64,000 bases of DNA. Origin: a phage. The stretch lies in sequence record PZ445488.1, one strand, 5' to 3'. The notes beneath the pieces were generated by a model. It saw nothing but the letters and a program-made list of their open reading frames with translations. It was not told where the DNA came from and searched no databases. How positions within the stretch are numbered: the stretch's first letter is position 1; every line of letters starts with the position of its first letter. Below, in pieces: positions 1 to 64,000 of the stretch. A program made the position numbers and the translations under genes.

Positions 1-19
1 AAACATAATTTCCTCAATA

Positions 20-35
20 GGGAGCCGAAGCTCCC
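20..35 (-). terminator. GC-rich tetraloop hairpin gggagc-cgaa-gctccc downstream of ORF 43..408
   Basis: perfect inverted repeat read from sequence; minus-strand RNA carries a UUCG loop; same hairpin family recurs after many genes. Confidence 0.5.
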
Positions 36-42
36 AATTAAT

Positions 43-408
43 TTAGATATCAAATTCGTTAAGAACTACATCAAAGATTGCTTCGAGATGTTCAGGTTTA
101 GCTCGGTTACTCAGGATATGACGAATCCAAGTTTTAACCAGAAGTTTACGATTAACACCATTCCAGCAAGGATGAGTACCTAAATCACGCTGACGGAAAT
201 CATCATCTAATGCAATTTTAAAATTTGAACCTTCCATCGTGATTGAAACCGTGATACCATTTTCAAATCGCATATAAACGTAATTAGGAGTCATGCACTG
301 TTCGATTTCACAAACTGTACCGTTTTCGTGTTTCCATAAGCAAATAACTTCAGAAGAACCAGCAATACCGTTAGAAACATATTTGCGTTCGAAGTTGATG
401 TAGTTCAT
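43..408 (-). CDS. hypothetical early protein
   Basis: 121-aa ORF on the early-gene strand with own promoter upstream and hairpin downstream; no motif recognised. Confidence 0.5.
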   Translation of the reverse strand: MNYINFERKYVSNGIAGSSEVICLWKHENGTVCEIEQCMTPNYVYMRFENGITVSITMEGSNFKIALDDDFRQRDLGTHPCWNGVNRKLLVKTWIRHILSNRAKPEHLEAIFDVVLNEFDI

Positions 409-445
409 TTTATTCTCCAGATGTTTAAGTTGTTTATTGGTACAG

Positions 446-479
446 GTCTATAATAACATAACCTGTACCAAAGTAAACT
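446..479 (-). promoter_or_regulatory. T4-type early promoter (-35 GTTTAC, 17-nt spacer, -10 TATTAT)
   Basis: minus strand reads GTTTAC-N17-TATTATAG just upstream of ORF 43..408. Confidence 0.5.
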
Positions 480-482
480 GTT

Positions 483-851
483 TTATGCAACTTTAATCCA
501 ATTGTCTAAATTTAAAACACCTTTGGCTTTCATTTTTTCGATCAGGTTATCTGCTGTAATGCGTCCATTTTGATACCATGTAACATCTTCAGAGTAACCA
601 GTTTCTTCGTCAACATATGTTTCTGAACGAATTTTACCGGTAATAATAGTTTTTAATTCGTATGTGTCACCTGTGAAAAAGTTTGCTAACACAATTTTCC
701 AAGAGAAATCATCAGAAGGACCTTCAGGGGTCATACAACCTACGAACTCAAATTGCTCTTTGTATAACATCCACTGGAATTCTTTAATTTCGATAGCTTT
801 ATAACCATCGTGGTCTTTACATTTGATGTATGAGTTCAGATTGATTTTCAT
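483..851 (-). CDS. hypothetical early protein
   Basis: 122-aa ORF, early-gene orientation, promoter-like element upstream. Confidence 0.5.
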   Translation of the reverse strand: MKINLNSYIKCKDHDGYKAIEIKEFQWMLYKEQFEFVGCMTPEGPSDDFSWKIVLANFFTGDTYELKTIITGKIRSETYVDEETGYSEDVTWYQNGRITADNLIEKMKAKGVLNLDNWIKVA

Positions 852-888
852 TTTGTTCTCCGGTTTGTTTTATTGATTAGGTGGTACA

Positions 889-923
889 AGTCTATAGTAA
901 CACATCCTACAGGAGAGTAAACA
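889..923 (-). promoter_or_regulatory. T4-type early promoter (-35 GTTTAC, -10 TACTAT)
   Basis: GTTTAC-N17-TACTATAG on minus strand upstream of ORF 483..851. Confidence 0.45.
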
Positions 924-958
924 TCTTTTTAAACTTTTTCTGCCCTAAACGCACAAAA

Positions 959-976
959 GGGAGACCGAAGTCTCCC
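959..976 (-). terminator. tetraloop hairpin gggagac-cgaa-gtctccc
   Basis: perfect inverted repeat immediately after stop of small ORF 982..1161. Confidence 0.5.
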
Positions 977-981
977 TAAAA

Positions 982-1161
982 TTACGCAACAACCTTTCCA
1001 AAACGAGAAGCATCATCTCGAAGAACTGCACGTGCTCTGCGCATGATCTTCTCAACTGTTTGATTAATACGAGAGTTCGACCCACGCTTGTATCCAGCGC
1101 GTTTAGAGGTACCATCAACTTTCTTTTCAACTGCTTTCTTTGCTTTAGCTTGTTTTGCCAT
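982..1161 (-). CDS. small lysine/arginine-rich protein (59 aa), below ORF-track cutoff
   Basis: hand translation MAKQAKAKKAVEKKVDGTSKRAGYKRGSNSRINQ...; followed directly by hairpin; function unknown. Confidence 0.4.
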   Translation of the reverse strand: MAKQAKAKKAVEKKVDGTSKRAGYKRGSNSRINQTVEKIMRRARAVLRDDASRFGKVVA

Positions 1162-1424
1162 TATAAATTCTCTTTAAATGAAAATGCAGGACTTATTGAC
1201 ATTGCCTGCGCAAGCCCTCAAGGGGAACATAGGTTTTGGATATTTAACGACAGGATAACCATAAACCCGTCATCATACCAACCACGACTTAGACAGATAA
1301 CCTTTTTCTGACGCGTGATAGTACAAAATACATTCAAGAGGTACACCGTAAAACTGCCGGGGTCTTAAAACTATAATGATTCGCAAATCATTAATCAGAC
1401 AGTTCGACGGCTCCTCGATTTAAC

Positions 1425-1673
1425 TTACTTCAGGGTAATAATAAAATGACGTACTGCTTTACGAGCTGCTGAAGCCAAAGGCTTAGCATATTTCAGTTCA
1501 TCTTTTGCTTCCAGTTCAGTAGCCAGTGCGGCCTGTGCTGGGTTCAGATGTTTGAAATAACGCAGGATTTCAAGAGCTTCGGCTTCAACATCAATAGATG
1601 CGCCATAGTTTTCGTGACCGTTATTCCATGCGTTGCGTTGCAGTTCAAGAGCGTGTTGTAATTGTTTAATCAT
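1425..1673 (-). CDS. rIII: rIII-like lysis-inhibition accessory protein (assigned by size and synteny)
   Basis: 82 aa, matching T4 rIII length, immediately downstream of gene 31 as in T4; sequence identity not verified. Confidence 0.5.
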   Translation of the reverse strand: MIKQLQHALELQRNAWNNGHENYGASIDVEAEALEILRYFKHLNPAQAALATELEAKDELKYAKPLASAARKAVRHFIITLK

Positions 1674-1797
1674 TTTAAATTCTCAATTCGAGATAATATT
1701 TAGTAGCCACGTTCTTCTGAATTTCACCTTCTTTCGACAAGTCTCTCAGTTGTAGGCTACCGCTTAGAAGAGTGTTCTCTTCATATAGTTATTTATA

Positions 1798-2130
1798 TCA
1801 CTTATAAAGACACGGAATAGCTTTATAGTGGCATGTTACGAATTTCTGTTTAATTTCTTTAGGTTGTTTAAGACCCAAAGCCACAAATGGGTGTGGAACA
1901 TTTCGAATTTGTCCAACTGGTAGTGGAGTCAAATCACCGACTTCAACAAAACCTTCAGGAACATCAGGACCTACAGAATGAACTACACATAGTTCAGGAA
2001 CTTCACCTTGAACACGTTTACCAATCACAAGTCCTGATTCTGTAACTTCTTCATCACCTGCTTGAGCGGGTTCAGAAACCAAAATGACATATTCACCAAC
2101 AGCACGAATTGGGAGTTGTACTTCAGACAT
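1798..2130 (-). CDS. 31: gp31 co-chaperonin (GroES analogue for capsid folding)
   Basis: 110 aa; [28 protein letters not shown]... ...[15 protein letters not shown] closely matches remembered T4 gp31. Confidence 0.85.
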
Positions 2131-2187
2131 CTTATTTCCTTGTTGTTTGACGATAGATTAATAATACCATACTATTCGTAAAGCATA

Positions 2188-2496
2188 TTACATAAGAAGC
2201 AAACGTTCGACCGGAGTACCATCAACCGAAATTACTTTATCAAGACGGAAAGAACGCCACTGGCCTAACTTGGTATCAAATGCTCGAACTGATTCACGAG
2301 GTTCATAACGAACTTCTGTTGCCGGATTGTTATTTTCATATTTGACTTCAAGTTCATCGCGCGAAGCAAACATAGTGCGTACATCACCGTTAGCCTTTTC
2401 AAATACAACACAATGAACGCCTACAGACAGAATAGTTTTAATACGTTCACGAAGAACCATAGTTTCTTGTTCAGTTAAAATCATATTATTCACCAC
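2188..2496 (-). CDS. hypothetical protein (cd-proximal)
   Basis: 102-aa ORF between cd and gene 31; no motif recognised. Confidence 0.4.
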   Translation of the reverse strand: MVNNMILTEQETMVLRERIKTILSVGVHCVVFEKANGDVRTMFASRDELEVKYENNNPATEVRYEPRESVRAFDTKLGQWRSFRLDKVISVDGTPVERLLLM

Positions 2497-3067
2497 AAAA
2501 GTTTCGGATTTGTTCCCAATTCAGAGAACGAAGATTATTACGAGAGTACTGAATTACTTCAATACCAGCTTGTTTTAGAATATCTGCCCAATTTTCAGGA
2601 GATCGGTCGTATAATTCTGCGTATACGACCTTTTTAATACCTGACTGCGTAATAGCTTTAGTACAATCAGGACATGGAGAAAGCGTCGTATATAACGTAG
2701 CACCTTCAATAGAATTACCTTTACGAGCGGCAAACAAAATTGCATTCAATTCTGCATGGATTTCATTATTAGCAGACCATGCACTATGAGCAGCTCGATG
2801 TTCTTTGGCTAAAACAAAATTATCTACCCGTCCAAATGCTGTAGTGCCTTCTTTATGTCCAGCAACGATGACTGGGATTGGTTTATTCTTCAACCAACCA
2901 TTTTCAGATGCATGTTCGCAACAGTTAACGCCACCTGCAGGTGAACCGTTATATCCAGTAGAGATAATGCGTCCATCTTTTTCAATGACGGCACCAACTT
3001 TCCATGAACAACATTTTGATTCTTGAGAAATCAGATATGCAATCTGAAGGTATGTGCTAGCTTTCAT
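2486..3067 (-). CDS. cd: dCMP deaminase
   Basis: 193 aa; zinc-dependent cytidine/dCMP deaminase motifs (HAE...PCxxC) and T4 Cd-like sequence. Confidence 0.9.
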   Translation of the reverse strand: MKASTYLQIAYLISQESKCCSWKVGAVIEKDGRIISTGYNGSPAGGVNCCEHASENGWLKNKPIPVIVAGHKEGTTAFGRVDNFVLAKEHRAAHSAWSANNEIHAELNAILFAARKGNSIEGATLYTTLSPCPDCTKAITQSGIKKVVYAELYDRSPENWADILKQAGIEVIQYSRNNLRSLNWEQIRNFCGE

Positions 3068-4059
3068 TATTGAACCTTATTAATATAAGTTAACAGCTCT
3101 TTAGTTTGTTCCCAACTGATGCACGCATCGGTAACGGAAACGCCATAGGACATATTATCAGAAATTTTTTGATTTCCTTCATGTAGGAACGATTCTATCA
3201 TAATTCCTTTGACCAAATCATTAGCTGCTAAATTTTTACCAATACCAATTTGATTGCTATAATGCCCATCAGCGTTTGCATGGCTACAGTCAACCATTAC
3301 ATAATGATTCAGACCTACTGCCCTTGCTTTGTTAGAAGCTTCTTGAATATCAGAAGAATGATAGTTCGGGCCGTTGGTCCCGCCACGCAATACGATATGC
3401 GTATTCTGATTACCTTCAGCTTCAACAATGCCTACAGTACCATCGACGTCCATACCCATATACCGATGAGGCCAGGCGGCACTATACATCGCGTCTGTAG
3501 CTACTTTAATAGAACCATTGGTTGCGTTCTTAAAGCCTACGCACATCGGTAGACCTGAAGCAATTTCACGATGTGTCTGACTTTCAGTCGTACGGGCGCC
3601 AATAGCAACCCATGAGAAAATACCAGAAAGATACTTAATCGTGAATGGGTCTAATACTTCAGTTGCTAATGGAAGTCCCATACGTAGAAGTTTACGACAC
3701 AATGTTCGTGCAACTATAAGACCGTGGTTCATATCAAAACTTCCGTCAAGATATGGATCATTTACAAGACCTTTCCAACCTACGGTAGTTCGAGGCTTTT
3801 CAAAATAAACGCGCATCACTAACAGAACATTAGGAAGACGAGTTTGAAGTTCAGCCAGACGTTTGCCGTATTCAACAGCAGCAATAGGGTCATGAATTGA
3901 ACAAGGACCTACAACAATAAGTTTGCGTGGGTCTTCACCGTTCATAATCGAATTAACTTGTTCGCGATGAGAAGCCACTTGTGATGCGTAAGCTTCCGAC
4001 AAAGGAATAATCTCAGCCAGTTCTTTTGGAGAAATAAGTTTTCCGACGACAGGTAACAT
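3067..4059 (-). CDS. 3-deoxy-D-arabino-heptulosonate-7-phosphate (DAHP) synthase, AroG/AroF/AroH class I type
   Basis: 330 aa; LIVVGPCSIHD, RVYFEKPRTTVGWKGL, GARTTESQTHRE, CSHAN, IESFLHEGNQ and VTDAC motifs align with E. coli AroG catalytic residues. Confidence 0.85.
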   Translation of the reverse strand: MLPVVGKLISPKELAEIIPLSEAYASQVASHREQVNSIMNGEDPRKLIVVGPCSIHDPIAAVEYGKRLAELQTRLPNVLLVMRVYFEKPRTTVGWKGLVNDPYLDGSFDMNHGLIVARTLCRKLLRMGLPLATEVLDPFTIKYLSGIFSWVAIGARTTESQTHREIASGLPMCVGFKNATNGSIKVATDAMYSAAWPHRYMGMDVDGTVGIVEAEGNQNTHIVLRGGTNGPNYHSSDIQEASNKARAVGLNHYVMVDCSHANADGHYSNQIGIGKNLAANDLVKGIMIESFLHEGNQKISDNMSYGVSVTDACISWEQTKELLTYINKVQ

Positions 4060-4179
4060 AACAATCCTTAGGAGATATAAACAGATTCTGATTCAACAAT
4101 ACCTTTAACCGGATTAGACAGGCTAAGTTGGTAGTGCTCAGATTTATGACCATTCTCGATAGTAATGAGATAGCTCTCA

Positions 4180-4416
4180 TTATAGTGTTCCATATACTCG
4201 AGTTGCTTCAACAAGACCATCACTGCCTAATTTAAGATTAGTAATTTGGTCACCATCTTTAGGATTAACGATTATGAGAAAAGAACGTGGAGATTCTTGA
4301 ATAACTCGTAATGTTGCATCCTGGAAACGTTCAGACACTTTATTGATGAGTGCTTGAGCAAATTCTTTTACTTTAATCTGAAATTCGTGTACTGTAATTG
4401 GGTTTTCACTTAGCAT
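4180..4416 (-). CDS. hypothetical protein
   Basis: 78-aa ORF in early orientation. Confidence 0.35.
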   Translation of the reverse strand: MLSENPITVHEFQIKVKEFAQALINKVSERFQDATLRVIQESPRSFLIIVNPKDGDQITNLKLGSDGLVEATRVYGTL

Positions 4417-4476
4417 TTCTATTTCCTCATTTGTTGGTAGAGTTATAGTATCACAACTCCACCATGTTGTAAACCA

Positions 4477-4752
4477 TTAAATTGCTTTGCATTCAATTTT
4501 TTGTGTACCGAAATTGATATCACATTGGATAACTAAATCACCGTCAAGATCAAATACCACTATGACGTGTGCAGACCCAGGGAGAAGAGTAATAGCAATA
4601 GAATCTACTTGGTCTGGGAGCAAAGCATTGAGTACATGAGTTAGTTGAGCATGAACTCTGAGTTCGGCTGCATTATCAAGCACTTCAAACATATTATTAG
4701 CAATAATCTGACTGAAGACTACCTTTACAATTTCAGAATAAGTTGGGAACAT
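4477..4752 (-). CDS. hypothetical protein
   Basis: 91-aa ORF in early orientation. Confidence 0.35.
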   Translation of the reverse strand: MFPTYSEIVKVVFSQIIANNMFEVLDNAAELRVHAQLTHVLNALLPDQVDSIAITLLPGSAHVIVVFDLDGDLVIQCDINFGTQKIECKAI

Positions 4753-4759
4753 AATTACC

Positions 4760-4984
4760 TCAGTGTACAGTATTTACTTTAACTCGAACAACAAATCGCT
4801 CGGTCGGTTCACCTACAGGAACGAACTCTACATGATATTCGCCTTTGTAACGAGTATTCAGATCATTACGAATTCCTGCGAGTTTGTTTATTAATGTAGG
4901 ACTCATATTAAGTCCCACTAGTTTACGAAGCATTTTGTATGCTTCATCTTCGATTTCATGATGTTTATCGTACATAGTTTTCAT
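4760..4984 (-). CDS. hypothetical protein
   Basis: 74-aa ORF in early orientation. Confidence 0.35.
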   Translation of the reverse strand: MKTMYDKHHEIEDEAYKMLRKLVGLNMSPTLINKLAGIRNDLNTRYKGEYHVEFVPVGEPTERFVVRVKVNTVH

Positions 4985-5155
4985 TTAACCATTCAATTGC
5001 CTGGTCGACGTTATCAAATATACCACCGTCCAAACGTTCTTCATGCTCATAGTCCAGCACATCAATACCGAACTGTCCATTTACTAAAGGCCAGGCAACA
5101 AACAAATATTCTTTATGCCGTTCAATGGCCTCAATCACTTCATATAATCGTTTCA

Positions 5156-5156
<1 letters not shown>
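4965..5156 (-). CDS. hypothetical protein
   Basis: 63-aa ORF whose start abuts the pseT stop. Confidence 0.35.
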
Positions 5157-6242
<1,086 letters not shown>

Positions 6243-6243
<1 letters not shown>

Positions 6244-6542
6244 TATTTTATTCCTAAGAAAGTTTCAAGAATACGAATGTTATGCTCGCGCCGGTCTTTA
6301 TTAATTTCAGCAACGTTTTTATTAATTGATGTACTTCTAACGTTTGAAGAAATAAATTTAATAATATGACTTTTGAGTTGTTGCAAATCCAACCCTTTTT
6401 CTTTAGCCGCTTTACGAAGAGCTTTACCTGCTTCATCTAGTGCCTTTGCTGCATCTTCGTCACAATTGTCAAGTGACATTCCACGACAGATATCAATATA
6501 CTCATCCGACCGTTTGATGTAATTCTCTAGTAATGTTTTCAT
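6243..6542 (-). CDS. hypothetical protein
   Basis: 99-aa ORF with promoter-like element upstream. Confidence 0.4.
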
Positions 6543-6567
6543 TTAGATTTCCTCAATTATCCATAGG

Positions 6568-6600
6568 AGCATTATACTCTGCTCCCAAGAGTTTGTAAAC
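6568..6600 (-). promoter_or_regulatory. T4-type early promoter (GTTTAC-N18-TATAAT), member of a repeated promoter segment
   Basis: minus strand GTTTACaaactcttgggagcagagTATAATgct; near-identical copy at 36040..36079. Confidence 0.5.
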
Positions 6601-6824
6601 TATTTTACTAAAGATTCAATATACTCATGAAGAGCTTTAGTCGCTACTGCCCACTTGTTCTGATATTCATTTTTCAAATTAGCACGAGACTGAACTAACA
6701 AGCGGTCATTAGTCGGAGGCAAAGATTCTAATCGTTGAATCTGGCGTCCATAAATCATAGCCGCCATTTCAGAATCATAAATAAGCCCTTTAAGGTACTC
6801 GTGTTGTTCTTTAGTCATTGACAT
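6600..6824 (-). CDS. hypothetical protein
   Basis: 74-aa ORF. Confidence 0.35.
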   Translation of the reverse strand: MSMTKEQHEYLKGLIYDSEMAAMIYGRQIQRLESLPPTNDRLLVQSRANLKNEYQNKWAVATKALHEYIESLVK

Positions 6825-7105
6825 TTTTCCTCTTTTAAACCACTACGATAATAACATAACATAGTCTTCTGGTCATGTACATATCTTTTTACGTCGTTTA
6901 ACCAGATACGAAATTCTTGAGAGTCTTCAAATGGCATTCCAACCCATGGATTACCATCAATAACCTTTACTTGCCATTTCTGGTTATATTCAACAATAGA
7001 TTCAGGCCATGGCGGATGTAAAGTTTCTTTAGGGCTTAAGGGCACATCCTGGGCACATCCAGCCAAAATACCAATAGATAATACAACTGCGGCTAATTTA
7101 ATCAT
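6815..7105 (-). CDS. outer-membrane lipoprotein, candidate o-spanin (T4 pseT.2 position)
   Basis: 96 aa; signal peptide ending in lipobox LAGC; adjacent to a membrane-anchored partner; position matches the T4 spanin pair. Confidence 0.5.
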   Translation of the reverse strand: MIKLAAVVLSIGILAGCAQDVPLSPKETLHPPWPESIVEYNQKWQVKVIDGNPWVGMPFEDSQEFRIWLNDVKRYVHDQKTMLCYYRSGLKEEKCQ

Positions 7106-7458
7106 TCTGAGAGCTTCCTGAGGTCTTCTGCAAAGGAATCAAAGGACCTGTTGATTTGTTTTTCGACCAATCCTGGCTTACTTGCCACCACGTTCTTCTT
7201 CTTCGAATCCTGACGGAGCTTTTCATTTTCGGCCTTAAGTTGGTCAACTAAAACACGATTCTTATATGTCATTTCTTCTATAGACTGATACTGAACCTTG
7301 AAGTCATCTAACGCTTTAGCGTTGTTATTAGCAGTCTCTTTTACTGTAGCCAATTCGGTATTCAGCGAATCGACTTTATGGTTCAGAAATGCTATTGTTA
7401 CAGTAGCAACAACCGCAAAAGCTGCCACTACAATATATGATGCATTTACTTTAAGCAT
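7102..7458 (-). CDS. N-terminally membrane-anchored coiled-coil protein, candidate i-spanin (T4 pseT.3 position)
   Basis: 118 aa; hydrophobic N-terminal helix (YIVVAAFAVVATVTIAFL) then charged helical region; overlaps lipoprotein gene start. Confidence 0.5.
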   Translation of the reverse strand: MLKVNASYIVVAAFAVVATVTIAFLNHKVDSLNTELATVKETANNNAKALDDFKVQYQSIEEMTYKNRVLVDQLKAENEKLRQDSKKKNVVASKPGLVEKQINRSFDSFAEDLRKLSE

Positions 7459-7946
7459 GTTTGAATAATCTCAATGATTTCGTCTCGGGATAATCCATTG
7501 ATAAGAACTGTTTTAGGCCCATCAGTTTGGATTTTGTAGGTCTCAAACATTACACACAGCTCTTCTGCTGTATGATATGGACTTGAAATTCCGAGGCGGT
7601 TGAATTTGTCGGTAAGAGGGTCGCAAATAATGTAGAATTTTATACCTGCGATATGTACGTTGGGTTGACTAATATTAATGAACACATTAGCGTCATATTT
7701 AGTCAAATTGTTTTGAAGAAATTCTACCATAGCATTAACTGCTTCTGGCATCGCTTCGCGTTTCTCTTCAGCGTATCGGGTTGAATACTCTTTTTGTTTT
7801 ACTTTCTTTTTAAGATTTTTGGCCAGTGTAACACGAAGGTCAGTAAGATAACCAACTGGACGTCCTTTCTTAAAGACTCGGATTCCGTCAGTTGTGTCTC
7901 CAAAAGCGGTTACGACCATATCATTAGTGATCAATTGCATATTCAT
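7446..7946 (-). CDS. alc: Alc-like protein (assigned by synteny); start set at MNMQ
   Basis: ORF between pseT region and gene 63 as in T4; an early promoter at 7974..8007 lies inside the longer ORF-track version, supporting the internal start; about 166 aa. Confidence 0.45.
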   Translation of the reverse strand: MNMQLITNDMVVTAFGDTTDGIRVFKKGRPVGYLTDLRVTLAKNLKKKVKQKEYSTRYAEEKREAMPEAVNAMVEFLQNNLTKYDANVFINISQPNVHIAGIKFYIICDPLTDKFNRLGISSPYHTAEELCVMFETYKIQTDGPKTVLINGLSRDEIIEIIQTCLK

Positions 7947-7973
7947 AATTTTCTCCTCGTGTTGTTGATAAAA

Positions 7974-8007
7974 GCCATAGTAACACCTTCCTTGGTGTTT
8001 GTAAACC
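7974..8007 (-). promoter_or_regulatory. T4-type early promoter
   Basis: GTTTAC -35 and TACTAT-like -10 on minus strand between gene 63 stop and alc start. Confidence 0.45.
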
Positions 8008-8008
8008 A

Positions 8009-9142
<1,134 letters not shown>

Positions 9143-9188
9143 TCAGTTAGTTTTTTTAAATTGTACCACAATCCTTGTGGTATGTAAA

Positions 9189-9599
9189 CTACTTTTTCTT
9201 ATGTTGGATATTCCAAGGCGGGTTGAACTTTTTGATAAAAAGTGGTTCTTCAAGGTCCATTGTTGCGATGGTCATTGAACCAAGTTCGTTGGTGACTGAA
9301 AGGTCAAAACATTGGCGGGCCCAGAATTCAACCTTTTTGCCTTGCATTAAGGCATCCAAAATCATAAGTGATTTTCTTGAATCTGAAGTCTGGTCTTTTC
9401 GATTTATGGCTGTTCGATAATAGTTAATGCGTTTCTTTAAATTCTTGGTTTTACCAATATACACAAGTTCGTCATCTATAGCAATAGCGTATATGACATT
9501 TTTCTTATTAGGGGCATCAATGGTTTTAATTGTTGCATCTTCTAATAGCTCCAATTCTATATATTTAATAAAGGAATATTCGGCGGCAATATCTTTCAT
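9189..9599 (-). CDS. denA: endonuclease II (GIY-YIG family)
   Basis: 136 aa as in T4; GIY-YIG-like motif VIYAIAI...LVYIGKTKNLKKRINYY; syntenic. Confidence 0.8.
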   Translation of the reverse strand: MKDIAAEYSFIKYIELELLEDATIKTIDAPNKKNVIYAIAIDDELVYIGKTKNLKKRINYYRTAINRKDQTSDSRKSLMILDALMQGKKVEFWARQCFDLSVTNELGSMTIATMDLEEPLFIKKFNPPWNIQHKKK

Positions 9600-9607
9600 A
9601 ATAAAGT

Positions 9608-9621
9608 GGGACCGAAGTCCC
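9608..9621 (-). terminator. tetraloop hairpin gggac-cgaa-gtccc after nrdB
   Basis: inverted repeat between nrdB exon 2 stop and denA. Confidence 0.45.
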
Positions 9622-9625
9622 GTCC

Positions 9626-10105
9626 TTAGAAATATTTTTTGTATGAATTGATTACATTTTGGTCTACATCATTATCAATTTGTGCGACAAGATAAGAACT
9701 GATTTCAACTTCCTGAGGAGCTGCTTGAACTAAATCAGAGTTCAGATATTCACGAATCCAAGGATACGGATGCTTGGTCGGAGCATCAGTGATTGGGCAT
9801 GGCAAACCACACTGTTTCATACGAGACACGGTCAAGTAATCAACAAAAGCACACATACTCTGCGTATTGATACCTGGACATGTACCATCTTTAAAGAGGT
9901 GTGCAGCCCATTCCTTCTCTTGACTATTTACTTCCATAAAAATGTCAACTGCTTCTTGTTCACATTCTTTAGCAATTTGAACCCACTCATCACCGTCAGT
10001 ACCAGATTGAAGTTGACGGATAATGTACTGAGTACCCTTGAGATGGAGTTGTTCGTCACGAGCAATGAACTTCATAATCTTTGCATTGCCTTCCATGATT
10101 TCCAT
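9626..10105 (-). CDS. nrdB: ribonucleotide reductase small subunit, exon 2 (3' splice site approximate, within about 50 nt upstream of 10105)
   Basis: MEGNAKI...ARDEQLHL aligns with E. coli NrdB EXXH iron-ligand region; ORF-track Met is not a true start. Confidence 0.8.
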   Translation of the reverse strand: MEIMEGNAKIMKFIARDEQLHLKGTQYIIRQLQSGTDGDEWVQIAKECEQEAVDIFMEVNSQEKEWAAHLFKDGTCPGINTQSMCAFVDYLTVSRMKQCGLPCPITDAPTKHPYPWIREYLNSDLVQAAPQEVEISSYLVAQIDNDVDQNVINSYKKYF

Positions 10106-11217
10106 GTTCTTATGGAAGTTAAAGGTACCGTTATGTTCGATTGAGCTCGCTAATTCTCAACCCGTTCTCTTATGAACTGCTACATATTACTATGCAGACC
10201 AGACTATATCACAATCCCAGAGGGATTCTCCCCATTTCGAGTCGCTTGACCCTACGTCCGAAGACTAGTCGTTGAACCTTGCTTTGCAATTGTCGCCGTG
10301 CCATCGTTTATATGTTGATGGTGATAAATCTTTCTTATCACAATATGGACAATTCAATTGAATTCTATTTGGATTTAATTTACATCTGTCATTATGTTTT
10401 AGATAAAATCCAGGACCTTTACCAATGTGACCGCAGAAATCACATGTGATTTCTTTTTGTGCAGGATGGGTCCCGTTCTTAACCATTTCTAATGTTTTTG
10501 CTGATGTTCTTTTCTTATGGCCTTCTGACAAGAAATGATGTGAACCGTCATTTACCCGTTTTGATTGAGTTTCTGACTGCATTTTACCACCGCAAAATAC
10601 ATGAGTACCTTCTTTTATAGCTGCAATATTGCGTTCTTTAACTTTTGCAATATGCTCAGCTTGTTGAAAATTATGTATACCTAATGCAACTCTATTTAAA
10701 TTAGATTTACGCTGTATTTCACCGTCTAAAAGATGAAATGTACCATTTTCTATCTTAGATTTAATAGAGGCAATATTTTTAGCTCGTACTTCAGGGATAT
10801 TAAAAATCTGGATTTCTCTAGATTTTGCGGCTTTAGAAGCTAATTCAGAAATTTCTTCAGGAGAATATTTCATTCTAAGCTTTATAGCATGACAAGCCTG
10901 GTAATCTTTTTGAGCTAAATGTATATCATAATGTTCCTGTATAGAAAGGCACATCAAATTATCTAAATCATTATTTTCACGGTTACCGTCTTTATGATGG
11001 ATTTCGTATGTTCTTCCATCAGAATCTTTAGGTATAGGTCCGTTAGCATCTATCCAAATTTTTCTATAGTTCAATTGTGCATCCTCTTAAAAGTATAATC
11101 ATATTTATATTATACTAATTAAAGGTGCAAGCAAAACCTTGGCTGCTAGTTTTCCTATAAAGGACTTTCCAGCAATTAAAGGAGTTTTCTATAAACGTTA
11201 CCGTTTAAAGGCGCATT
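10106..11217 (-). mobile_element. group I intron in nrdB carrying an HNH homing endonuclease gene (boundaries approximate)
   Basis: conserved NrdB sequence is interrupted for about 1.1 kb; exon 1 ends in a stop right after RFYVSFA; a free-standing HNH ORF lies inside; T4/RB3 have an intron at this gene. Confidence 0.75.
10265..11074 (-). CDS. HNH homing endonuclease (I-TevIII-like), intron-encoded
   Basis: 269 aa; HNH motif EIHHKDGNRENNDLDNLMCLSIQEHYDIH; Cys-rich C-terminal region (CPYCDKK). Confidence 0.8.
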   Translation of the reverse strand: MNYRKIWIDANGPIPKDSDGRTYEIHHKDGNRENNDLDNLMCLSIQEHYDIHLAQKDYQACHAIKLRMKYSPEEISELASKAAKSREIQIFNIPEVRAKNIASIKSKIENGTFHLLDGEIQRKSNLNRVALGIHNFQQAEHIAKVKERNIAAIKEGTHVFCGGKMQSETQSKRVNDGSHHFLSEGHKKRTSAKTLEMVKNGTHPAQKEITCDFCGHIGKGPGFYLKHNDRCKLNPNRIQLNCPYCDKKDLSPSTYKRWHGDNCKARFND

Positions 11218-11895
11218 TTACGCAAAAGATACATAAAAACGAATAGCTTCTAAGGCATTAATAACGTGTAAACAGAGGTAAAGAGATTTCATTAAAGCAC
11301 GTTTAGCTTCGGCTTCTTGTTTAATAGCTCGGTTTAAACGAAAATCAGCATCAGGAGATTCTTTAGCTAGTTCTACAAATTCTTTAGCATTTTCCCATTC
11401 ACGGGTTTTAATCAGAACGTCATCATAATAACGTCCAATGGATTCAGCGCGTTTCATAATAGCTTCATCTAATACAATTTCATCAAATACCTTCGATGGA
11501 TCGGTATAAAGATTTCGCATAATATGAGTATACGAACGAGAGTGAATAGTTTCACTGAATGTCCATGTTGCGACCCATGTATCTAATGAAGGGTCAGAAA
11601 TAAGTGCCATAAGTACCGCAGATGGGGCCCTGCCTTGGATAGAATCTAATAATGATTGATACTTAAGATTGTTTGTAAAGATGTCCTGTTGGAACTGAGG
11701 AAGCTTATTGAACTGCGCGGAGTCCAACATCAAGTTTACCTCTTCTGGGCGCCAGAAAAACGACAATTGCTTTTCAATAAGTTCTTCGAAAACTTTATGA
11801 CGCTGAATATCATACCGTGCGAGGCCAAGACCAGAACCAAAGAACATCGGCTCATTCAAAACATCGACTTGTTGCGTGTTAAAAACTGTACTCAT
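11218..11895 (-). CDS. nrdB: ribonucleotide reductase small subunit, exon 1
   Basis: 225-aa N-terminal part ending ...EAIRFYVSFA followed by in-frame stop inside the intron. Confidence 0.85.
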   Translation of the reverse strand: MSTVFNTQQVDVLNEPMFFGSGLGLARYDIQRHKVFEELIEKQLSFFWRPEEVNLMLDSAQFNKLPQFQQDIFTNNLKYQSLLDSIQGRAPSAVLMALISDPSLDTWVATWTFSETIHSRSYTHIMRNLYTDPSKVFDEIVLDEAIMKRAESIGRYYDDVLIKTREWENAKEFVELAKESPDADFRLNRAIKQEAEAKRALMKSLYLCLHVINALEAIRFYVSFA

Positions 11896-11950
11896 TATAT
11901 TTTCTCACTTAGTTATTAACTCATCCATGAGTAAATTATAATCAAAAGTC

Positions 11951-14206
11951 TTAAAGCTTACAAGCAGAACAATCTTCAGCTTTAGGTGTTTCTAATTCAT
12001 AGTCATCTGTACCTGACCCATCACGAGTGTTATGATAGTAGAGGTTTTTTCCGCCAAAGTACCAGAAGTAAAGCAGATCGTCAAGCATTACCGACATTGG
12101 CACTTTACCTTTCTCAAATACTGCAGGGTCATAGTAAGTATTAGCAGAAGCAGATTGGCACACCCATTTCAACATGATAGCAACTTGAGTCAAATAAGGT
12201 TTATTACCTTTCTTAGCAAGTTTCCACGCGTAGTCGTAAAGACTCATGTTATGTTCGATATTAGGAACAACCTGACGGAAGTTGCCTTCTTTAGATTCTT
12301 TAATACTTACAGGTCCACGAGGTGGTTCTATACCGTTTGTGCTATTTGAGACTTGACTGCTTGATTCACATGGCATGAGAGCACTAAGTGTACTGTTACG
12401 AATTCCGTGTTCTTTGAGTTCAGCTCGAAGTTCTTCCCAGTCACAGACGTAGTTCGGGGCTGCGATTTGGTCAATCTTTTTATTGTACCAGTCGATAGGT
12501 AATTCGCCTCTAGACCATTTAGTGTCTGAATAATACTCACAAGGTCCTTTTTCTTTGGCGAGTTTGATTGAAGCTTTGATAAGGCCATATTGCAATCTCT
12601 CGAACAATTCATGAGTCAAATCGTTAGCGTCTTCATATGAAGCAAAGTTAGAAGCTAACCATGCAGCATAGTTCGTCACACCGACACCGAGATTTCGACG
12701 CTTTTTAGCTTTTAAAGCTTCTGGAACTGGATAATCTTGATAGTCTAACAGGTTATCAAGTGCACGTACTTGTACTTCAGCAAGTTCATTAATTTTATCT
12801 TGGTCTTGCCAATCAAATTTATCTAATACAAAAGCAGATAACGTGCATAAACCAATTTCAGCATCAGGACCATTCACATCATTAGTTGGAATAGCGATTT
12901 CACAACATAAGTTACTCTGTCGAATTGGAGCTTTTTCACGAATAAATGGAGTGTAGTTGTTCGTGTTATCAACAAACTGTGGATAAATTCGAGCAGTACC
13001 AGAACGTTCAGTCATGAACAATTCAAAGAGTTCTAGTGCTTTGATTCTTTTCTTTCTGATTGTTGGGTCTTTTTCAGCTTTCTCATAAAGCTCACGGAAT
13101 TTATCTTGATCTTCAAAGAATGAGTAATATAGTTCGCCTGACATTTCGTGAGGGCTAAATAAAGTAATATAATCATTTTTACCAAGGCGTTCCATCATGA
13201 GGTCATTAATCTGAATTCCATAGTCCATATGTCGAATACGGTTTTCATCCACGCCTTTGTTATTTTTCAGAACTAATAGGTTCTCTACTTCTAAGTGCCA
13301 CATCGGATAATACGCTGTAGCAGCACCACCACGAATACCACCTTGAGAACAAGATTTTACTGCAGTTTGGAAATGTTTCCAGAATGGAATAACACCCGTA
13401 TGTCGAACTTCACCCATACCGATCTTAGAACCTTCTGCACGAAGCATACCAACGTTGATACCGATACCAGCTCGTTTAGAAATATATTCAATAATTGATG
13501 CTGAAGTTTTGTTAATAGATTTTAACGAATCACCGGCTTCAATAACTACACAACTAGAGAACTGGCGAGTTGGAGTACGAGCACCTGCCATAATTGGAGT
13601 AGGCAATGAAACTTGATGAGTAGAAACGGCATCATAAAACCGAATAATATGTTTCAAACGGTCATGAGTTTCGTCTTGATGTAAGGCCATGCCAATAGCC
13701 ATGATAGCAAACTGTGGAGTTTCATAAATCTTCCCAGTTGTTTTATCTTTAACTAGATATTTTTCTTTAAGCTGCATAGCACCAGCGTAAGTCAGATCAA
13801 AATCTCGCTCATGTTTAATCCGAGAATCAAGATAAATGATTTCTTCTGCAGAATATCTAGATAACAACTCAGGACCATATTTGCCTTCATTAACACAATA
13901 CGAGATATGGTCGATAAAAGCAGGAGGTTCAAACTGACCATACACGTCTTTACGAAGCGCAAACATTAATCCTTTAGCGGCAACATATTGATAATCAGGT
14001 TCTTCAACAGAAATCGAGTTAGCTGCAACTTTAATACAAATCTTCTGAATATCTTTGGTGCTCATCCCGTCAACAAGATGGGTCTTAATTTCTTCGTACA
14101 ATTCATATGGGTCGATTTGTGTTCCTTCACATTGCCAAGTTAAGACTTGAATAATTTTCTGTGCATCAAAATTTTGTGATACACCACTGCTCTTAGTTAC
14201 TTGCAT
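11951..14206 (-). CDS. nrdA: ribonucleotide reductase large subunit
   Basis: 751 aa; class Ia RNR features (ATP-cone N-terminus, catalytic NLCCEI...CES region, C-terminal redox-active Cys pair). Confidence 0.95.
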   Translation of the reverse strand: MQVTKSSGVSQNFDAQKIIQVLTWQCEGTQIDPYELYEEIKTHLVDGMSTKDIQKICIKVAANSISVEEPDYQYVAAKGLMFALRKDVYGQFEPPAFIDHISYCVNEGKYGPELLSRYSAEEIIYLDSRIKHERDFDLTYAGAMQLKEKYLVKDKTTGKIYETPQFAIMAIGMALHQDETHDRLKHIIRFYDAVSTHQVSLPTPIMAGARTPTRQFSSCVVIEAGDSLKSINKTSASIIEYISKRAGIGINVGMLRAEGSKIGMGEVRHTGVIPFWKHFQTAVKSCSQGGIRGGAATAYYPMWHLEVENLLVLKNNKGVDENRIRHMDYGIQINDLMMERLGKNDYITLFSPHEMSGELYYSFFEDQDKFRELYEKAEKDPTIRKKRIKALELFELFMTERSGTARIYPQFVDNTNNYTPFIREKAPIRQSNLCCEIAIPTNDVNGPDAEIGLCTLSAFVLDKFDWQDQDKINELAEVQVRALDNLLDYQDYPVPEALKAKKRRNLGVGVTNYAAWLASNFASYEDANDLTHELFERLQYGLIKASIKLAKEKGPCEYYSDTKWSRGELPIDWYNKKIDQIAAPNYVCDWEELRAELKEHGIRNSTLSALMPCESSSQVSNSTNGIEPPRGPVSIKESKEGNFRQVVPNIEHNMSLYDYAWKLAKKGNKPYLTQVAIMLKWVCQSASANTYYDPAVFEKGKVPMSVMLDDLLYFWYFGGKNLYYHNTRDGSGTDDYELETPKAEDCSACKL

Positions 14207-14294
14207 TATATTCCTCAGTATAGGTTGATAGACATTACTCCAAACGGGATAGTATTTATCCCGTTAATTTATTATACACTTTTAAACTGAAGCG

Positions 14295-14549
14295 TTAATT
14301 ATTCTTAGCAATAATTTCTTTGTATTCTTTAGGTGTCAAGACTGTGATATTGAAATAAACCAACGGTTCTTTTTCCATACCGTAACCACCACAAAATTCA
14401 CGATATTCATAAATTCGTTCGTGTGAATGACAAATGAATCGTTCACCTTTAACTGTGATTTCACTATTTGGTGAAGGGATATCCAGTTCGGTAGGATTTT
14501 TCATTTCAAAAATTGTGGTGCCATATGAATTAATAAAACGTAAAATCAT
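14295..14549 (-). CDS. hypothetical protein (nrdA.1 position)
   Basis: 84-aa ORF between nrdA and td. Confidence 0.4.
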   Translation of the reverse strand: MILRFINSYGTTIFEMKNPTELDIPSPNSEITVKGERFICHSHERIYEYREFCGGYGMEKEPLVYFNITVLTPKEYKEIIAKNN

Positions 14550-15410
14550 TTATACCGCCATTTTAGCTTTGATAGTTGGATGAGATTCGTAATTTTTAAG
14601 AATGAAATCACTCGGATTCATATGCTCTGTTACCCAATGAAGCTGTAATGTCGTGCTCCAATCAGAGAATCCTTCAGGCCAATCAATTTTAAGTTCACAC
14701 AGTTCTTTAGGCTCACGACGAAGAACTTCTTTGCACTGCTCTACATGGTTGCTGTAGATATGCGTATTGCCGCCTGAGAATACTAAATCACCCGGGATAA
14801 GATTACACATCTTAGCCACAATATGCGTCAAGGCAGCGTACGAGGCAATGTTGAACGGCAGGCCCAAGAAAACATCTACACTGCGTTGATACCATTGTAA
14901 ATCAAGATGACCATTACGCACATTAAATTGATAGAACATATGACAAGGAGGAAGAGCCATTTGGTCAATTTCGGCAGGGTTCCAGGCAGAAACAATTTGA
15001 CGACGATCAGTTGGTAATTTTTTAATACGGTCGATTGTTTCAACTAATTGGTCCACACCACCGAAATCACGCCATTGTTTACCATATATAGGACCAAGTT
15101 CACCACTATGATAACCAAGGTCTTTTGCCTGATTTTCGTAATTATCGTCCCAAATAGTTTTACCTTCAATTAGACTACCATGAGTACGAAGACGTAATTC
15201 ATTAACATTAGTAGAACCGGACATGAACCACAGTAACTCGGCAATACAAGCTTTCCATGCTAATTTCTTAGTTGTTACTGCAGGGAATCCTTTAGTCAGG
15301 TCCCAACGTAATTTAGTTCCGAACAGGGCAATTGTTCCTGTGCCTGTACGGTCGTCTGTTTCGTAGCCATTTTCTAGGATATCATTAATCAGGTATTGGT
15401 ATTGTTTCAT
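14550..15410 (-). CDS. td: thymidylate synthase, uninterrupted (no td intron)
   Basis: 286 aa continuous ORF, same length as T4 TS; conserved ThyA regions including the active-site Cys in PCHMFYQF. Confidence 0.95.
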   Translation of the reverse strand: MKQYQYLINDILENGYETDDRTGTGTIALFGTKLRWDLTKGFPAVTTKKLAWKACIAELLWFMSGSTNVNELRLRTHGSLIEGKTIWDDNYENQAKDLGYHSGELGPIYGKQWRDFGGVDQLVETIDRIKKLPTDRRQIVSAWNPAEIDQMALPPCHMFYQFNVRNGHLDLQWYQRSVDVFLGLPFNIASYAALTHIVAKMCNLIPGDLVFSGGNTHIYSNHVEQCKEVLRREPKELCELKIDWPEGFSDWSTTLQLHWVTEHMNPSDFILKNYESHPTIKAKMAV

Positions 15411-15994
15411 TTATATACGCTCTCAGTAATTTCGGTGAGTTCATCGATTCTGTAGTAATGAGATTCTACCATAGAACGTTGAAGCATAATATCTTGGATG
15501 AAATCTTTATCAAGTTGAACATCGGAATTAACACGACATTTCTTAATGATTTTAGTCATCACAATTTCATCGGCATAAGGCAGTGCTTGTTTTAATAAGG
15601 CAGGACCGCCGATAACAGATACATCAACATGTTCAGTAGAAAGTTTAAACGGTACGTCTGTTGAAGGGCCGAACAAGTTAATTTCACTACCAGTCACCAG
15701 GGTAATAAATTCTGCTTGGGTGATATAGAACCGTGCAAGTTCATCAGTTTTAGTCCTAGGCAGTTTTCTGGCCATATCAGTGACAACCACATGAGTACGA
15801 TCTGGTAGTAGACGAGGTAATGACGCAAAAGTCTTAGCACCCATAACCAATACAGTGTTTTTAGTGCGAGCAACAAAGTTACTCATATCTTGTTTGATAT
15901 GCTTCCATGGAAGTCCATCACCTAATCCAAAAGCATATTCTAGTTTATCATCAACTGTTTTAGATGGTGCGCATGCGAATACTAATTTAAGCAT
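15407..15994 (-). CDS. frd: dihydrofolate reductase
   Basis: 195 aa; LGDGLPW and VLVMGAKTF motifs, T4 Frd-like. Confidence 0.9.
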   Translation of the reverse strand: MLKLVFACAPSKTVDDKLEYAFGLGDGLPWKHIKQDMSNFVARTKNTVLVMGAKTFASLPRLLPDRTHVVVTDMARKLPRTKTDELARFYITQAEFITLVTGSEINLFGPSTDVPFKLSTEHVDVSVIGGPALLKQALPYADEIVMTKIIKKCRVNSDVQLDKDFIQDIMLQRSMVESHYYRIDELTEITESVYK

Positions 15995-15996
15995 TT

Positions 15997-16245
15997 TTAT
16001 TTCCTCAGATTTTTCTTAACAACTTTCCAATCAGCTTTAAACGATTCAACATCAGAGTGGTGAATCCAGAATCCTGCACTTTCACCATCTTCATAGAGTG
16101 GACATCCATCACATTCTTCGTTCCAACCCATTTCACGTAAAGCTTCTTCAGCTTGTTCAAGGAGTTCAGCATCTTTACCAACGATGTTGAAGTACCATTT
16201 ACCTCTAACTTCTGAATCTTTGATGCTCTGGCGTTGCAATCTCAT
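15997..16245 (-). CDS. hypothetical protein (frd.1 position)
   Basis: 82-aa ORF. Confidence 0.4.
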   Translation of the reverse strand: MRLQRQSIKDSEVRGKWYFNIVGKDAELLEQAEEALREMGWNEECDGCPLYEDGESAGFWIHHSDVESFKADWKVVKKNLRK

Positions 16246-16308
16246 TTTATTCTCCTCTTCACTTTTATTTGATAGGACTACTATAACATAGCCCTATCTT
16301 GTTATAAA

Positions 16309-16701
16309 CTACTTTTTAAAAGTTTTTTGCAAAAGTTTGATGATTTCGTCGACGTTGGTTTCATCTACGATACAATGGATTTTTGTTACACCTAAAGTTA
16401 TACCTTCGTTAGTAGGTTGAGGCTTTACTAAATCTACCTCAGTAAAGTATTTGAACTCGTCAGGATAAATCTCAAAATAAGTTTCAATTTCACCACCGGC
16501 AGAACATACCGTACCATCTTCCATAGTTACACTTACTACGTTTGACGTATCGCTATCATAATCAGGTTCCATTCCGTTTACAACAAAACTAGGCCCGTGG
16601 AGTTCAATCAATTTTAACATCTTAGCATTATTGTGTGGTGCTTCTTGAACAAAGTCATCTTTAAATAAAGGGTTAATGATATAAGATTTTCCGATTTCCA
16701 T
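16309..16701 (-). CDS. hypothetical protein (frd.2 position)
   Basis: 130-aa ORF with promoter upstream. Confidence 0.4.
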   Translation of the reverse strand: MEIGKSYIINPLFKDDFVQEAPHNNAKMLKLIELHGPSFVVNGMEPDYDSDTSNVVSVTMEDGTVCSAGGEIETYFEIYPDEFKYFTEVDLVKPQPTNEGITLGVTKIHCIVDETNVDEIIKLLQKTFKK

Positions 16702-16726
16702 TTTGATTTCCTCATGTTGTTGATAA

Positions 16727-16760
16727 GTCTATACTAACACATCCAGGGAAGAAGTAAACA
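16727..16760 (-). promoter_or_regulatory. T4-type early promoter
   Basis: GTTTAC-N17-TAGTATAG on minus strand. Confidence 0.45.
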
Positions 16761-16792
16761 ACTTTTTTTCAGCAATTTACAGATACTCAAAA

Positions 16793-16810
16793 GGGAGACC
16801 GAAGTCTCCC
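16793..16810 (-). terminator. tetraloop hairpin gggagac-cgaa-gtctccc after gene 32
   Basis: perfect inverted repeat 7 nt after gp32 stop. Confidence 0.55.
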
Positions 16811-16816
16811 AATTTA

Positions 16817-17716
16817 TTATAGACCAGCTAACAGGTCATCGAGGTCGCCATCGTCAGAAGACGAGGAACTCATGAAGTCATCTTCAGTTTTTGCAGAACT
16901 AAAGGCTTCCATGTCTTTATCAAAATCGTCAAGGTCAGAAGCAACTTTATCTGCAACAGAAGCTGCTGCGGCTGCTGCACCACCAAGAGCGGCAGTACCA
17001 AGAACCTTAGCGAAAGATTCATTTAATTTTTCAAAGGACTTGAACTGGTCTTTAGCCGTCAAAGTAGTAAGGTCTACCATCTGGTCATATAGTTCTTTCT
17101 GGAATGCTTCGTCATTAATACGAGGAATTTCAGATTGACCCAAGAATTTAGATTCGTCATAGTTGCTAAAACCGGAAACCTGCTTAGCTTTCAGAACGAA
17201 GTTGGCACCTTCAAACGGGCAAGTAACATCAACCGGAGTTTCACCCATTTCGGTATCAACTGCAATCATTGCATTGATTTTGTCCCAAATCTTTTTACCG
17301 AAACGATATTTAAATACTTTACCTTCATTATCTGGAGCTTGAGGGTCTTTAACAACCAGAATATTAGCCCAATAAGAAGTTTTACGTTTCAGTTGAGAAT
17401 ATTCAGTTTTGTTGGTATTGTACAGGTCATTTTTACTAATGTACTGACATACAGGACAAGAGTCGTAATCACCATGTGTAGAAGAGCAATTTTCAATATA
17501 CCATTTACCATTTTTCTTGAAACCGTGGTTAACAAGAATTGCAAATGGTAGTGCGTCATCAGTTTTTGCTGGCAGGAAACGAATTACCGCTTGACCATTA
17601 CCTGATGCATCTAGCTTCAGCTTCCATTCGCCTTTATCTTCTGAAGAGAAACCTTTGTTACCGTTCAGTTTAGCCATTTGAGCAGCGAGGTCAGCAGTAG
17701 ATTTACGTTTAAACAT
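16817..17716 (-). CDS. 32: single-stranded DNA-binding protein gp32
   Basis: 299 aa; zinc-binding H-x-C-x-C-x-C region and acidic Ser/Asp-rich C-terminal tail; T4 gp32-like. Confidence 0.95.
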
Positions 17717-17800
17717 TATATTTACCTTTATTTAGATTATTTAGATTATTTAATTTATTTACAGTTGGTTGCTACGACACTTATACCTCGTAGCTGGTAT
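17717..17800 (-). promoter_or_regulatory. gene 32 translational operator (repeated AU-rich elements plus upstream stem/pseudoknot-like hairpin)
   Basis: mRNA leader contains stem GCUACGA...UCGUAGC followed by repeated UAAAUAA elements before the AUG; analogous to T4 gene 32 autoregulatory site. Confidence 0.45.
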
Positions 17801-17841
17801 GATTTATTTATAAAGTAATTTTAACACACAAGAAATAAAGC

Positions 17842-18495
17842 TTAATACTTACATGATTTGATTGTTTCTATGAACAATTTCTTAGCAGCATTTCCATCGA
17901 TTTGAAGTATTTTTCGATATGCCTTTAATTTGGTAGAATAATTTTGCCAGACTAAATTGTCAGTAAGTTCGTCATGCTTATCTATAATATTCAAGAATGA
18001 ATCCAACAACAAGAAGGTTTCAAATGAAATTATATTGCTTTGTAGCAATTTAAATATGTAGCTCGACTGAACTTTATTATTATAATCAAATATCTCTTGA
18101 AGCGCACTAACTTCCACTTTCTTACTGAAATAGTAGATGTTACGTACATCTTCAGCAAACGTCTCCTTGGCTTGTTTGAGACGTCCAATATATTCCCTAT
18201 AGAAAACTAATGCATCAGCGTCTGATATCTCACCAATCCATGCATCTTGGTTAGCAACTAAGTTACTGATGAATATCAAGGTGAGTTCCTTTAACTTATA
18301 TTTCTCTGCTAGTTTCTCAAAGAAATATTTATCTCGACGTTTTTGATACGCATTATCTGAAACACGCATGCACCAGTTATATTTGATTACGTCATACCGA
18401 CCATTAAAATGTTGTTTGCACATCAAGTATAGTTTGTATACCGATTTTCCGTTAATATAACGTTCTCCATCAGGAGGCATGCGTATTTTAATCAT
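17842..18495 (-). CDS. 59: helicase loader gp59
   Basis: 217 aa as in T4; syntenic next to gene 32. Confidence 0.8.
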   Translation of the reverse strand: MIKIRMPPDGERYINGKSVYKLYLMCKQHFNGRYDVIKYNWCMRVSDNAYQKRRDKYFFEKLAEKYKLKELTLIFISNLVANQDAWIGEISDADALVFYREYIGRLKQAKETFAEDVRNIYYFSKKVEVSALQEIFDYNNKVQSSYIFKLLQSNIISFETFLLLDSFLNIIDKHDELTDNLVWQNYSTKLKAYRKILQIDGNAAKKLFIETIKSCKY

Positions 18496-18830
18496 AATAA
18501 GAAATCTAACGTATTAGTTTTTTCACCACGAGCAACTGATGGGCGAAGCATGTTTTCGTCAATTGCTTCGCTTGTAATTTTTTCAACAATTCCTGTAGGA
18601 ATAAATTTAGCAAATTGCGTTTCTGGAATAGAATTTTCTTCCAAGAAAGCAGTTGTTGCTTCTAAATAAGACATACCAAATTGTTCAACCATAGATTCGA
18701 TAATGAATCCGTTTTCTTGACGGTCAAGCAATTTAGCGATATCATCTTTATCGTGTTTTACTGCTAATTCTTGTTCAGATAAACCGGCCTCATCAACCGG
18801 TTTAATATCACTTAGTGAAAACTGTGTCAT
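18492..18830 (-). CDS. 33: late-transcription co-activator gp33
   Basis: 112 aa; ...LDRQENGFIIE...EENSIPETQFAKFIP...KTNTLDFLL matches remembered T4 gp33. Confidence 0.85.
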   Translation of the reverse strand: MTQFSLSDIKPVDEAGLSEQELAVKHDKDDIAKLLDRQENGFIIESMVEQFGMSYLEATTAFLEENSIPETQFAKFIPTGIVEKITSEAIDENMLRPSVARGEKTNTLDFLL

Positions 18831-19077
18831 AAAGCTCGACTACCTCTTCGTTTTCAGCTTCAAATTGGTCACGAGCATCTTTATGATAAAGAGCTAACAA
18901 ACGATTAAACATTTTTCCATCGACACCAAGCTCTTCTTTAGCACGAGTACGAATGTCTTTAATCAGTTCATTATAACCAGAAATTTTAAGTTTGTTATCG
19001 GAAGCTTCCTTGACTAGTTTAGCCAGTTCTTCACCATGCACATCTTGATTAAATTCAACTGCTTCTTTCTTAGCCAT
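18808..19077 (-). CDS. dsbA: double-stranded DNA-binding protein DsbA
   Basis: 89 aa as in T4; syntenic between rnh and 33. Confidence 0.7.
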   Translation of the reverse strand: MAKKEAVEFNQDVHGEELAKLVKEASDNKLKISGYNELIKDIRTRAKEELGVDGKMFNRLLALYHKDARDQFEAENEEVVELYDTVFTK

Positions 19078-19084
19078 GTTTACC

Positions 19085-20002
19085 TCAGAATTCGTTAATT
19101 ACACTTGTTAATTTAGAAAGACCCGATTTTACAAAGTATGAATAAATCTTGCCTTTAGGTTGTTGTTTATACGAGTTATAATACTCTATAATGGTTGAAG
19201 CAATATTATCAGGGATATAATCAAAATCAATGAGAACCAAATTTTCTTGATACCGTTTATATTCTTCTGCGCTTAATAATACTTCAGCTTGAGAACGGTC
19301 ATTGGCAATTGCTTCAATAATCGATGTTTTCATACTCGGAGTTCGTTCACCATCAACTCTGGTAAACCAGAAGTCGCCACGAACTCGAACAGATGCAACA
19401 CCATCCTTACGGTCACCTTTAAGAATTTTAGTCATGCAATCAATTTCAGCAGAACCATTCTTAATTTTAACCCATTTTTTCTGAGGCGGAGACCACTGTT
19501 TAACGTTAGGATATTTGTGTAATTGTGTAAAGTCACCATCTGATGCAACAATACATACTTTATGTCCAGCTAATGACAAATATTTAGTTAATACACCGAT
19601 ATGGTCATCCGCTTCATACTTGTCAATGTCCATTACAACGTATGGCATGTATTTCTTAATCTCATCAACAACTTGATGGAGTGCAGTAAAATATCCTTCC
19701 CAATCCCACTTTGAAGCTTCACGATCGGTTTTACGATTTTTCTTGTAATAGTAAGCAAAATCACGTCGCCAATAACCTGAAGTAGCATTATCCATACACA
19801 ATACAAATTTTGTATAGCCTTGCTTACGGAACATCACTACGTTTTTACGAATTGAATTCAAGATTACATGGCGAACCATCGGAACAGTAATTTTATCGCC
19901 ATCTTCAAAGTTGTTTAACGCGGCTGCTAATGCAATGTTACTAAAGTCAGCAAGTGCAATACCTTCTTTGTAATCTTCATCCAACATCATTTCTAAATCC
20001 AT
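19085..20002 (-). CDS. rnh: RNase H (5'-3' exonuclease, FEN family)
   Basis: 305 aa as in T4; syntenic; acidic-residue pattern typical of FEN nucleases. Confidence 0.85.
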   Translation of the reverse strand: MDLEMMLDEDYKEGIALADFSNIALAAALNNFEDGDKITVPMVRHVILNSIRKNVVMFRKQGYTKFVLCMDNATSGYWRRDFAYYYKKNRKTDREASKWDWEGYFTALHQVVDEIKKYMPYVVMDIDKYEADDHIGVLTKYLSLAGHKVCIVASDGDFTQLHKYPNVKQWSPPQKKWVKIKNGSAEIDCMTKILKGDRKDGVASVRVRGDFWFTRVDGERTPSMKTSIIEAIANDRSQAEVLLSAEEYKRYQENLVLIDFDYIPDNIASTIIEYYNSYKQQPKGKIYSYFVKSGLSKLTSVINEF

Positions 20003-20030
20003 ATGAACCTCTTGTTCAGTTAGTCAACTT

Positions 20031-20064
20031 GACTATAGTAACACACTCATTTGAAAGCGTAAAC
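20031..20064 (-). promoter_or_regulatory. T4-type early promoter for rnh
   Basis: GTTTAC-N17/18-TACTATAG on minus strand. Confidence 0.45.
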
Positions 20065-20065
20065 T

Positions 20066-20073
20066 GGTATAAA
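20066..20073 (+). promoter_or_regulatory. late promoter TATAAATA for gene 34
   Basis: exact TATAAATA 33 nt upstream of gene 34 ATG. Confidence 0.6.
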
Positions 20074-20105
20074 TAAGTATTATTGAAACAATAAAGGAAA
20101 AACGA

Positions 20106-23100
20106 ATGGCCGACATCAAACGTAAGTTCAGAGCCGAAGACGGTCTGGACGCCGGTGGCGACAAGATTGTTAACGTAGCATTAGCCGACCGTACAGTAGG
20201 TACTGATGGCGTAAACGTTGACTTCCTGGTACAAGAAAACACCGTTCAAGTATATGATTCTACGCGTGGATACAACAAAGGATTTGTTGTTCTTTATGAC
20301 AACCGTTTATATCAAGCAATAAATGATATCGTGTCTCCTTCCGGGGCATTTAACCTTTTACAATGGCGTGCAGTTCGTACCGATGCACAATGGATAACTG
20401 TCGCTTCTGGGACTTATCAACTTTCTTCAGGTGAATCGATTTCGGTTAACACTGGTGCCGGCAATGATATGGTTTTTACATTGCCAAATACTCCAGTTGA
20501 TGGTGATACTGTTGTTTTGGCTGATATTGGTGGACGAACCGGGACAGTTAAAGTACAGATTAACGCGTCTGTACAGAGTATTTTAAACTTTAGAGGTGAA
20601 CAAGTTCGTACGGTTTTAATGACGCGCCCACGTTCACAACTATTGTTTGTGTTTAGTAATCGTTTGTGGCAGATGTATATTACCGATTATGGTAAAGAAT
20701 CAATCACTGTTACACCTGCGACACCATATCAAGCACAAGCAAATGATTTTATCGTTCGTCGTTTTACTAGTGCAGCACCAATCAACATTACACTTCCACG
20801 TAATGCTAACAACGGTGATATAATCAGCCTAGTCGATTTAGATAGATTAAACCCACTGTATCATACATTTGTTAAAACATTTGATGATACAACGTCTATT
20901 GGTGAAGTCGGGACTCATATTGCCGAAGGCAGAAATGACTCTGACGCGTTTTTTGTTTTTGATGCTGCAAATAGTTTATGGCGTATATGGGAAGGCGACC
21001 AGAAATCGCGTCTTCGTATTATCCGTGCGGATTCAAATATTCGTCCAAATGAAGAAGTTCTTATTTTTGGCACAAATAACGCTACAACCGGAACTATTAA
21101 TCTTACGCTGCCTACCGGAATTTTGAGTGGTGACACTGTTAAAATTTCAATGAACTACATGCGTAAAGGTCAAACAGTAAAAATTAAAGCTGCCGAAGGT
21201 GATACAATTGCTTCCACTGTTGCATTGCTTCAGTTCCCTAAACGTTCTGAATATCCACCTGATGCTCAATGGGTCTCTGTTACTGAACTAGAATTCAATG
21301 GCACTACTTCATATGTTCCTGTATTAGAATTAGCGTATATCGAAGACACCGTTGCTGGTACACGTTATTGGGTTGTGCAACAGAATGTCCCTACAGTAGA
21401 ACGTGTTGATGCTGGAACTGATGCTACACGAGCTCGTTTAGGTGTTATTGCTCTTGCTACTCAAGCGCAAGCAAATGTTGATTTAGAGAATACTCCAGCT
21501 AAAGAAGTGGCTATTACTCCTGAAACGTTGGCAAATCGTACAGCAACTGAAGCTCGACGTGGTATCGCTAAAATTGCTACAACAGCACAAGTTAACCAGA
21601 ATTCCACAGCAACATTTGTGGATGATACTATTGTTACGCCTAAAAAACTAAATGAGCGTACAGCAACTGAAACTCGTCGTGGTCTTGCTGAAATTGCTAC
21701 TCAGGCTGAAACAGATGCTGGTCTTGACGACACAACGATTATTACACCTAAGAAATTACAGGCACGTCAGGGTTCCGAAACACTATCTGGTATAGTTAAA
21801 TATGTATCAACTACTTCTGCTACTCCTGCTGAAACTCGTGGGACCGCAGGCACTAACGTTTATAATAAAACCGTAAATAATTTAACTATTTCTCCTAAAG
21901 CCCTTGACCAATATAAAGCAACTTATGCTCAACAAGGTGCGGTAATTTTAGCTATTGATAGTGAAGTAATTGCCGGACAATCTCAGTCTGGATACTCTCA
22001 CGCTGTAGTAACTCCTGAAACACTACATAAGAAAACTTCTACTGATGGACGTATTGGTTTAATTGAAATTGCTACGCAAGCAGAAACTAACACTGGAACT
22101 GATTATACTAGAGCAGTAACGCCTAAGACGTTAAATGATAGGAAAGCTACGGAAGGATTATCCGGCATAGCCGAAATTGCTACGCAAGTTGAATTTGATA
22201 CTGGAACTGATGATACTCGTATCTCGTCTCCACTGAAAATTAAAACTCATTTTAATTCTTCTGACCGTACCAGTGTTAATTCTGATTCCGGACTTATTGA
22301 AGAAGGAACCTTGTGGAACCATTATACTCTTGATATTTCTAAAGCAAATGAAACACAACGCGGTACGCTTCGCGTAGCGACCCAAGCAGAATCTAATGCA
22401 GGAACTTTAGATGATGTTCTTATTACTCCTAAAAAGCTTTTAGGAACTAAGTCCACTGAAACGTCTGAAGGCGTGATTAAGGTTGCTACTCAGGCTGAAA
22501 CTGTAACAGGAACTTCTGCTAATACTGCTGTATCTCCTAAGAATTTAAAATGGATTGTCCAGAATGAACCAACATGGGCTGCTACTACTGCAATAAGAGG
22601 TTTTGTTAAAACTTCATCTGGTTCAATTACATTCGTTGGTAATGATACAGTTGGTTCAACACAACCTTTAGAATCATATGAAAAAAATAGCTATGCTATA
22701 TCTCCATATGAATTAAACCGTGTACTTGCTAACTATTTGCCATTGAAAGCTAAAGCCGTAGATAGTAATCTGTTAGATGGTCTAGATTCTCTTCAGTTCA
22801 TCCGTAGAGACATCGACCAGACGGTTAATGGTTCTTTAAGTCTTACTAAACAGACCAACCTGAGTGCTCCTTTAGTATCTACAAGCACTGCTTCTTTTGG
22901 GTCCGAAGCATCTGTTACTCGTAGATTAACTCTTAATGACTCTAGCGGTTCCGAAATAGTTTTCACTAAAGGAACCCAATCTCTTAGTAATAAAGAGAAT
23001 TTCGTTGTTAGAGCATGGGGTAATAGCTCTACAGATGGTGCCCGTGATACAGTATTTGAAGCTGGTGACGAAACCGGATACCATTTCTATTCTCAGCGCG

Positions 23101-23939
23101 CTTCTGATAATAAAGTATCATTTAATATTAATGGAACACTTTATTCAACAGGTATTGTTTCTACAAATGGATTAAATGTTACAGGTGTTTCTACCTTTAC
23201 CGGGCCTATTAGTGCTACAGGTGAAATTGTTTCTAGTTCTCCTATTGCATTCAGAGCTATTAACGGTAACTATGGTGTTATGCTTTATAATGCTGGTGAC
23301 AATTCTTATATTGCATTAACTAACTCAGGTGACCAGACTGGGACGTTTAATAACTTACGCCCGATCACGATTAACAATGCCACAGGACTGGTTCGTCTTG
23401 ACAACGGTGTTCAAATCACAAGTGGTGCAACAATAACTACCGGCGGGTTAACTGTAAATAACAGGATTATTTCTAACGGCGTTAAAACTGCCACGGTTTA
23501 TACCGATAAACCAACAGCTTCTACTGTAGGTTTTTGGTCTATTGACATTAACGATTCTGCCGTATATAGCCAATTCCCTGGATACTGGACGCGTGATAAC
23601 AAAGGTAACCGTGACCAAGAAATTAAATATCCTGGTACTTTGACTCAATTCGGCAATAGCTTAGATTCGCTTTATCAGGATTGGATTTGTTATCCTACAG
23701 GTGCAAATGGTGGTAGTATTCGTTATACTCGTACCTGGCAGAAAAATAAAGATGCTTGGACTTCATTTGCAATGGTATTTGATAGTGGCAACCCACCTTC
23801 ACCTAGCGATGTCGGTGCTATCCCGTCTGATAATGCTGTTATTGGAAACCTTACTATTCGAGACTTCTTACAATTAGGAAATGTGAGAATTGTTCCAGAC
23901 CCGGTTAACAAAACAGTTAAATTTATATGGGTTGAATAA
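20106..23939 (+). CDS. 34: long tail fibre proximal subunit gp34
   Basis: 1277 aa; first gene of the plus-strand late block; repeated ATQAE/ETxxG segments typical of the gp34 shaft. Confidence 0.9.
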   Translation: MADIKRKFRAEDGLDAGGDKIVNVALADRTVGTDGVNVDFLVQENTVQVYDSTRGYNKGFVVLYDNRLYQAINDIVSPSGAFNLLQWRAVRTDAQWITVASGTYQLSSGESISVNTGAGNDMVFTLPNTPVDGDTVVLADIGGRTGTVKVQINASVQSILNFRGEQVRTVLMTRPRSQLLFVFSNRLWQMYITDYGKESITVTPATPYQAQANDFIVRRFTSAAPINITLPRNANNGDIISLVDLDRLNPLYHTFVKTFDDTTSIGEVGTHIAEGRNDSDAFFVFDAANSLWRIWEGDQKSRLRIIRADSNIRPNEEVLIFGTNNATTGTINLTLPTGILSGDTVKISMNYMRKGQTVKIKAAEGDTIASTVALLQFPKRSEYPPDAQWVSVTELEFNGTTSYVPVLELAYIEDTVAGTRYWVVQQNVPTVERVDAGTDATRARLGVIALATQAQANVDLENTPAKEVAITPETLANRTATEARRGIAKIATTAQVNQNSTATFVDDTIVTPKKLNERTATETRRGLAEIATQAETDAGLDDTTIITPKKLQARQGSETLSGIVKYVSTTSATPAETRGTAGTNVYNKTVNNLTISPKALDQYKATYAQQGAVILAIDSEVIAGQSQSGYSHAVVTPETLHKKTSTDGRIGLIEIATQAETNTGTDYTRAVTPKTLNDRKATEGLSGIAEIATQVEFDTGTDDTRISSPLKIKTHFNSSDRTSVNSDSGLIEEGTLWNHYTLDISKANETQRGTLRVATQAESNAGTLDDVLITPKKLLGTKSTETSEGVIKVATQAETVTGTSANTAVSPKNLKWIVQNEPTWAATTAIRGFVKTSSGSITFVGNDTVGSTQPLESYEKNSYAISPYELNRVLANYLPLKAKAVDSNLLDGLDSLQFIRRDIDQTVNGSLSLTKQTNLSAPLVSTSTASFGSEASVTRRLTLNDSSGSEIVFTKGTQSLSNKENFVVRAWGNSSTDGARDTVFEAGDETGYHFYSQRASDNKVSFNINGTLYSTGIVSTNGLNVTGVSTFTGPISATGEIVSSSPIAFRAINGNYGVMLYNAGDNSYIALTNSGDQTGTFNNLRPITINNATGLVRLDNGVQITSGATITTGGLTVNNRIISNGVKTATVYTDKPTASTVGFWSIDINDSAVYSQFPGYWTRDNKGNRDQEIKYPGTLTQFGNSLDSLYQDWICYPTGANGGSIRYTRTWQKNKDAWTSFAMVFDSGNPPSPSDVGAIPSDNAVIGNLTIRDFLQLGNVRIVPDPVNKTVKFIWVE

Positions 23940-23947
23940 GAGGTTAT

Positions 23948-25072
23948 ATGGAAAAATTTATGGCAAGGTTTGGACAGGGATACGTCCAAACGCCGTTTTT
24001 ATCGGAAAGCAATTCAGTTAGATTTAAACTAAGTATAGCGGGTTCATGCCCGCTTTCAACAACTAATCCGTATATTTTGTTCCAAAACGAGCCTTTAGGG
24101 TTGCAGTCTTTTGGTATTGGACTAAATGTTAGGGTAATAAATCCGGAAAATGGAACTATAGTTGATAGTAAATTATACAATTTTGCGCCTACAAATAATG
24201 CAACTTCGGCCGCGTTTATTTCGTTTGTTAATACATACGCAGATAATTTCATTTTCGCATTTATTTCTAATAACAAATTTAATTTGCCGCCAGAAATAAT
24301 TGGATGGTTTAAAGCTGCTGGGAGTTCAGTTATACCGTCAATTGAAGTTGCTAGTCTTGTTGATATTTCATATTCAGCGTTTTATGTTTCAGGTAAAAAT
24401 ACTATTGCATTAGAACACATAAAATACAGTAATAAGAAAACAATTTCTGATTACGCAACTCCATTAGATATTGTATATGACTCTATTGCTGATATAGGTG
24501 CTACCGGCTATCCTAGACGTACATATGAAGCTCTAGAAACGTTTTTATCTCCTGTTGGAGGAACTAACAATGAAATAAAAAGGGTGCCTACATCATCTCT
24601 TGTTACTCCTATCGCAAACTATGGATTAAAGCCTACAGATTTTCTTTATTTGAAATTTCAATTAATGGCTGATGAAGCATTACTAGAGGAAGGAACCACA
24701 AGACTTTCAATTCGTTTCTTTAAGACTCCATCTAGCTCTCCTATATTGTCTAAAGATATAAACTTTGATGGAACTGCTGGTGAATGGAAGTTATACGAAG
24801 AATACGTTGAAATACCAGCTGAAGCCGATGGCTTTACAGTATATTGTTACCGTACGGCCCCAGTCGGTCAAGGTGGACTAAGAAATGTTATTTTCACTGA
24901 AGTATCATGTAACGGAAGTATAGCAAAACCTGCCGAGTTTGGCCTAAACGGTATTCGTGCTAATTACATCGATGAATCATTAATCGGTAATGATATAATG
25001 GACTTGCCTACTCAGTTATCTAACGACACAGGTAAGGTATTTGGGCAGGAATTTAAAGAGTACACAGAATAA
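23948..25072 (+). CDS. 35: long tail fibre hinge protein gp35
   Basis: 374 aa, syntenic. Confidence 0.8.
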   Translation: MEKFMARFGQGYVQTPFLSESNSVRFKLSIAGSCPLSTTNPYILFQNEPLGLQSFGIGLNVRVINPENGTIVDSKLYNFAPTNNATSAAFISFVNTYADNFIFAFISNNKFNLPPEIIGWFKAAGSSVIPSIEVASLVDISYSAFYVSGKNTIALEHIKYSNKKTISDYATPLDIVYDSIADIGATGYPRRTYEALETFLSPVGGTNNEIKRVPTSSLVTPIANYGLKPTDFLYLKFQLMADEALLEEGTTRLSIRFFKTPSSSPILSKDINFDGTAGEWKLYEEYVEIPAEADGFTVYCYRTAPVGQGGLRNVIFTEVSCNGSIAKPAEFGLNGIRANYIDESLIGNDIMDLPTQLSNDTGKVFGQEFKEYTE

Positions 25073-25090
25073 AGGAGACTTCGGTCTCCT
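25073..25090 (+). terminator. tetraloop hairpin aggagac-uucg-gucuccu after gene 35
   Basis: perfect inverted repeat starting at the base after the gp35 stop. Confidence 0.5.
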
Positions 25091-25097
25091 TTTCGCG

Positions 25098-25105
25098 TAT
25101 AAATA
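25098..25105 (+). promoter_or_regulatory. late promoter TATAAATA for genes 36/37
   Basis: exact TATAAATA 26 nt upstream of gene 36 ATG. Confidence 0.6.
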
Positions 25106-25131
25106 CTTTAATATTAATAAGGAGACACGAA

Positions 25132-25788
25132 ATGGCCGATTTAAAAGCCGGAAGTACAGTTGGTGGTTCCGTCATATGGCATCAAGGCAATTTTCCTTTA
25201 ATGCCAGCTGGCGATGACATCCTATATAAAACATTTAAATTATACACCGAATATAACAAGCCAAAAGCGGCTGATAACGATTTCGTATCTAAAGCAAATG
25301 GTGGGACATATCTCAAAAAGGTAATCTTTAACGAAGGTGTTGCAGTCAAAACAGCAGATGACCAAACGAATGGTATTTTTTCTGGTGGTGGTGACGCCGC
25401 GACATTCGACCAAACAAACATGGATATTGTTTCGTGGTATGGTATTGGGTTTAAATCATCTCAAGGTACAGGTGAAAGAACTGTTGTAATTGATACTCGC
25501 ACCGGTAATATAAGTTCTAAAGGCGTTATTGAAGCATCTCAATTCAGAGCCACAACGTTAGCACCTTTAAATAATTACGACCTTACTCGCAAAGATTATG
25601 TTGATAGTCAAATAAATACAGTTAATGCTAATGCAAACAGTCGTGTACTCCGTTCAGGAGATACGATGACCGGCGCGCTAACAGCCCCAAACTTTTTCTC
25701 ACAGAATCCTGCATCTCAACCATCGCATGTTCCACGATTTGACCAAATTGTTATTAAGGATTCTGTTCAAGATTTCGGCTATTATTAA
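25132..25788 (+). CDS. 36: long tail fibre distal connector gp36
   Basis: 218 aa, syntenic. Confidence 0.8.
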   Translation: MADLKAGSTVGGSVIWHQGNFPLMPAGDDILYKTFKLYTEYNKPKAADNDFVSKANGGTYLKKVIFNEGVAVKTADDQTNGIFSGGGDAATFDQTNMDIVSWYGIGFKSSQGTGERTVVIDTRTGNISSKGVIEASQFRATTLAPLNNYDLTRKDYVDSQINTVNANANSRVLRSGDTMTGALTAPNFFSQNPASQPSHVPRFDQIVIKDSVQDFGYY

Positions 25789-25796
25789 GAGGACTT

Positions 25797-28700
25797 ATGG
25801 CTACTTTAAAACAAATACAATTTAAAAGAAGCAAAACTGCAGGAGCACGTCCTGCCGCTTCAGTATTAGCCGAAGGTGAATTGGCTATAAACTTAAAAGA
25901 CCGTGTACTTTTTACTAAAGATGACCAAGGAAATATTATTGATCTGGGTTTTGCTAAAGGTGGTAGTATTGACGGGAATGTTATTCATATAGGAAACTAT
26001 AATCAAACTGGTGATTATACTTTAAATGGCGTCTTCACTCAGACTGGTAATTTTAATTTAACTGGTATTGCTCGAGTAACTCGCGATATTATTGCCGCTG
26101 GGCCGATTATGACTGAAGGCGGAGAACTTATTACAAAAAGTTCAGGTACATCACATGTTCGTTTTCATGATTCAGCTGACCGTGAACGTGGAATCATTTT
26201 TTCTCCTGCTAATGATGGATTAACTACACAAGTAATTAATATTAGAGTTCAAGACTACGCAGCTGGTAGCGAAAGCACCTATGCATTTTCAGGCAGTGGA
26301 CAATTTATTTCACCTGAAGTATCGGCATGGAAATCTATGTCAACTCCTCAGATTTTGACTGACAAAGTCATTACAGACGGGAAGAAGGCAGGTGATTATG
26401 ACATCTATTCATTAGCAAATAATAATTCTAATACAGATAAAAATAATTTACGTGTTGTACGTACCGACCCAGCGGCCGCAATGCTCCATGAAATTTGTGA
26501 AAACAACGGCATCAGTTGGTATTCTGGTTCAACCCCTACTGATTATATGTTATCTTTTGCTTATTCCGGCGGTTTTCAAGCAGGCCATTCGATTGCAGTA
26601 GGTATGGAATCAGGGCCTATGACATATTCAACCTTAGGTAAAGGTTCTATTGTTCTTGGGGATAATGATACTGGATTTAAATGGCATCAAGACGGATATT
26701 ATTTCAGCGTTAATAATGGAACAAAAACGTTTTTATTTAATCCTAGCGAAACAACTAGCCTAAGAAAATTTGTAGCTGGATATTCTACTAATGGAACCGA
26801 TTTAACTACTCCTCCAACTGAAAACTATGCTCTTGCTACTGTTGTGACATATCACGATAATAACGCGTTTGGAGATGGTCAGACTCTTTTGGGATATTAT
26901 CAAGGCGGTAACTATCATCACTATTTCCGTGGTAAGGGTACCACAAACATTAATACTCATGGCGGTTTGTTGGTTACTCCTGGTAATATTGATGTTATTG
27001 GCGGTTCTGTTAATATAGATGGTAGAAATAATTCTTCTACACTAATGTTTAGAGGCAACACAACAGGATACAGCTCGGTTGATAATATGGATATTAAAGT
27101 TTGGGGTAATACGTTTGTTGATCCAAGCGGAGGTATCCGTAAAAACATTATGGAAATTTCTGATGCAACTAGCTGGATGAGCTATATTCAAAGACTTACT
27201 ACTGGCGAAGTAGAAATGAACGTTAATGGTTCATTTGAATCATCTGGTGTTACTGCTGGAGATAGAGGAGTTCACACAACAGGTGAAATTTCATCTGGAG
27301 CAGTGAATGCTCTTCGTATTTGGAACGCAGATTATGGAGCCATTTTTAGACGTTCAGAAGGAAGTCTTCATATTATTCCAACTGCTTATGGCGAAGGCAA
27401 AGATGGCGATATTGGTCCACTTCGCCCATTTAGTATGGCTTTAGATACTGGTAAAGTTACTATTCCAGATTTACAATCAAGTTACAATACGTTCGCTGCT
27501 AACGGTTATATTAAATTTGTTGGTCATGGAGCGGGTGCCGGCGGTTATGACATTCAATATGCTCAAGCGGCTCCTATTTTCCAGGAAATTGATGATGATG
27601 CTGTAAGCAAATATTATCCTATTGTTAAACAGAAGTTTTTAAACGGTAAATCTGTTTGGTCTTTAGGTACCGAAATTGAATCAGGTACATTCGTTATTCA
27701 TCATCTGAAAGAAGATGGTTCACAAGGCCATACATCAAGATTTAATATGGATGGTACAGTTAATTTCCCTGATAATGTTCTGGTCGGTGGTGGTGAAGCT
27801 GCTATTGCTCGTAATGGTAATATTTTCTCGGATATTTGGAAAACGTTTACTTCTGCAGGCGACGTAACTAATATTCGCGATGCAATAGCTACTCGTGTTG
27901 CCAAAGAAGGTGACACGATGACAGGTCGTTTAACTCTTAAAACCAACGCAGATGCTGTTGTTATTGATTATCCGGCAGATGAAGCGGGTTATGTTAAGGG
28001 TAAAAAAGGTGGTGCTGATAACTGGTATGTCGGTAACGGTGGTGCTGATGATGGTTTAGCCTTCTGGAGCTTCCAATCCAAAGGCGGTATTAATATTAAC
28101 CCTAATGGCGAGGTTATTCTATCTCCACAGGGCACTAGTATATTCAATATAAACCGCGACCGTATTCATATGAATGGTTCCAACTGGATTGCACATAAAT
28201 CTGGTAAGTGGGGCGACCAATGGGGCTTAGAAGCACCTTATTTCCTTGATTTTGGTAACGTTGGCGAAGACAGTTATTATCCTATCATTAAAGGCCGATC
28301 TTTAATTAGTGGTCAGGGTTATACTACTTCTGTTGAATTAGGCCTGCGTCGTACTCCACAAACATGGGGACAAGCGATAATTCGAGTTGGTAATGCCGAA
28401 GGCGCTGACGGTCCTGTAGGTATTTTCGAATTCCACTCTGACGGTAGATTTTACTCCCCGACTTTAGTCCAGACTCCTGCAATTGGTGTTGGTACTGATA
28501 ATGGACTTGGTGCTCCAAGTATTGCAATCGGTGATAATGACACGGGCTTATCACATGGTGGTGACGGTCGAGTTAATATGGTTGCTAACGGGATTCATAT
28601 TGCATCTTGGTCTAACTCTTACCATACTCATGAAGGTCTTTGGGGTACCAATGGTGCTTTGTGGACTGAAACAGGAAGAGCTATTATTTCTTTTGGCCAT

Positions 28701-29090
28701 TTAGTCCAACAAAGCGACGCCTATTCTACATATGTTCGAGACGTTTATGTTCGTTCTGATATTCGTGTTAAAAAAGACCTTGTTAAATTTGAAAATGCTT
28801 CCGAGAAGCTTTCTAAAATTAACGGTTACACTTATATGCAGAAACGTGGAACTGACGAAGAAGGTAACCAGAAATGGGAACCTAACGCCGGTTTGATAGC
28901 TCAAGAAGTTCAAGCTATTTTACCAGAATTAGTTGAAGGCGACCCTGATGGTGAAGCTTTACTTCGTTTGAACTATAACGGCGTAATTGGTTTAAATACA
29001 GCTGCAATCAATGAGCATACTGCAGAAATTGCAGAACTTAAGTCAGAGATTGAAGAGCTTAAAAATTTAGTTAAATCATTGTTAAAATAA
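25797..29090 (+). CDS. 37: long tail fibre distal subunit gp37 with C-terminal intramolecular-chaperone (peptidase S74-like) domain
   Basis: 1097 aa; C-terminus ...RSDIRVKKDL...INGYTYMQ... then coiled-coil tail resembles autoproteolytic chaperone domains of phage fibres. Confidence 0.85.
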   Translation: MATLKQIQFKRSKTAGARPAASVLAEGELAINLKDRVLFTKDDQGNIIDLGFAKGGSIDGNVIHIGNYNQTGDYTLNGVFTQTGNFNLTGIARVTRDIIAAGPIMTEGGELITKSSGTSHVRFHDSADRERGIIFSPANDGLTTQVINIRVQDYAAGSESTYAFSGSGQFISPEVSAWKSMSTPQILTDKVITDGKKAGDYDIYSLANNNSNTDKNNLRVVRTDPAAAMLHEICENNGISWYSGSTPTDYMLSFAYSGGFQAGHSIAVGMESGPMTYSTLGKGSIVLGDNDTGFKWHQDGYYFSVNNGTKTFLFNPSETTSLRKFVAGYSTNGTDLTTPPTENYALATVVTYHDNNAFGDGQTLLGYYQGGNYHHYFRGKGTTNINTHGGLLVTPGNIDVIGGSVNIDGRNNSSTLMFRGNTTGYSSVDNMDIKVWGNTFVDPSGGIRKNIMEISDATSWMSYIQRLTTGEVEMNVNGSFESSGVTAGDRGVHTTGEISSGAVNALRIWNADYGAIFRRSEGSLHIIPTAYGEGKDGDIGPLRPFSMALDTGKVTIPDLQSSYNTFAANGYIKFVGHGAGAGGYDIQYAQAAPIFQEIDDDAVSKYYPIVKQKFLNGKSVWSLGTEIESGTFVIHHLKEDGSQGHTSRFNMDGTVNFPDNVLVGGGEAAIARNGNIFSDIWKTFTSAGDVTNIRDAIATRVAKEGDTMTGRLTLKTNADAVVIDYPADEAGYVKGKKGGADNWYVGNGGADDGLAFWSFQSKGGININPNGEVILSPQGTSIFNINRDRIHMNGSNWIAHKSGKWGDQWGLEAPYFLDFGNVGEDSYYPIIKGRSLISGQGYTTSVELGLRRTPQTWGQAIIRVGNAEGADGPVGIFEFHSDGRFYSPTLVQTPAIGVGTDNGLGAPSIAIGDNDTGLSHGGDGRVNMVANGIHIASWSNSYHTHEGLWGTNGALWTETGRAIISFGHLVQQSDAYSTYVRDVYVRSDIRVKKDLVKFENASEKLSKINGYTYMQKRGTDEEGNQKWEPNAGLIAQEVQAILPELVEGDPDGEALLRLNYNGVIGLNTAAINEHTAEIAELKSEIEELKNLVKSLLK

Positions 29091-29096
29091 TAAGAG

Positions 29097-29110
29097 GGGC
29101 TGAAGCCCCT
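29097..29110 (+). terminator. hairpin ggggc-ugaa-gcccc after gene 37
   Basis: inverted repeat between gp37 stop and gp38 start. Confidence 0.4.
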
Positions 29111-29895
29111 TGGAGGTTTATATGGCAGTTGAAGGACCGTGGGTAGGATGGTCTGCGAGAGTACAAACTGGAGACCCTTGGATGGGTGGTGCCGCACAGA
29201 GATTGAGAATGGGAATTCCGTTTTGGATGAGTAATATGATAGGTCGATCTGTTGAAGTAATTCACACGCTTGGAGCAGACCATAACTTCAATGGCCAATG
29301 GTTCCGAGATAGATGTTTTGAGGCAGGTAGTGCACCTATAGTGTTTAATATCACTGGAAATTTAGTATCATATAGTAAAGATGTTCCATTATTCTTTATG
29401 TATGGCGATACGCCAAATGAATATGTTACTTTGAATATTCACGGTGGAGTTCATATGTGGGGACGAGGTGGTAACGGTACTGTAAACGGAAACCCAGGCA
29501 CAAATGGCGGCGATGTAATCCAAAATGATATCGGCGGAAGACTTCGTATTTGGAACTATGGCGTTATTGCATCAGGCGGCGGCGGTGGTGGTGCGGTGTC
29601 ATTACAGAATAGCTGGGCACCAAATGCTACAGCAGGTGGCGGTGGCGGCAGACCATTTGGCCTCGGCGGAGGCGGCGTTAATTGGCCTGGTGGTAATGCT
29701 AGTTATGACGCCCCGGGCGGCGCCGGTTACACTTCCCAATTCGGCGGTGGTAATGGCGGGGATGCTGGAGGTCGGGGCGGAGATGGATGGGGCAAACACT
29801 TATCTAGATCTGGGGGTGGTGCTCCTGGTAGAGCAGTATTCGGAAGTTCACCGACATGGGGTGCTACAGGCACAATTTACGGCTCCTGGATTTAA
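29110..29895 (+). CDS. 38: receptor-binding adhesin gp38 (T2-type, glycine-rich motifs)
   Basis: 261 aa; runs of GGGGGGA, AGGGGGR, GLGGGG, GGGNGG, GGRGGDG separated by short variable segments. Confidence 0.85.
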
Positions 29896-29913
29896 ACGAT
29901 AATACCTCTCAAT

Positions 29914-29921
29914 TATAAATA
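29914..29921 (+). promoter_or_regulatory. late promoter TATAAATA for t
   Basis: exact TATAAATA 20 nt upstream of holin ATG. Confidence 0.55.
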
Positions 29922-29940
29922 TTGATAAATGGGAGGTAAT

Positions 29941-30600
29941 ATGGCAGCACCTAGAATATCATTTTCGCCTAGTGATATTTTATTTGGGTTGCTAGACCGC
30001 ATTTTCAAAGATAACGCCTCTGGAAATATTCTTATTTCCAGAGTTGCTGTTGTAGTTCTTTTGTTCCTAATGGCACTAATATGGTACAAAGGGAATATTT
30101 TTATGGATTATTACGTGAGGTCGAAATATGATACTTACACAGAAGTAATTCAAAAAGAAAGAAATACACGATTTGAATCTGCGGCTTTAGAACAACTACA
30201 AATAGTCCACGTCACATCAAGGGCGGATTTTAGTTCGGTGTATTCTTTCAGACCTAAAAATCTAAATTATTTCGTCGACCTTATTGCGTATGAAGGTAAG
30301 TTACCTAGCACAGTAACTGAAAAATCTATGGGAGGATTTCCTGTTGATAAAACGACAGCAGAATATTCGGTCCATTTAAGTGGACTTCACTTTACTTCTA
30401 AAACAGATTTTGCTTTCTTACCTACCAAATCAAAAACTCCGGAACTGGCGTATATGTATAGTTGTCCTTACTTCAATTTGGATAACATATATGCGGGAAC
30501 TGTTTCTATGTATTGGTATAAGGGATCGGATGTGCTAAATGAAGAACGCTTGGCTGCAATATGCAACCAAGCAGCAAGGATATTAGGGCGGGCTAAATAA
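29941..30600 (+). CDS. t: holin T; start set at MAAPRISF
   Basis: 219 aa; MAAPRISFSPSDILFGLLDR...CPYFNLDNIYAGT...AARILGRAK matches remembered T4 holin. Confidence 0.9.
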   Translation: MAAPRISFSPSDILFGLLDRIFKDNASGNILISRVAVVVLLFLMALIWYKGNIFMDYYVRSKYDTYTEVIQKERNTRFESAALEQLQIVHVTSRADFSSVYSFRPKNLNYFVDLIAYEGKLPSTVTEKSMGGFPVDKTTAEYSVHLSGLHFTSKTDFAFLPTKSKTPELAYMYSCPYFNLDNIYAGTVSMYWYKGSDVLNEERLAAICNQAARILGRAK

Positions 30601-30873
30601 TTAGTTGTTAGAATACATCGTCAAATGGCGATAAATATTTTCAAAACCTTCATTGAATTCACTAATCAGTGTTTTCTTTTCTTCGGCAGTTAAATTCGTA
30701 ATTAGTTTTCTGAACGAATTCTGATTTAGCTGCCGACCATCTTTTTTAATTCCAATCTCATTCAAGAATCCGATGAAATTTGCTCGGTCTTCAACAATAT
30801 CTTCCCTCGAGAATTTAATCAAAATAGAAGCAACCGTAATAATTTCACGTACAATTTCAATATCTTTATTCAT
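30601..30873 (-). CDS. asiA: anti-sigma70 factor AsiA
   Basis: 90 aa; MNK-IDTVREIITVASILIKFSREDIVE-RANFI-FLNEIG... matches remembered T4 AsiA. Confidence 0.9.
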   Translation of the reverse strand: MNKDIEIVREIITVASILIKFSREDIVEDRANFIGFLNEIGIKKDGRQLNQNSFRKLITNLTAEEKKTLISEFNEGFENIYRHLTMYSNN

Positions 30874-30919
30874 AACGTTTTATTCATTCCATTTGGTTGA
30901 TATGAGTATAGTACCATTA

Positions 30920-31081
30920 TCAGTGTTGATTGTAAACAGCTTTTTCTACACTTTTAACGTAATCAGTGTAGTCTTCCTGTTCGTACGAGTGTAAGGCCAA
31001 GAACGTGGCTAATAGTTCATTATAGACTAAAGCCTCACGCTCACGTTCTGCCTCTACTACGTTCTGAAGATTATGGCTCAT
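30920..31081 (-). CDS. hypothetical small acidic protein (asiA-motA variable interval)
   Basis: 53 aa from internal Met MSHNLQ; start abuts upstream stop. Confidence 0.35.
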   Translation of the reverse strand: MSHNLQNVVEAEREREALVYNELLATFLALHSYEQEDYTDYVKSVEKAVYNQH

Positions 31082-31082
31082 A

Positions 31083-31469
31083 TCATTCCTTATAACTATC
31101 AATGTAGTCCTGTATGTCAAAGAATGACATTTCATATTCTAGGACATTAAGAGCCCGTTCTTCAGTATAGTCAGAACCAAATACGATAGTGATTTCACCA
31201 GGCTTCATATGATTGAAATCGACACTAAAAGGAATACGAGAACATACTTCGTCTGCCATATCTGCAACAACACTACGATACACTTCTCGGTTAACCTGAT
31301 AAAGCTCTGCAAGTTCTTCACAACGAATAACAAGTTCAGTGGCAGGATTTTCTTTGATTTTAGTAAGCATAGTCTTTACCCTTATGTTTTTGTTTGCGTT
31401 TAGATTGAAGTTCTGATTTCTTCTTGTCCTTATGGACAGAAGCCTTATTGAAATCGTGTTTTGCCACAA
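31083..31469 (-). CDS. hypothetical acidic protein at the T4 arn position (start uncertain)
   Basis: 128-aa ORF, acidic C-terminal half; position only, no sequence match to T4 Arn verified. Confidence 0.35.
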   Translation of the reverse strand: MWQNTISIRLLSIRTRRNQNFNLNANKNIRVKTMLTKIKENPATELVIRCEELAELYQVNREVYRSVVADMADEVCSRIPFSVDFNHMKPGEITIVFGSDYTEERALNVLEYEMSFFDIQDYIDSYKE

Positions 31470-31672
31470 GATTGTTCATAATGCTTTATAACCTCGTTTA
31501 AACATTTATCAGTAAAAGAAAACTTTTTAGCCACAGAACATTCGATAATGTGCTCTTTCAAATCTTTAGGGTCAGTATAACCCATCTCAGTAATAAAGTG
31601 GCGAATTAAAGCTTTATTCTTATCATTAACAGAATTAAAATAATCTGCTTTAGAATCAATTATTCTCATCAT
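31445..31672 (-). CDS. hypothetical protein
   Basis: 75-aa ORF. Confidence 0.35.
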   Translation of the reverse strand: MMRIIDSKADYFNSVNDKNKALIRHFITEMGYTDPKDLKEHIIECSVAKKFSFTDKCLNEVIKHYEQSCGKTRFQ

Positions 31673-31937
31673 CTAATTTCCTTAATTGATATTGCAACGA
31701 GCTAATAATTTCTTCGTTCATTTTAATATACATGTCGCGCAAGAAAGGTTTTAACCCATCACGAATAATTGCTAACGTATCACCTTTACATAAATTAACC
31801 AAATAAGGATGGTCTAAAGCATCCCAACCAGGCTGATTAGCATACATACCATAGTTTTCTTCCATCATATGATTAAGATGTTTGATATCTTGGATACGTG
31901 ATTCAATAGCATCTTTCTGAAGTTGTTTAATATTCAT
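31656..31937 (-). CDS. hypothetical protein
   Basis: 93-aa ORF. Confidence 0.35.
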   Translation of the reverse strand: MNIKQLQKDAIESRIQDIKHLNHMMEENYGMYANQPGWDALDHPYLVNLCKGDTLAIIRDGLKPFLRDMYIKMNEEIISSLQYQLRKLDDENN

Positions 31938-32398
31938 TAATACAGGTCCTCTGAATAAAGTTCTTTCTCACTTCCACCACGTTCAATACGTACCTGTCCA
32001 GCATACGTTGCAATAATCATTGCTTCTTCACGCGTCCAGTAATTAGAGTATTGGTCAATAAAGCCTTGGTCGTCACCACAAACTTGTTGCGAGACTAATT
32101 GAGGACCAACTATATCAAGTACTTCAGCCATATCTTTAGAGTAATGACGAACTCCAGGAATAACCAGAGTTCCACCGCTCTTCAATTTAAACCTATTAGC
32201 TGCACATACTATAACACGTTGAACTTTTTGGTCATTGTTCCAATAGCACGTTTGCCAACAGATTTCAGGAACTTCATTCATTATATCATCAGCAGAATAA
32301 TTATAACCGTATGACTGGAATTTTTCTGCTAGACTTTCAGGAGTCTCACGAGACAAGGCCAAATCTAATAGCTCTAAACGTTCTTTAAATGATTTCAT
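31937..32398 (-). CDS. hypothetical protein
   Basis: 153-aa ORF, no motif recognised. Confidence 0.4.
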
Positions 32399-32739
32399 TT
32401 AAACCATTCCTTAATACGTTGCCAAATAGATTTTTGTGCTTGTTTATTTACACCAATCGAACGAATAACCGGTTGTGACTGCTGATATTCTTTATAATCT
32501 TCTTTATAGATTTCGTAAGCTGCATCAACAAATGAACTGATCGCTGCCATAAAGTTTTTACGTATACCGCCAGGAGCTACTCCATTAGGGAATTCGGAAT
32601 TTTCGCGAATAATTAAATATAACCCAGCTCTAACTTTAACGATAGTTCCAAGATAAGCCCCGTGGTACCAAATATCCCATCCTTCCTGAGTAGGTTCTGC
32701 ACATTTACGAAGTTCGTTAATAATATTCAGCTTATTCAT
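32395..32739 (-). CDS. hypothetical protein
   Basis: 114-aa ORF. Confidence 0.4.
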
Positions 32740-32749
32740 TATGTATTCC

Positions 32750-33382
32750 TCACAGTACGTTAGTTACAAGGGTAATGATTTCTTTAGACACATTAGGGAA
32801 GTCAATGTAAGTATATTTACCACCGATCTTAATCTTAACATCATTTTCAAGAGAAGTAAACAGCTTTGATTCAGTTTCTGACATGTTGTATGCAAAGATT
32901 CTAAGAGCGCCATCTCGTCGAATTTCAATTTGGCGAATGCCTAGAACTCGTTTAGCGAATCGAACTTCTAAGTTACTACGGTTTTCACCAATTTCTTTAA
33001 CTTCAACTTTATCTTTAATATTTTCAAAAACAAAGTTTGCTAATTCATGCATTTCAGGAGTAACTCCACGTGCTTTTCTGGTGTTACGTTTCTGAAGAAG
33101 TTCTGGAGCATTTTCTTGAGCAAATAGGTCTGCAGCTTTTTGGATAATATCCATTGCTTCGCCGGTTGCCACAAGTCCATCACCAGATTTTTCGACTAAA
33201 CCTTTCTTAATCAATACACCAATGTTAGAGTTAACAACTGATGCATTGTATTCTGCTTCCAGAGCTTCACGGACATTGGCAGCAGTGGTGAAGTTGTTCT
33301 TAATGATATAAACCATTATTGCAGCAGTTTTTTCATTCAGAGTGTTTTCAGAAGCTTTGATGATGTAAGTAACTTTAGACAT
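32750..33382 (-). CDS. motA: middle-transcription activator MotA
   Basis: 210 aa; MSKVTYIIKAS...VVNSNIGVLIKKGLVEKSGDGL... matches remembered T4 MotA. Confidence 0.9.
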   Translation of the reverse strand: MSKVTYIIKASENTLNEKTAAIMVYIIKNNFTTAANVREALEAEYNASVVNSNIGVLIKKGLVEKSGDGLVATGEAMDIIQKAADLFAQENAPELLQKRNTRKARGVTPEMHELANFVFENIKDKVEVKEIGENRSNLEVRFAKRVLGIRQIEIRRDGALRIFAYNMSETESKLFTSLENDVKIKIGGKYTYIDFPNVSKEIITLVTNVL

Positions 33383-33415
33383 TTTATTTCTCCAAATTAG
33401 TATTTTTTTTTGATA

Positions 33416-33450
33416 GGTCTATAATATCATGTTTGAAGCAAAAGTAAACT
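33416..33450 (-). promoter_or_regulatory. early promoter for motA with MotA-box-like TGCTTCA in spacer; copy A of a duplicated promoter/leader
   Basis: GTTTACttttGCTTCAaacatgaTATTATAG on minus strand; duplicated at 33737..33771. Confidence 0.5.
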
Positions 33451-33486
33451 TTATTTTGGGCTCTTTTTCAAAAGCCCTGGTAAAAT

Positions 33487-33702
33487 TTACAAACTCATTT
33501 CTTTAATAAGGCTAATAAGTTTTGCCTTTTTAGAACGAAGCTTTTCTAAATGATACCCGTTTGAACCGCGAACAACTAAAGAATTGATTTCAACTTCTAA
33601 GAAATTTAATTCTTCAACAAGTGCTTTACGGGGAGCATTCATACCAGGTTTAACTTTACCGAAACGAGTAGTTGTGTTTTGGGTTAATTTCATTTTAGAC
33701 AT
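33487..33702 (-). CDS. hypothetical basic protein (71 aa) sharing leader and MSK start with motA
   Basis: identical 5' leader and ATGTCTAAA start as motA. Confidence 0.45.
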   Translation of the reverse strand: MSKMKLTQNTTTRFGKVKPGMNAPRKALVEELNFLEVEINSLVVRGSNGYHLEKLRSKKAKLISLIKEMSL

Positions 33703-33736
33703 TTTATTTCTCCAATTTGGTTGTTTTGTTTTGATA

Positions 33737-33771
33737 GGTCTATAATATCATGTTTGAAGCACATGTAAACT
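33737..33771 (-). promoter_or_regulatory. early promoter, copy B of duplicated promoter/leader
   Basis: GTTTACatgtGCTTCAaacatgaTATTATAG on minus strand. Confidence 0.5.
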
Positions 33772-33797
33772 GTTTTGTGAGGAAAAATGCACAAAAG

Positions 33798-33813
33798 GGA
33801 GCTTCGGCTCCCT
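33798..33813. other. tetraloop hairpin gggagc-uucg-gcuccc, exact reverse complement of hairpin 20..35
   Basis: perfect inverted repeat between gene 52 and downstream ORF; opposite orientation to other hairpins. Confidence 0.4.
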
Positions 33814-33888
33814 AATCATGTTTGTCCAACCAATACAACCAAATCACTAGTGCAGCTATTGCACTGAGAAATCCTAAGGCTAGGGCAC

Positions 33889-35214
33889 TCAAAGTGCCTC
33901 CAAGTCTTTAGTGTACTCTGTCACAACATCAGTAGACTTCCAATACTCATTTTCTTCTTTCTTAGCTTTAGCTTCTTCTGCTAGTTTACGTGCTTCATCG
34001 GAAGTGATATGGAAGATGTTAAGACCTACCAGTTTATCGACATGTTCTTTATACATTTCGATTTGTGCTAGCTCTTCGGTCAAAGCTTTACGAGTCTTGC
34101 CCTGAATCACAATTTCGCCACTGATAACTTTTTTGATGAAGTGTGCCTTAGCAAAAGCAAGTTTAAATGCTTTTTCAGATTCAAGGATTTTGTTGTCAAT
34201 ACGTTTCTGAACGTAAGTCTTACGGACTTCAACAAAATCTTTGATTAAGTCCACTACGTTATCGTAGACTGCTAATTTACCCTTTTCATTAATCACTGTG
34301 ATGTTTTGTGAACGACGTTCGATGAGACTAAAATCTTTCATGATTTTTTCATGACGTAGATCTTCATCATCAGGAAGCGAGTACTCTTTACGGAACTTCA
34401 CCTTAAACCCAAAGCCGTGTTCACCACAATCATCTTCCCATGAGATTAGACCTTTGTCTTCCAACGGGTCAAGAACCTTACTCACATACGTTTCACGGTC
34501 GAATTTATATGGGATTTCAGTTATCTGCATTTGAGTACGAGATGTGAACTTGTATGTTCCGTGAATCTCATAACGCCCATCAACTTCATGCACTTCACCA
34601 CGGAATTCCGGGAATTCAACTTTTGGCTTAGTGACATTTTTACCTTGAAGAGCTTGTAATACAGCCTTTTTGACTGATTTAAAACTATGAGGCAGAATAT
34701 TTGTTGCGTAACCGGTTGCAATACCAGAGACGCCATTCAAAAGAACTGTCGGAATAATAGGAAGATAGAATTTTGGTGGAACGTGTTCTTTATCTTCGTG
34801 AGCTGGAGCATATTCAGTATCTTTATATACGTTATAGAAATTTTTACTTACACGAGCAAAAATATAACGAGATGCTGCAGCTTTTTGGACTGTTCTAGAA
34901 CCAAAGTTGCCTTGGCCATCTAACAGTGGATAATTGTTGTTCCATGTGTTAGCCATTAATGCACCTGCATCTTGTGCAGAAGATTCACCATGGTGATAAC
35001 CTAAATCTGCAACACCGCCTGCAATTGACGCAAGTTTATGAAATTTTTCTTTATTACCACGAGCCAAATCTAATGCACGATGAACCACAAAACGTTGAAC
35101 CGGCTTAAATCCATCAATCATGTTTGGGATTGCACGGTTTTCAACGGTGTACATAGCATATGCTAAGGCTTCGTTATCAATAATACTTTTTAGATTACGA
35201 GAATTCAATTGCAT
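33889..35214 (-). CDS. 52: DNA topoisomerase II medium subunit gp52
   Basis: 441 aa; GyrA/ParC-like N-terminal region (AIPNMIDGFKPVQRFV, active-site Tyr region); T4 gp52-like. Confidence 0.9.
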   Translation of the reverse strand: MQLNSRNLKSIIDNEALAYAMYTVENRAIPNMIDGFKPVQRFVVHRALDLARGNKEKFHKLASIAGGVADLGYHHGESSAQDAGALMANTWNNNYPLLDGQGNFGSRTVQKAAASRYIFARVSKNFYNVYKDTEYAPAHEDKEHVPPKFYLPIIPTVLLNGVSGIATGYATNILPHSFKSVKKAVLQALQGKNVTKPKVEFPEFRGEVHEVDGRYEIHGTYKFTSRTQMQITEIPYKFDRETYVSKVLDPLEDKGLISWEDDCGEHGFGFKVKFRKEYSLPDDEDLRHEKIMKDFSLIERRSQNITVINEKGKLAVYDNVVDLIKDFVEVRKTYVQKRIDNKILESEKAFKLAFAKAHFIKKVISGEIVIQGKTRKALTEELAQIEMYKEHVDKLVGLNIFHITSDEARKLAEEAKAKKEENEYWKSTDVVTEYTKDLEAL

Positions 35215-35218
35215 ATTT

Positions 35219-35359
35219 TCACCATATTAATGAACGAATAACCATTATAACATCTGAAATGAAAAGCACTACTTGGATTAGTCCAAACATCACACCATAG
35301 TACAGAACCGTAAGCAACAACAAGAGCCCGAAGGCTCCTGCTAAGATTTTCTTAATCAT
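35219..35359 (-). CDS. small hydrophobic membrane protein (46 aa), T4 ac/stp interval
   Basis: hand translation MIKKILAGAFGLLLLLTVLYYGVMFGLIQVVLFISDVIMVIRSLIW; below ORF-track cutoff. Confidence 0.35.
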   Translation of the reverse strand: MIKKILAGAFGLLLLLTVLYYGVMFGLIQVVLFISDVIMVIRSLIW

Positions 35360-35505
35360 TACTCGCCTTTTAATACGTTAAGAAGAGCTAAGACCGCTAA
35401 GGTACCTTGTGATACAGCCTGTTGAAATACTGTTGTTTCGCCTGTAACTAAAGTGTTAACGAATAAAAACGACCAACACAGCAATGCAATAATCCATGCT
35501 ACCAT
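35359..35505 (-). CDS. small hydrophobic membrane protein (48 aa)
   Basis: hand translation MVAWIIALLCWSFLFVNTLVTGETTVFQQAVSQGTLAVLALLNVLKGE; stop overlaps next start (TAATG). Confidence 0.35.
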   Translation of the reverse strand: MVAWIIALLCWSFLFVNTLVTGETTVFQQAVSQGTLAVLALLNVLKGE

Positions 35506-35557
35506 TTTAATTACCTCAAAAATAAATTAAAGGCCTAACTTAATAGGCCTGTATAAA

Positions 35558-36004
35558 TTAGTAACTCTGCAGAATAAATTTGAAATTATCGGCCAGAAGA
35601 CGGTTCATTTCAGTGAGTGTTTGATATTCTGATGTATGGTTGCGAGTGAACGCTAGAGCCAATTGTCCTTTACCATAACCGGTAGTTAGGGGTTTCATGT
35701 TCTTAGCTGAAACAAAGATTACATCATATTCAATATTATTAGTGCCCATGGTACGGGCGAGTTGTGAGCGGCCTTGACGAATGTGAGAAAGAATTGCATC
35801 CAACCCTTGTTTAGAACGTTGACGTCCTACAAAGAATCGTGCTGCTACTTGTCGCCAATCAGATGAACCTTTAACAAAGAAGTAAAAACCTTCACGAGAA
35901 CGAAACTCTTTAGAAACTTCAGAACCGTATTCACCATTACGAACTACTGCAACAACTTCACCGCCAACTGCCAGAAGGTCTTTACGAGTTAAATATTTGG
36001 ACAT
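35558..36004 (-). CDS. ndd: nucleoid disruption protein Ndd
   Basis: 148 aa; ...RQRSKQG..A.LSHIRQ.RSQLART...[40 protein letters not shown] matches remembered T4 Ndd. Confidence 0.85.
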
Positions 36005-36046
36005 GCTAATTTCCTCAATTGATTAATGTTTTTGTAATCCATGAGA

Positions 36047-36078
36047 GCATTATACTCTGCTCTCAAGAGTTTGTACAA
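36047..36078 (-). promoter_or_regulatory. early promoter for ndd (variant -35 TGTACA, -10 TATAAT), repeated promoter segment
   Basis: near-identical to segment 6561..6600. Confidence 0.45.
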
Positions 36079-36080
36079 TT

Positions 36081-36281
36081 TTATTCGGTTATATCAGAAC
36101 GTTCAAAAAGCTCTTCAACAGTTAAACATTCAGTGTCATCCTCAATAAAGAATCGAGTCCAACACGTTGGGGCGATACAGTTATGAGTTTGTCCGGTGAT
36201 AGAAGCTACACGAATAAGCTGCTGACCATTATTCAGAACAAATTTTTCACCAATTTCAACATCTTTAAAAAGCTTAGCCAT
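36081..36281 (-). CDS. hypothetical protein
   Basis: 66-aa ORF with own promoter. Confidence 0.35.
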   Translation of the reverse strand: MAKLFKDVEIGEKFVLNNGQQLIRVASITGQTHNCIAPTCWTRFFIEDDTECLTVEELFERSDITE

Positions 36282-36307
36282 TTTGTGTTCCTCATGTTTT
36301 GATAGGA

Positions 36308-36340
36308 CTACTATACCATAATCCTATCGTGATGTAAACA
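36308..36340 (-). promoter_or_regulatory. T4-type early promoter
   Basis: GTTTAC-N18-TATAGT on minus strand. Confidence 0.45.
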
Positions 36341-36531
36341 ATTAAATTACATTAAAATATGTTAAAGCCAGCCATGTTCCAGTGAACGAACATGCAATGT
36401 AAAAACCCGTATCACAAATTGTTCTTAGTACAATAAGAAGTGCATTTTTCATAAGTACCTCAACACAATTGAAAATATTATACAAATCATTGGGATACTA
36501 AGCAACCATATTCCTATCCACATTTTAGAGC

Positions 36532-36795
36532 TCATATCTCAACTTCCGCGAGTTCCATATATCCTTTGTTGATAACCTCTTTAAGGTCTTTAGAAAGAAT
36601 AACACCAAAATGGTCGTTCATATGTCCATTAACTAAACGAGTTATTTCGGCTTCAGATGACATATAAGGCACGTCTGAGTCCCAATGAGATAGACCCAAA
36701 TGGGTATAAATCATCCCTTCGTCATCTGCAGTGTTGTACATTGAAACAAATTCGCCTGTTACTTTATGTTTTGCGTAGAAAAATTTAAATTTCAT
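36532..36795 (-). CDS. hypothetical protein
   Basis: 87-aa ORF with own promoter. Confidence 0.4.
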   Translation of the reverse strand: MKFKFFYAKHKVTGEFVSMYNTADDEGMIYTHLGLSHWDSDVPYMSSEAEITRLVNGHMNDHFGVILSKDLKEVINKGYMELAEVEI

Positions 36796-36818
36796 GATGT
36801 TATCCTCTTTTAGATAGG

Positions 36819-36852
36819 ACTACTATATCATAGTCCTACTTAGTTGTAAACA
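36819..36852 (-). promoter_or_regulatory. T4-type early promoter
   Basis: GTTTAC and TATAGT-like -10 on minus strand. Confidence 0.45.
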
Positions 36853-36863
36853 CTTTTGTGAAA

Positions 36864-37421
36864 TTAAAGATGAAGATACCACCCGTTGTAGTTGCTCTTG
36901 CGGACGATTTTCTTTAGGTCTTCATGGTCTCCCACGAACTTTATAGAATAAGAGAAGACGTCAGGTGAGGTTTCTTTGACATCTAATATAATAATGCAAT
37001 CTGCGACTCGATGGTTCAAGAAGGGCCCTATATTGATTCCATTACCACCCGGATAATCACCACTGTATCCTGTGGTAACCGAAATCCATTTCGAATCCAT
37101 CTGATGGGTCTTTACTTCTACGCGTAGACCACAGTACTTAGGATGAGCTAAAACGTCCCATGCATACGTGTACGGGTCTTCTACGTCTTCATTACCTTTA
37201 TTAACATATCCGTCTAGCCAATTTGCTACTACATACTCTGCAAAGACTGCAACCTTACAACGTCGAACAACGTCTTCTTTTATTTGACCTGGATCTTGTT
37301 TCAACGAGTACCGAGCAGTATCAGCGATCTTAACCTTCATTTCGCTAGTCAAAAACTCATTCGACAGGATAAATGTCGGAAGACTCTTCAGCCTCAACAG
37401 TCCCAAGTTCGTCTTTACCAT
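36864..37421 (-). CDS. denB: endonuclease IV; start set at MVKTNLGLL
   Basis: 185 aa; NLGLLRLKSLPTFILS.EFL.SEMKVKIADTARYSLKQ.PGQIKEDVVRRCKVAVFAEYVVANWLDGYVNKG matches remembered T4 DenB. Confidence 0.85.
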   Translation of the reverse strand: MVKTNLGLLRLKSLPTFILSNEFLTSEMKVKIADTARYSLKQDPGQIKEDVVRRCKVAVFAEYVVANWLDGYVNKGNEDVEDPYTYAWDVLAHPKYCGLRVEVKTHQMDSKWISVTTGYSGDYPGGNGINIGPFLNHRVADCIIILDVKETSPDVFSYSIKFVGDHEDLKKIVRKSNYNGWYLHL

Positions 37422-37644
37422 AGATACCTCTAATGTGTAGTTCGCCAAAATAAATGCGGTCACCTTCTTCAAGATATTCTGCATCTACCGGTGGGATTTC
37501 AATAACAACTTCGTCACATTCTAACCAGCCATAGTGTGCATCACCTGGGTGTTTTACCAATTTAGCGCAATACACTGATTTACATTTATGATGGCCACGA
37601 AGATTAGCGATTTTGGATTCTGATACGTCAAATGGATGAATCAT
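37357..37644 (-). CDS. hypothetical protein between rIIB and denB (start uncertain; 3' end overlaps denB start)
   Basis: 95 aa from internal Met MIHPFDVSE; Cys/His-containing. Confidence 0.35.
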   Translation of the reverse strand: MIHPFDVSESKIANLRGHHKCKSVYCAKLVKHPGDAHYGWLECDEVVIEIPPVDAEYLEEGDRIYFGELHIRGIYGKDELGTVEAEESSDIYPVE

Positions 37645-37665
37645 AATTACCCCTAAAGAAAAAAA

Positions 37666-37681
37666 GGGGACCGAAGTCCCC
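37666..37681 (-). terminator. tetraloop hairpin ggggac-cgaa-gucccc after rIIB
   Basis: perfect inverted repeat 6 nt after rIIB stop. Confidence 0.5.
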
Positions 37682-37686
37682 AATTA

Positions 37687-38622
37687 TTATTCTGCAAATA
37701 ATTCAGTAACGTCTGAAATTACTTCATAACGACAAGTACGCATCTTAGCATCACCATAGTCAACTGGGATGGATACAACATCACGTGGATGAACTTTAAC
37801 CTTCACAACTTTATCTGAGCTTGAACCAAAGTGGCGAATATAAGATTTAGCACAAACGTGGAGACCGCGAGAACAGGTTTGAGTATCATCGTCGTTAACT
37901 CGAGTACGAGGCATTGAAACAACTTTACCTGGGGAGTTATCAAATGTACCACTATAGCAGTCTAAATAGTCCTTACGAACTACTTTCCACGCATAGAAAT
38001 GACCATCTTCAGTGATTTCAATATCATTTGCAACCAAGAAGTCGAATAAACGTTGTACAGCTTTTTCGCTTGGGTTTTCTAACAGGTTTTCAAGGAACGG
38101 CAGATAGAATTTAAAGTCTTCGCCTTTTTCCATGGAATCAATAATACGATTAACCAAGCCAGAACGAATCTCTATACCTTGATAAAATAAACTACCACCT
38201 TCAATAACAACATTACCGTCAACAAACTTACTAATAGCTTTCTTGATGTTAATAAGTTCGACAGCTTTACTAAGGTTTCCTGCGACCAGATTAGCTTTAA
38301 TTTCTTCAAAATTTGCATGACTTGATGGGGTCGCATTGTATGCTACGCGTCCTTCAATAATTGAAATAAATTTAGATGACGCGTTCCATACTATTTCAGG
38401 ACGATGTCCGCCGATAATAGGTTCATTATTTTCTTGGACCTGTTCTTCGTCTTCAAATTCAGCTGCTTTCTCTTCAGCTTTAAAGTTCTTAACAATCTTA
38501 CGAAGAGTGTCAGTGGAAATATTGAAGTAATCAGCAATTTCCCGACGGGTCCATTGGCCTGATTTAACCAGACCGTAAGCTTCTAACTGTTCTTCTTGAG
38601 ACAAGCATTTAATATTGTACAT
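37687..38622 (-). CDS. rIIB: rIIB membrane-associated protein
   Basis: 311 aa, T4 RIIB-like, syntenic after rIIA. Confidence 0.9.
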   Translation of the reverse strand: MYNIKCLSQEEQLEAYGLVKSGQWTRREIADYFNISTDTLRKIVKNFKAEEKAAEFEDEEQVQENNEPIIGGHRPEIVWNASSKFISIIEGRVAYNATPSSHANFEEIKANLVAGNLSKAVELINIKKAISKFVDGNVVIEGGSLFYQGIEIRSGLVNRIIDSMEKGEDFKFYLPFLENLLENPSEKAVQRLFDFLVANDIEITEDGHFYAWKVVRKDYLDCYSGTFDNSPGKVVSMPRTRVNDDDTQTCSRGLHVCAKSYIRHFGSSSDKVVKVKVHPRDVVSIPVDYGDAKMRTCRYEVISDVTELFAE

Positions 38623-38631
38623 AATGTTTCC

Positions 38632-40845
38632 TTATTTGGCTGCTTCCACAGCCTTCATGAATTTAACGATTTGAGCGACTTGTTCTTTAGAAAGAGTACC
38701 ACGTCGTCCCATGTAGTCTGACACAATATGATAATTGGTTTCGAATTCAATAACCATTTTATCATCATTATCGTAAGCATTATCTTTAAGCTTATCGAAA
38801 ATTTTAGCACACAATTCTAACTTCTTATTCAGGTCTGTATTAGTAGCACCTGCGAATCGATTCCATCCCCAACGATTATTTACTGTTGAGAGTTTTGCAA
38901 AGTCTTTACTGATTTCTTTGTTCTTAGAGCTAAAATACTTACTAAGGAAGTTAAGCTCTTCATTACGAGTAATATGATTCAAATAAGGCTGTGCTCTACG
39001 ACTTGGTGATACATACTCATCATAATCTACTTTATCGATTAGCGTAATATAGTCATTAATTGATTTTTCGAACAAGCATTCTACTTCACCAAGTTTACGA
39101 ACTTTCTTAGCAATCTGTGGACGAACTACAGTGAACTCTTTAATACCTGACAAATCAGCAATACGGGTCAAGAAATTGGAGTCATAGTTCAACCAACCTT
39201 TATCTGCGTCAAGACATTCAGCATTAGAACGATTACGAACTATAGCATAACCTTGGATTTCATCTGCTTCACTTGCCGGAATAAAGAGGTCTTCTGATAC
39301 CCAAACATCGTTTTCATTCTTAAAGAATCGATGAGCACTTGGGGATTTAGGACGAGGCTCATTAGTCCGTTTCCTGACTTCAATCCATGGCTTAACGATT
39401 TGTAAAAGCTCTGAAGTCTTGTACATGTTAATGTTGTCGCCATCAAAGATAACTTTAAGGCGTTCCAGAAGTTTCATTGCATCTTCGTCTGTAGGGTCAA
39501 CGAATAGTACGCTTTTACCAAAACCGCGTGGAACTTTACCGGTTAATTTAACCTCGTCTTTAGACATTTCAATTGAATTAAGAGCTCGCATTAATGGAAC
39601 GCGTCCCTTAACGTCGTCAATAACAATTTCAACGTTTTTAATGTTAATGCCAATCAGGCTGTTAATTGAAATAGTTGATGATGAGCTACCACTTTCACGA
39701 ATACGACGAAGACGAGGGGATTCAACGATATCGTATACGACGCCAAGATTACACCACTCAGGCCCCATTTTAAAACGTTTGTACAACTCAGAATAAGTTA
39801 GTTGTTCTTTAGAGTATTTCAGTGATTCAATATTAGACCCGGCCTTTTCCATGTATTTACGAGCGGTATAGCCAAGAGAATCAATTTCACGGAACACATG
39901 ACGTGGGTATTTACAATCAATCCATTTCTTAGAATCTTCAGCGAACAATTTAGCATCGATTTCTGCAACGCGTTTATGGATATTTGCTACCGTACGTTTA
40001 TCAAATGACAATGCTTCACGAGACGGAGCTACATCTAGTTCACCCATAGGGAATTTAATATAAGCTGTAGTGCATCGTGTCATCATCCATGTTTGTTCTT
40101 TAATAACACTTCCGATTGGATATACAATACCACCGTAAACAGCCATGATATTACCGCGTTCACCCCATGGAGCTTCCTTGGCCAAATATACATCATCAAA
40201 TTCAGGGAAGTATTTAATATCTTTAACACCACGAACTTCTGCAATATCACCTAGAGGACGCATAACATATGCAATTTCGGATGCGAACTTTTCAAAATCT
40301 TCCGGGTTAACCGGTACGACTACTTCTACACCAGTACGGTCATCAGGACCCATCTTATCTACAAAGGTCGGCTTAATTTGTGGACCCGTATCATCTTGGT
40401 AGATTACGTAACCACGAACTTCGCCGTTGTGATAAGACGTAAGGTTAAACGTATCGGTATATGCTAGCGGAGCTTTAGAGCCGAGTCCGAATCCACCGAT
40501 GAAATCGTTACTCGATGTTTTAGTTGAAGCAAAATATGAGTTATAGATTCCTGGCTCTTCGTCATTACCTCGAATGGTGAAATCGCTCATACCAGGACCA
40601 AAGTCTCGAACTACAAAACGTGGGTCTAAACGACCTGGAGCCTGAACAATAAACTTATCAGTGCAACCGTTAAGAATTTGTCCATCGATACAGTTTGTAA
40701 TTAATTCACGTACACAAGCCAATTCTTTGTTTGTATAAAGGTCATTAGACAAAATCTTATAAACTTTGCTATTGCCTTGAATAGTGAATGCTGTGCTCTT
40801 ACCACCGGAACCAATAATCGTTTCTTTAGCAGTTTCAATAATCAT
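38632..40845 (-). CDS. rIIA: rIIA protein
   Basis: 737 aa; N-terminal GHKL-type ATPase-like region; T4 RIIA-like. Confidence 0.9.
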   Translation of the reverse strand: MIIETAKETIIGSGGKSTAFTIQGNSKVYKILSNDLYTNKELACVRELITNCIDGQILNGCTDKFIVQAPGRLDPRFVVRDFGPGMSDFTIRGNDEEPGIYNSYFASTKTSSNDFIGGFGLGSKAPLAYTDTFNLTSYHNGEVRGYVIYQDDTGPQIKPTFVDKMGPDDRTGVEVVVPVNPEDFEKFASEIAYVMRPLGDIAEVRGVKDIKYFPEFDDVYLAKEAPWGERGNIMAVYGGIVYPIGSVIKEQTWMMTRCTTAYIKFPMGELDVAPSREALSFDKRTVANIHKRVAEIDAKLFAEDSKKWIDCKYPRHVFREIDSLGYTARKYMEKAGSNIESLKYSKEQLTYSELYKRFKMGPEWCNLGVVYDIVESPRLRRIRESGSSSSTISINSLIGINIKNVEIVIDDVKGRVPLMRALNSIEMSKDEVKLTGKVPRGFGKSVLFVDPTDEDAMKLLERLKVIFDGDNINMYKTSELLQIVKPWIEVRKRTNEPRPKSPSAHRFFKNENDVWVSEDLFIPASEADEIQGYAIVRNRSNAECLDADKGWLNYDSNFLTRIADLSGIKEFTVVRPQIAKKVRKLGEVECLFEKSINDYITLIDKVDYDEYVSPSRRAQPYLNHITRNEELNFLSKYFSSKNKEISKDFAKLSTVNNRWGWNRFAGATNTDLNKKLELCAKIFDKLKDNAYDNDDKMVIEFETNYHIVSDYMGRRGTLSKEQVAQIVKFMKAVEAAK

Positions 40846-40857
40846 ATTTTTCTCTCA

Positions 40858-41058
40858 TCACAAGTTACGTTTAAAAATTTCTGCTACTTCAAGAAGTTCT
40901 TCTTTAGTAGCTGTATCGGTTTGTATTTTATATCGAATTTCTTTAAAGCGTTCTTTAAAGGACTCTGCTGACTCTATATCAAAAAATCTTTGGATAAGCC
41001 GGAATTCCCGGAGCACTGCTTTATCAAAAAGTTCCAAGTCCACGTTATATGTTCTCAT
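40858..41058 (-). CDS. hypothetical protein (rIIA.1 position)
   Basis: 66-aa ORF. Confidence 0.4.
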   Translation of the reverse strand: MRTYNVDLELFDKAVLREFRLIQRFFDIESAESFKERFKEIRYKIQTDTATKEELLEVAEIFKRNL

Positions 41059-41150
41059 AATATTCTCTTCAGTAGATTCCTAGGGCACTATTACTAAAGA
41101 CCATATAATCTATCATCTTATGGGTAATAGTGCCTCAGGCGATTCAGGAT

Positions 41151-42251
41151 TTACGCTGTGAAGATTTTATCCCACATCGCAACAACTGCATCTCGGTTAT
41201 ACTTCTTCCATACTGCTTCAGCACGTTTAACTCGAGCTTCGTATGTGTCAGTGAATTCTAATACAGCTTTTGCGTAAAGCGCAACTACTTCTTTCTTAGG
41301 AGTAGAGGAATCAATTTCTACACGCACAGTATCTGGGTCATATTCGAATGTCGCGTGCGGATAATCCTTAAAAACTAACTGAATTACAGGGACACCTTTA
41401 GAGATGGCTTCAATAGAACTATTCTCTACCGTACCCGTGTCAGGACACGTATTGATAAGTGCTTTAGCTGTTTTAAGACGTTCCATGATTTCACTGTGTG
41501 GAGCATCAATAATAACAGGATACTTAGCCGGTGGTGCCCATTTACTAGGACAGTATCCTACACCATTTTCGCCTAGTGCTTTAATCGCTTCAAGAGCAAC
41601 ATCAGTACGACGCATTTTAGTGTCATAACGTTGTGCACTAATAATCAGATCAGTCGCCGGAAGAACTTCAGGTTTATCATTCAAACAAATAACCGGATAA
41701 TCTTCGGCTTCAAACAACGGATTTGCTCGCCAATAATCATAATCAATTTTGTCAGTCAGACCTGAAGTCATATAACAATATTTGCGTTCAAATTCACGGA
41801 AGGCTTTAGTAGGAGCATAACTCTTACCACCGTTCTTATGAATTTGAATAGTCTGGTCCCAAATTTGAACAATGCCACGAGATACCGGTTCAAATGGTGT
41901 TGCCATAAAATTCTTATGAACTTTAGAGAGACCCGCGTCTTTAATTGCCTGAACGGTTAGTTTGGTCGGTTCCATAGTAACAACAAAATCGTATTCATGG
42001 ATGCCGGCTAGTTCAACAATCTTACGAGCCATAGTATAACTCATACCTAGACTGAATTTAGTCAGATGACCAACAGGATGATGATTAACCTTCCAATCAC
42101 CAAATGTGTCATTATCAAAGCCGATATAATCAATATCAGCACCGATAGAAACTAAATATTTCAACACATTTAAATGTACTGCTTCAAGACCACCTTGTAC
42201 ACGTTCTGGGTTAAATGGGACTGCGCGAGATGGGATAAACATAACTTTCAT
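41151..42251 (-). CDS. GT-B-fold glycosyltransferase (GT4-like); candidate DNA hydroxymethylcytosine sugar transferase
   Basis: 366 aa; N-terminal MKVMFIPSRAVPFNPERVQGGLEAVHLNVLKYL resembles the GT4 pattern; C-terminal TGTVENSSIEAISKGVPVIQ resembles the EX7E/EAMAxGxPVI donor-binding motif; no similarity to T4 alpha- or beta-GT. Confidence 0.6.
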   Translation of the reverse strand: MKVMFIPSRAVPFNPERVQGGLEAVHLNVLKYLVSIGADIDYIGFDNDTFGDWKVNHHPVGHLTKFSLGMSYTMARKIVELAGIHEYDFVVTMEPTKLTVQAIKDAGLSKVHKNFMATPFEPVSRGIVQIWDQTIQIHKNGGKSYAPTKAFREFERKYCYMTSGLTDKIDYDYWRANPLFEAEDYPVICLNDKPEVLPATDLIISAQRYDTKMRRTDVALEAIKALGENGVGYCPSKWAPPAKYPVIIDAPHSEIMERLKTAKALINTCPDTGTVENSSIEAISKGVPVIQLVFKDYPHATFEYDPDTVRVEIDSSTPKKEVVALYAKAVLEFTDTYEARVKRAEAVWKKYNRDAVVAMWDKIFTA

Positions 42252-42277
42252 AATTAAGCCTTATTAAAATTAAAATG

Positions 42278-42295
42278 AAGCTCCCGAAGGAGCTT
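42278..42295 (-). terminator. tetraloop hairpin overlapping the gene 39 stop codon
   Basis: aagcucc-uucg-ggagcuu in minus-strand RNA. Confidence 0.45.
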
Positions 42296-44114
42296 AGGAC
42301 ATCCATTCTTTACGAAGTTCTGAATCATCACCCAACAACATTTCAAAGAGTTCTTTCCAATTTTCAGGAAGTTTAACTACGTCGTACACAGGGTTCTGAA
42401 TCATTTCACGATACTCTGACTTTTCAAGGGAGCCCAATCCCTTGATGTATCGAATACTATGCTTAGGCAGCGTATCTTTAACTTCTTCATACTCAGCTAC
42501 AGTATAAAACCATTTTTGAGTTTTGCCAATTTGTGCAATAATTACAGGTGTTTTAACAAAGCGAATACGTCCTTGTTCAAACAATTCAGGCCAATTACTA
42601 AAGAAAGCAAGCAAAGCAGGATAAATACTTCCAAGGCCGTCATGATCGGCATCGGTCATAATTGCAATATTACGATAGTTCGTATTCTCTGCCTTTTCAC
42701 CAAGAATAAGACCTGTGATAGCACAGATATCAAAGAGCTCTTTGTTCTTCATCATATCAGCATATGACATACCCCAGCTATTCATCACCTTACCACGTAA
42801 TGGGAATCCGCCGTGTAGTTCACGGTCACGAACATCAATGAGATAACCAATTGCCGAATCACCTTCTGTTAAGAACAATGTCGTATCTGCATCTTTACCA
42901 CATTGGTTAGCTTTAATATGCTTATGAACCTTAGCTTTAGTTGCCTTTTTAGCTGCTTTAGTTTCTGCGGCCTTTTCTGCTGCCAATTTACGAGCTAATG
43001 CTGCTTCAATTATAGGCATTAAAACTGCTTCAGAATTCAAAATATTTTTTGCCAATTTTTTGGTATCTAATTTAATATGCGTCCGAATTTCGCCATAAGG
43101 ACTTGTTAAACGCTCTTTGGTTTGGGAATCAAAACGAAGGTTCTTCATTCCACGAACGAACATTAAGAGAGTGAGACATTCCTTGATGCGCGCTTTAGTC
43201 ACGTCGATTTTATATTTGCGTTTAATAGCCGGAATTAATTCTTCGCAAATGTCGTCCATCACACATTCAATGTGATGACCGCCATTTTTGGTATGGATGT
43301 TATTAACATAAGTTAAATGACGGAAGCCATCTGGTGACCGACCAATGGCAATAGAGCATCCATCTTGTTCTTGAATGACGGTCTCTTCATCAAATTGTTT
43401 AGCAAACTTCTTAAAGTTACCTTTAATCCTTTTGCCATTAAATTTAAATTCAATACCAGGATAAACGACTGCCAATGTTTGGAGCCGGTCTATAGTAATA
43501 TCTTGGTATATTTTTTCAAATTGATTCATTTCAAAATGAGAGAAATCAGGAATAAACTCGACCTTAGTCCCGTTGTTTTTAGACGGCTTAGATTTCCAAG
43601 AAATATTATCAGCATTATTAGAACAATTAACTGTCAATTCGTTTTTACCATCTGAAGTAGTGCCAACAAAAGAGACAGAAAAAATATTTGTTAATGAAGA
43701 ACCGACACCGTTTTGTCCACCCGTAACACGTTCTTTGTCGTCACCAAAGTTGCCACCAGCTTTTGTACGTGTCCACGCCGCAACTGGTCCTGGAATTTCT
43801 TCTCCTTCAGGAGTAATAACTGTTTCTTGAGGAATACCTCGTCCATTATCTTCAACAGTCACTTTATTAGAATTTAAATCAATACTAACAGAAATTTTAT
43901 TAGCATATTTGAAATTGGTTCGAATAGCTTCATCTACCGAGTTGTCAATAATTTCATCAATTAATTTGAGAACACCTGCAACATATTTAACCTTTTTAAA
44001 TTCACCGAATAGGAAACGTTCTTGTTCTTCATTGGCAACACTTCCAATATACATGCCAGGACGCTTCAAACAATGCTCTTTATCAGATAGCATTTCAATT
44101 TTATTATCAATCAT
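42294..44114 (-). CDS. 39: DNA topoisomerase II large subunit, fused 39/60 form; start set at MIDNKIEM
   Basis: 606 aa continuous ORF; GyrB-like ATPase and Toprim regions; longer than T4 gp39 alone, consistent with the unsplit form. Confidence 0.9.
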   Translation of the reverse strand: MIDNKIEMLSDKEHCLKRPGMYIGSVANEEQERFLFGEFKKVKYVAGVLKLIDEIIDNSVDEAIRTNFKYANKISVSIDLNSNKVTVEDNGRGIPQETVITPEGEEIPGPVAAWTRTKAGGNFGDDKERVTGGQNGVGSSLTNIFSVSFVGTTSDGKNELTVNCSNNADNISWKSKPSKNNGTKVEFIPDFSHFEMNQFEKIYQDITIDRLQTLAVVYPGIEFKFNGKRIKGNFKKFAKQFDEETVIQEQDGCSIAIGRSPDGFRHLTYVNNIHTKNGGHHIECVMDDICEELIPAIKRKYKIDVTKARIKECLTLLMFVRGMKNLRFDSQTKERLTSPYGEIRTHIKLDTKKLAKNILNSEAVLMPIIEAALARKLAAEKAAETKAAKKATKAKVHKHIKANQCGKDADTTLFLTEGDSAIGYLIDVRDRELHGGFPLRGKVMNSWGMSYADMMKNKELFDICAITGLILGEKAENTNYRNIAIMTDADHDGLGSIYPALLAFFSNWPELFEQGRIRFVKTPVIIAQIGKTQKWFYTVAEYEEVKDTLPKHSIRYIKGLGSLEKSEYREMIQNPVYDVVKLPENWKELFEMLLGDDSELRKEWMS

Positions 44115-44790
44115 TAGATTTTCTCTCAAATTGCATGACTATATTTTTGTATGAACCTTCCGGAAATCCACGTTTAACGCTTTCTTTAGCAAATTTACCG
44201 ACCTTTGGTTTATCCAATTCTAACCATAATTTATATAAAGAAGATTCATATTCCCATACAGGACTTTTACGATTTTTAAGCCCACACTTTATAAGCGCTT
44301 CCTTTGTATGTTTCTTATTATAAAATGGATTGTTTTTGCCACTCATTGCTTTAGAATGTTCAGGGCGCTTAATTCCATACATCGGATTAAGATCGCCTTT
44401 CTTGATAATTGATTGTAGTTCAATAGTTTCTTCAGAGTGATTGTGTCCATAAAATGGATTTAACTCTTTTGAAACATCCATACCAAAGCACCCATCGACT
44501 GTGGCATAAGACATGTTGAAAAATTTTTCAGATTTAACCACATTATGCAATTTCTGGTAATACAACTCACAAAACGTCGCTTCTTCACGTGTATCAAATT
44601 CGCCAATAATACATGAATCAAATAAATGAGGATTATCTTTTATCTCTTTATCATAAATTTGTTTATATTTTTTCGACTTTACCGTACCATGATAGTAACT
44701 GTTTGTATGTTTATCAAGATAAGTAGACCCTATATAAAACGGTGGCAACTTATCGCCTGTGTATATTGTTAAGTATGTTATGTATTTCAT
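44107..44790 (-). CDS. putative homing endonuclease-like protein (degenerate GIY-YIG N-terminus with NUMOD3-type repeats)
   Basis: 227 aa; N-terminal YLTIYTGDKLPPFYIGST; repeats NPFYGHNHSEETIE, NPMYGIKRPEHSKAMSGKNNPFYNKKHTKEA resemble NUMOD3 modules of Seg/Tev-type endonucleases. Confidence 0.5.
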   Translation of the reverse strand: MKYITYLTIYTGDKLPPFYIGSTYLDKHTNSYYHGTVKSKKYKQIYDKEIKDNPHLFDSCIIGEFDTREEATFCELYYQKLHNVVKSEKFFNMSYATVDGCFGMDVSKELNPFYGHNHSEETIELQSIIKKGDLNPMYGIKRPEHSKAMSGKNNPFYNKKHTKEALIKCGLKNRKSPVWEYESSLYKLWLELDKPKVGKFAKESVKRGFPEGSYKNIVMQFERKSND

Positions 44791-44825
44791 AAAGGTATTC
44801 TATCATCCGAAATCTAAAGCAAAAA

Positions 44826-44837
44826 GGGCCGAAGCCC
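44826..44837 (-). terminator. short hairpin gggc-cgaa-gccc
   Basis: inverted repeat directly after stop of ORF 44838..45260. Confidence 0.35.
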
Positions 44838-45260
44838 TTATTTAAATTTAATTTTCTGAAGTGCATCAATTGCAGCCAGACGCCCTTGTTCACTTTTAAC
44901 TGTAATGACCACATCACCTGATACGATCACCGAACCATCAACAAATTCTATAGAGCCTTTTTTGAAATCAACTGACGTAGGTTCCGGAACTTCTTCAAAG
45001 AATTTAAATTCTGCACCATAAAGCAGAATATCACCTTGCATACTATGAATAGTTCGGCCATAATCGCCTACGGCTTCTACAGCAATAACCGAAACGCCGT
45101 AACCAATCATCTCTTCCACAATAAAATCTTTGGACAATAAAGTAGTATGCAGATTAGTATTAAGACGTTTACCAGTCGTATTAAGAATTCTCAAGAAATT
45201 ATCTTCTTGTCCTTTGATAATACGATATTTCTTACCAACTTCAAAACCTTTAAAAGCCAT
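44838..45260 (-). CDS. hypothetical protein
   Basis: 140-aa ORF. Confidence 0.45.
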   Translation of the reverse strand: MAFKGFEVGKKYRIIKGQEDNFLRILNTTGKRLNTNLHTTLLSKDFIVEEMIGYGVSVIAVEAVGDYGRTIHSMQGDILLYGAEFKFFEEVPEPTSVDFKKGSIEFVDGSVIVSGDVVITVKSEQGRLAAIDALQKIKFK

Positions 45261-45262
45261 AA

Positions 45263-45442
45263 TTAACCCTTTTTAAGTAAGTCGTAAAAACCACCGTTCA
45301 CATGTTTAGGAGCAGAAACCCGACGAGTAGACAGACGATGACATTCAGGGCAAACATCGTTTTCTCGTTCAGAAATTCTTTTAATTTTTTCATATTCATG
45401 GCCGCAATCTTCAGATTGGCATTTATAGTCGTATAACGGCAT
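45263..45442 (-). CDS. FmdB-like zinc-ribbon protein (59 aa), below ORF-track cutoff
   Basis: hand translation MPLYDYKCQSEDCGHEYEKIKRISERENDVCPECHRLSTRR...; CxxC-x18-CPEC pattern with MP-YxY-C start. Confidence 0.5.
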   Translation of the reverse strand: MPLYDYKCQSEDCGHEYEKIKRISERENDVCPECHRLSTRRVSAPKHVNGGFYDLLKKG

Positions 45443-45447
45443 TATTA

Positions 45448-45876
45448 TTATTCCTTAAAATGTGCTTTCAACATTTGATACAAAGACCATGCCTGGTCGT
45501 TATTTTTGATAGTAATCGTCATCACCGGAAATTCAGACAATTCGTCAAGTTCACCAGAATCTTGCTCTTCGGACGCTTGATACGGATTTCCAACTTCATC
45601 AAAAAACTCTGCTTCATTCGTGGAGAGCCAGATAAAGTTTTCATCAAGGATATCACCACCTGTCGCGTATCCAACCATGCCAGTAGATGTCACAATTTTA
45701 GTAGGACGACCAAGATGGTCAACATCTAATACTTTAAATGGTTCCATGCCAAGACGTCGTGCATAAATCCCATTATCGGTGTGGTCCTTAATAAACTCTT
45801 CTTGGGCACGTTTATCTTTAAATTGGTACCACGAGTTAACGCGGAATTTATTAGCCATTAGTAAGTTTCCTTCCAA
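45448..45876 (-). CDS. hypothetical protein
   Basis: 142-aa ORF, acidic C-terminal region. Confidence 0.45.
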
Positions 45877-46130
45877 TAAGTTGTACCGTTTTCAGTGATT
45901 TCACGGAAGATACCGTAGATAGGCATTTCATCACCGAGTTTTTCGTAAACGTAAACCACTTCAGTGTAGCATAAAAATCCGGTCCAGTTTTTCTGTACAA
46001 CAACTAAATCAGGATTAAACAGAACATCTTCAAACTCATCGATGTTTGAATCAGTAGTTACGTTTTTAATGATTTGACGTTTCATAATATTCTCCTCTTG
46101 TTTTGATAGGTCTATAGTATCATAGACCAT
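45858..46130 (-). CDS. hypothetical protein
   Basis: 90-aa ORF. Confidence 0.4.
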
Positions 46131-46142
46131 AGTTGTTGTACA

Positions 46143-46667
46143 TCATTTTAGCAAAATAAAATCAACTTGTTCTGCCAATGAACGTCTAAACATTAATTGA
46201 CAACTTCCGAGGATGAAATCAGGTGCTTCATAGACCGCGATGTAGTATCCTTTAGCTTTCAAGAGTTCAACATCCACCTGGTCATCAAACCATGCATAAA
46301 CCGCGTCAACGCTTTCAAATCCAAAATAGAACCCTTGAGCCCAATCTTCACTCAATTCAAATGTGTACTCAATTCTATGGTATCTTAAGATATTTTGTTC
46401 AAGAAGTTTGTCTTCATTTACTGTAGGACGATTAGGGACATTATAGTTGTCGCCGTGATGGTAGAAGTTACCTGAGAGTATTCCATGCTTATCAAGGAAC
46501 TCCCATGTTTCTTCAGAGTTGTCAGTGCCAGACCAACCGTAAGGTGAGCGAGGTTCTTTATTCCAAGAGGTTTCCCAAATTCTGACGGCTTTACCGTCTT
46601 CGATAACAATTCCTGGTAATGATTCACGTTGAGTACAAAAACTACGTTCTACGCGGTAAACTAACAT
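46143..46667 (-). CDS. hypothetical protein
   Basis: 174-aa ORF, no motif recognised. Confidence 0.45.
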   Translation of the reverse strand: MLVYRVERSFCTQRESLPGIVIEDGKAVRIWETSWNKEPRSPYGWSGTDNSEETWEFLDKHGILSGNFYHHGDNYNVPNRPTVNEDKLLEQNILRYHRIEYTFELSEDWAQGFYFGFESVDAVYAWFDDQVDVELLKAKGYYIAVYEAPDFILGSCQLMFRRSLAEQVDFILLK

Positions 46668-46726
46668 ATTATTCTCCTCTGGTTGATATGGTTATAATAT
46701 CAAAACCAGAGGAGAAGTAAACAACT

Positions 46727-47146
46727 TTATGCGAAAGCAGCTGGGCTATATTTTTTAATTTGGAATTCAGGAACTACCATGAACTGACCAGCGAAAACGA
46801 TGTTATAAAGCTTAACACCATCTTCTACCCAACGGTCGCTAATAAATCCGGCGATTTGCTTAGTTTTCCATGGCGTTCCATCAGTTGCCGCAGCAATAGT
46901 GAATTCATGGTCTTTTTCAACAGAAACTGATCTGCATAGTCCCCATTTGAACGCTTTTTCTTCTGGCTCAATGAACTGGCTTGAGACGTAGCCAATATTA
47001 CCATTAGCATCACGAACTTTAACTTGGTTACGACCAAAAACCGGATCACTCACAGAAAGAACTTCAACCAACTTCCCGGCAACTTTAGAGCGAGAAGCAA
47101 CAGATACATATACGTAATCACCTGTAGAGAGATTTACAATATTCAT
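46727..47146 (-). CDS. paralogue family member 1 (unknown function)
   Basis: 139 aa; shares SRSKVAGKLVEV and C-terminal FISDRWVEDGVKLYNIVFAG motifs with the next two ORFs. Confidence 0.55.
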   Translation of the reverse strand: MNIVNLSTGDYVYVSVASRSKVAGKLVEVLSVSDPVFGRNQVKVRDANGNIGYVSSQFIEPEEKAFKWGLCRSVSVEKDHEFTIAAATDGTPWKTKQIAGFISDRWVEDGVKLYNIVFAGQFMVVPEFQIKKYSPAAFA

Positions 47147-47155
47147 AATAATTCC

Positions 47156-47641
47156 TTAAGCTTTACGAGGAGACACATAGCGAGTGATTTCAGATTCTTT
47201 AACAACTCTGAAGTCACCTAAGAATATGATATTGTATAACTTTTCACCATCTTCAACCCATTGGTCACTAATGAAGCCGCACATAGTATCAGTTTTGCTT
47301 GGATAACCGTATTCATCGATGAAGTCAAATTCTTTATCAGTCTGGAATTCAACGCCTTTGCAAAGGGCCCATTTGAACTGTACATTATGCTCTGTGGATT
47401 CAACTTTTTCTCTTGAAGCAAAAGCACTACTCACAGGCGTTTCCAAGAACTTTGCACGAACATAAGCAAATTTGGTTTCCTGTGTCCCAAAACTAGGAAT
47501 AATACGAACTTTTACCTCAGAATCTTCATCTTTAACGCCTTCTTTAAGTTGAATACTTACAACTTCGACCAATTTTCCTGCGGCTTTAGAACGAGATTTG
47601 TTAGATACGCGAACGATTTCACCAATAATACCAAGATTCAT
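47156..47641 (-). CDS. paralogue family member 2; start set at MNLGIIGEI
   Basis: 161 aa; SRSKAAGKLVEV ... FISDQWVEDGEKLYNIIFLGDF; promoter lies inside the longer ORF-track version. Confidence 0.55.
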   Translation of the reverse strand: MNLGIIGEIVRVSNKSRSKAAGKLVEVVSIQLKEGVKDEDSEVKVRIIPSFGTQETKFAYVRAKFLETPVSSAFASREKVESTEHNVQFKWALCKGVEFQTDKEFDFIDEYGYPSKTDTMCGFISDQWVEDGEKLYNIIFLGDFRVVKESEITRYVSPRKA

Positions 47642-47668
47642 AATTTCTCTCTCTTTGTTTAAATTGAA

Positions 47669-47700
47669 TTCATTATACTCCATCCATCCTTGGATATACA
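47669..47700 (-). promoter_or_regulatory. early-type promoter (TGTATA-N17-TATAAT) for paralogue 2
   Basis: shares core attatactcca-ccatccttgg with 48228..48260. Confidence 0.45.
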
Positions 47701-47703
47701 ACA

Positions 47704-48198
47704 TTAATTAAGGATATTAACCACAGCACTACGTGGAACTACACTAAAATCACCTGCATGAACAACGTTCAGAAGTTCAACACCGTCTTCAATCCACTGG
47801 TCAGTTACCCATCCATTTACTGGACCTGCGAACGGGCGTCGAATTGAAACATATTTACACAGCAAATCAGTAGGCTCAATAGGCTTAATCAGAGTACCGT
47901 ACATACAAGCGATATCCATATCAATACAGATGTCTTTAACGGGTTCTACTTCTTCAATCAACAGTTCAAAGTCTGTGCTTGGAAGGGCGGTAGTAGAAAT
48001 TGTACCATATGAATTTTTAATTTCTAAGAATAACCAAGGGCCTTCAGCTTGTTTGATGAAGTTAACAATAGTGAAACTATTGCCTTGAGTGGCACCTAAA
48101 ATTTCACAAAACTTTTCGTAAGCTCGCACTGAAGCACTGTACCAGTTGATTTGTTTTTCGTCTTTCAGGATGTAAGTAGCCGTAGTATTGATATTCAT
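47704..48198 (-). CDS. paralogue family member 3
   Basis: 164 aa; C-terminal WVTDQWIEDGVELLNVVHAGDFSVVP matches the family motif. Confidence 0.5.
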   Translation of the reverse strand: MNINTTATYILKDEKQINWYSASVRAYEKFCEILGATQGNSFTIVNFIKQAEGPWLFLEIKNSYGTISTTALPSTDFELLIEEVEPVKDICIDMDIACMYGTLIKPIEPTDLLCKYVSIRRPFAGPVNGWVTDQWIEDGVELLNVVHAGDFSVVPRSAVVNILN

Positions 48199-48227
48199 AA
48201 TGTTTTTCCTGTTTGGTTAAGATAGAA

Positions 48228-48260
48228 AGATTATACTCCAACCATCCTTGGTTGTAAACT
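48228..48260 (-). promoter_or_regulatory. early promoter (GTTTAC-N18-TATAAT) for paralogue 3
   Basis: duplicated promoter segment. Confidence 0.45.
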
Positions 48261-48264
48261 GGTT

Positions 48265-48942
48265 TTATCGCTGTTTTACACTTATCGGGTCAGGATTCTC
48301 AGGGACATCTTCAAGGCCAAGCGCATAACGCTGAGCATATTTTAACATCAAAATATCTTTAGCACAATCGTGAATACTATCATGGGCAACGAATCCTTTT
48401 AGCGTACCCATCGGTAATGGACACATACTTAATCCTCGTGTCAACGAGTAAGCTTCGATTGCCGTACGAATATCACGTTGAGCCCAGAATTTAACAGGTT
48501 CTAATTTATCGGTATCAATATCTGGTTCAAGAACACCTTCATCACGATAGAGGTCACGAATCAAATCGACCAAGATCGGGAAGTCAAAGCTCATACCACG
48601 GCACCACATCTGTGATTTCCATTGGTCAACTTTATTAGCTCGACAATAATCTAAAAAGATTTTAATGCCTTCAAGCGTAGTGACATCGTCTTCAGACGGA
48701 GCCAGGTTTTTACGTGCTTCTGCTGATTGTTCTTTCCACCATTTCATAGTGGATTTAGCGAAAACTCGCTTCCCTTTTTGAGAAGCTAAATTAAATTTAA
48801 TTCGCTTACCTCGTTGAACAAGTTCTTCAAATGTTTCAACAACTTCAGGGTCGGAATTATATGCAATAACCGCAAGGTCAATAACAGCCGCTTTTGATGT
48901 ATTGCCGAATGTTTCAAAATCTATAATAACATCAGTGCTCAT
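48265..48942 (-). CDS. dexA: exonuclease A (DnaQ-like 3'-5' exonuclease)
   Basis: 225 aa; N-terminal IIDFETFG Exo I motif; syntenic before dda. Confidence 0.8.
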   Translation of the reverse strand: MSTDVIIDFETFGNTSKAAVIDLAVIAYNSDPEVVETFEELVQRGKRIKFNLASQKGKRVFAKSTMKWWKEQSAEARKNLAPSEDDVTTLEGIKIFLDYCRANKVDQWKSQMWCRGMSFDFPILVDLIRDLYRDEGVLEPDIDTDKLEPVKFWAQRDIRTAIEAYSLTRGLSMCPLPMGTLKGFVAHDSIHDCAKDILMLKYAQRYALGLEDVPENPDPISVKQR

Positions 48943-48951
48943 AATTTTCTC

Positions 48952-50265
48952 TCAAATAAAATGGACGTCAAAACGACCGCGAGTTGTGCCGACATACAAT
49001 AACTGTTTAGCTAATTCTGAATCAGCATAATGGATACACGGTGTATAAACAAAGGCCGTGTCAACAGACATACCCTGGGCCTTATGGAAGGTTGATACTG
49101 GTAGTGCCTTCACCTTAGTGAACATACGTTTAGCATCCCAGAATTCACTCCATGGAGCTTTACCACCTTTATTCCAGAATTTGTATGTTTCTGCTGTCTT
49201 AGCCAAAAACAAATTGAATTTATAAAGCTCTTCTTCAGAAGAAATAACCTTTATATCCTCGCGGACGTATTCTTCATCATCCACATATGTTTCTACTGTA
49301 AGATTCCAATATCGTATCATATACTCGCCTGAAACACCACGTGCTTTAACGAATGTAGACGTTTCTACAGCATCTCGAATACGAACGAATTGCCCGTTAT
49401 TGAAAAGCATTTCGGTCATATTTTTGCCATCTAGCTTATACGTCTTGGTAAACGGCTCTTGTAGAACAATGACCTCGTCTTTAATAAATGGTTTTTCTGT
49501 TTCGAGAAGTTTTCGGCGAATAATTGAATTCAACTTATCTACTGACTTATTTGTGAATGCCATCATTCGATTTTCGAAAAGGTCTTCAGGAGTTTTAACG
49601 ACGTTAAAATAGTTCATCATATACGATTTAAGGTCTGTATATCCATGAACACCGTGCCCATCAACTACTTTATCGTAAATCCATTTGCCATTACGAATAT
49701 CAGTCGCAACATCAATAATTGGTGCATTGCTACGTTTAACTTCTGTAAGGTTGCATTGCACGAAGTCTTTGTGAGTGAAGAAAGGACTTAGATACGCAGT
49801 TGATTCGCCTGGGTCTACCGGTCGAATTTGACATCGGTCGCCGATTCCAATTACTGTGCACCATTTAGGGATACTAGCTAACATTATTTTAAACAGAGAA
49901 CGGTCACACATTGACGCTTCATCAAATAACAGTACACGACACAAGGCTAAGTCGGGAACCTTTTTCTGTTCAAATAATACGTTTTCTTCGTATGTAGTTG
50001 GGTTGATTTTAAGAATGCTATGAATAGTCGATGCTTCTTGACCTGCAAGTTTGCTTAGAACCTTTTTAGCAGCGTGTGTAGGGGCTGCTAAAATAATACC
50101 TGATTCTCCAGAAGAAATAAGGGCTTCAACGATGAATCTAGTAAGGGTTGTTTTACCTGTACCAGCAGGCCCATTAATAGTTACGTGATGTTTCTTTTCT
50201 TTAATAGCTTTCATAACAACGTTGAAGGCGTTTTTCTGGCCTTCGGTCAAATCGTCAAATGTCAT
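48952..50265 (-). CDS. dda: Dda DNA helicase (SF1B)
   Basis: 437 aa; Walker A GPAGTGKTT, LLFDEASM, C-terminal VGTTRGR motifs. Confidence 0.9.
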   Translation of the reverse strand: MTFDDLTEGQKNAFNVVMKAIKEKKHHVTINGPAGTGKTTLTRFIVEALISSGESGIILAAPTHAAKKVLSKLAGQEASTIHSILKINPTTYEENVLFEQKKVPDLALCRVLLFDEASMCDRSLFKIMLASIPKWCTVIGIGDRCQIRPVDPGESTAYLSPFFTHKDFVQCNLTEVKRSNAPIIDVATDIRNGKWIYDKVVDGHGVHGYTDLKSYMMNYFNVVKTPEDLFENRMMAFTNKSVDKLNSIIRRKLLETEKPFIKDEVIVLQEPFTKTYKLDGKNMTEMLFNNGQFVRIRDAVETSTFVKARGVSGEYMIRYWNLTVETYVDDEEYVREDIKVISSEEELYKFNLFLAKTAETYKFWNKGGKAPWSEFWDAKRMFTKVKALPVSTFHKAQGMSVDTAFVYTPCIHYADSELAKQLLYVGTTRGRFDVHFI

Positions 50266-50573
50266 CGTAAAGTCCCTGCAATTGGAATACTAACAATACG
50301 ACCCGTGTCCAGGATTCGTTGATATAATCTTTGCGTCTCCGCATCTAGTTTAACGTGTTTCATTTCAAGCTTATTAAACCAGAACTTACGCGGAGTTTCG
50401 ACCATTCTTAGAACTCCCATTTTTAAATCTGTTTTATACTGTGTTTTCAAAGTATCGAAAACTTTATCTGCAATATCCTTTCTAAAAAATACTGCAGGAC
50501 GATGTTCATCAAGTGGAACCGGGACAGTAAATCCTTCCATATCTCGATAAACTATTGCATATACATAAACCAT
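50262..50573 (-). CDS. hypothetical protein (dda.1 position)
   Basis: 103-aa ORF. Confidence 0.4.
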   Translation of the reverse strand: MVYVYAIVYRDMEGFTVPVPLDEHRPAVFFRKDIADKVFDTLKTQYKTDLKMGVLRMVETPRKFWFNKLEMKHVKLDAETQRLYQRILDTGRIVSIPIAGTLR

Positions 50574-50575
50574 AA

Positions 50576-51324
50576 TTAACCTTTAATCAGTTGGAATAAT
50601 GATGCGCTAAGTGGTAAGCCACGTTTCAATTTTAATTTACCAATGAAACCAATCTTTTCAAAACGTTGCAGACCTTGGATAACTTTATCATATGTATCGA
50701 AAAGCGATTCAGCGTCAGTTAATTTAGTTTTAGTTTTCCAGTCAGAGCCTTTAAGAAGAACATTGAGTTTAGTAAGTTCATGTCCTTCCGCTTGATGTGA
50801 ACCATTAATGCGTGCTTTCAAAGCAACAATTCTAAGTTTAGATTCGTTAGATAAAGGTTGATTTTTCATCATGTTCGCCATATGCTTAACACGATTTTCA
50901 CGTTTTGCTCGGATTTTTAAAATAGTACCATAAACCTTTTTAATTTGGGCCCATTTCTTCTCGTCGAGATTAAGTTTCTCTACTTTACGGACAGAAGGAT
51001 TAGCGATACGTCTTGCAATGGCATCACGTTTCTCAATAAGTTCTTCTAATGTTAAATCAGAACGAGCCGTGTTATATTTTTTCTTAACTGGGATAACATT
51101 ACCTTTAATGTATCCTATATCGTTATTAAAACGTTCTAAGGATAATTTCTCACCTTCAACAGAGTTATTGAAAGATTCACCTGAGTAAGCGCAGACCTTT
51201 TGATCAAGAATGTTTTTAAGGTAATTAAAGTCTAAGTTAAAATCCTTAGAGCGTCTCTTCGCAGAAGCTCTGGTGTGGTAAAGACGACGATTGATTTTTT
51301 TTTAATTTTATTATTTGATAACAT
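50576..51324 (-). CDS. srd-position gene interrupted by a -1 frame change at an A9 run near codon 10 (about 249 aa if read through)
   Basis: ATG at 51322-51324 opens MLSNNKIKKK then frame closes after 25 codons; the long ORF 50576..51301 is in the -1 frame and joins if the A9 run (51295-51303) is read as A10; identity with T4 Srd not verified. Confidence 0.4.
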
Positions 51325-51477
51325 AATATTTTCCTCTGTCTTACGGACGTTAAGGTCATTTAGCTGATAAGCTTATAATATCATGCCCTCAGGTAGTGTA
51401 CACTCTTTTTTCATAAAATGCTTTAATTTTTTATGTGTTATAATGGTTTTGAGTTCCATCCGGTTATTCCAATCCAG

Positions 51478-52086
51478 TCAGTAACCGACAATAGACAGAT
51501 TCCAGATTGTATAACGTCCATCTTGAATAATAGAATCTACACGCAGTGTAGTCCCTATAGGGAGCATAAATTCACATTCGTCAGATATAAGTCTAGCATT
51601 AGACCGTCTTGTCGCTTCAGGGAAAGCTCCATTGAACTCACAAGATGGCGCAGCCAGAATCATGTTAAGCATATGTTCACGGAAGTTGAAAGCAAATGGT
51701 GCATCTTTGATGCAGAACATATTAAATGTTCCATAAAAATTATATGAAGCGAAGTTACGTGCTACACCGAACACTGGACTAAAGCTCATTACTCTGTCAA
51801 ATTTAATAATACTACCAATGCCTTTATCAACAAGTGTGGCCATAGTTTTCTTAGAGATTCCACGATACATTGTCTCAGGAACTGAAGACGTCCAATTTCT
51901 ACGAACAATTGCACTTAAATCTTGTTGAATGCTATCAGGCTTGTTTTCCATACACTGCCATAGTACACTTTGTTCAATGTCGCTGAATTGCTCATCGATT
52001 TTGTACTGAAGCATATCTTGATAATCCGGGCATTGAGCACGACGAACCATTTCTTCAATTTCACACTCGTTATACGGCATAAACAT
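51478..52086 (-). CDS. modA: ADP-ribosyltransferase, ModA/ModB family
   Basis: 202 aa; Arg (YRG), Ser-x-Ser-like (FSP) and E-x-E (ECEFM) signature elements; which paralogue is modA versus modB is by position only. Confidence 0.6.
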   Translation of the reverse strand: MFMPYNECEIEEMVRRAQCPDYQDMLQYKIDEQFSDIEQSVLWQCMENKPDSIQQDLSAIVRRNWTSSVPETMYRGISKKTMATLVDKGIGSIIKFDRVMSFSPVFGVARNFASYNFYGTFNMFCIKDAPFAFNFREHMLNMILAAPSCEFNGAFPEATRRSNARLISDECEFMLPIGTTLRVDSIIQDGRYTIWNLSIVGY

Positions 52087-52143
52087 TTAGGTTTCTCCTG
52101 TGGTTGATAAAGGTATAGTATCATCATCGGAAGAGTTTGTACA

Positions 52144-52725
52144 CTAAAAATTCAACATTTTCAAATGAATGATTTTGTATAACCGAGATAAAGGGTCATA
52201 TTCTAAGTCTTCAATTTCTACAATCTCAAATCTAGAGATACCTGAGACCATATATTCTTGTTCAGATTCAATCATATCTAGGACGTCAACACGTTTTTCT
52301 TCCATAACATGCTTAGGGTTCTTTCCGGCGAGTACAATGTTAATCATGTTTTGGTAGTAATCAAAAATGAATGGAGCATTCCTGAGACTAAGAATAGTGT
52401 ACGTCTGATATTCCCAACTCCCAGAGAACTGTCTGGCCGTACCAAAGTCTGTTGTAAACGATGTTACTCGTCCAGGAGACCAATGGCATCCAACAGAAAG
52501 AAGGGAAAGACGTTCTACTTCTTCTGGAGTTACACCACGATAGAGTTCTACTGGTACTGTAGAAGTCATATGCTTACGAACAAGATGGTCTAATTCATAG
52601 TGGAAATCTGGGTCTTCCTTATAATCAGTGCAAGCCCAGAGAATGTTTTGTTCTTGTTTAGTGAATTTATCATCAATTAGTGCTGCGAGATATTCGCGTT
52701 CTTGAAGTTCAGATTGACATGTCAT
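52144..52725 (-). CDS. modB: ADP-ribosyltransferase, ModA/ModB family
   Basis: 193 aa; paralogue of previous ORF (LYRG, WSP, EQEYM). Confidence 0.6.
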   Translation of the reverse strand: MTCQSELQEREYLAALIDDKFTKQEQNILWACTDYKEDPDFHYELDHLVRKHMTSTVPVELYRGVTPEEVERLSLLSVGCHWSPGRVTSFTTDFGTARQFSGSWEYQTYTILSLRNAPFIFDYYQNMINIVLAGKNPKHVMEEKRVDVLDMIESEQEYMVSGISRFEIVEIEDLEYDPLSRLYKIIHLKMLNF

Positions 52726-52941
52726 GATAGACCTCCATTTAAAGATAAGCCTATCATAACACGAGAGGAGGGAATGTAAACTACTTTTTAAGCTTTCCTA
52801 CTAAAGGTCCATCAGGGCCAGGTTGTTCTAACATGAATAACGATGCTTTAAAAAGCAATGTCAACCCTTTCACCATTCGATACCATGTCTCAAAGTCTTT
52901 TTCCTTGATTTCTAGTAAGAATTTCTCTTTAAATTTCTCTT

Positions 52942-53130
52942 TCATTTCCAAGGACTCCATGGTGGAGGGTCGTCATAATAAGAGGCAAGGTCTTTCAGGG
53001 CTTCAACAGGTAAACTAAAGCCGTGTCGTTGTATAATACTATCTAGTTCATCGACAAGTTCACTACGATGCACTTTAGGAGCCTTGACTTCAGGCTCATC
53101 AAACATACTCATAAGGTCCATATTATTCAC
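52942..53130 (-). CDS. hypothetical protein
   Basis: 62-aa ORF. Confidence 0.3.
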   Translation of the reverse strand: MNNMDLMSMFDEPEVKAPKVHRSELVDELDSIIQRHGFSLPVEALKDLASYYDDPPPWSPWK

Positions 53131-53587
53131 CTAAATAAAAACTAGCAGGTTCAGAGAATGTTTCTAGTGCTACACCTTTTGTCTTAAAAAATTTCCAAAT
53201 AGCTCGTTGCAAATGGATTAAATCTGCTAATGATGTAATAAAGTATTTTTTGGCAAAATATGTATGGTCTCGCTTTTCAAACAGGTCTAAACGCTTTTCA
53301 GGATTCACATAAACAGCATTTTCTGTAGATTCATACCCTAAGTCCTTTATGCCTTCTTCAAGACTAAACGGAGAATTTTTAGAATGAGTAATAGCTCCAA
53401 CTCGCTCTACACGAATTTTGTAACCTTTAGGAATCTGCAATTTGCAGAATTCTTCTACGATATATTGCGGATTATTTAGACTTTTGTTAATGAGAATAGC
53501 TATTTCTAGTGGAGTCTTATCTTCTACTGGTATATGTTTAAATGACTTGGCTTCAAGCAAATACATTTTAAATAACATAGCATCCAT
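53123..53587 (-). CDS. hypothetical protein
   Basis: 154-aa ORF. Confidence 0.4.
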   Translation of the reverse strand: MDAMLFKMYLLEAKSFKHIPVEDKTPLEIAILINKSLNNPQYIVEEFCKLQIPKGYKIRVERVGAITHSKNSPFSLEEGIKDLGYESTENAVYVNPEKRLDLFEKRDHTYFAKKYFITSLADLIHLQRAIWKFFKTKGVALETFSEPASFYLGE

Positions 53588-53762
53588 TATAATTTCCTCG
53601 ATGGTTCACCCATATAAAGTTTTACAATACGTTCGCCTTCATCTTCGACGAGCTTTTCTTCATGTTTCTGGAATTCTTTAGCCATATTCTCTTCAAGAAC
53701 ATCCAGCCAATCTTCTGGACCGACACCATCATTCCAGCTTTTAAACCATTTTACTATTCTGT

Positions 53763-53951
53763 TCATTCGCAGCTCCCTGAGTCCGAACTACAATCGGAAT
53801 AACTTGAACCAGAATCTCCAGACCAGGATGATACGTAAGAATGATTATAACTTGAAGAGTTTGAAGCAGACTTAGGACGAATAACTTCTTCCATCATGAC
53901 GTCACCAATATATTCCCAACTTTTTTCATGTGTATCAGGAATAGGCATCAT
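53763..53951 (-). CDS. small protein with serine-rich acidic C-terminal tail; start set at MMPIPD
   Basis: C-terminus SASNSSSYNHSYVSSWSGDSGSSYSDCSSDSGSCE; GAAGG ribosome-binding site before the internal ATG. Confidence 0.4.
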   Translation of the reverse strand: MMPIPDTHEKSWEYIGDVMMEEVIRPKSASNSSSYNHSYVSSWSGDSGSSYSDCSSDSGSCE

Positions 53952-53964
53952 ACCTTCGCCTGGT

Positions 53965-54192
53965 TTAACAACAAATAACTTCTTCAGCATCGTAAGCATT
54001 AATTGTTCCTCGAACAAAACGAACACCACCATCATCCCAACGGATTTCGGCATTAAATTTGACGTCTTCACCATCCATCATGAATGAGTGTACGACTACG
54101 TCATCATAATATCCAAGACCGTATTTCAGCGAAACTTCTTGTGCAATCAAAGCGCCTAATGTGTTATTAGGTTTAATCCAACGATTTAACAT
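53965..54192 (-). CDS. hypothetical protein
   Basis: 75-aa ORF. Confidence 0.35.
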   Translation of the reverse strand: MLNRWIKPNNTLGALIAQEVSLKYGLGYYDDVVVHSFMMDGEDVKFNAEIRWDDGGVRFVRGTINAYDAEEVICC

Positions 54193-54265
54193 AATGTTCT
54201 CCTCTTGAGTAAGTAAGAATATCTTAACATAGTTTTTAGTGGATGTAAACTCTAGAAACGAAAAA

Positions 54266-54285
54266 AGGAATCCCGAAGGATTCCT
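54266..54285 (-). terminator. tetraloop hairpin aggaaucc-uucg-ggauuccu after soc
   Basis: perfect 8-bp inverted repeat 9 nt after soc stop. Confidence 0.5.
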
Positions 54286-54293
54286 TAAATTAT

Positions 54294-54530
54294 TTAACCA
54301 CTTACTGGTGTAGGGGTAAACATTGCAGCGTTCTTAGTTTTCCAAGTTGCTGCATCAGAAACGACATCAGAATAAGCTGCCTTTTCTGATGGAAAGATTT
54401 GGTAATGAGAATCTGCAATCCGATGTTCGTTTGAATAAATCTCAAACGGTACAGAAACTTCCATACCTTTAACTTCTTTACCTTCACCCGCAGGATGCGT
54501 AAAGGTTTTGATGTTTACATAACCACCCAT
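54294..54530 (-). CDS. soc: small outer capsid protein Soc
   Basis: 78 aa; GYVNIKTF ... HYQ.FPSEKAAYS matches remembered T4 Soc; TATAAATA late promoter upstream. Confidence 0.85.
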   Translation of the reverse strand: MGGYVNIKTFTHPAGEGKEVKGMEVSVPFEIYSNEHRIADSHYQIFPSEKAAYSDVVSDAATWKTKNAAMFTPTPVSG

Positions 54531-54562
54531 AATTAACTCCTTTGTTGTTTAATTACAGGTGT

Positions 54563-54570
54563 ATTTATAA
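54563..54570 (-). promoter_or_regulatory. late promoter TATAAATA for soc
   Basis: exact TATAAATA on minus strand about 31 nt upstream of soc ATG. Confidence 0.55.
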
Positions 54571-54575
54571 CTTAA

Positions 54576-55097
54576 TTAGTAACCATTATCCTGACGTTCA
54601 AAGTTGTGTTGGTTTTTCAAGTAGTAAAGTTTAAAGATTTCTTCAGCCGAAAGACCTAGACCTTGGAACATATTTAGAACGAAATGCAGAATATCAATCA
54701 TTTCAAATTTAATTTCAAGCTGGTCTTCAGGAGACAGTTCATCAATACGACGATTTCGATATTCAGCATGTTGTGCCTTCCACGGCTTCCATACACTGCT
54801 GGCGGCTTTTTCACCATTGCTCATACCACCAAGTGAAGTCAGCAGTTCACGGAATTCATCATCAATATAATCTTTCTGATTACGCAGCCAATCAACAACA
54901 TCACCAGCAGTGGCCAATTCATCAGGATGTTTGTTATGTTCAGGCTTGTCATTTGCCAGACGAACCTGTAAAGATTTTTGCATATCAAGCATTACCTGCA
55001 GTGGGTCTTTATCTTCGTGAATCAGAGCATTAAAATAAGCTTCTTCTGCTTTATCAACACCAGAAATAAGTTGTGAACATTCATTAAAGTGCGCCAT
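54576..55097 (-). CDS. 56: dCTPase/dUTPase gp56 (MazG-like); start set at MAHFNEC
   Basis: MAHFNEC...DPLQVMLDMQ...ELATAGDVV.W.R.QKD.IDDEFRELLTSLG matches remembered T4 gp56. Confidence 0.85.
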   Translation of the reverse strand: MAHFNECSQLISGVDKAEEAYFNALIHEDKDPLQVMLDMQKSLQVRLANDKPEHNKHPDELATAGDVVDWLRNQKDYIDDEFRELLTSLGGMSNGEKAASSVWKPWKAQHAEYRNRRIDELSPEDQLEIKFEMIDILHFVLNMFQGLGLSAEEIFKLYYLKNQHNFERQDNGY

Positions 55098-55185
55098 TAT
55101 TTTTCCTTTCAATTCAGTATAAGAGAGTTAATTCTAACATTAATTTTATAAAGCGTAATAAATAATAGGTAACCAAGGAGATATT

Positions 55186-55383
55186 ATGTTTAAACTTCCA
55201 TCGTTAATCAACGCTATTAAAGGCAATAAAAAGAAAACTGCTATCGCTGCAATAGTTGTAGGCGGCATTATTTCATGGAACTTCGGGATTGCACCATTGT
55301 TAGTTGCCCATGGTATTATAGTTCCTTCTGTTCCATTGGATACTGTAGTTGATTTGGCCTTTGCTATTATAGGACTTGTTTAA
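55186..55383 (+). CDS. small hydrophobic membrane protein encoded opposite to flanking early genes
   Basis: 65 aa; strong ribosome-binding site AAGGAG 6 nt before ATG; two hydrophobic segments. Confidence 0.45.
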   Translation: MFKLPSLINAIKGNKKKTAIAAIVVGGIISWNFGIAPLLVAHGIIVPSVPLDTVVDLAFAIIGLV

Positions 55384-56402
55384 ATCTTCGAATAACGAGA
55401 TAATCTCATTTTAGCATGCAACCCACTTGAAATATTCTGTTTCATATATTCTAAAATTTCTTGTGGTGTTGCATTTTCTTTCATTACCATATCATTCACA
55501 TCCTTTGAACTCCATGGAGCTCGGTCCCAGAACATAACACGTTCGCCTGCATCTACTAATCGCTTCATACGAGCTATAGTATCCGGATGCCTAGGTTCAT
55601 TATCCATTACCCATACCCGACGTTCTTTAAATGGTACCACATCTAAATCTATTGAGCCGCCTGTAATAGCGATTGCGTTTGGTATGAATAAACTATCAAT
55701 AGGACCTTCCATTACCCAGACGTCTCCTTCCTTAACACGTTCAACACCATAAATTTTTGTTGCAGACTCAAAAGCTTTAATAGTGATATATTTCTGAGGA
55801 GCATCTTTGCGAAGTGCACGTCCTTGAAATGACTCAGCCTTCCCGTCTTTATTAAAAATAGGAATCACTAAACGCGGTTCTGGAATCTCTTTCTTATACG
55901 TGCCTGGTTGAATCTTGTTGACCAATTTAGGCCATTCTAATGTGAACCATAATCTGTTCCATGATTCTTTAGGAATACACCGGGACTTAACATATTTCAC
56001 AATAGGATGCTCTTCAGGCAACTTGTCCAGACGAGAACAAGACGGCAAAGAATTTATAGTCTTTTTCTCCGGTTCTGGTTTATGTTCAGGAACCTTTTCA
56101 ATCTTTGGTTCCATTCTAGCTTTTTCTTTACGAACTTCCATTAGATATTCACGATAAAGCTCTTCGTCATACTCTTTTAAGTATCCGGAAATTGTATTAT
56201 GATATTGACAGTTATAGCAATGCACATTACCTGGAGTACCGCCATAATACCATCCGCGAGCTTTCATTGCATCTGTCTGGGAGTCGCCACAAACCGGGCA
56301 TCGAAATGTTAATTTAAATGTGCTTGAATTATTGATTTGTCTAAAACGAGGTAGGTGAGAAAACGCACGATAAGCAAATTCATTATCTATCCATTCAGCC
56401 AT
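55380..56402 (-). CDS. 61: DNA primase gp61
   Basis: 340 aa; EWIDNEFAYRA...STFKL.FRCPVCGDS zinc ribbon and Toprim region match remembered T4 gp61. Confidence 0.9.
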   Translation of the reverse strand: MAEWIDNEFAYRAFSHLPRFRQINNSSTFKLTFRCPVCGDSQTDAMKARGWYYGGTPGNVHCYNCQYHNTISGYLKEYDEELYREYLMEVRKEKARMEPKIEKVPEHKPEPEKKTINSLPSCSRLDKLPEEHPIVKYVKSRCIPKESWNRLWFTLEWPKLVNKIQPGTYKKEIPEPRLVIPIFNKDGKAESFQGRALRKDAPQKYITIKAFESATKIYGVERVKEGDVWVMEGPIDSLFIPNAIAITGGSIDLDVVPFKERRVWVMDNEPRHPDTIARMKRLVDAGERVMFWDRAPWSSKDVNDMVMKENATPQEILEYMKQNISSGLHAKMRLSRYSKI

Positions 56403-56441
56403 AGTATTCTCCAGAGGCCTTAAATTAATAAGGCCATCATA

Positions 56442-56936
56442 TCACAACTTATTAATATTTACTTTAATTCGCTTTCTTTTCTTGGAAGGAATTTGTTCTG
56501 GACCTTTATTTACGACTGCACCTGTAGTTGTTCCTGATGCAATAGCTTGAGGACTGCCACCTGAATCACCAGCAACCATATCCTCAAATAAAGGGAGTTC
56601 TTTAAATATTTCTTTCTGTTGTTCTTCAGTAATGTTATAGCGTGAAGCTACAGCACTCCAGGCAGACATCATTGAGGCCATTCCATTAAGACCTGGAACA
56701 GTACTCATCATTCGCTTCATTGAACGAACTGAAGCATGAAAAGGTGTATAAGCCGCTTTCTCTTCGGGAGTAGAAGGACGTTTAAGAACACTTCCACGTT
56801 CGTCGATTATTTTGGCTTCGTACGCTTTCCATTCGGTAAAAGGTTTTTGCATTAGTCGAATAAACTTATATGCGTAAACAGAATCTATTGCAGTGTTAAT
56901 AATACCCATAGGTACCTCCTGAGTATATTTAATCAA
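56442..56936 (-). CDS. hypothetical protein (61.1 position)
   Basis: 164-aa ORF; C-terminal basic KKRKRIK tail. Confidence 0.4.
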   Translation of the reverse strand: MIKYTQEVPMGIINTAIDSVYAYKFIRLMQKPFTEWKAYEAKIIDERGSVLKRPSTPEEKAAYTPFHASVRSMKRMMSTVPGLNGMASMMSAWSAVASRYNITEEQQKEIFKELPLFEDMVAGDSGGSPQAIASGTTTGAVVNKGPEQIPSKKRKRIKVNINKL

Positions 56937-57126
56937 TCACAAAGATCGCTTTATCACCGTTCGCATCTGTGACTTCATATGTAGTGTCTTCATAGTGTGG
57001 AATATTCCAAATTACACCATCATTAGCTTTTACGCTAATATGGTATTGGTGTTTTGAAACAACTTCATAATCTTCAAAACTTGTAAAAACACTAATTTTA
57101 GAACCAGTGCAAATTGCAGTAGTCAT
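56929..57126 (-). CDS. hypothetical protein
   Basis: 65-aa ORF. Confidence 0.3.
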   Translation of the reverse strand: MTTAICTGSKISVFTSFEDYEVVSKHQYHISVKANDGVIWNIPHYEDTTYEVTDANGDKAIFVID

Positions 57127-57127
57127 T

Positions 57128-57787
57128 TTAACCTCGATTCATAAATGCATTAAATATTTGGTCATCAACAGAAATTTCTAATTCGACTTCAATTGTTTCA
57201 GCCTTTTCTTCAGGTGGTAATTCGTATCCACACACTACAATTTTTTCATCGATATCAAAATATACAGAAGCAATACGATTAATGTTACTTTCAGTTAAGT
57301 CTAAATCAACATCAACATCTTTTTGACCTACACTTAAAGGATAACTAATACGAGTTATTTTATTATCTTTAACAAAGAGTCCACCAACATACTCTGTACT
57401 ACGTTTGAAGTTTACACGTTTCCGAATTGAAAGATATGATACATCTTTACCGTGAGCTCGGCTCATAGGACATAATGAATAACTAGAATAAGAGATGTCA
57501 AATCCTACGCCTTCAACATGTGCTAGAGTATCATGAGTAAACCAATTATAGTCGTATGCCAAATCCATTAAATTATAATATGTGAAAGGCACTGGATTAA
57601 CATCATATGTTGTACCTTTAAAATCTGCCCAGGCAACGATTTCGTTATCTTTAACAATTACAAAAATTACACCAATATGGTATCCGTTATTATTTTCATT
57701 CGGCGTTATATTATAACATTGTGCATTAGGAAATTTACCATATTTAAATGGCGCGTTTTTGTGCATGTAATAAATCATATTATTCAC
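57128..57787 (-). CDS. hypothetical protein
   Basis: 219-aa ORF, no motif recognised. Confidence 0.45.
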   Translation of the reverse strand: MNNMIYYMHKNAPFKYGKFPNAQCYNITPNENNNGYHIGVIFVIVKDNEIVAWADFKGTTYDVNPVPFTYYNLMDLAYDYNWFTHDTLAHVEGVGFDISYSSYSLCPMSRAHGKDVSYLSIRKRVNFKRSTEYVGGLFVKDNKITRISYPLSVGQKDVDVDLDLTESNINRIASVYFDIDEKIVVCGYELPPEEKAETIEVELEISVDDQIFNAFMNRG

Positions 57788-58073
57788 CTGTGATTTCGGT
57801 TACGATATCTTTGTTATCGAAATTAGGGTCACAATACAAAACATAGTTGTACTGCATGATACCGCCAGACTTAAGTTGTTCAACAACTTTATTAACCATA
57901 TTAGGACGGTCTCGTTTAGTGATGTTCATGATATCAGAGAAGATTTGTTGTTCAACATCTTCTTGATTTGCAGTCATTGACCACTCACAGAGGTCTTTAT
58001 CATAACCTGCTGTAACTGGAGCTGGTGCACATGATACTGCAAGTAAGATTGCTGCCAATGATAACTTTTTCAT
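57780..58073 (-). CDS. sp: spackle periplasmic protein (superinfection exclusion)
   Basis: 97 aa; signal peptide then AGYDKDLCEWSMTA...IMNI.KRDRP...QLKSGG.MQYNYVLYCD matches remembered T4 Sp. Confidence 0.85.
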   Translation of the reverse strand: MKKLSLAAILLAVSCAPAPVTAGYDKDLCEWSMTANQEDVEQQIFSDIMNITKRDRPNMVNKVVEQLKSGGIMQYNYVLYCDPNFDNKDIVTEITGE

Positions 58074-58136
58074 TTTAACTCCTTAGTTGATTTGATAGGA
58101 CTACTATACTATAGTCCATCTATAATGTAAACAAGT

Positions 58137-58385
58137 TTATTCTTTTTCGCGAATAATAATTACTTGTTGAGGCTGCTGAGCAGATTTCTTTTCGGCAACG
58201 ATAGACCAAATTAAAGTTCCAATCCAACCAATCATCGTCCAGTTAAAGAGTAAAGATACAAAGAAGATTGCTGTTGTGCTTTTTGTGCCACGAATAAGTG
58301 CGATTACCCAAGGCAACATGTAAATGATGATTGAACCAATACCTGCGATTAAAACTGCTACTGAACTAGCTACGAATAATTCCAT
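58137..58385 (-). CDS. small two-helix inner-membrane protein
   Basis: 82 aa; two hydrophobic segments (VAVLIAGIGSIIIYMLPWVIALI and AIFFVSLLFNWTMIGWIGTLIWSIV). Confidence 0.5.
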   Translation of the reverse strand: MELFVASSVAVLIAGIGSIIIYMLPWVIALIRGTKSTTAIFFVSLLFNWTMIGWIGTLIWSIVAEKKSAQQPQQVIIIREKE

Positions 58386-58446
58386 GTTAATTTCCTCTTG
58401 ATTTGTTATGTTTATAGTATCTTATTTTAACTTTGGTGTAAACCGA

Positions 58447-58815
58447 TTAATTAAATTTGTTTAAACGTTCAATACACTGGACATAGTTATTCGCGATTTG
58501 TTTCTGGGAAGGCTCTTTACCAGTTGTTTCAACATAGCGAATGAATGCGATTTCAGTAGCCTGTAGACAATGTTCTTTAACGCGTTGTTCTTTTGACAAT
58601 GCTACAGTATCAGAATCACGATAACGTTGAGCATGAGCATCAGCTTTAATCATTCGATTACCTACAGTAACCGGGTCTTCCACTTCAACTTTAGGTTGGT
58701 CATACTGTTTAACATTCGGATTGTAAATCAATTGGCCAACGTTATTAGGGATAAAGCCATGAGCACCACATCCGGTTAATCCAAATACCATTGCTAAAGT
58801 GATTAATTTTTTCAT
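58447..58815 (-). CDS. lipoprotein (signal peptide with lipobox LTGC)
   Basis: 122 aa; MKKLITLAMVFGLTGCGA... Confidence 0.55.
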   Translation of the reverse strand: MKKLITLAMVFGLTGCGAHGFIPNNVGQLIYNPNVKQYDQPKVEVEDPVTVGNRMIKADAHAQRYRDSDTVALSKEQRVKEHCLQATEIAFIRYVETTGKEPSQKQIANNYVQCIERLNKFN

Positions 58816-58885
58816 TTCAATTTCCTCTGTAGTTGATAGAAAGATAGTAACGCAGTATGTGGTGCTTGTAAACAGTTATTTAAAA

Positions 58886-59095
58886 TTATTGAAAATCTGC
58901 TTCGAAAACTTTCTCGTCATTAACAAATGCTTTAACTAATGCGTTGTTCACTTCGGCAAGTTGTACCGTAACCCACTCGATTTCTTCGCGATCACCTGAT
59001 AACATGATATCTTTAGTGAACATCTCACCGCTTTTAAACCAACCGATAAAAGTAACTTTAGTTAATTTGCCCATATTTCCTCGCAAAATGCCCAT
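58886..59095 (-). CDS. hypothetical protein
   Basis: 69-aa ORF. Confidence 0.3.
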   Translation of the reverse strand: MGILRGNMGKLTKVTFIGWFKSGEMFTKDIMLSGDREEIEWVTVQLAEVNNALVKAFVNDEKVFEADFQ

Positions 59096-59388
59096 TCAGC
59101 GTGATAAACTGTAGCACCTTTAGTATCATTCATTTGAACTACGTCTACTGGAGAAATTACTCGATAGAGACGTGGTTCACCTCCATAAGAGCGTGCTGCT
59201 CGTCCTGCATAAATCTTTGCTAAACCGATATCTTCAGTAAAGAATACACGATTCAAGTTTTTCTTACGTCCAGTTTCAGACAGAACTCCTGTTTCTTCAG
59301 GAGGACAAAGCATGTTTTCGATGTTAGCTGAACTACTTGAACCGTGATAAAAAATCTTAAATTCTGCTTTGCAATCGATGGTTTCCAT
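59062..59388 (-). CDS. hypothetical protein
   Basis: 108-aa ORF with promoter upstream. Confidence 0.4.
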   Translation of the reverse strand: METIDCKAEFKIFYHGSSSSANIENMLCPPEETGVLSETGRKKNLNRVFFTEDIGLAKIYAGRAARSYGGEPRLYRVISPVDVVQMNDTKGATVYHAEWAFCEEIWAN

Positions 59389-59453
59389 TTTGTTCTCCTC
59401 TTGGTTGGTGTAAGTACATCATATCATGCCTAGAGGAAGATGTAAACCCCGAA

Positions 59454-59471
59454 AGGAGACCGAAGTCTCCT
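59454..59471 (-). terminator. tetraloop hairpin aggagac-cgaa-gtctcct after gene 41
   Basis: perfect inverted repeat 5 nt after gp41 stop, followed by a GTTTAC promoter. Confidence 0.5.
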
Positions 59472-59476
59472 TTTTA

Positions 59477-60919
59477 TTAAAATTTTAACTCATTGGCTAA
59501 GCTATCTAGGTCAGCACGTGTTGCTTTGGCTTTACCTACGCGTTCCGTACGATTCACCTCTGCCTGACGCATCTGAGCACCTGCGTTTTCATTTACTGTG
59601 TTAGGTGTGTTCATGCCTTCTTGCTCAATCTCAATCCATTTCTGGTTGCCTTTACGTACACCCATCAAGAACTTGTTCCACTTATTCTTATCACCGTATC
59701 GTGATTTGATTTGTTTGATAAGTTGTTGTTCAGCTTGTGCAAGTTCTTCGGTTTCAATTACGGCCAACATGAAATCTGCCGTTGCTGGTAAACCTGCTGA
59801 TTCTGCGATATCACTCATGTTCATGTCTGAAGCATCCCATGCTGCACGTCCTACTTGGGCTGCAGTCCATAGAACTGTTTCAGATTCTACTGCTAATGCA
59901 CGAAGTTCTTCTGCGATAGCTTTAACTAATGTGTAGCTATTTTCAGTGTAAACTCTGATACGACAAGACCCACAAATACCTAAGTAATCAACCATGATTA
60001 CAGATGGCACAAAGTTCTTCTTAAGTTTTAACTCATTAAGCAATGCACGGAATGTATTAGCATTAGCTCCACCAGTAGGATACTGTTTAACTACTAAACG
60101 TCCTAATGTGGATTTTGAACGCCATTTTTCCATCTTGGCTTTATATTCAGCATAAGATACGTTACCATCATCGATATCATCGAGCGATACGTCAAGCATA
60201 TTTGCATCTATACGCTTAGCACAAACTTCTTCAGCCATTTCCATGGAAATATAAAGAACATTATGTCCTGTTTGAAGATAATCTGCAGCAAGTGAACAAA
60301 GGCCTAAAGATTTACCAACGTTAACACCGGCCATTAAAACGTTCAGTGTACCTGTTTCTGCGCCACCTTTGGTGATTTTATTAAGAATGTTTAATTTGAA
60401 CGGGACCTTACGTGCTTTATTTAGATAAGAAAGCCAGCGTGCTTCATAGTCTTCCATCCAGTCATGTCCAACATAACTATCAAACGAAATTGAAAGTGCT
60501 TGACGCATAATATCAGGAATAGCTCCTACGTCAGGCATTTTCTTGTTACGTTGTTCTGGAGGTAGTTCAGCATTAGACTGAATCTCAATGATTTTGGATG
60601 TAGCATTATACATCGCTTTTTGCTGGACATATTTCTCAGTTTCTTTAACCAACCATTCGTGGTCTTCAGGAGTATCAGCCAATTTTTCAATTAGGTCTGA
60701 AGTTCCTTTATATTCGGCTTCAGTTAAAGAACTGTTATCTAAAGCCACCTTTAACGCATTGATAGATGGCATTGCATTATATTCGTTAACGTGGCTCTTT
60801 ATAATTTTAAAGACGTTTTTTGCCGGTCCACGCTCAAAATACTCAGAATCCATATAAGGCCAGACCTTAGAAAAATAAGCCTGGTCATATACTAGATGAG
60901 ACAAAATAATTTCTACCAC
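59477..60919 (-). CDS. 41: replicative DNA helicase gp41 (DnaB family)
   Basis: 480 aa; Walker A GVNVGKS, RecA-like core; T4 gp41-like. Confidence 0.9.
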   Translation of the reverse strand: MVEIILSHLVYDQAYFSKVWPYMDSEYFERGPAKNVFKIIKSHVNEYNAMPSINALKVALDNSSLTEAEYKGTSDLIEKLADTPEDHEWLVKETEKYVQQKAMYNATSKIIEIQSNAELPPEQRNKKMPDVGAIPDIMRQALSISFDSYVGHDWMEDYEARWLSYLNKARKVPFKLNILNKITKGGAETGTLNVLMAGVNVGKSLGLCSLAADYLQTGHNVLYISMEMAEEVCAKRIDANMLDVSLDDIDDGNVSYAEYKAKMEKWRSKSTLGRLVVKQYPTGGANANTFRALLNELKLKKNFVPSVIMVDYLGICGSCRIRVYTENSYTLVKAIAEELRALAVESETVLWTAAQVGRAAWDASDMNMSDIAESAGLPATADFMLAVIETEELAQAEQQLIKQIKSRYGDKNKWNKFLMGVRKGNQKWIEIEQEGMNTPNTVNENAGAQMRQAEVNRTERVGKAKATRADLDSLANELKF

Positions 60920-60928
60920 GATAACTCC

Positions 60929-61270
60929 TTAAAAGAATTTAAATTTTTTCTTGGTTCGTTCATTAAAAGCTTGTTGTACTTGCATTGTAACACATTTTTC
61001 AACATGTGGTGCAAGTTCTGCTTTTCTGTCCTGGTCAAGAACTGCAAAGTCCATTACGATTTTACCATCAACCCAGTCTAGTTTTGTAATATAGACTATA
61101 TGATGAGAACCATCTTCAAGTGTAATCAGAATCTCTTGAATGACATTTTCCATTGCTGAACGGATAATTTTAAGAGATTCATTAAACACTCGTTCTTTGC
61201 GAATGTCTTCCCCTTCCGAAGAAGGGGATTCATCAACGATTTCTAGATTTAAATCATCGAGATTATTCAT
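60929..61270 (-). CDS. 40: gp40-position protein (head vertex assembly chaperone in T4); start set at MNNLDD to avoid 150-nt overlap with uvsX
   Basis: syntenic between uvsX and 41; assignment by position only. Confidence 0.45.
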   Translation of the reverse strand: MNNLDDLNLEIVDESPSSEGEDIRKERVFNESLKIIRSAMENVIQEILITLEDGSHHIVYITKLDWVDGKIVMDFAVLDQDRKAELAPHVEKCVTMQVQQAFNERTKKKFKFF

Positions 61271-62435
61271 CGAAATCTTCCATTTCGTCAAGGTCGTTTT
61301 CAATATCTGCTGCAGACGGAGCATCAGAAGCTTTAACAGGAACTTTAGTTGTTGCTTTGCAATTAATAAGGTCGTTAACAGCGTCATCAACTTCTTTAAT
61401 AGAAGAGATAGCACCTAGTTTATATTTAGTTTCAATTGCATCTCGGAAAGGTTTGTGTTTAAACAACGGTCCCCAGAATTCTACACAATCAGTAGCTTTA
61501 GCACGCCACGATTTCTCTTCACGAATCATTTCACCTGTTTCTTCGTCAAGGAATTCACGAGCATACCAACCAGCTTTAGGCTTAACAACAAATCCAATTT
61601 CAGTTGCCATTTCTAACAAGCCACTGAATGGATCAATACCGCCATCAAAATTAACCGTGATTGGGAAAGTAGATTTCTCTTTAACTGTACGAGATTTTTC
61701 TGCTTTCAACGTGAAGTCATAACCGGTCAATTCTGTACCTTCTTTAACCTGACGTTTAGAGATAAAGAATACAGTGTTAGCAGAGTAAAGAATACCTGTA
61801 CCACCACCCATAATCTCTTTAGGATATAGTCCGCCGATTTCCATTGCTGTATGGTTGATTGCAACACACGGAATATCTTTAATAGTCAGATAAGGAGTCA
61901 CAATGCGGAACAGAGATTTAAGTGCCTTAGCACGAGACATATCACCTACAACTTTCTCGTTCAATGCATCTTCGGTTTCTTTCTTAGATGCAGTATTACC
62001 GATTGAATCGATAAAGATAATAACTTTATCACCGCGTTCAATAGCATCAAGCTGATTAGTCATATCGACTTTAAGTTGTTCGACAGACTGAATTGGTGTA
62101 TGAACTACGCGGTCCAAATCAACACCCATTGAACGAAAATAAGATTCTGAAGCACCAAATTCAGAATCATAGAACAAACAAATTGCATCTTTATATTTCT
62201 TCATATACGCTGCAACCATAGTTAGTCCAAACAGCGTTTTAAAGTGTTTAGAAGGAGCAGCAAAAATAGTTAAGCCTGATTGCAATCCTGCATTCAGAGA
62301 ACCACCTAGTGCGATATTCAACATCGGAATACGAGTAGGGACTTCATCACGATTATTAAACAGCTTAGACTTAGTCAAGTCTGCAGTCATTTTAGAAGTA
62401 GAAGCTTTAATCAGACGAGATTTTAAATCAGACAT
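61263..62435 (-). CDS. uvsX: UvsX recombinase (RecA family)
   Basis: 390 aa; Walker A APSKHFKT, acidic C-terminal tail; T4 UvsX-like. Confidence 0.9.
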   Translation of the reverse strand: MSDLKSRLIKASTSKMTADLTKSKLFNNRDEVPTRIPMLNIALGGSLNAGLQSGLTIFAAPSKHFKTLFGLTMVAAYMKKYKDAICLFYDSEFGASESYFRSMGVDLDRVVHTPIQSVEQLKVDMTNQLDAIERGDKVIIFIDSIGNTASKKETEDALNEKVVGDMSRAKALKSLFRIVTPYLTIKDIPCVAINHTAMEIGGLYPKEIMGGGTGILYSANTVFFISKRQVKEGTELTGYDFTLKAEKSRTVKEKSTFPITVNFDGGIDPFSGLLEMATEIGFVVKPKAGWYAREFLDEETGEMIREEKSWRAKATDCVEFWGPLFKHKPFRDAIETKYKLGAISSIKEVDDAVNDLINCKATTKVPVKASDAPSAADIENDLDEMEDFDE

Positions 62436-62533
62436 TGTATTTTTCCATAGGCATCATTATATTTTACTCATGTTTAAAAGATAAGATGATTATATACTAA
62501 GGGTTATACAGCATTTAAAACTTTAAATGGCTC

Positions 62534-63082
62534 TTAACGAGCCCATTTGATGATTTCTGTAATCAAACCATTACGTTCGCTTGCATTAAATCCTATAACT
62601 TTGTTAGCACCATCATGATTAAGTAATTGATATGTTTGGATTTTGTTATGAATTGCAAACTCTTCAAAATGTGAAATGACTGTATTAAAACCGAATGAAG
62701 ACAAAGTAATAAGGTCGTCTTCAAAACTTTCAGTCATTTCGTTACGTGTTAAAATAATTGTGAACACATCATGGTTTTGGCAAAGACGAACATAATCCTG
62801 CTCATAAACATCAAGAACAGAGTCCGCATCTTGACGAATACGTCCATAAACCCAGTTACTAATATATCCACGGTCTAACAGATAAATCTTAGTAGGGTCT
62901 AAATAATTCAACATCGTTTCGAAACAGCCAACTTCATTTCGAGACTTAACATCGAAACGTCCATCAACTGTTCGTTTAGGGAAATCAATCTTTACATATC
63001 TTTCACTAATTTCCATTATGTCATTAATGAAAGTTGTTTTACCGGCATTATCCGGGCCATCTACTAAAATAATTTTAGCCAT
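62534..63082 (-). CDS. P-loop nucleotide/nucleoside kinase-like protein (thymidylate-kinase-like) at the T4 beta-gt locus
   Basis: 182 aa; P-loop VDGPDNAGKTT and LLDRGYIS (DRY-like) motif. Confidence 0.55.
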   Translation of the reverse strand: MAKIILVDGPDNAGKTTFINDIMEISERYVKIDFPKRTVDGRFDVKSRNEVGCFETMLNYLDPTKIYLLDRGYISNWVYGRIRQDADSVLDVYEQDYVRLCQNHDVFTIILTRNEMTESFEDDLITLSSFGFNTVISHFEEFAIHNKIQTYQLLNHDGANKVIGFNASERNGLITEIIKWAR

Positions 63083-63083
63083 T

Positions 63084-63983
63084 TTATTCCTCGATTACGA
63101 CATCTTCGTATTTAGGTATATTATACGGCGAAGAAATTAAAGCGTTAAAGTAGATGAACTCACCAAGACCTGGATGGAATACTTCTTCAGGATTTTCGAA
63201 ATATTGAATCTTCGGGCGTCCTTTAAGAATTTTATAGTACTCAGTTTTAGTTGGTTTAAAAATTCGAATCAGCGCTTCTTCAGGATACTTATTTCTGTCG
63301 AAGCTATTATTTGGATCGGTTATATAAAGCGGTTGGCCTAATTGAATTGCACATTCAACCACTTGTTCAAAACGATAGCACGGGTCACTAATTCGAAATG
63401 GATGAAAAATACCATCTAGATGAATAGGAGCCAAATCACCTACAAGACGCTGCATGATGGAAGGACGTATAACTTTCTGAGTTACGATAATCTTATTACC
63501 ATCTGCACCGGCGTTAACCAGCACTTCTTTTTGACGTTCATTCAACACAGTAGTTTGAAGTGAACGATTAACCGACAACATATCGGTTTTTAAGAATTCG
63601 TCAATATAAAAACGTGGTTTATTAGGGTCTGCCGTGATATTGAAATTGAATTCTACATCAAAAGCGCCGTCATATCCAGTGATATCTGTTATTAGAAAAT
63701 CACAATCATAATAAGCAATTAATGAATCAACCACAAATTCATTTTCAGACCAGAAATATTTACGAGTGTTATACGCGTTATCTTTATACCATAATGGAAC
63801 AAACTTAAATTCCGGGAAAAGACGTTCACATTCTTTAATATCAGATGCATTACGTGGATATGTAATCACATCACCTGGATTAGCACGGTGCAAATGAAGT
63901 TGGAAGTTGCCATCCTTAAGGATAGCATACTGTCCAGTTTCATAAGACCGCATACTCAAGATTGGTACGCGGAAAATAGCCAT
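63084..63983 (-). CDS. hypothetical 299-aa protein at the T4 beta-gt locus
   Basis: complete ORF, no similarity to T4 beta-GT or dCMP hydroxymethylase recognised. Confidence 0.5.
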   Translation of the reverse strand: MAIFRVPILSMRSYETGQYAILKDGNFQLHLHRANPGDVITYPRNASDIKECERLFPEFKFVPLWYKDNAYNTRKYFWSENEFVVDSLIAYYDCDFLITDITGYDGAFDVEFNFNITADPNKPRFYIDEFLKTDMLSVNRSLQTTVLNERQKEVLVNAGADGNKIIVTQKVIRPSIMQRLVGDLAPIHLDGIFHPFRISDPCYRFEQVVECAIQLGQPLYITDPNNSFDRNKYPEEALIRIFKPTKTEYYKILKGRPKIQYFENPEEVFHPGLGEFIYFNALISSPYNIPKYEDVVIEE

Positions 63984-64000
63984 TAGTCAAGGAATCCTTT

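Follow-up and report, generated by a model that had tools for sequence, protein, structure and literature searches.

A full-length RB3-type nrdB group I intron with its I-TevIII gene in a Mosigvirus-type phage genome

Introduction

What interrupts nrdB in this phage, where exactly does the interruption begin and end, and how did it come to lie in this genome? The DNA considered here is a stretch of 64,000 nucleotides (record PZ445488.1), which we call the window. All relevant genes of its nrdB and td neighbourhood lie on the minus strand. Eddy and Gold are said to have described, in 1991, a group I intron with full-length I-TevIII in nrdB of phage RB3. The element that we find in the window is this RB3-type nrdB intron with I-TevIII and is in that sense already known; phenomenon and element alike have been textbook material since 1986–2007.

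Results

Gene neighbourhood and phage backbone

The backbone of the window is that of a T4-like, Mosigvirus-type coliphage with the T4-type gene order denA-nrdB-nrdA-td-frd. The genes rnlA (8009..9133) and denA (9189..9599) are followed, towards higher coordinates, by two reading frames for parts of NrdB in the ORF list. A 159-aa frame (9626..10105) corresponds to the C-terminal part, and a 225-aa frame (11218..11895) corresponds to the N-terminal part and ends with ...EAIRFYVSFA and a stop codon. The nrdA gene (11951..14206) is located directly upstream of nrdB across a spacer of 55 nt. A small ORF lies between nrdA and td (14550..15410), and frd lies beyond td, all of them on the same strand. 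According to the ORF list, the 55-nt spacer between nrdA and nrdB contains no free-standing endonuclease gene of the mobE or hef type. In RB3, T4 and U5, mobE, nrdB.1 or hef is present at this position.

From nrdA to rnh, the window shares 96–97.6% identity with Mosigvirus-type coliphages, for example PECP20, p000v, APCEc01 and JK45. For the whole nrdB region the identity is 98.3% to the Mosigvirus FL31 and only 92% to the Tequatrovirus RB3. PECP20, the closest relative, contains neither the nrdB intron nor the td intron. The window td gene, which encodes thymidylate synthase, was read in the first-pass annotation as a continuous, intron-free frame of 286 aa, and this reading holds. The frame matches Pfam Thymidylat_synt over positions 1–266 of 266 (E = 4e-97), it is thus uninterrupted, and it is colinear with td of PECP20. 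Neither a second intron nor a td intron is found in a permissive Rfam scan of the whole window (E ≤ 0.01) together with the PECP20 colinearity. That a phage has only a subset of the three T4 introns is unsurprising.

Splice sites and the spliced reading frame

Read along the minus strand, the NrdB frame stops at a TAA (11220..11218) after ...EAIRFYVSFA and resumes about 1.1 kb downstream, in line with the earlier claim that nrdB is interrupted by about 1.1 kb. Exon 1 ends with ...UCU UUU GCG U, after which the intron starts with AAAAUGCGCC. The insert ends with ...CGAACAUAACG, and exon 2 begins with GUACCUUUAAC. From the ORF list, the placement of the splice sites and the alignment with E. coli R2, exon 1 spans 11220..11895 (676 nt, ATG at 11895); the first two of these also place exon 2 at 9626..10128 (503 nt including the stop codon). 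The group I intron between them covers 10129..11219 (1091 nt), as supported by identity to RB3 and RB7, by boundaries shared with other phages, by the insertion relative to PECP20 and by Rfam. The T of the apparent stop codon, at 11220, is the last base of exon 1. When the exons are joined, this U and the GU of exon 2 form a UGU codon (Cys) and give the peptide ...FYVSFA-C-TFNFHKNMEIMEGNAK. For an ORF finder the first in-frame start is the ATG at 10105, which is not the start of exon 2.

At the level of sequence comparison the splice sites are unambiguous, because only the placement GCGT/...G/GTACC yields the contiguous GCGTGTACC-type sequence of the intron-less alleles and no neighbouring placement does so. 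The first-pass annotation had considered the exact splice sites impossible to fix by eye; comparison with intron-less alleles fixes them. Its boundaries for the insert, 10106–11217, gave the correct location, but the ends were off by 2 nt and 23 nt from the actual 11219..10129. The flanks TCTTTTGCGT and GTACCTTTAA are identical in the window, RB3, T4, U5 and FL31, and equal flanks also delimit the insert in Bp7 and BYEP01. In T4 they enclose exactly 598 nt, the size implied by the annotated nrdB join of T4. The boundaries of the window intron are identical to those of the RB3, FL31, U5 and BYEP01 introns.

In intron-less phages the joined sequence is contiguous, and a synthetic junction query of 240 nt matches them in one piece with ~93% identity. 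A blastn comparison of the window with 50 kb of PECP20, the closest intron-less relative, leaves a clean gap of 1093 nt at the insertion point, which rules out a chance pattern behind the interruption. An intein was also considered as a reading of the interruption and was rejected.

The spliced frame encodes a NrdB of 392 aa, equal in length to NrdB of PECP20 and APCEc01. It is colinear through the junction with intron-less NrdB, the beta subunit (NrdB/R2) of class Ia ribonucleotide reductase; alignment with intron-less NrdB had been proposed earlier as a means to place the splice sites. Pfam Ribonuc_red_sm matches the spliced protein in a single stretch. In the alignment with E. coli R2 (E = 5e-126), the window segment NALEAIRFYVSFAC/TFNF stands opposite NALEAIRFYVSFACSFAF without a gap at the junction, and NALEAIRFYVSFAC-TFNF is paired with NALEAIRFYVSFAC-SFAF.

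Fold of the ribozyme core

When the entire window is scanned with Rfam, no match reaches the gathering threshold. A permissive scan gives one match to RF00028 (Intron_gpI) at 10180..10420 on the minus strand with 33.9 bits, below the gathering score of 50. Its E-value is 1.5e-6 in a scan of 1.5 kb and 6.5e-5 in the whole window, and it is the sole such signal in 64 kb. The low score is caused by the 785-nt ORF insertion in P6a, which splits the core. The model aligns J6/7, P7, P3', P8 and P9 correctly, and its 5' half is forced onto ORF sequence. BYEP01 provides a natural ORF-less allele of 304 nt, which arose from a deletion between two ACAATTG repeats. This allele scores 68.7 bits against RF00028 (E = 2.5e-16), above the gathering score of 50. 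Compared with the ORF-deleted window intron, it shows a 2-nt indel in a loop and two single-base differences, one in J2/3 and the other in the stem of the hairpin that immediately precedes the ORF.

The unconstrained MFE fold of the ORF-deleted window intron contains P2, P3, P4, P5, P6, P6a, P7.1, P7.2, P8, P9, P9.1 and P9.2. Two elements were added by hand, with standard pairs throughout: P1, in which exon GCGU meets intron GCGC (nt 6–9) and a U.G pair marks the splice site, and the pseudoknot P7 (GACUA/UAGUC). The U of this wobble is the last base of exon 1 (11220), and the U.G pair is invariant in 8 homologues. The 5' half of the ribozyme (11117..11219, minus strand) holds the 3' strand of P1 with the internal guide sequence (GCGC), P2 with its GUAA loop, the 5' strand of P3, P4, P5 and the 5' strands of P6 and P6a; it is supported by the MFE fold, the drawn helices and covariation. 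The 3' half (10129..10287, minus strand) holds the 3' strands of P6a and P6, J6/7, P7, P7.1, P7.2, the 3' strand of P3, P8, the 3' strand of P7, P9, P9.1, P9.2 and the terminal G; it is supported by the Rfam alignment, the BYEP01 match and covariation in P9. This 3' core segment is identical in BYEP01, where it is part of the 68.7-bit match. The intron ends with ...CAUAACG/GUACC, with omega-G at 10129.

Between P7 and P3' the MFE fold recovers the two hairpins P7.1 (GUC-UUCG-GAC) and P7.2 (GGGUC-AAGC-GACUC). Michel and Westhof reportedly described, in 1990, P7.1 and P7.2 at this position as the hallmark of subgroup IA and placed the T4 introns in IA. We take the window nrdB intron to be of the IA2 type.

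Covariation was scored in 8 distinct alleles (window, RB3, T4, BYEP01, SG1, U5, UTK0003 and HY03). A locus of Pseudoalteromonas phage pYD6-A, with 86.5% identity to part of the 3' core, gave no match in an Rfam scan and was for this reason left out of the set. Of the pair cells of the drawn structure, 99.6% are standard, compared with 38–45% in controls that were slid by 1–3 columns. Compensatory double changes occur in 5 pairs: two in P2 and one each in P5, in the ribosome-binding-site hairpin upstream of the ORF and in P9. P3, P4, P7 and P8 do not vary across the 8 sequences and thus carry no covariation information. Covariation is consistent with the structure throughout, and the support that it lends is modest because the 8 sequences are closely related and most core helices are invariant.

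We conclude that the insert is almost certainly the full-length, RB3-type version of the canonical group I intron of T-even nrdB genes. The first-pass annotation had called it a group I intron and had pointed to Rfam modelling and the P1–P9 pairings as a check. Both lead to a group I core: P1–P9.2 can be drawn, the Intron_gpI signal is present in the window (33.9 bits) and stronger in the ORF-less BYEP01 allele (68.7 bits), and identity to the RB3 intron is 99.7%.

The endonuclease gene and its expression signals

The ORF within the intron (10265..11074, minus strand) encodes 269 aa and starts with UUG, as in the RB3 annotation. The start codon is at the RB3-equivalent position, 8 nt downstream of AAGAGG. 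Residues 4–48 match Pfam HNH_3 (48.6 bits, E = 6e-13), and 267 of 269 residues are identical to RB3 I-TevIII, with D23Y and D185G as the differences. This agrees with the earlier reading of a full-length HNH endonuclease of 269 aa within the intron. A match of residues 74–114 to Pfam FlgM (26.2 bits against a cut-off of 25) is treated as spurious, and a PDB sequence search with I-TevIII returned no solved relative at E ≤ 0.01.

RB3 I-TevIII is an experimentally active enzyme (PMC1865063). It is a dimer, and mutagenesis demonstrated that H26, H27, N39 and H48 are needed for catalysis (Robbins et al. 2007, PMC1865063). It binds zinc via two CX2CX12-13HX3C fingers, with C211/C214 and C242/C245 (PMC1865063). 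In the window protein all four HNH catalytic residues are present, and both fingers are intact (residues 211–231 and 242–263). Y23 lies beside the HNH histidines, and D23Y was considered as an inactivating change. We reject this, as Y23 is the state in five other homologues (FL31, Bp7, U5, HY03 and UTK0003) and D23 of RB3 is the outlier. D185G is private to the window and falls in a protease-sensitive linker at a residue that varies among homologues (D, H, E, G). Judged by its sequence, the ORF is a full-length and presumably active I-TevIII.

The gene sits in the P6a loop and continues into the core. Its last codons and the UAG stop lie in P6', J6/7 and the 5' strand of P7, with the UAG within the P7 strand. 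At its other end, the Shine-Dalgarno sequence AAGAGG (11088..11083) is paired with CCUUU in a hairpin (11068..11128, minus strand; intron nt 92–152) that is supported by the fold and by one compensatory pair. The hairpin has a free energy of −14.3 kcal/mol (z = −4.4), and 0 of 200 shuffled sequences are as stable. Its apical loop contains TATAAATA (11109..11102), the T4 late-promoter consensus. The same arrangement of late promoter and ribosome-binding-site hairpin has been described for T4 intron endonucleases (PMC2988022).

RB3-type exon sequence around the intron

The intron shares 99.7% identity with RB3 and RB7 (3 differences in 1091 nt), and one private window substitution is nt 30 C>A in J2/3 (window 11190). 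Over the nrdB exons as a whole, identity is only ~83% to RB3, compared with 93% to PECP20, which has no intron. We scored every exon position at which PECP20 and RB3 differ. Counted from the insertion site, the continuous stretch from −195 to +32 has 67 such informative positions, of which 65 agree with RB3; beyond it, almost all agree with PECP20. Together with binned mismatches, this scoring delimits an RB3-type tract at 10097..11415 (minus strand; outer limits 10088 and 11419), made up of the intron with 196 nt of exon 1 on one side and 32 nt of exon 2 on the other. Position −2, which pairs in P1, falls within the tract and is G; in Mosigvirus alleles that lack the intron it is A. The tract replaces 26 residues in a hypervariable segment of NrdB (173–200), which is partly opposite a deletion in E. 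coli R2. FL31 has nearly the same tract, with ends at −199/−214 and +23.

Double-strand-break repair in homing yields a short stretch of donor sequence on both sides of the endonuclease cut, known as co-conversion (PMC2790892, PMC2988022). The I-TevIII cut site is at −14/−16 relative to the insertion site (PMC1865063). The intron-less nrdB site of the PECP20 type departs from the RB3 exon at −13, −7, −1, +5 and +8. The tract in the window appears to be the co-conversion footprint of recent homing from a Tequatrovirus-like (RB3-like) donor, which we infer to have begun with I-TevIII cleavage. Since FL31 has nearly the same tract, the homing event is probably shared with other Mosigvirus-type phages or was repeated in them.

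Discussion

Going by its homologues in T4 and RB3, the intron would fold as RNA into the P1–P9.2 ribozyme. A guanosine cofactor would attack after the exon-1 U of the U.G pair in P1 (GCGU/GCGC), and the freed exon would in turn attack after the terminal G, which would join ...SFA-C-TFNF... in a NrdB of 392 aa. In early read-through pre-mRNA, the hairpin would be expected to sequester the ribosome-binding site of I-TevIII. Transcripts from the late promoter TATAAATA in the hairpin loop would be without the 5' arm, and I-TevIII would be made late. The protein would act as an HNH endonuclease with two C-terminal zinc fingers, and repair of the cut genome from an intron-containing genome would copy the intron and flanking exon sequence into it. 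Self-splicing and endonuclease activity are predicted from near-identity to RB3 and T4, and use of the late promoter and homing are likewise predicted from near-identity to characterised elements.

Three other accounts of the locus have to be weighed. Splicing would be dispensed with altogether if nrdB were truly split, with a free-standing HNH gene between two ORFs whose polypeptides assemble. Split genes that arose by insertion of a homing endonuclease gene exist in T4-like phages (T4 genes 39/60, Aeh1 nrdA), and many automated annotations of related phages give two 'ribonucleotide reductase beta' CDSs and a homing endonuclease. We give this account practically no credence. Together, the sequences on either side of the ORF make up an entire group I core, including the U.G pair of the 5' splice site and the terminal G. 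Exon 1 breaks off halfway through a helix-forming motif (FYVSFAC), a start at the first in-frame ATG of exon 2 would cost 7 conserved residues, and for the homologous intron of T4 the annotation gives a spliced join. An intron that splices but is immobile by itself, as in T4, with a copy of I-TevIII inactivated by D185G or by a regulatory change and persisting through vertical descent or homing in trans only, is less easily dismissed and is still improbable. The T4 copy did lose mobility through deletion within its ORF (PMC1865063, PMC2790892), and the window has both D185G and the J2/3 substitution as private changes. Against this stand an ORF of full length with all mutagenesis-defined catalytic and zinc-binding residues intact, the location of residue 185 in a variable, protease-sensitive linker, and a 1091-nt intron that departs from the active RB3 intron at no more than 3 nt; that co-conversion is confined to a tight tract about the region cut by I-TevIII also speaks for recent activity.

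The remaining account concerns arrival. The intron could have entered by general recombination, or by homing in trans through a free-standing endonuclease of the mobE/hef type next to it in the donor, and not by I-TevIII cleavage. MobE does mobilise the defective T4 intron in trans (PMC2790892), and RB3 and U5 have mobE or hef beside nrdB. The window has neither gene between nrdA and nrdB, the 5' part of its nrdB, where MobE nicks, is of the backbone type and not of the donor type, and donor-type sequence is limited to a short tract (−195 to +32) on both sides of the I-TevIII cut at −14/−16. Because mobE or hef is missing at this position and the 5' end of nrdB is backbone-type, mobE trans-homing is unlikely here. 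Ordinary recombination between co-infecting phages, in place of endonuclease-initiated repair, could also have left such a tract, and taken as a whole we hold this account to be very improbable. We favour the reading of a canonical, full-length intron that would splice by itself and that appears to have arrived by I-TevIII-mediated homing.

If so, the clean tract would be a natural example of intron homing between phage genera. This invites a more speculative thought, which we regard as unlikely but worth stating. Homing of an RB3-type (Tequatrovirus) intron into a Mosigvirus nrdB together with ~230 nt of donor exon, which swaps a surface segment of 26 residues, may make the intron a means by which host-gene sequence is exchanged adaptively, beyond its role as a selfish passenger. 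Should co-converted segments be functionally relevant, they could for example affect how well R1 and R2 fit together or help to evade a factor of the host or of a competitor.

For annotation, the two NrdB frames are to be merged into one spliced nrdB gene, join(11895..11220, 10128..9626), minus strand, and the ORF is to be named I-TevIII. Many related GenBank records instead list two 'beta subunit' fragments and a hypothetical protein. Matches to the intron occur in 228 records of the phage collection, 85 of which carry at least 80% of it; most of the others have T4-like or other deletion derivatives. Many carriers of the intron already bear the name I-TevIII or 'intron-associated endonuclease 3' in their annotation. 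The intron thus circulates widely in its full-length, presumably active form, in at least 85 phages of the database.

Comparison with known systems

The closest characterised counterpart is the RB3 nrdB intron (PMC1865063), which has the same insertion site, the same length of 1091 nt with 3 nt differences and the same 269-aa ORF with UUG start. The arrangement of late promoter and ribosome-binding-site hairpin is also the same. In contrast to RB3, the window has a Mosigvirus-type and not a Tequatrovirus backbone, its exons outside −195..+32 are only ~80–85% identical to RB3, and there is no mobE upstream of its nrdB. Within the element, C>A at intron nt 30 and D185G are private to the window, and residue 23 is Y where RB3 has D. 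The Mosigvirus-type nrdB introns of FL31, a20, NRG-P0074, JK45 and others are the same intron in the same kind of backbone, with 94–98% identity over the whole nrdB region of 2351 nt. They differ from the window by a few point differences and, for FL31, by slightly different tract ends.

The T4 nrdB intron (598 nt) shares the splice sites and the ribozyme core with the window intron, with 8 mismatches in 598 shared positions. Unlike the window intron, the T4 copy is without intron positions 210–700, which removes the HNH domain and shifts the frame. Because of this deletion, it is immobile unless mobE acts in trans (PMC2790892). The T4 td intron with I-TevI and the nrdD intron with I-TevII follow the same plan of a group IA2-type intron in a gene of nucleotide metabolism, with an endonuclease ORF looped out from the core and under the control of a late promoter and a ribosome-binding-site hairpin (PMC2988022). 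In contrast to the I-TevIII of the window, I-TevI and I-TevII are GIY-YIG enzymes that act as monomers, and the td intron is absent from the window.

Variation of the nrdB intron and its host gene

The introns of BYEP01, U5 and SG1 are natural derivatives of the nrdB intron found in the window. BYEP01 contains an ORF-less natural form of only 304 nt (positions 842-1145 of L005, its locus), which arose through deletion between two ACAATTG repeats. The U5 (locus L007) and SG1 (locus L006) introns both lack the TATAAATA box of the hairpin loop; in U5 the I-TevIII reading frame is disrupted after 65 codons, and the SG1 intron measures 420 nt. Two substitutions, found in neither RB3 nor FL31, are private to the window copy itself. 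One is the C-to-A exchange at window 11190 (intron nucleotide 30), a J2/3 position that is C in each of the other seven alleles compared. The second, at window 10521, causes the exchange D185G in the linker region of I-TevIII. Pfam additionally reports a match to FlgM (anti-sigma-28) for I-TevIII residues 74-114 (window 10733..10855). This match is marginal (26.2 bits for a cut-off of 25) and most likely spurious; the residues concerned fall within a protease-sensitive linker.

Beyond these derivatives, an 87-nt stretch of Pseudoalteromonas phage pYD6-A (JF974296.1; locus L010, 2501-2587) shares 86.5% identity with the 3'-terminal P9-P9.2 segment of the nrdB intron. The stretch falls in a coding sequence that is annotated as a join of two pieces and encloses an 'ATPase' ORF, which suggests that this marine N4-like phage holds a related group I intron. 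At this locus, no Rfam match was found at E<=1e-3.

In the NrdB protein, residues 173-200 (window 11296..11379) represent a hypervariable segment, for which the PECP20, APCEc01 and RB3/window versions are almost wholly unlike one another, and in the alignment E. coli R2 has a deletion partly opposite these residues. The segment lies within the co-conversion tract, by which it was exchanged wholesale.

Free-standing endonuclease genes and divergence from PECP20

In the alignment of the window with PECP20, its closest relative, PECP20 lacks the 674 nt of window 44115..44788. A 227-aa ORF is located here (44107..44790, minus strand). The gene for the topoisomerase large subunit (42294..44129) follows immediately downstream, and the ORF overlaps its start by 23 nt. 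With its GIY-YIG-like N-terminus (…FYIGSTY…) and three NUMOD3 motifs detected by Pfam, this ORF is a seg-like free-standing homing endonuclease gene. The only other stretch without alignment to PECP20 is window 28454..28961 (~500 nt) in the long-tail-fibre gene region, where PECP20 has ~450 nt of unrelated sequence; this divergence is the usual receptor-binding hypervariability.

The spacer between nrdA and nrdB comprises only 55 nt (window 11896..11950) and contains no free-standing mobE or hef endonuclease gene. In contrast to the window, T4 and RB3 harbour mobE at this position, and U5 harbours hef.

Follow-up and report, generated by a model that had tools for sequence, protein, structure and literature searches.

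In phage T2 the C-terminus of gp37 is removed and gp38 is the receptor recogniser, a protein built of glycine-rich constant regions and hypervariable regions, as the classical work of Drexler, Riede and Henning (1986-87) demonstrated. Processing of gp37 has been reported for T2 and T6 (Trojet 2011). For phage S16, which binds Salmonella OmpC, both the cleavage and the structure of the fibre tip are established (PDB 6F45; Dunne et al. 2018). The last 113 residues of S16 gp37 are autocleaved at a mapped site (PMC7917993), and a monomeric gp38 docks through three N-terminal tryptophans that act as prongs plugging into gp37 (PMC6851490); the remainder of gp38 forms a beta-helix and a polyglycine-II (PGII) sandwich with five loops. 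The gp38 receptor-binding domain of PP01, which binds OmpC of O157, has also been solved (9V85; mBio 2026). The S16 chaperone is an S74 domain, a Pfam family that also holds the endosialidase/K1F-type chaperone and the eukaryotic MYRF ICA domain. These proteins undergo trimerisation-dependent self-cleavage, and the S74 dyad consists of Ser and Lys at i,i+5 plus an Arg (PMC3742443).

Here we analysed a window of 64,000 nucleotides of phage DNA (record PZ445488.1). Genes 37 and 38 are 100% identical over 4099 nt to a contig of Escherichia phage CEV1 in GenBank (KM389393.1) and their flanking DNA shares 94-97% identity with genomes of RB69-like Mosigvirus phages, which by sequence identifies the source as coliphage CEV1, an RB69-like Mosigvirus. 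CEV1 was isolated on E. coli O157:H7 and is a biocontrol phage, and the gene 37-38 locus decides which bacteria it attaches to. We put the probability that these two genes encode a long-tail-fibre tip of the T2/S16 type at about 0.9. Its architecture, mechanism and receptor have all been published, so that the locus holds no novelty; the value of the analysis lies in correct annotation, because many near-identical records wrongly name gp38 an "assembly catalyst" or "chaperone".

Comparison of the CEV1 locus with described fibre tips

One of the closest described systems is that of RB69, the type phage of Mosigvirus. Its gp38 is 98.8% identical to that of CEV1, with three substitutions in 257 aa (I, N and S where CEV1 has L181, K225 and T245), and identity is 92-98% over the tip and chaperone of gp37 (aa 951-1097). 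Gene order and the spacing of 31 nt between the gp37 stop and the start of gene 38 are also the same, whereas the middle and distal gp37 shaft (aa 201-300 and 701-950) is only 44-72% identical. The S16 architecture, from the three docking tryptophans to the five loops, is shared by homology, but CEV1 gp38 shares only ~46% identity with the S16-like gp38 of phage NP4, and the residue ahead of the scissile bond is Ser in S16 and Arg in CEV1. PP01 gp38 is the best solved match (9V85, aa 37-256, E 5e-75) and shares the layout of beta-helix, PGII sandwich and loops A-E by homology, but its loops differ. T2 has another N-terminal and gp37-tip subtype and other loops (FadL/OmpF per the literature). 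CEV1 gp37 as predicted matches the endosialidase and MYRF domains in dyad spacing and in self-cleavage, but the passenger of those domains is a tailspike or a transcription factor instead of a T-even distal fibre, and in CEV1 release of the domain would also open a surface on which a second protein docks.

The locus has the T4-like gene order g34-35-36-37-38-t-asiA-motA-g52. T4-type late promoter motifs were found at 20068 (before g34), 25098 (before g36) and 29914 (before t), and a motif scan of the window found none directly before g37 or g38.

25098..25105, + strand: T4-type late promoter motif TATAAATA, upstream of gene 36

The motif at 25098 probably drives genes 36-37-38 as a single late transcript. 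This assignment is made from position only, because the window holds 7 such motifs against 7.5 expected, a count that is not above chance.

gp37 ends in a predicted self-cleaving chaperone domain

25797..29090, + strand: gene 37, open reading frame of 1097 aa encoding the precursor (118.1 kDa) of the distal long-tail-fibre subunit
25797..28754, + strand: predicted mature gp37, aa 1-986 (105.8 kDa), ending ...YVRDVYVR by alignment to S16
28755..28772, + strand: autoproteolysis motif S987-D-I-R990-V-K992, with S987 as nucleophile, K992 as base (i+5) and R990 between them
28755..29087, + strand: intramolecular chaperone domain, aa 987-1097 (111 aa, 12.35 kDa), with predicted release after trimerisation
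28755-28934, + strand: Peptidase_S74 core, aa 987-1046, matched by the Pfam profile
28977..29087, + strand: heptad-repeat helix that ends the chaperone domain, aa 1061-1097 (heptad register; helicity predicted)

Over its full length gp37 matches phrog_1699, "long tail fiber protein distal subunit" (E 0), and its Pfam matches are Gp34_trimer, a weak gp37_trimer and Peptidase_S74. The earlier note had placed an S74-type domain with a coiled-coil tail at the gp37 C-terminus and an adhesin gene behind it, and both lie where it put them: its starting position, 28700, is codon 968, 19 codons upstream of the domain, and the string it quoted, VRSDIRVKKDLVKFENASEKLSKINGYTYMQ, begins at gp37 aa 985. The HMM search that it proposed bears the domain out. 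Peptidase_S74 (PF13884) scores 48.7 bits (E 9.4e-13), far outside chance and well over the gathering cut-off of 22 bits. The match spans positions 1-57 of the 58 in the profile, and position 1 falls on S987; the domain takes up the last 111 of the 1097 residues. The coiled-coil pattern is likewise present in aa 1061-1097, where 8 of 10 a/d positions in the best heptad register are I/L/V/M/F and the last six read ILILVL.

The gp37 C-terminus aligns through its last residue to the S16 gp37 tip-plus-chaperone construct (6F45_A, E 2.6e-46), which sets CEV1 DVYVR/SDIRVKK beside S16 DLNVS/SDRRIKK (the slash marks the scissile bond). By this alignment, CEV1 gp37 should be cleaved between R986 and S987 to free the 12.35-kDa domain, and the mature tip is predicted to be the docking surface for gp38. 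Alternatively, the S74 domain could be a non-cleaving remnant, with gp37 staying full length and gp38 binding elsewhere or not at all. Cleavage in CEV1 is indeed a prediction, and the T6 record AF052605 has Asn at the position of the catalytic Lys. However, that Asn is probably a sequencing error (an ambiguous residue lies close by), the SDxRxK motif is kept in 13 of 14 intact gp37 homologues, and S987, R990 and K992 are all intact in CEV1. In S16, moreover, the gp38 docking surface is exposed only once the domain has been released (PMC7917993). Together with the pairing of the two proteins described below, these points make a non-cleaving remnant very improbable.

gp38 is an adhesin of the T2/S16 type

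29094..29111, + strand: hairpin GAGGGGC-UGAA-GCCCCUU in the intergenic gap, after the gp37 stop and ahead of the gp38 ribosome-binding site
29112..29116, + strand: Shine-Dalgarno sequence GGAGG, 5 nt ahead of the gp38 ATG
29122..29895, + strand: gene 38, T2/S16-type tail-fibre adhesin (257 aa plus stop; Pfam, phrog and PDB matches)
29122..29253, + strand: attachment domain at the N-terminus of gp38, aa 1-44, carrying the prong tryptophans W7, W20 and W35
29254..29445, + strand: gp38 conserved central region, aa 45-108, a beta-helix domain by homology to solved structures
29446..29841, + strand: gp38 receptor-binding region, aa 109-240, with Gly-rich motifs (PGII sandwich by homology) and five variable segments
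29842..29892, + strand: gp38 conserved C-terminal strand, aa 241-257, going back to the beta-helix

The length of 261 aa given earlier for gp38 was counted from the first in-frame TTG (29110), which lies inside the hairpin. The true length is 257 aa from the ATG at 29122, because 15 of 15 homologues begin MAV... at the equivalent ATG and GGAGG stands 5 nt upstream. The hairpin in its 51-nt context has a folding energy of -14.9 kcal/mol with a z of -1.8, which by itself is not significant; no T-run follows it on the + strand, and phage G4507 has a similar element that its annotation calls a putative terminator.

In phage T4, gp38 is an assembly chaperone, and an equivalent reading for CEV1 would have gp38 absent from virions and the gp37 C-terminus binding the receptor. 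Near-identical genes do carry the labels "distal long tail fiber assembly catalyst" or "chaperone" (RB69 AY303349, Shf125875 KM407600 and vB_EcoM_005), but these labels are carried over from the T4 gene name, and the RB69 RefSeq note states that the "gp38" of the T2 subfamily is the adhesin. The matches of CEV1 gp38 are to adhesin families. Pfam GP38 (PF05268) covers aa 45-257 with its whole profile (1-218 of 218; E 1.8e-83, 280.1 bits) and Gp38_N (PF21721) covers aa 1-40 (1-40 of 40; E 6.5e-20, 71.3 bits), each against a cut-off of 25 bits; the protein also belongs to phrog_2056, "tail fiber protein; host specificity" (E 4e-107), and matches the S16 adhesin 6F45_D over its full length (E 1.5e-47) in addition to 9V85. 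For its part, gp37 ends in an S74 domain of the cleavable type, and the T4 gp37 needle tip was not among its matches. A PDB sequence search with gp37 (E <= 0.01) returned only 6F45_A and gp34 chains, without the T4 gp37 tip chain, and the Pfam gp37_trimer match scores 16.6 bits, under its cut-off of 21.7, and lies at aa 729-771, away from the tip. The T4-type role is thus highly unlikely, and the assignment of gp38 to the T2/S16-type adhesins, as first proposed from the letters of the DNA, holds.

To compare the domains of gp38, we aligned 16 phages (CEV1 and 15 homologues). The tryptophans W7, W20 and W35 occur without exception in the 16 adhesins. The N-terminal domain is 100% identical to those of RB69 and AV119 but just 52% identical to those of fPS-90 and Shf125875, and aa 45-108 are 84-100% identical across the relatives among E. 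coli, Yersinia and Shigella phages. Glycine makes up 25% of gp38 and 34% of aa 110-257, with runs of six (152-157), five (172-176) and four (182-185) and two runs of three. Within aa 109-240 conserved glycine motifs alternate with segments that vary, in keeping with the polyglycine motifs and variable segments described in the earlier note: mean column entropy is 0.41 bits for 48 Gly columns versus 1.22 bits for 84 other columns, and the variable segments are aa ~120-128, 158-171, 185-190, 195-209 and 217-232. An AlphaFold model built from the gp38 sequence alone reached a pLDDT of 30.6 and could not be used, and the polyglycine-sandwich fold is assigned by sequence homology to the solved structures. 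In the account of Lutz 2025, N- and C-terminal parts together build the beta-helix.

The gp37 tip and the gp38 N-terminus vary together

Tip subtypes were compared in the 14 phages with intact gp37. The gp38 type that begins MAVEGPW, MAVTGPW or MAVQGPW pairs with a gp37 tip ending ...VRDVYVR (S16-like: CRDLNVS), and the type that begins MAVVG(V/I)PGW pairs with a tip ending ...NDVYIR. The same pairing rule was described by Trojet (2011). That the N-terminal type of gp38 tracks the tip type of gp37 is expected only if the two proteins touch.

27897..29296, + strand: module exchanged relative to the same-species phage Shf125875, gp37 aa ~701-1097 plus gp38 aa 1-58

At the DNA level CEV1 and Shf125875 are 99-100% identical over 25797-27096 and 96-100% over 29297-29896, but identity drops to 23-75% across 27897-29296, where the best matches are LF82-3 (27897-28596) and RB69 (28597-29296). 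By these identities, the distal third of gp37 and the gp38 N-terminus have been swapped, which is known lock-and-key modularity; the receptor-binding part of gp38 is nearly identical between CEV1 and Shf125875 despite the exchange.

Taken with the S16 structure, these observations suggest how the CEV1 tip would form. The last 111 residues of the gp37 precursor (Peptidase_S74) would nucleate and register the trimeric beta-helical fibre. Once the trimer has folded, S987, activated by K992 with R990 near, would cut the R986-S987 bond and the 12-kDa chaperone would depart. One gp38 molecule would then cap the exposed ...DVYVR tip, its N-terminal helical domain putting W7, W20 and W35 into three symmetry-related gp37 pockets, and its Gly-rich motifs would form the polyglycine-II sandwich that presents the five variable loops. 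In CEV1 these loops would recognise the porin OmpF, with the LPS core also required for infection. By homology, CEV1 virions are predicted to carry gp38 and a cleaved gp37.

The receptor-binding region groups with those of OmpF-dependent phages

Plating assays together with RB-TnSeq and CRISPRi show that CEV1 requires ompF and LPS-core genes. Two types of screen ranked ompF first, and plating returned on complementation (PMC7553319). The receptor test suggested in the earlier note was therefore already in print for CEV1, with OmpF plus LPS core as the outcome (PMC7553319). The receptor-binding region of gp38 (aa 109-240) is 98.5-99.2% identical to those of RB69, FL31, fPS-90 and Shf125875 and 45-66% identical to adhesins of other specificities. 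RB69 is reported to require OmpF, FhuA and a full LPS core (Trojet 2011) and fPS-90 OmpF and LPS (PMC7917993); for FL31, OmpF/TolC dependence is weak, and ompF mutants gave a one-log reduction only (Lutz 2025).

The adhesin could instead bind a receptor other than OmpF, for instance OmpC as in S16 and PP01, with the OmpF dependence being indirect. CEV1 was isolated on the host type of PP01, an O157 phage that uses OmpC via gp38 (mBio 2026), and the effects of ompF, ompR and envZ are genetic, not biochemical (PMC7553319). However, aa 109-240 are only 55-58% identical to the PP01-like adhesins of G4507 and KIT03, far below the near-identity to phages whose OmpF dependence comes from three independent studies, and the screens and complementation cited above also argue against another receptor, which we consider most unlikely. 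A genetic need for OmpF would not by itself prove gp38 to be the OmpF-binding partner, and we infer that gp38, not another fibre protein, makes this contact. The need for the LPS core could be direct or indirect: it might involve the short tail fibres, or LPS might influence the level of OmpF. Such indirect effects are mentioned by Trojet et al. For engineering of host range, the loops of gp38 offer practical targets.

The features found to be specific to CEV1 are both small: a particular patchwork of gp37 shaft segments, and the substitution N225K (codon AAA at 29794-29796), which lies in the last of the gp38 variable loops, where CEV1 has Lys and all five of the close OmpF-clade relatives compared have Asn. 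It is conceivable, if improbable, that K225 adjusts how CEV1 recognises the OmpF allele of O157:H7 strains, or how it reaches OmpF through their O-antigen, and so contributes to the O157 host range.

The tail-fibre locus and its transcription

Genes 37 and 38 adjoin one another on the (+) strand of a T4-like late tail-fibre cluster. The 4.1-kb stretch containing the two genes is 100% identical to KM389393.1, a GenBank contig of Escherichia phage CEV1, which NCBI taxonomy assigns to genus Mosigvirus, species Mosigvirus utam. RB69-like phages match both 24-kb flanks of the pair at 94-97% identity. We conclude that the window represents CEV1 or an indistinguishable isolate. The relevant features are:

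20068-20075, T4-type late promoter motif TATAAATA, directly upstream of g34
20106-23939, g34, upstream of gene 37
23948-25072, g35, upstream of gene 37
25098-25105, T4-type late promoter motif TATAAATA, directly upstream of g36
25132-25788, g36, upstream of gene 37
25797..29090, (+), gene 37, 1097 aa
29094-29111, GC-rich hairpin GAGGGGC-UGAA-GCCCCUU, between the gene 37 double stop and the gene 38 Shine-Dalgarno
29110-29895, (+), gene 38 ORF as listed from TTG 29110; corrected start ATG 29122
29914-29921, T4-type late promoter motif TATAAATA, directly upstream of holin t
29929-30600, holin t, downstream of gene 38
beyond t, (-), asiA, motA and topoisomerase gene 52

The late promoter motif was not found before g37 or g38. 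This arrangement is consistent with a single g36-37-38 late transcript, an argument from position, as TATAAATA occurs in the window about as often as chance predicts. The hairpin at 29094-29111 was considered as a terminator and rejected, because it lacks a coding-strand T-run and the terminator-like call fell on the opposite strand only; its stability was also not significantly different from that of shuffled sequences (z -1.8). It could act in RNA stability or translational coupling. Phage G4507 has a comparable element, annotated there as a putative terminator. Rfam and tRNA scans of the entire window returned no matches.

Two further ORFs of the window were recorded in passing. The long-tail-fibre proximal connector gp35 (23948-25072) contains a Pfam ILEI match at aa 58-131 that scores 27.9 bits against a gathering score of 27 (E 3.4e-6); ILEI is the interleukin-like EMT inducer, or FAM3-PANDER, fold. 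Lying between the topoisomerase genes, the second ORF (38632-40845, (-); 736 aa) gave no Pfam hit at E <= 0.001.

gp37 carries a C-terminal Peptidase_S74 domain

The earlier note proposed that gp37, the distal subunit precursor of the long tail fibre, ends in an S74-type autoproteolytic chaperone domain followed by a coiled-coil tail, and profile searches bear this out. Pfam Peptidase_S74 ("chaperone of endosialidase") matched gp37 aa 987-1046 over nearly its entire length (E 9.4e-13; score 48.7 bits, cut-off 22 bits); the peptide quoted in that note starts at residue 985. The first position of the match is exactly S987 of the motif S-D-I-R-V-K, in which Ser and Lys lie five residues apart with Arg between them. 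The catalytic dyad of Peptidase_S74 is defined by this same Ser-Lys spacing (MYRF paper, PMC3742443). The last 37 residues fit a heptad register with I/L/V in 8 of 10 core positions, as expected of the coiled coil. Moreover, aa 902-1097 aligned with chain A of 6F45, a construct of the gp37 tip of Salmonella phage S16 with its chaperone domain (E 2.6e-46), and this homology places the predicted cut at DVYVR^SDIRVKK. Cleavage at this site would leave a mature gp37 of 986 aa (105.8 kDa) and release a C-terminal fragment of 111 aa (12.35 kDa).

The T6 gp37 record (AF052605) reads SDSRLNINK, with Asn in place of the catalytic Lys that is present in all other intact gp37 sequences. This Asn, which has an ambiguous residue (X) nearby, probably reflects an error in sequencing and not an inactive chaperone domain.

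gp38 is a T2/S16-type adhesin

A glycine-rich gp38 had also been described, with a length of 261 aa. The protein is there, although its length must be corrected to 257 aa, starting at ATG 29122, 5 nt downstream of GGAGG. The alternative TTG 29110 lies in the hairpin stem and was discarded, as 15 of 15 homologues begin with MAV. Glycine makes up 25% of the protein and 34% of its C-terminal half, with runs of six, five and four residues. Its GGN codons account for the rise in GC content (up to 0.52, background 0.33-0.40) and GC skew (+0.24 to +0.30) at 29000-29999. ORFs inside gene 38 at 29525..29902 (+) and 29602..29799 (-) were dismissed as by-products of this GGN-rich, stop-poor sequence.

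Pfam profiles GP38 (E 1.8e-83) and Gp38_N (E 6.5e-20) cover gp38 end to end. It aligned over its full length with the S16 adhesin (6F45 chain D; E 1.5e-47), and aa 37-256 matched the receptor-binding domain of PP01 gp38 (9V85; E 5e-75). A single-sequence AlphaFold2 model, with a mean pLDDT of 30.6 and a pTM of 0.17, was unusable; the family assignment is settled by the sequence matches to solved structures. In the S16 structure, a single gp38 is held via three tryptophans at the tips of its N-terminal helical bundle, which is followed by a beta-helix and a polyglycine-II "sandwich" with five distal loops (PMC6851490). W7, W20 and W35 of CEV1 gp38 are invariant in an alignment of CEV1 with 15 phages from Mosigvirus, Tequatrovirus, Dhakavirus and Gelderlandvirus.

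In the T4-type arrangement, gp38 is a chaperone that is absent from virions. A PDB sequence search with gp37 found no T4-type needle tip, and this result, together with the S16 and PP01 structure matches, identifies the T2/S16 arrangement rather than the T4 one, as the earlier note had held. By homology, CEV1 gp38 is predicted to be incorporated into virions. In many GenBank records, the product name given to gp38 of this adhesin type is "distal long tail fiber assembly catalyst" or "chaperone", a label that derives from T4 and does not fit T2/S16-type gp38. Together, these results confirm the original observation and support its interpretation: the CEV1 locus encodes a T2-type fibre tip of the textbook kind, and the phage itself has already been characterised.

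Variable loops and receptor specificity

The proposed pattern of glycine motifs separated by variable segments is evident in the 16-phage alignment. Within aa 109-240, mean column entropy was 0.41 bits for the 48 glycine columns versus 1.22 bits for the 84 others, and variation clusters at approximately aa 120-128, 158-171, 185-190, 195-209 and 217-232. These five stretches match loops A-E of the PP01 structure (9V85 study). They also match the scheme of Trojet et al. (PMC3157838), in which five glycine motifs enclose four hypervariable segments.

Over this receptor-binding part, CEV1 gp38 is 98.5-99.2% identical to RB69, FL31, fPS-90 and Shf125875; its identity to adhesins with other specificities (OmpA-type AV119, Tsx-type T6, and OmpC-type PP01-like and S16-like) is only 45-66%. 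RB69 requires OmpF, FhuA and full LPS core (PMC3157838), fPS-90 requires OmpF and LPS core in Yersinia (PMC7917993), and FL31 requires OmpF/TolC with a weak phenotype (PMC12032242). The receptor experiment suggested in the earlier note has already been published: RB-TnSeq, CRISPRi and Dub-seq screens showed that CEV1 requires ompF, envZ/ompR and LPS-core genes, micF overexpression was protective, and complementation of ompF and lpcA deletions restored plating (PMC7553319). This OmpF and LPS-core requirement matches the sequence-based prediction.

The only details specific to CEV1 are a particular gp37 shaft mosaic and three positions at which its gp38 differs from that of RB69. One of the three is K225, which lies in the last variable loop. 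Among the OmpF-type adhesins compared, K225 (29794-29796) occurs in CEV1 only, with Asn in RB69, FL31, LF82-3, fPS-90 and Shf125875; the same five phages have Ser at position 245, where CEV1 has Thr.

Modular exchange of the fibre tip

Shf125875 belongs to the same species as CEV1, and DNA identity between the two is 99-100% at 25797-27096 and 96-100% at 29297-29896, but falls to 23-75% over 27897-29296. The divergent block encodes gp37 aa ~701-1097 and the first ~58 residues of gp38. Within it, the distal shaft best matches LF82-3, and the tip, chaperone domain and gp38 N-terminus best match RB69. Across the 14 phages with intact gp37, the gp38 N-terminal subtypes MAVEGPW... and MAVVGVPGW... 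pair with the pre-cut gp37 subtypes ...VRDVYVR and ...NDVYIR, respectively. This pairing is the gp37-gp38 "lock-and-key" linkage of Trojet et al. 2011 (PMC3157838), which PP01/T2 chimeras confirm functionally (PP01 gp38 study, mBio 2026). The same predicted OmpF-binding head is therefore carried on different fibre tips via an interface that is swapped as a unit.

vB_EcoM_005 was excluded from the gp37 comparisons because its gp37 is split in the record, leaving just a 128-aa terminal ORF. Its gene 37 (MK295203 1246-3969) lies in several ORFs, either because the assembly contains frameshifts or because the fibre gene is genuinely disrupted, and its gp38 is intact and 92% identical to that of CEV1.

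Finally, the Gp34_trimer module recurs in gp37 at aa 414-557 (27036-27467); this copy is 30% identical to aa 949-1098 of the window's gp34 (22950-23399; E 2e-12) and also matches PDB 4UXE/5NXF, indicating a domain common to the proximal and distal fibre subunits.

Follow-up and report, generated by a model that had tools for sequence, protein, structure and literature searches.

The motA gene of this phage and a 71-aa open reading frame (ORF) upstream of it are each preceded by nearly the same segment of DNA. These two segments are very likely a pair of PeSL-type cassettes with sigma-70 early promoters that drive the ORF and motA, and that also serve as direct repeats for recombination and gene conversion. 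The window, that is, the whole stretch of 64,000 nucleotides that was analysed, is from a Mosigvirus (RB69-like) and is 97-98% identical to the genomes of ST0, HX01, and PhAPEC2. GenBank phage records were the main source of comparative data because IMG/VR yielded few loci, two with a MotA query and eight with the exact cassette pattern.

Organization of the motA locus

The genes at this locus are on the minus strand in the order gene 52 (35214-33889), 71-aa ORF (33702-33487), and motA (33382-32750). The following features were identified.

33889..35214, minus strand: gene 52, the upstream conserved gene, topoisomerase II medium subunit (PF00521, 4.5e-78; phrog_551; gp52 in the annotation of relatives)
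33812..33892, minus strand: possible 26-aa hydrophobic mini-ORF with a TTG start (uncertain), from translation; overlaps the gene 52 stop codon
33790..33812, minus strand: stem-loop GGGAGCCGAAGCTCCC and then TTTTGTG, which forms the gene 52 terminator and also the stem-loop of the upstream PeSL (RNA fold)
33694..33779, minus strand: cassette copy 2, upstream of the 71-aa ORF, with an A-rich tract and a full promoter, leader, and start; -35 GTTTAC 33770-33765, TGCTTCA 33761-33755, TGn and -10 TATTAT 33747-33742, predicted +1 near 33735, Shine-Dalgarno (SD) GGAG 33713-33710, ATGTCTAAA 33702-33694
33487..33702, minus strand: 71-aa ORF, variable cargo between the two cassettes (ORFan; phrog_6200, 1.6e-39)
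33458..33477, minus strand: stem-loop GGGCUUUU-GAAA-AAGAGCCC, stem-loop part of the motA-proximal PeSL (RNA fold; no U tract)
33374..33458, minus strand: cassette copy 1, upstream of motA, with the A-rich tract AAAATAAA and a full promoter, leader, and start; -35 GTTTAC 33449-33444, TGCTTCA 33440-33434, TGn and -10 TATTAT 33426-33421, predicted +1 near 33414, SD GGAG 33393-33390, ATGTCTAAA 33382-33374
32750..33382, minus strand: motA, activator of middle transcription (PF09114, 2.3e-39; PF09158, 2.2e-8; phrog_1345, 6.7e-90)

The +1 positions of both copies were placed from the position of the -10 hexamer. The MotA protein encoded in the window is 51% identical to T4 MotA. The possible mini-ORF is at the position of T4 motA.1, and a small ORF has been annotated there in T4, JS98, and HY126.

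The two copies as a repeat pair

One copy was compared with the whole window by blastn. Minus-strand positions 33449-33374 and 33770-33694 share 71 of 78 identities (91%) with one gap (E 1.3e-21). The next-best match to a cassette copy is a fragment of 23-26 nt at 46098-46123. The start-to-start distance of the two copies is 320/321 bp. A 33-nt promoter core, TGCTTCAAACATGATATTATAGACCTATCAAAA, is perfectly identical between the copies. So is a 22-nt block, TTGGAGAAATAAAATGTCTAAA, that spans the SD sequence, the start codon, and two further codons. The original prediction had described a repeat of about 80 bp with about 90% identity. This is borne out, with a single indel, and the pair is the closest among about 15 early-type promoters. 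The motifs that had been named are all present, although they are read on the minus strand, whereas the coordinates given with them were plus-strand positions. Comparison of the window with itself, which had been proposed as a check, recovers the pair both by repeat scan and by blastn.

The early-type promoters of the window form a family. There are about 15 of them on the minus strand, with GTTTAC, a spacer of 17-18 nt, TG-n-TAT..T, AGnCCTATCAAA, and GGAGAA..ATG. It could be argued that the two copies show only the general likeness of T4-type early promoters with strong ribosome-binding sites, as a result of convergence or chance and without a true duplication. The common motifs speak for this, since the early-type promoters of the window align with each other at 60-77%, and ATGTCTAAAGT was even found in a cassette at an unlinked locus of a Tequatrovirus. 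However, this reading was tested and is extremely improbable. Over 80 nt, the pairwise identity of the other early-type promoters has a mean of 60% and a maximum of 77.5%, and the motA/ORF pair is an outlier at 89%. The spacer, which is otherwise variable, is common to this pair only (14 of 16 compared positions). A repeat scan of the whole window found a family of seven promoter cores, in which the motA/ORF pair is 89% identical and the others are 61-66% identical. The E-value between the copies (1e-21) and the behaviour of the 321-bp segment as a unit across population comparisons also stand against chance. The similarity of the pair is in part a family trait and in part a specific recent relationship, and it is well beyond chance and the family background.

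Predicted early promoters, leaders, and stem-loops

The order of elements is the same in each copy. A stem-loop is followed by an A-rich tract, GTTTAC, a 17-nt spacer, TGA, TATTAT, AGACCTATCAAAA, the leader, GGAG, 7 nt, and ATG (ATGTCTAAA). Each copy has the parts of a T4-type early promoter, with a GTTTAC -35, a spacer in the range of 17-18 nt, TGn, a TAnnnT -10, and an A-rich UP region. Both agree with the 'UP/-35/TGn/-10' architecture by which T4 early promoters have been described. They resemble the published T4-type early promoters in the GTTTAC -35, the A-rich tract, the TGn extended -10, TAnnnT, and C at -3 and -2 (PMC1524935). They are also located 5' of the orthologue of a T4 early gene. 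Their consensus agrees with the one given for RB69, also in the C residues directly ahead of the start site. They differ from the commoner promoters of this type in having a spacer of 17 nt, not 18, a form that appears as '1 bp del' in the published list (PMC1524935).

The single cassette of RB69 has been published as early promoter Pe:162713, with a score of 33.1 in the HMM list, and it is directly downstream of a TransTerm-predicted terminator, 'motA<--52' (Nolan et al., 2006, PMC1524935). A coordinate search of the supplements of that paper found the RB69 orthologue in the lists of early promoters and terminators only. In contrast to the single copy of RB69, the window has a two-copy arrangement, which is not described there. 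A literature search found no Mosigvirus transcriptome or start-site map. In T4, motA RNA can be detected within 1 min of infection.

The original prediction was that the repeated promoter-leader-start module may indicate promoter duplication or co-regulation of the two genes. This is supported. Given the duplicated module, joint expression in the immediate-early phase is predicted for the 71-aa ORF and motA. Host RNA polymerase would fire both promoters immediately after infection. A divergent promoter on the plus strand, using an inverted GTTTGA, was also considered and was rejected, as its spacer to a TAnnnT hexamer is only 15 nt.

The leaders are about 32 nt long and, by RNA folding, have no more structure than shuffled sequence (z 0.2-0.4). 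In T4, the SD sequence of motA, GGAG, is cut by the RegB nuclease, and strong sites follow GG*AGRAYARAA (Uzan and Miller, 2010, PMC3014915). The two leaders of the window, with GGAG and an A-rich tract, look like the sites at which cleavage by RegB inactivates the motA mRNA of T4. The likeness to RegB-cleaved T4 early mRNAs (PMC3014915) is in the GGAG SD followed by an A-rich tract, here found before motA and before its duplicated neighbour. Both leaders read GGAGAAATAAAA. Unlike strong T4 RegB sites, these predicted sites fit the consensus GGAGRAYARAA only with a shift of 1 nt. Several other early leaders in the window, GGAGAATAAAA, fit it exactly.

The upstream hairpin (33812-33797), GGGAGCCGAAGCUCCC followed by UUUUGUG, has a folding energy of -14.6 kcal/mol (z -3.2). 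ARNold predicts a terminator here in PhAPEC2, and TransTerm does so in RB69. The motA-proximal hairpin has a folding energy of -12.3 kcal/mol (z -3.8), and none of 200 shuffled sequences was as stable. It is conserved in the Dhakavirus JS98 as GAGCUCUU-GAAA-AAGAGCUC, with a compensatory change of G-C to A-T, and is also present in VR5, IME281, and ACG-C40. A terminator scan of the window called neither of these minus-strand hairpins, and the assignment is taken from folding and from the terminators published or annotated in relatives. The motA-proximal hairpin probably does not terminate transcription efficiently, and a role for it as the PeSL terminator appears doubtful. Because it has no U tract, transcripts that start at the upstream copy probably also read past it into motA.

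Comparison with PeSL cassettes

The PeSLs (promoter-early stem-loops) of T4-like phages consist of a stem-loop, which by definition acts as a terminator, an AT-rich region, -35 and -10 elements, an SD sequence, and a start codon, and they occur as tandem copies around ORFans (Arbiol et al., 2010, PMC2839356; Comeau et al., 2014, PMC4122927). Through recombination, they enable these phages to acquire, lose, and exchange small genes. The same papers propose excision and integration of mini-circles. Each of these composite parts was found here, as were tandem copies around a small ORFan. A stem-loop is immediately upstream of each promoter (z -3.2 and -3.8, the second with the compensatory change). 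It is followed by an AT-rich tract and then by TTTACT or TTTACA and by TATTAT, which are of the type TTTACW...TAYWAT. TG precedes the -10, and the quoted N17 spacer is reduced here by 1 nt. The SD sequence and start codon are at the 3' end, as GGAG, 7 nt, and ATG in both copies. As in published PeSLs, the flanked ORF is not constant among close relatives, which have gained it, lost it, or exchanged it for another. The junctions are within the cassette, with crossovers between the -10 and SD or between the SD and ATG, and modules move between genera.

There are also differences. The slot here adjoins an essential regulatory gene, unlike the loci of the PeSL papers, and is not in a large hyperplastic region. 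Unlike in published PeSLs, the proximal hairpin has no U tract and the repeat reaches three codons into the coding sequence. PMC2839356 and PMC4122927 make no mention of motA, of the gene 52-motA locus, of Mosigvirus or RB69-like phages, or of Dhakavirus or JS98-like phages.

The TGCTTCA element

The spacer of each copy contains TGCTTCA, and it had been suggested originally that this element resembles a MotA box and that MotA might regulate its own gene. Middle promoters have the geometry WWWTGCTTtA-N11-13-TAtaAT, with the box in place of the -35 (Hinton, 2010, PMC2988021). If TGCTTCA were a functional MotA box, the two promoters would be MotA-dependent (middle or hybrid), or MotA would repress its own early promoter, and the 71-aa ORF would be under the same control. 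The copy 1 box, TTTTGCTTCA, agrees at every position with (a/t)(a/t)(a/t)TGCTT(t/c)A, and the cassettes are like MotA-dependent middle promoters (PMC2988021) in having the TGCTT(t/c)A core and a good -10 with TGn. TGCTT is found in the spacer of no other early-type promoter in the window. Related motifs are found in the motA-promoter spacers of several genera, TGCTTTAAAC, TGCATTAAAC, CGCTTTAAAC, TGCATAAAC, and TGCTAAAC, and MotA tolerates departures from the box consensus. The copy 2 box, ATGTGCTTCA, has a G at one W position.

The position of the element argues against such a box. TGCTTCA ends 7 nt before the -10 hexamer in both copies, compared with 11-13 nt in middle promoters (PMC2988021), and it is 3 nt downstream of an intact early -35, GTTTAC, that has not been replaced. 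As both the spacing and the -35 are unlike those of middle promoters, the cassettes do not belong to that class. An alternative downstream -10 that would place TGCTTCA in register was sought, and the only one is TAGACC, which does not have the essential final T. The canonical geometry, TGCTTYA-N11-13-TANNNT, occurs at 11 sites in the window compared with 1.67 expected, and neither cassette is among the 11. This enrichment indicates that the phage uses the usual middle-promoter geometry. As there are 61 occurrences of TGCTTYA in the window, a single one among about 15 promoter spacers does not stand out. The CTT core is CAT in CHI14 and PS2, and a paralogous cassette in the Tequatrovirus SH_GT reads TGTTTTA. 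The core is thus broken in some genera, and the conserved part is mainly ...TAAAC, not GCTT. The element is absent from the motA promoters of T4 and a Jiaodavirus, and a literature search found no report of MotA autoregulation. A working MotA box within these complete sigma-70 promoters is therefore highly unlikely, and the suggestion of MotA autoregulation is not supported.

A related possibility is that the motA-proximal spacer carries a conserved operator, bound by MotA or by another early protein, that would shut off motA transcription. The candidate operator would be TGC(T/A)T(N)AAAC, or an inverted repeat, GTTTA-N9-TAAAC, formed with the -35. The motif recurs in Mosig-, Dhaka-, Marfa-, Winkler-, Moon-, and Muldoonvirus and in an Aeromonas phage. 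The motA-promoter spacer differs less between genera than does the spacer of one other orthologous early promoter, which is unrelated between Mosigvirus and Dhakavirus. Horizontal movement of cassettes would explain much of the spacer conservation among the coliphage genera, but only partly. Such an operator is very unlikely. If it were real, the 71-aa ORF would have become subject to this negative feedback when the cassette was duplicated, and the mispositioned MotA box would have a repressor role. It would also go some way towards explaining how T4 early promoters are shut off, a process that has been described as unexplained and AsiA-independent.

Presence and absence of the 71-aa ORF in Mosigvirus

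The two repeats bracket a presence/absence polymorphism and, as sequence comparison shows, act as recombination substrates, a point that was missed in the original prediction. Of about 155 records that match at 90% identity or more, 76 match a 1001-nt query from gene 52 to motA in full and have the two-copy locus. In RB69 and many other Mosigviruses, the same span is 680 bp. The difference from the 1001 bp of the window is exactly 321 bp, which is one repeat unit. About half of the sequenced Mosigviruses, including RB69, do not have this unit and hence do not have the 71-aa ORF.

Alignment shows that the single cassettes of the one-copy Mosigviruses are chimeras of copies 1 and 2. The RB69 cassette begins as copy 2, with the upstream flank and the first part of the spacer, and continues with the copy 1 leader. 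In HY126, phiE142, phiC120, mobillu, and JK45, copy 2 continues through the leader and is followed by motA, with the junction inside the 22-nt identical block. The cassettes of F2 and mar005P1 are mosaics, with the copy 2 flank, the copy 1 "TTT" spacer start, and the copy 2 leader. There are at least three junction patterns among the single cassettes, and this favours recurrent exchange over a single event. Unequal exchange between the 321-bp direct repeats removes or inserts the 71-aa ORF. The chimeric junctions fall in the zones where PeSL mini-circle crossovers have been sequenced, between the -10 and SD and between the SD and ATG.

The slot upstream of motA in other genera

The slot between the two cassettes is also occupied outside Mosigvirus. 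JS98 and VR5 (Dhakavirus) have the same architecture of terminator, promoter, homologue of the 71-aa ORF, hairpin, promoter, and motA. An unrelated 75-aa ORF is in the slot in IME281 (Dhakavirus) and in ACG-C40 and three related Tequatrovirus contigs. A third, different ORF is found in IME341. T4, RB69, Marfa, and vB_EcoM_005 have a slot without an ORF. The module with the 75-aa ORF is about 99% identical between ACG-C40 (Tequatrovirus) and IME281 (Dhakavirus), from the upstream to the downstream promoter start region. Divergence is visibly much greater in the adjoining motA coding sequence, and identity over the whole 729-nt match is 83%. A module this similar beside a diverged motA indicates that the unit of leader, ORF, hairpin, and promoter core has moved between genera, with boundaries inside the promoters.

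The two copies are also kept alike within each genome. Both copies have TGCTTCA and TATTAT in Mosigvirus and TGCTTTA and TACTAT in Dhakavirus. After the -35, both copies read TTA in VR5 and TTC in JS98. Genus-specific substitutions that are common to both copies point to gene conversion within genomes. The Dhakavirus repeat extends only about 10 nt beyond the start region, and the ORF and motA have different leaders there. In Mosigvirus, the leader and first three codons of the ORF are those of motA, and the ORF begins with MSK there and with MNK in Dhakavirus. The motA version of the leader and start is common to Marfa and T4. On the simplest reading, a gene-conversion tract from the motA copy overwrote the translation start of the ORF. 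Gene conversion would then keep the two copies alike in each genome, including the ORF leader and first three codons.

Alternatively, the 71-aa protein and MotA could be functional partners whose expression has to be matched, and selection for this would hold the copies identical, with recombination being incidental. The ORF does adjoin motA in two genera, and the identity in Mosigvirus reaches the leader and three codons, so that not only transcription but also the initiation of translation would be made equal. Such a partnership is nevertheless unlikely. About half of the Mosigviruses do not have the ORF, unrelated ORFs fill the slot in IME281, ACG-C40, and IME341, and the leaders of the two genes differ in Dhakavirus. 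The mosaic single cassettes, moreover, are products of recombination and not of selection. Recombination and gene conversion between PeSL-type cassettes is the preferred explanation.

With this explanation, the locus reveals no new regulatory principle and is an ordinary example of known PeSL cassettes at a new locus and in new genera. It is a clean and well-populated natural case of gene flux through PeSLs, in a coliphage genus that is well sampled, with about 76 two-copy genomes and a similar number of single-copy genomes. It combines at least three junction types, three alternative cargo ORFs over four genera, and signs of gene conversion. The gene-flux slot is directly upstream of the master activator of middle transcription. 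The locus would be convenient for assays of recombination between repeats of 30-80 bp in T4-like phages. Annotations of the locus can be extended by two early promoters, a terminator, and an orphan immediate-early gene.

The 71-aa ORF

The 71-aa ORF has no sequence match in Pfam, PADLOC, or the PDB, and only eight homologue clusters were found among 5.8 billion proteins. It is present in 94 phage records, all of Mosigvirus or Dhakavirus. Of these, 77 are close and 17 (Dhakavirus) are at 60-80% identity. The AlphaFold model of the protein (pLDDT 76.6) has a disordered basic N-terminus and a generic helical hairpin. A Foldseek search with this model gave no informative structural neighbour. Two weak structural neighbours, from RB27 and P545, were dropped, as neither is encoded at the motA locus. 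The most fitting description of the 71-aa ORF is an orphan immediate-early gene, typical of what is found in PeSL slots.

Early-type promoters across the window

The early-promoter cores across the window fall into two sub-families, one with seven members and one with six. Positions are given for five members of the first and for all of the second.

Early-promoter cores and repeated hairpins in the window
432-487, 16713-16768, 46676-46731, 51357-51412 and 52735-52790: first sub-family core
4432-4491, 16267-16326, 36297-36356, 36809-36868, 46101-46160 and 58090-58149: second sub-family core
957-984, 16791-16818, 54265-54292 and 59452-59479: hairpin AAGGGAGACCGAAGTCTCCC

The cores at 36297-36356 and 36809-36868 are 77% identical with a spacing of 512 bp, and this pair may bracket a further small-gene slot. 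There is also another promoter-like pair, 6559-6604 and 36037-36082, with 87% identity across 46 nt and 29 kb between the copies. Pairs of this type could mediate large deletions or inversions.

In most of the early-type promoters of the window, the -10 hexamer is bracketed by an inverted repeat. This was seen on the minus strand at 478, 6600, 16309, 36339, 36851, 46123, and 58132. For example, the inverted repeat is TAGGACTATgaTATAGTAGTCCTA at promoter 36851 and GGTACAGGT...ACCTGTACC at promoter 478. The motA and ORF71 cassettes are without an inverted repeat around the -10.

The hairpin AAGGGAGACCGAAGTCTCCC is present in four copies. The copy at 59452-59479 is directly upstream of the early-type promoter at 59447. 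Another, at 16791-16818, is about 23 nt away from the promoter-core repeat 16713-16768. These hairpins with their promoters look like additional composite units similar to the promoter-early stem-loop (PeSL) cassettes.

The motA region and similar cassettes in other phages

The motA upstream regions of seven comparison loci from other phages (L003, L017, L024, L025, L027, L028, and L030) were compared with window 33429-33449. In several genera the motA-proximal early promoter retains the motif TGC(T/A)T(N)AAAC in its spacer. Together with the -35, this motif forms the inverted repeat GTTTA-N9-TAAAC. The T4 motA promoter does not have it; the same spacer position holds TGCTT in reverse-complement form, AAGCA.

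In the Tequatrovirus Shigella phage vb_GEC_SH_GT (L018, 611-700), a cassette that includes ATGTCTAAAGT shares about 84% identity with the one at motA. It lies 5' of a different small ORF at an unlinked locus close to dmd and sp, and its spacer is TGTTTTAAAC. In Escherichia phage vB_EcoM_005 (L015, 3272 and 3446), an early promoter with its ORF start (MTKIEIVSEIATIVS) is tandemly duplicated downstream of motA, the copies being 174 bp apart.

The records of phages F2 (L019) and JK45 (L022) carry Tequatrovirus in their taxonomy lines. The gene 52-motA region of both is 96% identical to the Mosigvirus window, and the label is probably a classification error.

Other features of the window

A possible hydrophobic mini-ORF of 26 aa with a TTG start (33812-33892, minus strand) overlaps the gene 52 stop codon. 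It lies at the position of T4 motA.1 and is annotated in some relatives only. Within a coding region, 21537-22523 contains two interleaved direct-repeat families with units of 44-45 nt and spacings of 108, 120, 198, and 375 bp. The repeats probably specify a peptide motif that recurs in a fibrous structural protein.

Follow-up and report, generated by a model that had tools for sequence, protein, structure and literature searches.

What does the glycosyltransferase gene between rIIA.1 and the topoisomerase gene of this phage act on, and is it the enzyme that modifies the cytosines of the phage DNA? The window, the whole stretch of 64,000 nucleotides that was analysed, matches partial records of Escherichia phage CEV1 at 100% identity, and its identity to numerous Mosigvirus (RB69-like) genomes is 98-99%. 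The ORF of 366 aa is flanked by rIIA.1 and the fused topoisomerase gene 60plus39 (Table 1). It is present in over 200 phage records, and most of the codons that differ between orthologs encode the same amino acid (54 synonymous and 10 non-synonymous relative to Bas47; 23 and 4 relative to RB69), so this is a real gene under purifying selection. The three peptides by which the preliminary description recognised the protein lie at residues 5-9 (FIPSR), 20-23 (GGLE) and 275-290 (VENSSIEAISKGVPVI). The gene was also said to occupy the interval that holds gene 60 and mobE in T4. Gene 60 is indeed there, but mobE is not, the T4 interval from rIIA.1 to gene 39 being made up of 60, 60.1 and mobA.

Table 1. 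Coordinates of the glycosyltransferase gene, its local RNA elements and other genes discussed in the text.
Feature	Position	Strand	Remarks
rIIA.1	40858..41058		neighbour of the glycosyltransferase ORF; Pfam T4_RIIA1, E 2e-30
Strong stem-loop	41079..41139	minus	11-bp perfect core stem; dG -28.5 kcal/mol, z -4.06
ORF003c-type glycosyltransferase, 366 aa	41151..42251	minus	ATG to stop; ORF list; PHROG 8302 match
AAGG Shine-Dalgarno	42259..42262	minus	7 nt 5' of the glycosyltransferase ATG; read from sequence
Hairpin with UUCG tetraloop	42278..42295	minus	overlaps the 60plus39 stop codon; dG -10.5 kcal/mol
Fused topoisomerase gene 60plus39	42294..44129		other neighbour of the glycosyltransferase ORF
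gp56 dCTPase	54579..55097	minus	97.1% identity to RB69 gp56
Nucleotide-kinase-like protein, 182 aa	62534..63082	minus	RB69 ORF045 ortholog, 98.9% identity
gp46:47-type protein, 299 aa	63084..63983	minus	proposed first (base-proximal, alpha) arabinosyltransferase; 99% identity to RB69 ORF046+047

The gene follows 60plus39 after a same-strand gap of 42 nt. No promoter-like site was found in this gap on the glycosyltransferase strand, and promoter-like hexamers are no commoner in the region than in shuffled sequence. Since the gap holds only the small UUCG hairpin, the glycosyltransferase and topoisomerase genes probably share a transcript, together with early or middle replication genes. A role of the hairpin as terminator, with the ORF as a separate transcription unit, was considered. 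It was rejected because a short stem of 7 bp (z -1.6) lacking a proper U tract speaks against it, and the element is treated as an intercistronic hairpin; the evidence for it is weak on its own. A strong stem-loop sits just 3' of the glycosyltransferase stop codon, ahead of rIIA.1, and 0 of 200 shuffled sequences folded equally well. It has no U tract after it. A terminator is annotated at this place in several related GenBank entries.

The window protein is an ortholog of RB69 ORF003c (gp3, NP_861693), with 98.9% identity over 366/366 aa and the same genome position, and the equivalence to the RB69 glycosyltransferase that had been left unverified is thereby established. The four substitutions (E16D, D192E, V231A and A327I) do not touch any family-invariant residue. 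Identity to Bas47_0105, which is labelled 'putative hmC-arabinosyltransferase' in GenBank record MZ501047, is 97.3%. The order rIIA.1, glycosyltransferase, topoisomerase large subunit is common to the window, RB69, Bas47 and JK45. The earlier proposal that the enzyme is novel does not hold: the RB69 gene was identified in 2018, a copy is annotated in MZ501047, a near-identical structure was solved in 2025, and the placement in a pathway came in 2025-2026. The window gene is another near-identical copy of a known enzyme and brings no new biology of its own.

PHROG 8302, an unnamed family, covers the protein over profile positions 1-366 of 366 (E 1.7e-222). A Pfam scan at E<=10 matched no family, including PF00534 (Glycos_transf_1) and PF13439 (Glyco_transf_4), and neither did an NCBIfam scan at E<=1. 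The sole sequence bridge to the Pfam glycosyltransferases is P0016 (PF00534 + PF13692), with 35% identity over residues 248-352. A search of 1.84 billion representative proteins gave 16 matches to the ORF003c family; several are fragments or low-complexity noise, and about ten are true members. A family-alignment profile searched against a set of 5.8 billion proteins did not go beyond what the single sequence had already retrieved. Judging from these searches, the family appears simply to be small. ORF003c-type genes occur in 212 phage records, which belong to Mosigvirus, Acinetobacter phages and one Tegunavirus only.

The fold is established by structure. PDB entries 9IQZ (apo) and 9IR0 (with UDP), described as 'phage HY126 glycosyltransferase' and released on 2025-07-16, are 98% identical to the window protein, and the HY126 ortholog binds UDP according to the entry title of 9IR0. 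An AlphaFold2 model built from 14 family members (pLDDT 91.8, pTM 0.88) has two Rossmann-like domains with a cleft between them and matches 9IQZ with a TM of 0.97, so that the GT-B fold, set beforehand as a test of the assignment, was recovered. The next-best structural matches of the model are retaining GT4-type GT-B enzymes. An earlier model from a 6-sequence alignment (pLDDT 60) was used only to find 9IR0 and 9IQZ and was then replaced. Both the GT-B call and the RB69 equivalence hold because of the identities to ORF003c and to the HY126 protein and the match of the model to 9IQZ.

The presumed donor site departs from that of the GT4-type enzymes. The family-invariant residues G20-G21, Q207-R208, R214, E276 and E281 are placed where GT-B donor-binding residues lie (compare Thomas 2018). 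The preliminary description had seen a segment resembling an EX7E motif here. The second Glu and the helix that follows it are conserved, but the canonical EX7E is absent, and the invariant E276 and E281 form E-X4-E instead. In an alignment to P0016, a Pfam Glycos_transf_1 protein, the canonical first-Glu position corresponds to T272. Compared with GT4-type GT-B enzymes (PimA, BshA, MshA, WaaG, BGluT and sucrose-phosphate synthase), to which it is only 10-16% identical, the window protein thus has T272 for the first Glu and the invariant E276 four residues on, and it differs as well in its proposed acceptor, a DNA-bound sugar, and its proposed donor, a furanose nucleotide. The non-canonical EX7E and the lack of a match to any Pfam or NCBIfam glycosyltransferase model were counted against the main reading.

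Arabinose in RB69 DNA was reported in 2018 as ara-hmC, and ORF003c was nominated as the arabinosyltransferase by HMM/HHpred (Thomas et al. 2018, PMC6024577). By MS/MS and NMR the RB69 base is now beta-D-Araf-(1->3)-alpha-D-Araf-O5-5-hydroxy-2'-deoxycytidine, not hydroxymethylcytosine (Lee et al., NAR 2026, PMC13326640). The same work proposes that gp46:47 carries out the first transfer; RB69 gp3 appears there as 'beta-arabinosyltransferase 2' and is not flagged as experimentally confirmed. The gp46:47-type gene is intact in the window and split in the RB69 record. Its product is 46% identical to DLP3 gp79 and DLP1_077 and has no Pfam or NCBIfam match. The ORF045-type protein encoded beside it is assigned as a thymidylate-kinase-like nucleotide kinase (PMC13326640, Table 1), and it belongs to the same modification cluster. 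A CEV1 contig that exactly overlaps the last 300 bases of the window encodes a ThyA-family protein just past the right end, with 98.7% identity to RB69 gp48 and 24.8% to T4 gp42. The kinase and the gp46:47-type gene are thus found in the window and the synthase on the CEV1 contig, while the sugar-activation genes lie outside the window. The proposed model assigns the base-proximal step to the gp46:47-type gene, a sequence orphan that lies at the window's right edge. It is also gp46:47, and not the ORF003c-type gene, that corresponds in position to T4 b-gt, lying between uvsX and the ThyA homolog.

The association of the ORF003c family with this pathway is established from gene neighbourhood. 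Two paralogs lie inside the Lazarusvirus arabinosylation cluster, where the order is Ara5P isomerase, NDP-sugar pyrophosphorylase/kinase, HAD phosphatase, ThyA homolog, GT1, kinase, GT, GT, and this ties the family to the pathway. In DLP1 and DLP3 these paralogs share 57.5% identity, and their identity to the window protein is 42.8% and 40.3%. DLP3 gp77 and gp76 belong to the same family as the window protein, with identity over the full length and the same invariant residues, but they stand in tandem within the arabinose cluster, whereas Mosigvirus has one copy relocated next to rIIA. The DLP3 paralogs build a tri-arabinosyl chain whose third sugar is beta-1,5-linked. In vitro, gp76 and gp77 acting together extend the chain on RB69 DNA by a third arabinose, with UDP-Araf as the donor; the DLP3 GTs are inactive singly, and the third arabinose required both (PMC13326640). 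The inactivity of the single enzymes suggests that a bookkeeping of one enzyme to one sugar may be too simple.

The number of ORF003c-type genes rises with the number of sugars. GT1 (gp46:47-type) is present in all of the phages compared. Thanatos and LC53, with one arabinose, have no ORF003c-type gene; RB69, Bas47 and NP, with two, have one, and Bas46 groups with them; DLP3, with three, has two. The double arabinosylation in Bas46/Bas47 and the single one in LC53 are those of Mahler et al. 2025, as relayed by citing papers. GT1-type genes are also the more widespread, with 349 phage records from many genera against the 212 of the ORF003c type. Since copy number tracks chain length and the ORF003c type occurs in fewer records than GT1, the pattern suits a chain-extending transferase and not a base-proximal one.

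We therefore consider it probable that the window protein is a GT-B, UDP-sugar-dependent DNA arabinofuranosyltransferase, the RB69 ORF003c ortholog that adds the second, beta-1,3-linked D-Araf. The candidate role put forward for it earlier, as the enzyme that modifies hmC itself, is not the one to which the published model and the gene-count correlation point: in both it comes second and uses the first arabinose as its acceptor, and the base-proximal step falls to the gp46:47-type gene. No activity assay of the window protein or of RB69 gp3 was found in the literature examined, a body of work to which the paper of He et al. (Nat Chem Biol 2026) on HY126 and that of Mahler et al. (Cell Host Microbe 2025) on Aat did not belong.

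The ORF003c-type enzyme could instead be base-proximal and act on 5-hydroxycytosine directly, with gp46:47 adding the second sugar or serving as an accessory. Thomas 2018 did propose that the modification is the work of ORF003c as arabinosyltransferase, and it is the sole pathway gene whose structure was deposited under the plain name 'phage HY126 glycosyltransferase'. The absence of any match of gp46:47 to a sequence-family glycosyltransferase model points the same way, as does the inactivity of the DLP3 GTs, gp79 included, when tried singly on 5hoC DNA (PMC13326640). However, Thanatos, LC53 and about 137 other cluster-bearing phage records lack an ORF003c-type gene and always keep a gp46:47-type gene beside the 5hodCMP synthase, and the rise of ORF003c-type copy number with arabinose chain length also argues against this arrangement, which we regard as unlikely. 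We take Aat, the arabinose-5ara-hC transferase of Mahler et al. 2025, to be probably the same protein as RB69 ORF003c and the HY126 glycosyltransferase. Deletion of Aat in Bas46 gives a viable phage with altered sensitivity to defences, as described in a paper citing Mahler et al. 2025. If Aat is the ORF003c-type gene, this viability suits an accessory step better than a base-proximal one.

It is very improbable that the enzyme glycosylates 5-hydroxymethylcytosine DNA and so does in this phage what a-gt and b-gt do in T4. The preliminary description had held that the phage very probably makes hmC DNA, reasoning from its dCTPase and nucleotide-metabolism genes. The gp56 dCTPase is indeed kept (97% identical to that of RB69), the ThyA-family enzyme is annotated as dCMP hydroxymethylase in older records, and Thomas 2018 reported ara-hmC. 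The role of gp56 is to clear dCTP from the pool, and a modified dCTP analogue is incorporated instead. The argument from these genes to hmC fails here because neither a-gt nor b-gt (best tblastn E at least 3) nor gene 42 (best tblastn E 0.23) has a homolog in the window, and because the adjoining synthase is of the gp48 type and only distantly related to T4 gp42. RB69 gp48, a gene-42-like ThyA homolog, is a confirmed flavin-dependent 5-hydroxy-dCMP synthase, and the RB69 nucleosides carry an ether-linked arabinose (PMC13326640). In an independent study the mono- and di-arabinosyl nucleosides were likewise obtained from Mosigvirus NP, and the earlier ara-hmC assignment was declared erroneous, RB69/Mosigvirus DNA being arabinosyl-5-hydroxycytosine (PMC13390438). 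For RB69 and NP, then, the hmC reading had already been refuted by published LC-MS/NMR.

Equally improbable is an enzyme that glycosylates a non-DNA acceptor (a host envelope glycan, a lipid or a phage protein): its closest structural neighbours PimA, BshA, WaaG and BGluT do act on lipids, small molecules or LPS, and the Mosigvirus gene is about 21 kb from the arabinose cluster, but the Acinetobacter phage paralogs sit within the DNA-arabinosylation cluster and act on DNA in vitro (PMC13326640), and the family, with its few matches in the representative set, is confined to phages that have the 5hoC/arabinose cluster.

For the second arabinosyltransferase, the pathway may be pictured as follows. 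The flavin-dependent ThyA-family synthase encoded just past the right end of the window would convert dCMP to 5-hydroxy-dCMP, and the gp46:47-type transferase would put alpha-D-arabinofuranose on O5 of 5-hydroxycytosine. The ORF003c-type enzyme, using phage-made UDP-arabinofuranose, would then add a beta-(1->3) D-arabinofuranose to this first sugar on the DNA, with O3 of the alpha-D-Araf as the likely acceptor. The product would be 5-ara-ara-hydroxycytosine, as found in RB69-like virions. For the window enzyme itself, the first-arabinose acceptor and the beta-1,3 linkage would follow from the RB69 model, and a retaining mechanism is suggested only by its structural neighbours. Since the two linkages have opposite anomeric configuration and presumably one donor, one transferase should retain and the other invert. 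If the ORF003c-type enzyme is the one that retains, the donor would be UDP-beta-D-Araf and the gp46:47-type enzyme would invert. A more specific form of this is possible, though rather doubtful: a retaining furanosyltransferase whose donor site is rewired at T272/E276, which uses UDP-beta-D-Araf and works only in concert with gp46:47, in the way that DLP3 gp76 and gp77 depend on one another. The gp46:47 protein would then be an inverting DNA glycosyltransferase of a poorly characterised type.

The enzyme is unlike the DNA glucosyltransferases of T4. The preliminary description saw no resemblance to either of them, and this is borne out: there is no sequence similarity to T4 a-gt (GT72, PDB 1Y6F; best BLASTP E 19) or b-gt (GT63; best BLASTP E 9), and of all PDB sequences the family profile matched, at E<=10, only 9IQZ/9IR0 and neither T4 enzyme. 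In the proposed reaction the sugar is arabinofuranose and not glucose, the base is 5-hydroxycytosine and not 5-hydroxymethylcytosine, and the likely acceptor is a sugar and not the base. For annotation pipelines and readers alike, hmC should not be inferred in T4-like phages from the presence of a dCTPase and a ThyA homolog.

Arabinosylated 5-hydroxycytosine shields phage DNA from restriction enzymes, the Brig1 glycosylase and DNA-targeting CRISPR, and how many arabinoses there are affects which defences recognise the phage. The extra sugar added by the ORF003c-type enzyme would widen protection against DNA-targeting host defences, and the gene matters as part of this recently worked-out phage counter-defence chemistry.

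The fused topoisomerase gene 60plus39, which precedes the glycosyltransferase gene, is a mosaic allele adjoining an insertion that resembles a homing endonuclease gene. It is only 79% identical to its RB69 counterpart, whereas the flanking genes are 91-99% identical. On its other side lies a 227-aa NUMOD3 ORF resembling Seg-type homing endonucleases, followed by the RB69ORF005c homolog, and RB69 lacks this ORF at the corresponding position. Endonuclease-driven gene conversion, or recombination with another lineage, would be expected to produce such an allele.

Features of the window discussed in this section
Feature	Window position	Strand	Remarks
Stem-loop	41079-41139	-	11-bp perfect core stem GGCACUAUUAC/GUAAUAGUGCC; between glycosyltransferase stop codon and rIIA.1
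C(UUCG)G tetraloop hairpin	42278-42295	-	AAGCUCC-UUCG-GGAGCUU; overlaps topoisomerase stop codon
60plus39	42294-44129	-	fused topoisomerase gene
NUMOD3 ORF	44107-44790	-	227 aa; three NUMOD3 motifs, Pfam E 4.8e-11
MotA-box-like middle-promoter match	44797-44821	-	TGCTTTAGATTTCGGATGATAGAAT; just upstream of NUMOD3 ORF
gp46:47-type gene	63084-63983	-	intact, 299 aa
MotA-box plus -10 sites (examples)	2161-2185, 15463-15486, 19178-19202, 53844-53868

The glycosyltransferase gene is flanked by RNA hairpins. The downstream stem-loop is strong (dG -28.5 kcal/mol, z -4.06) and is followed by no U tract; related GenBank records have a terminator annotated within this stretch. The tetraloop hairpin sits within the 42-nt gap preceding the glycosyltransferase start.

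In T4 (NC_000866, 2458-3767), the interval from rIIA.1 to gene 39 contains genes 60, 60.1 and mobA; the mobE of the preliminary description is a slip. Shigella phage JK45 (MK962757) has a partial glycosyltransferase duplicate downstream of the full gene, at 1785-2201, which covers the C-terminal 139 residues (228-366) with 94% identity and has its own annotation as a 411-nt ORF. Either part of the gene was duplicated in tandem, or the second copy is an artefact of the assembly.

The gp46:47-type protein is the proposed base-proximal arabinosyltransferase. Its gene takes the T4 b-gt position, between uvsX and the ThyA homolog, and is uninterrupted here, whereas in the RB69 record it is broken into ORF046c and ORF047c. 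The protein matched no family in Pfam or NCBIfam, and BLASTP found no similarity to the ORF003c-type glycosyltransferase or to T4 a-gt and b-gt.

Across the whole window, the pattern TGCTTYA-N11-13-TANNNT (MotA box plus -10) occurs at 11 sites, against 1.7 expected from shuffled sequences, none of which (0/100) reached that count. This is consistent with conservation of T4-type middle promoters in this phage.
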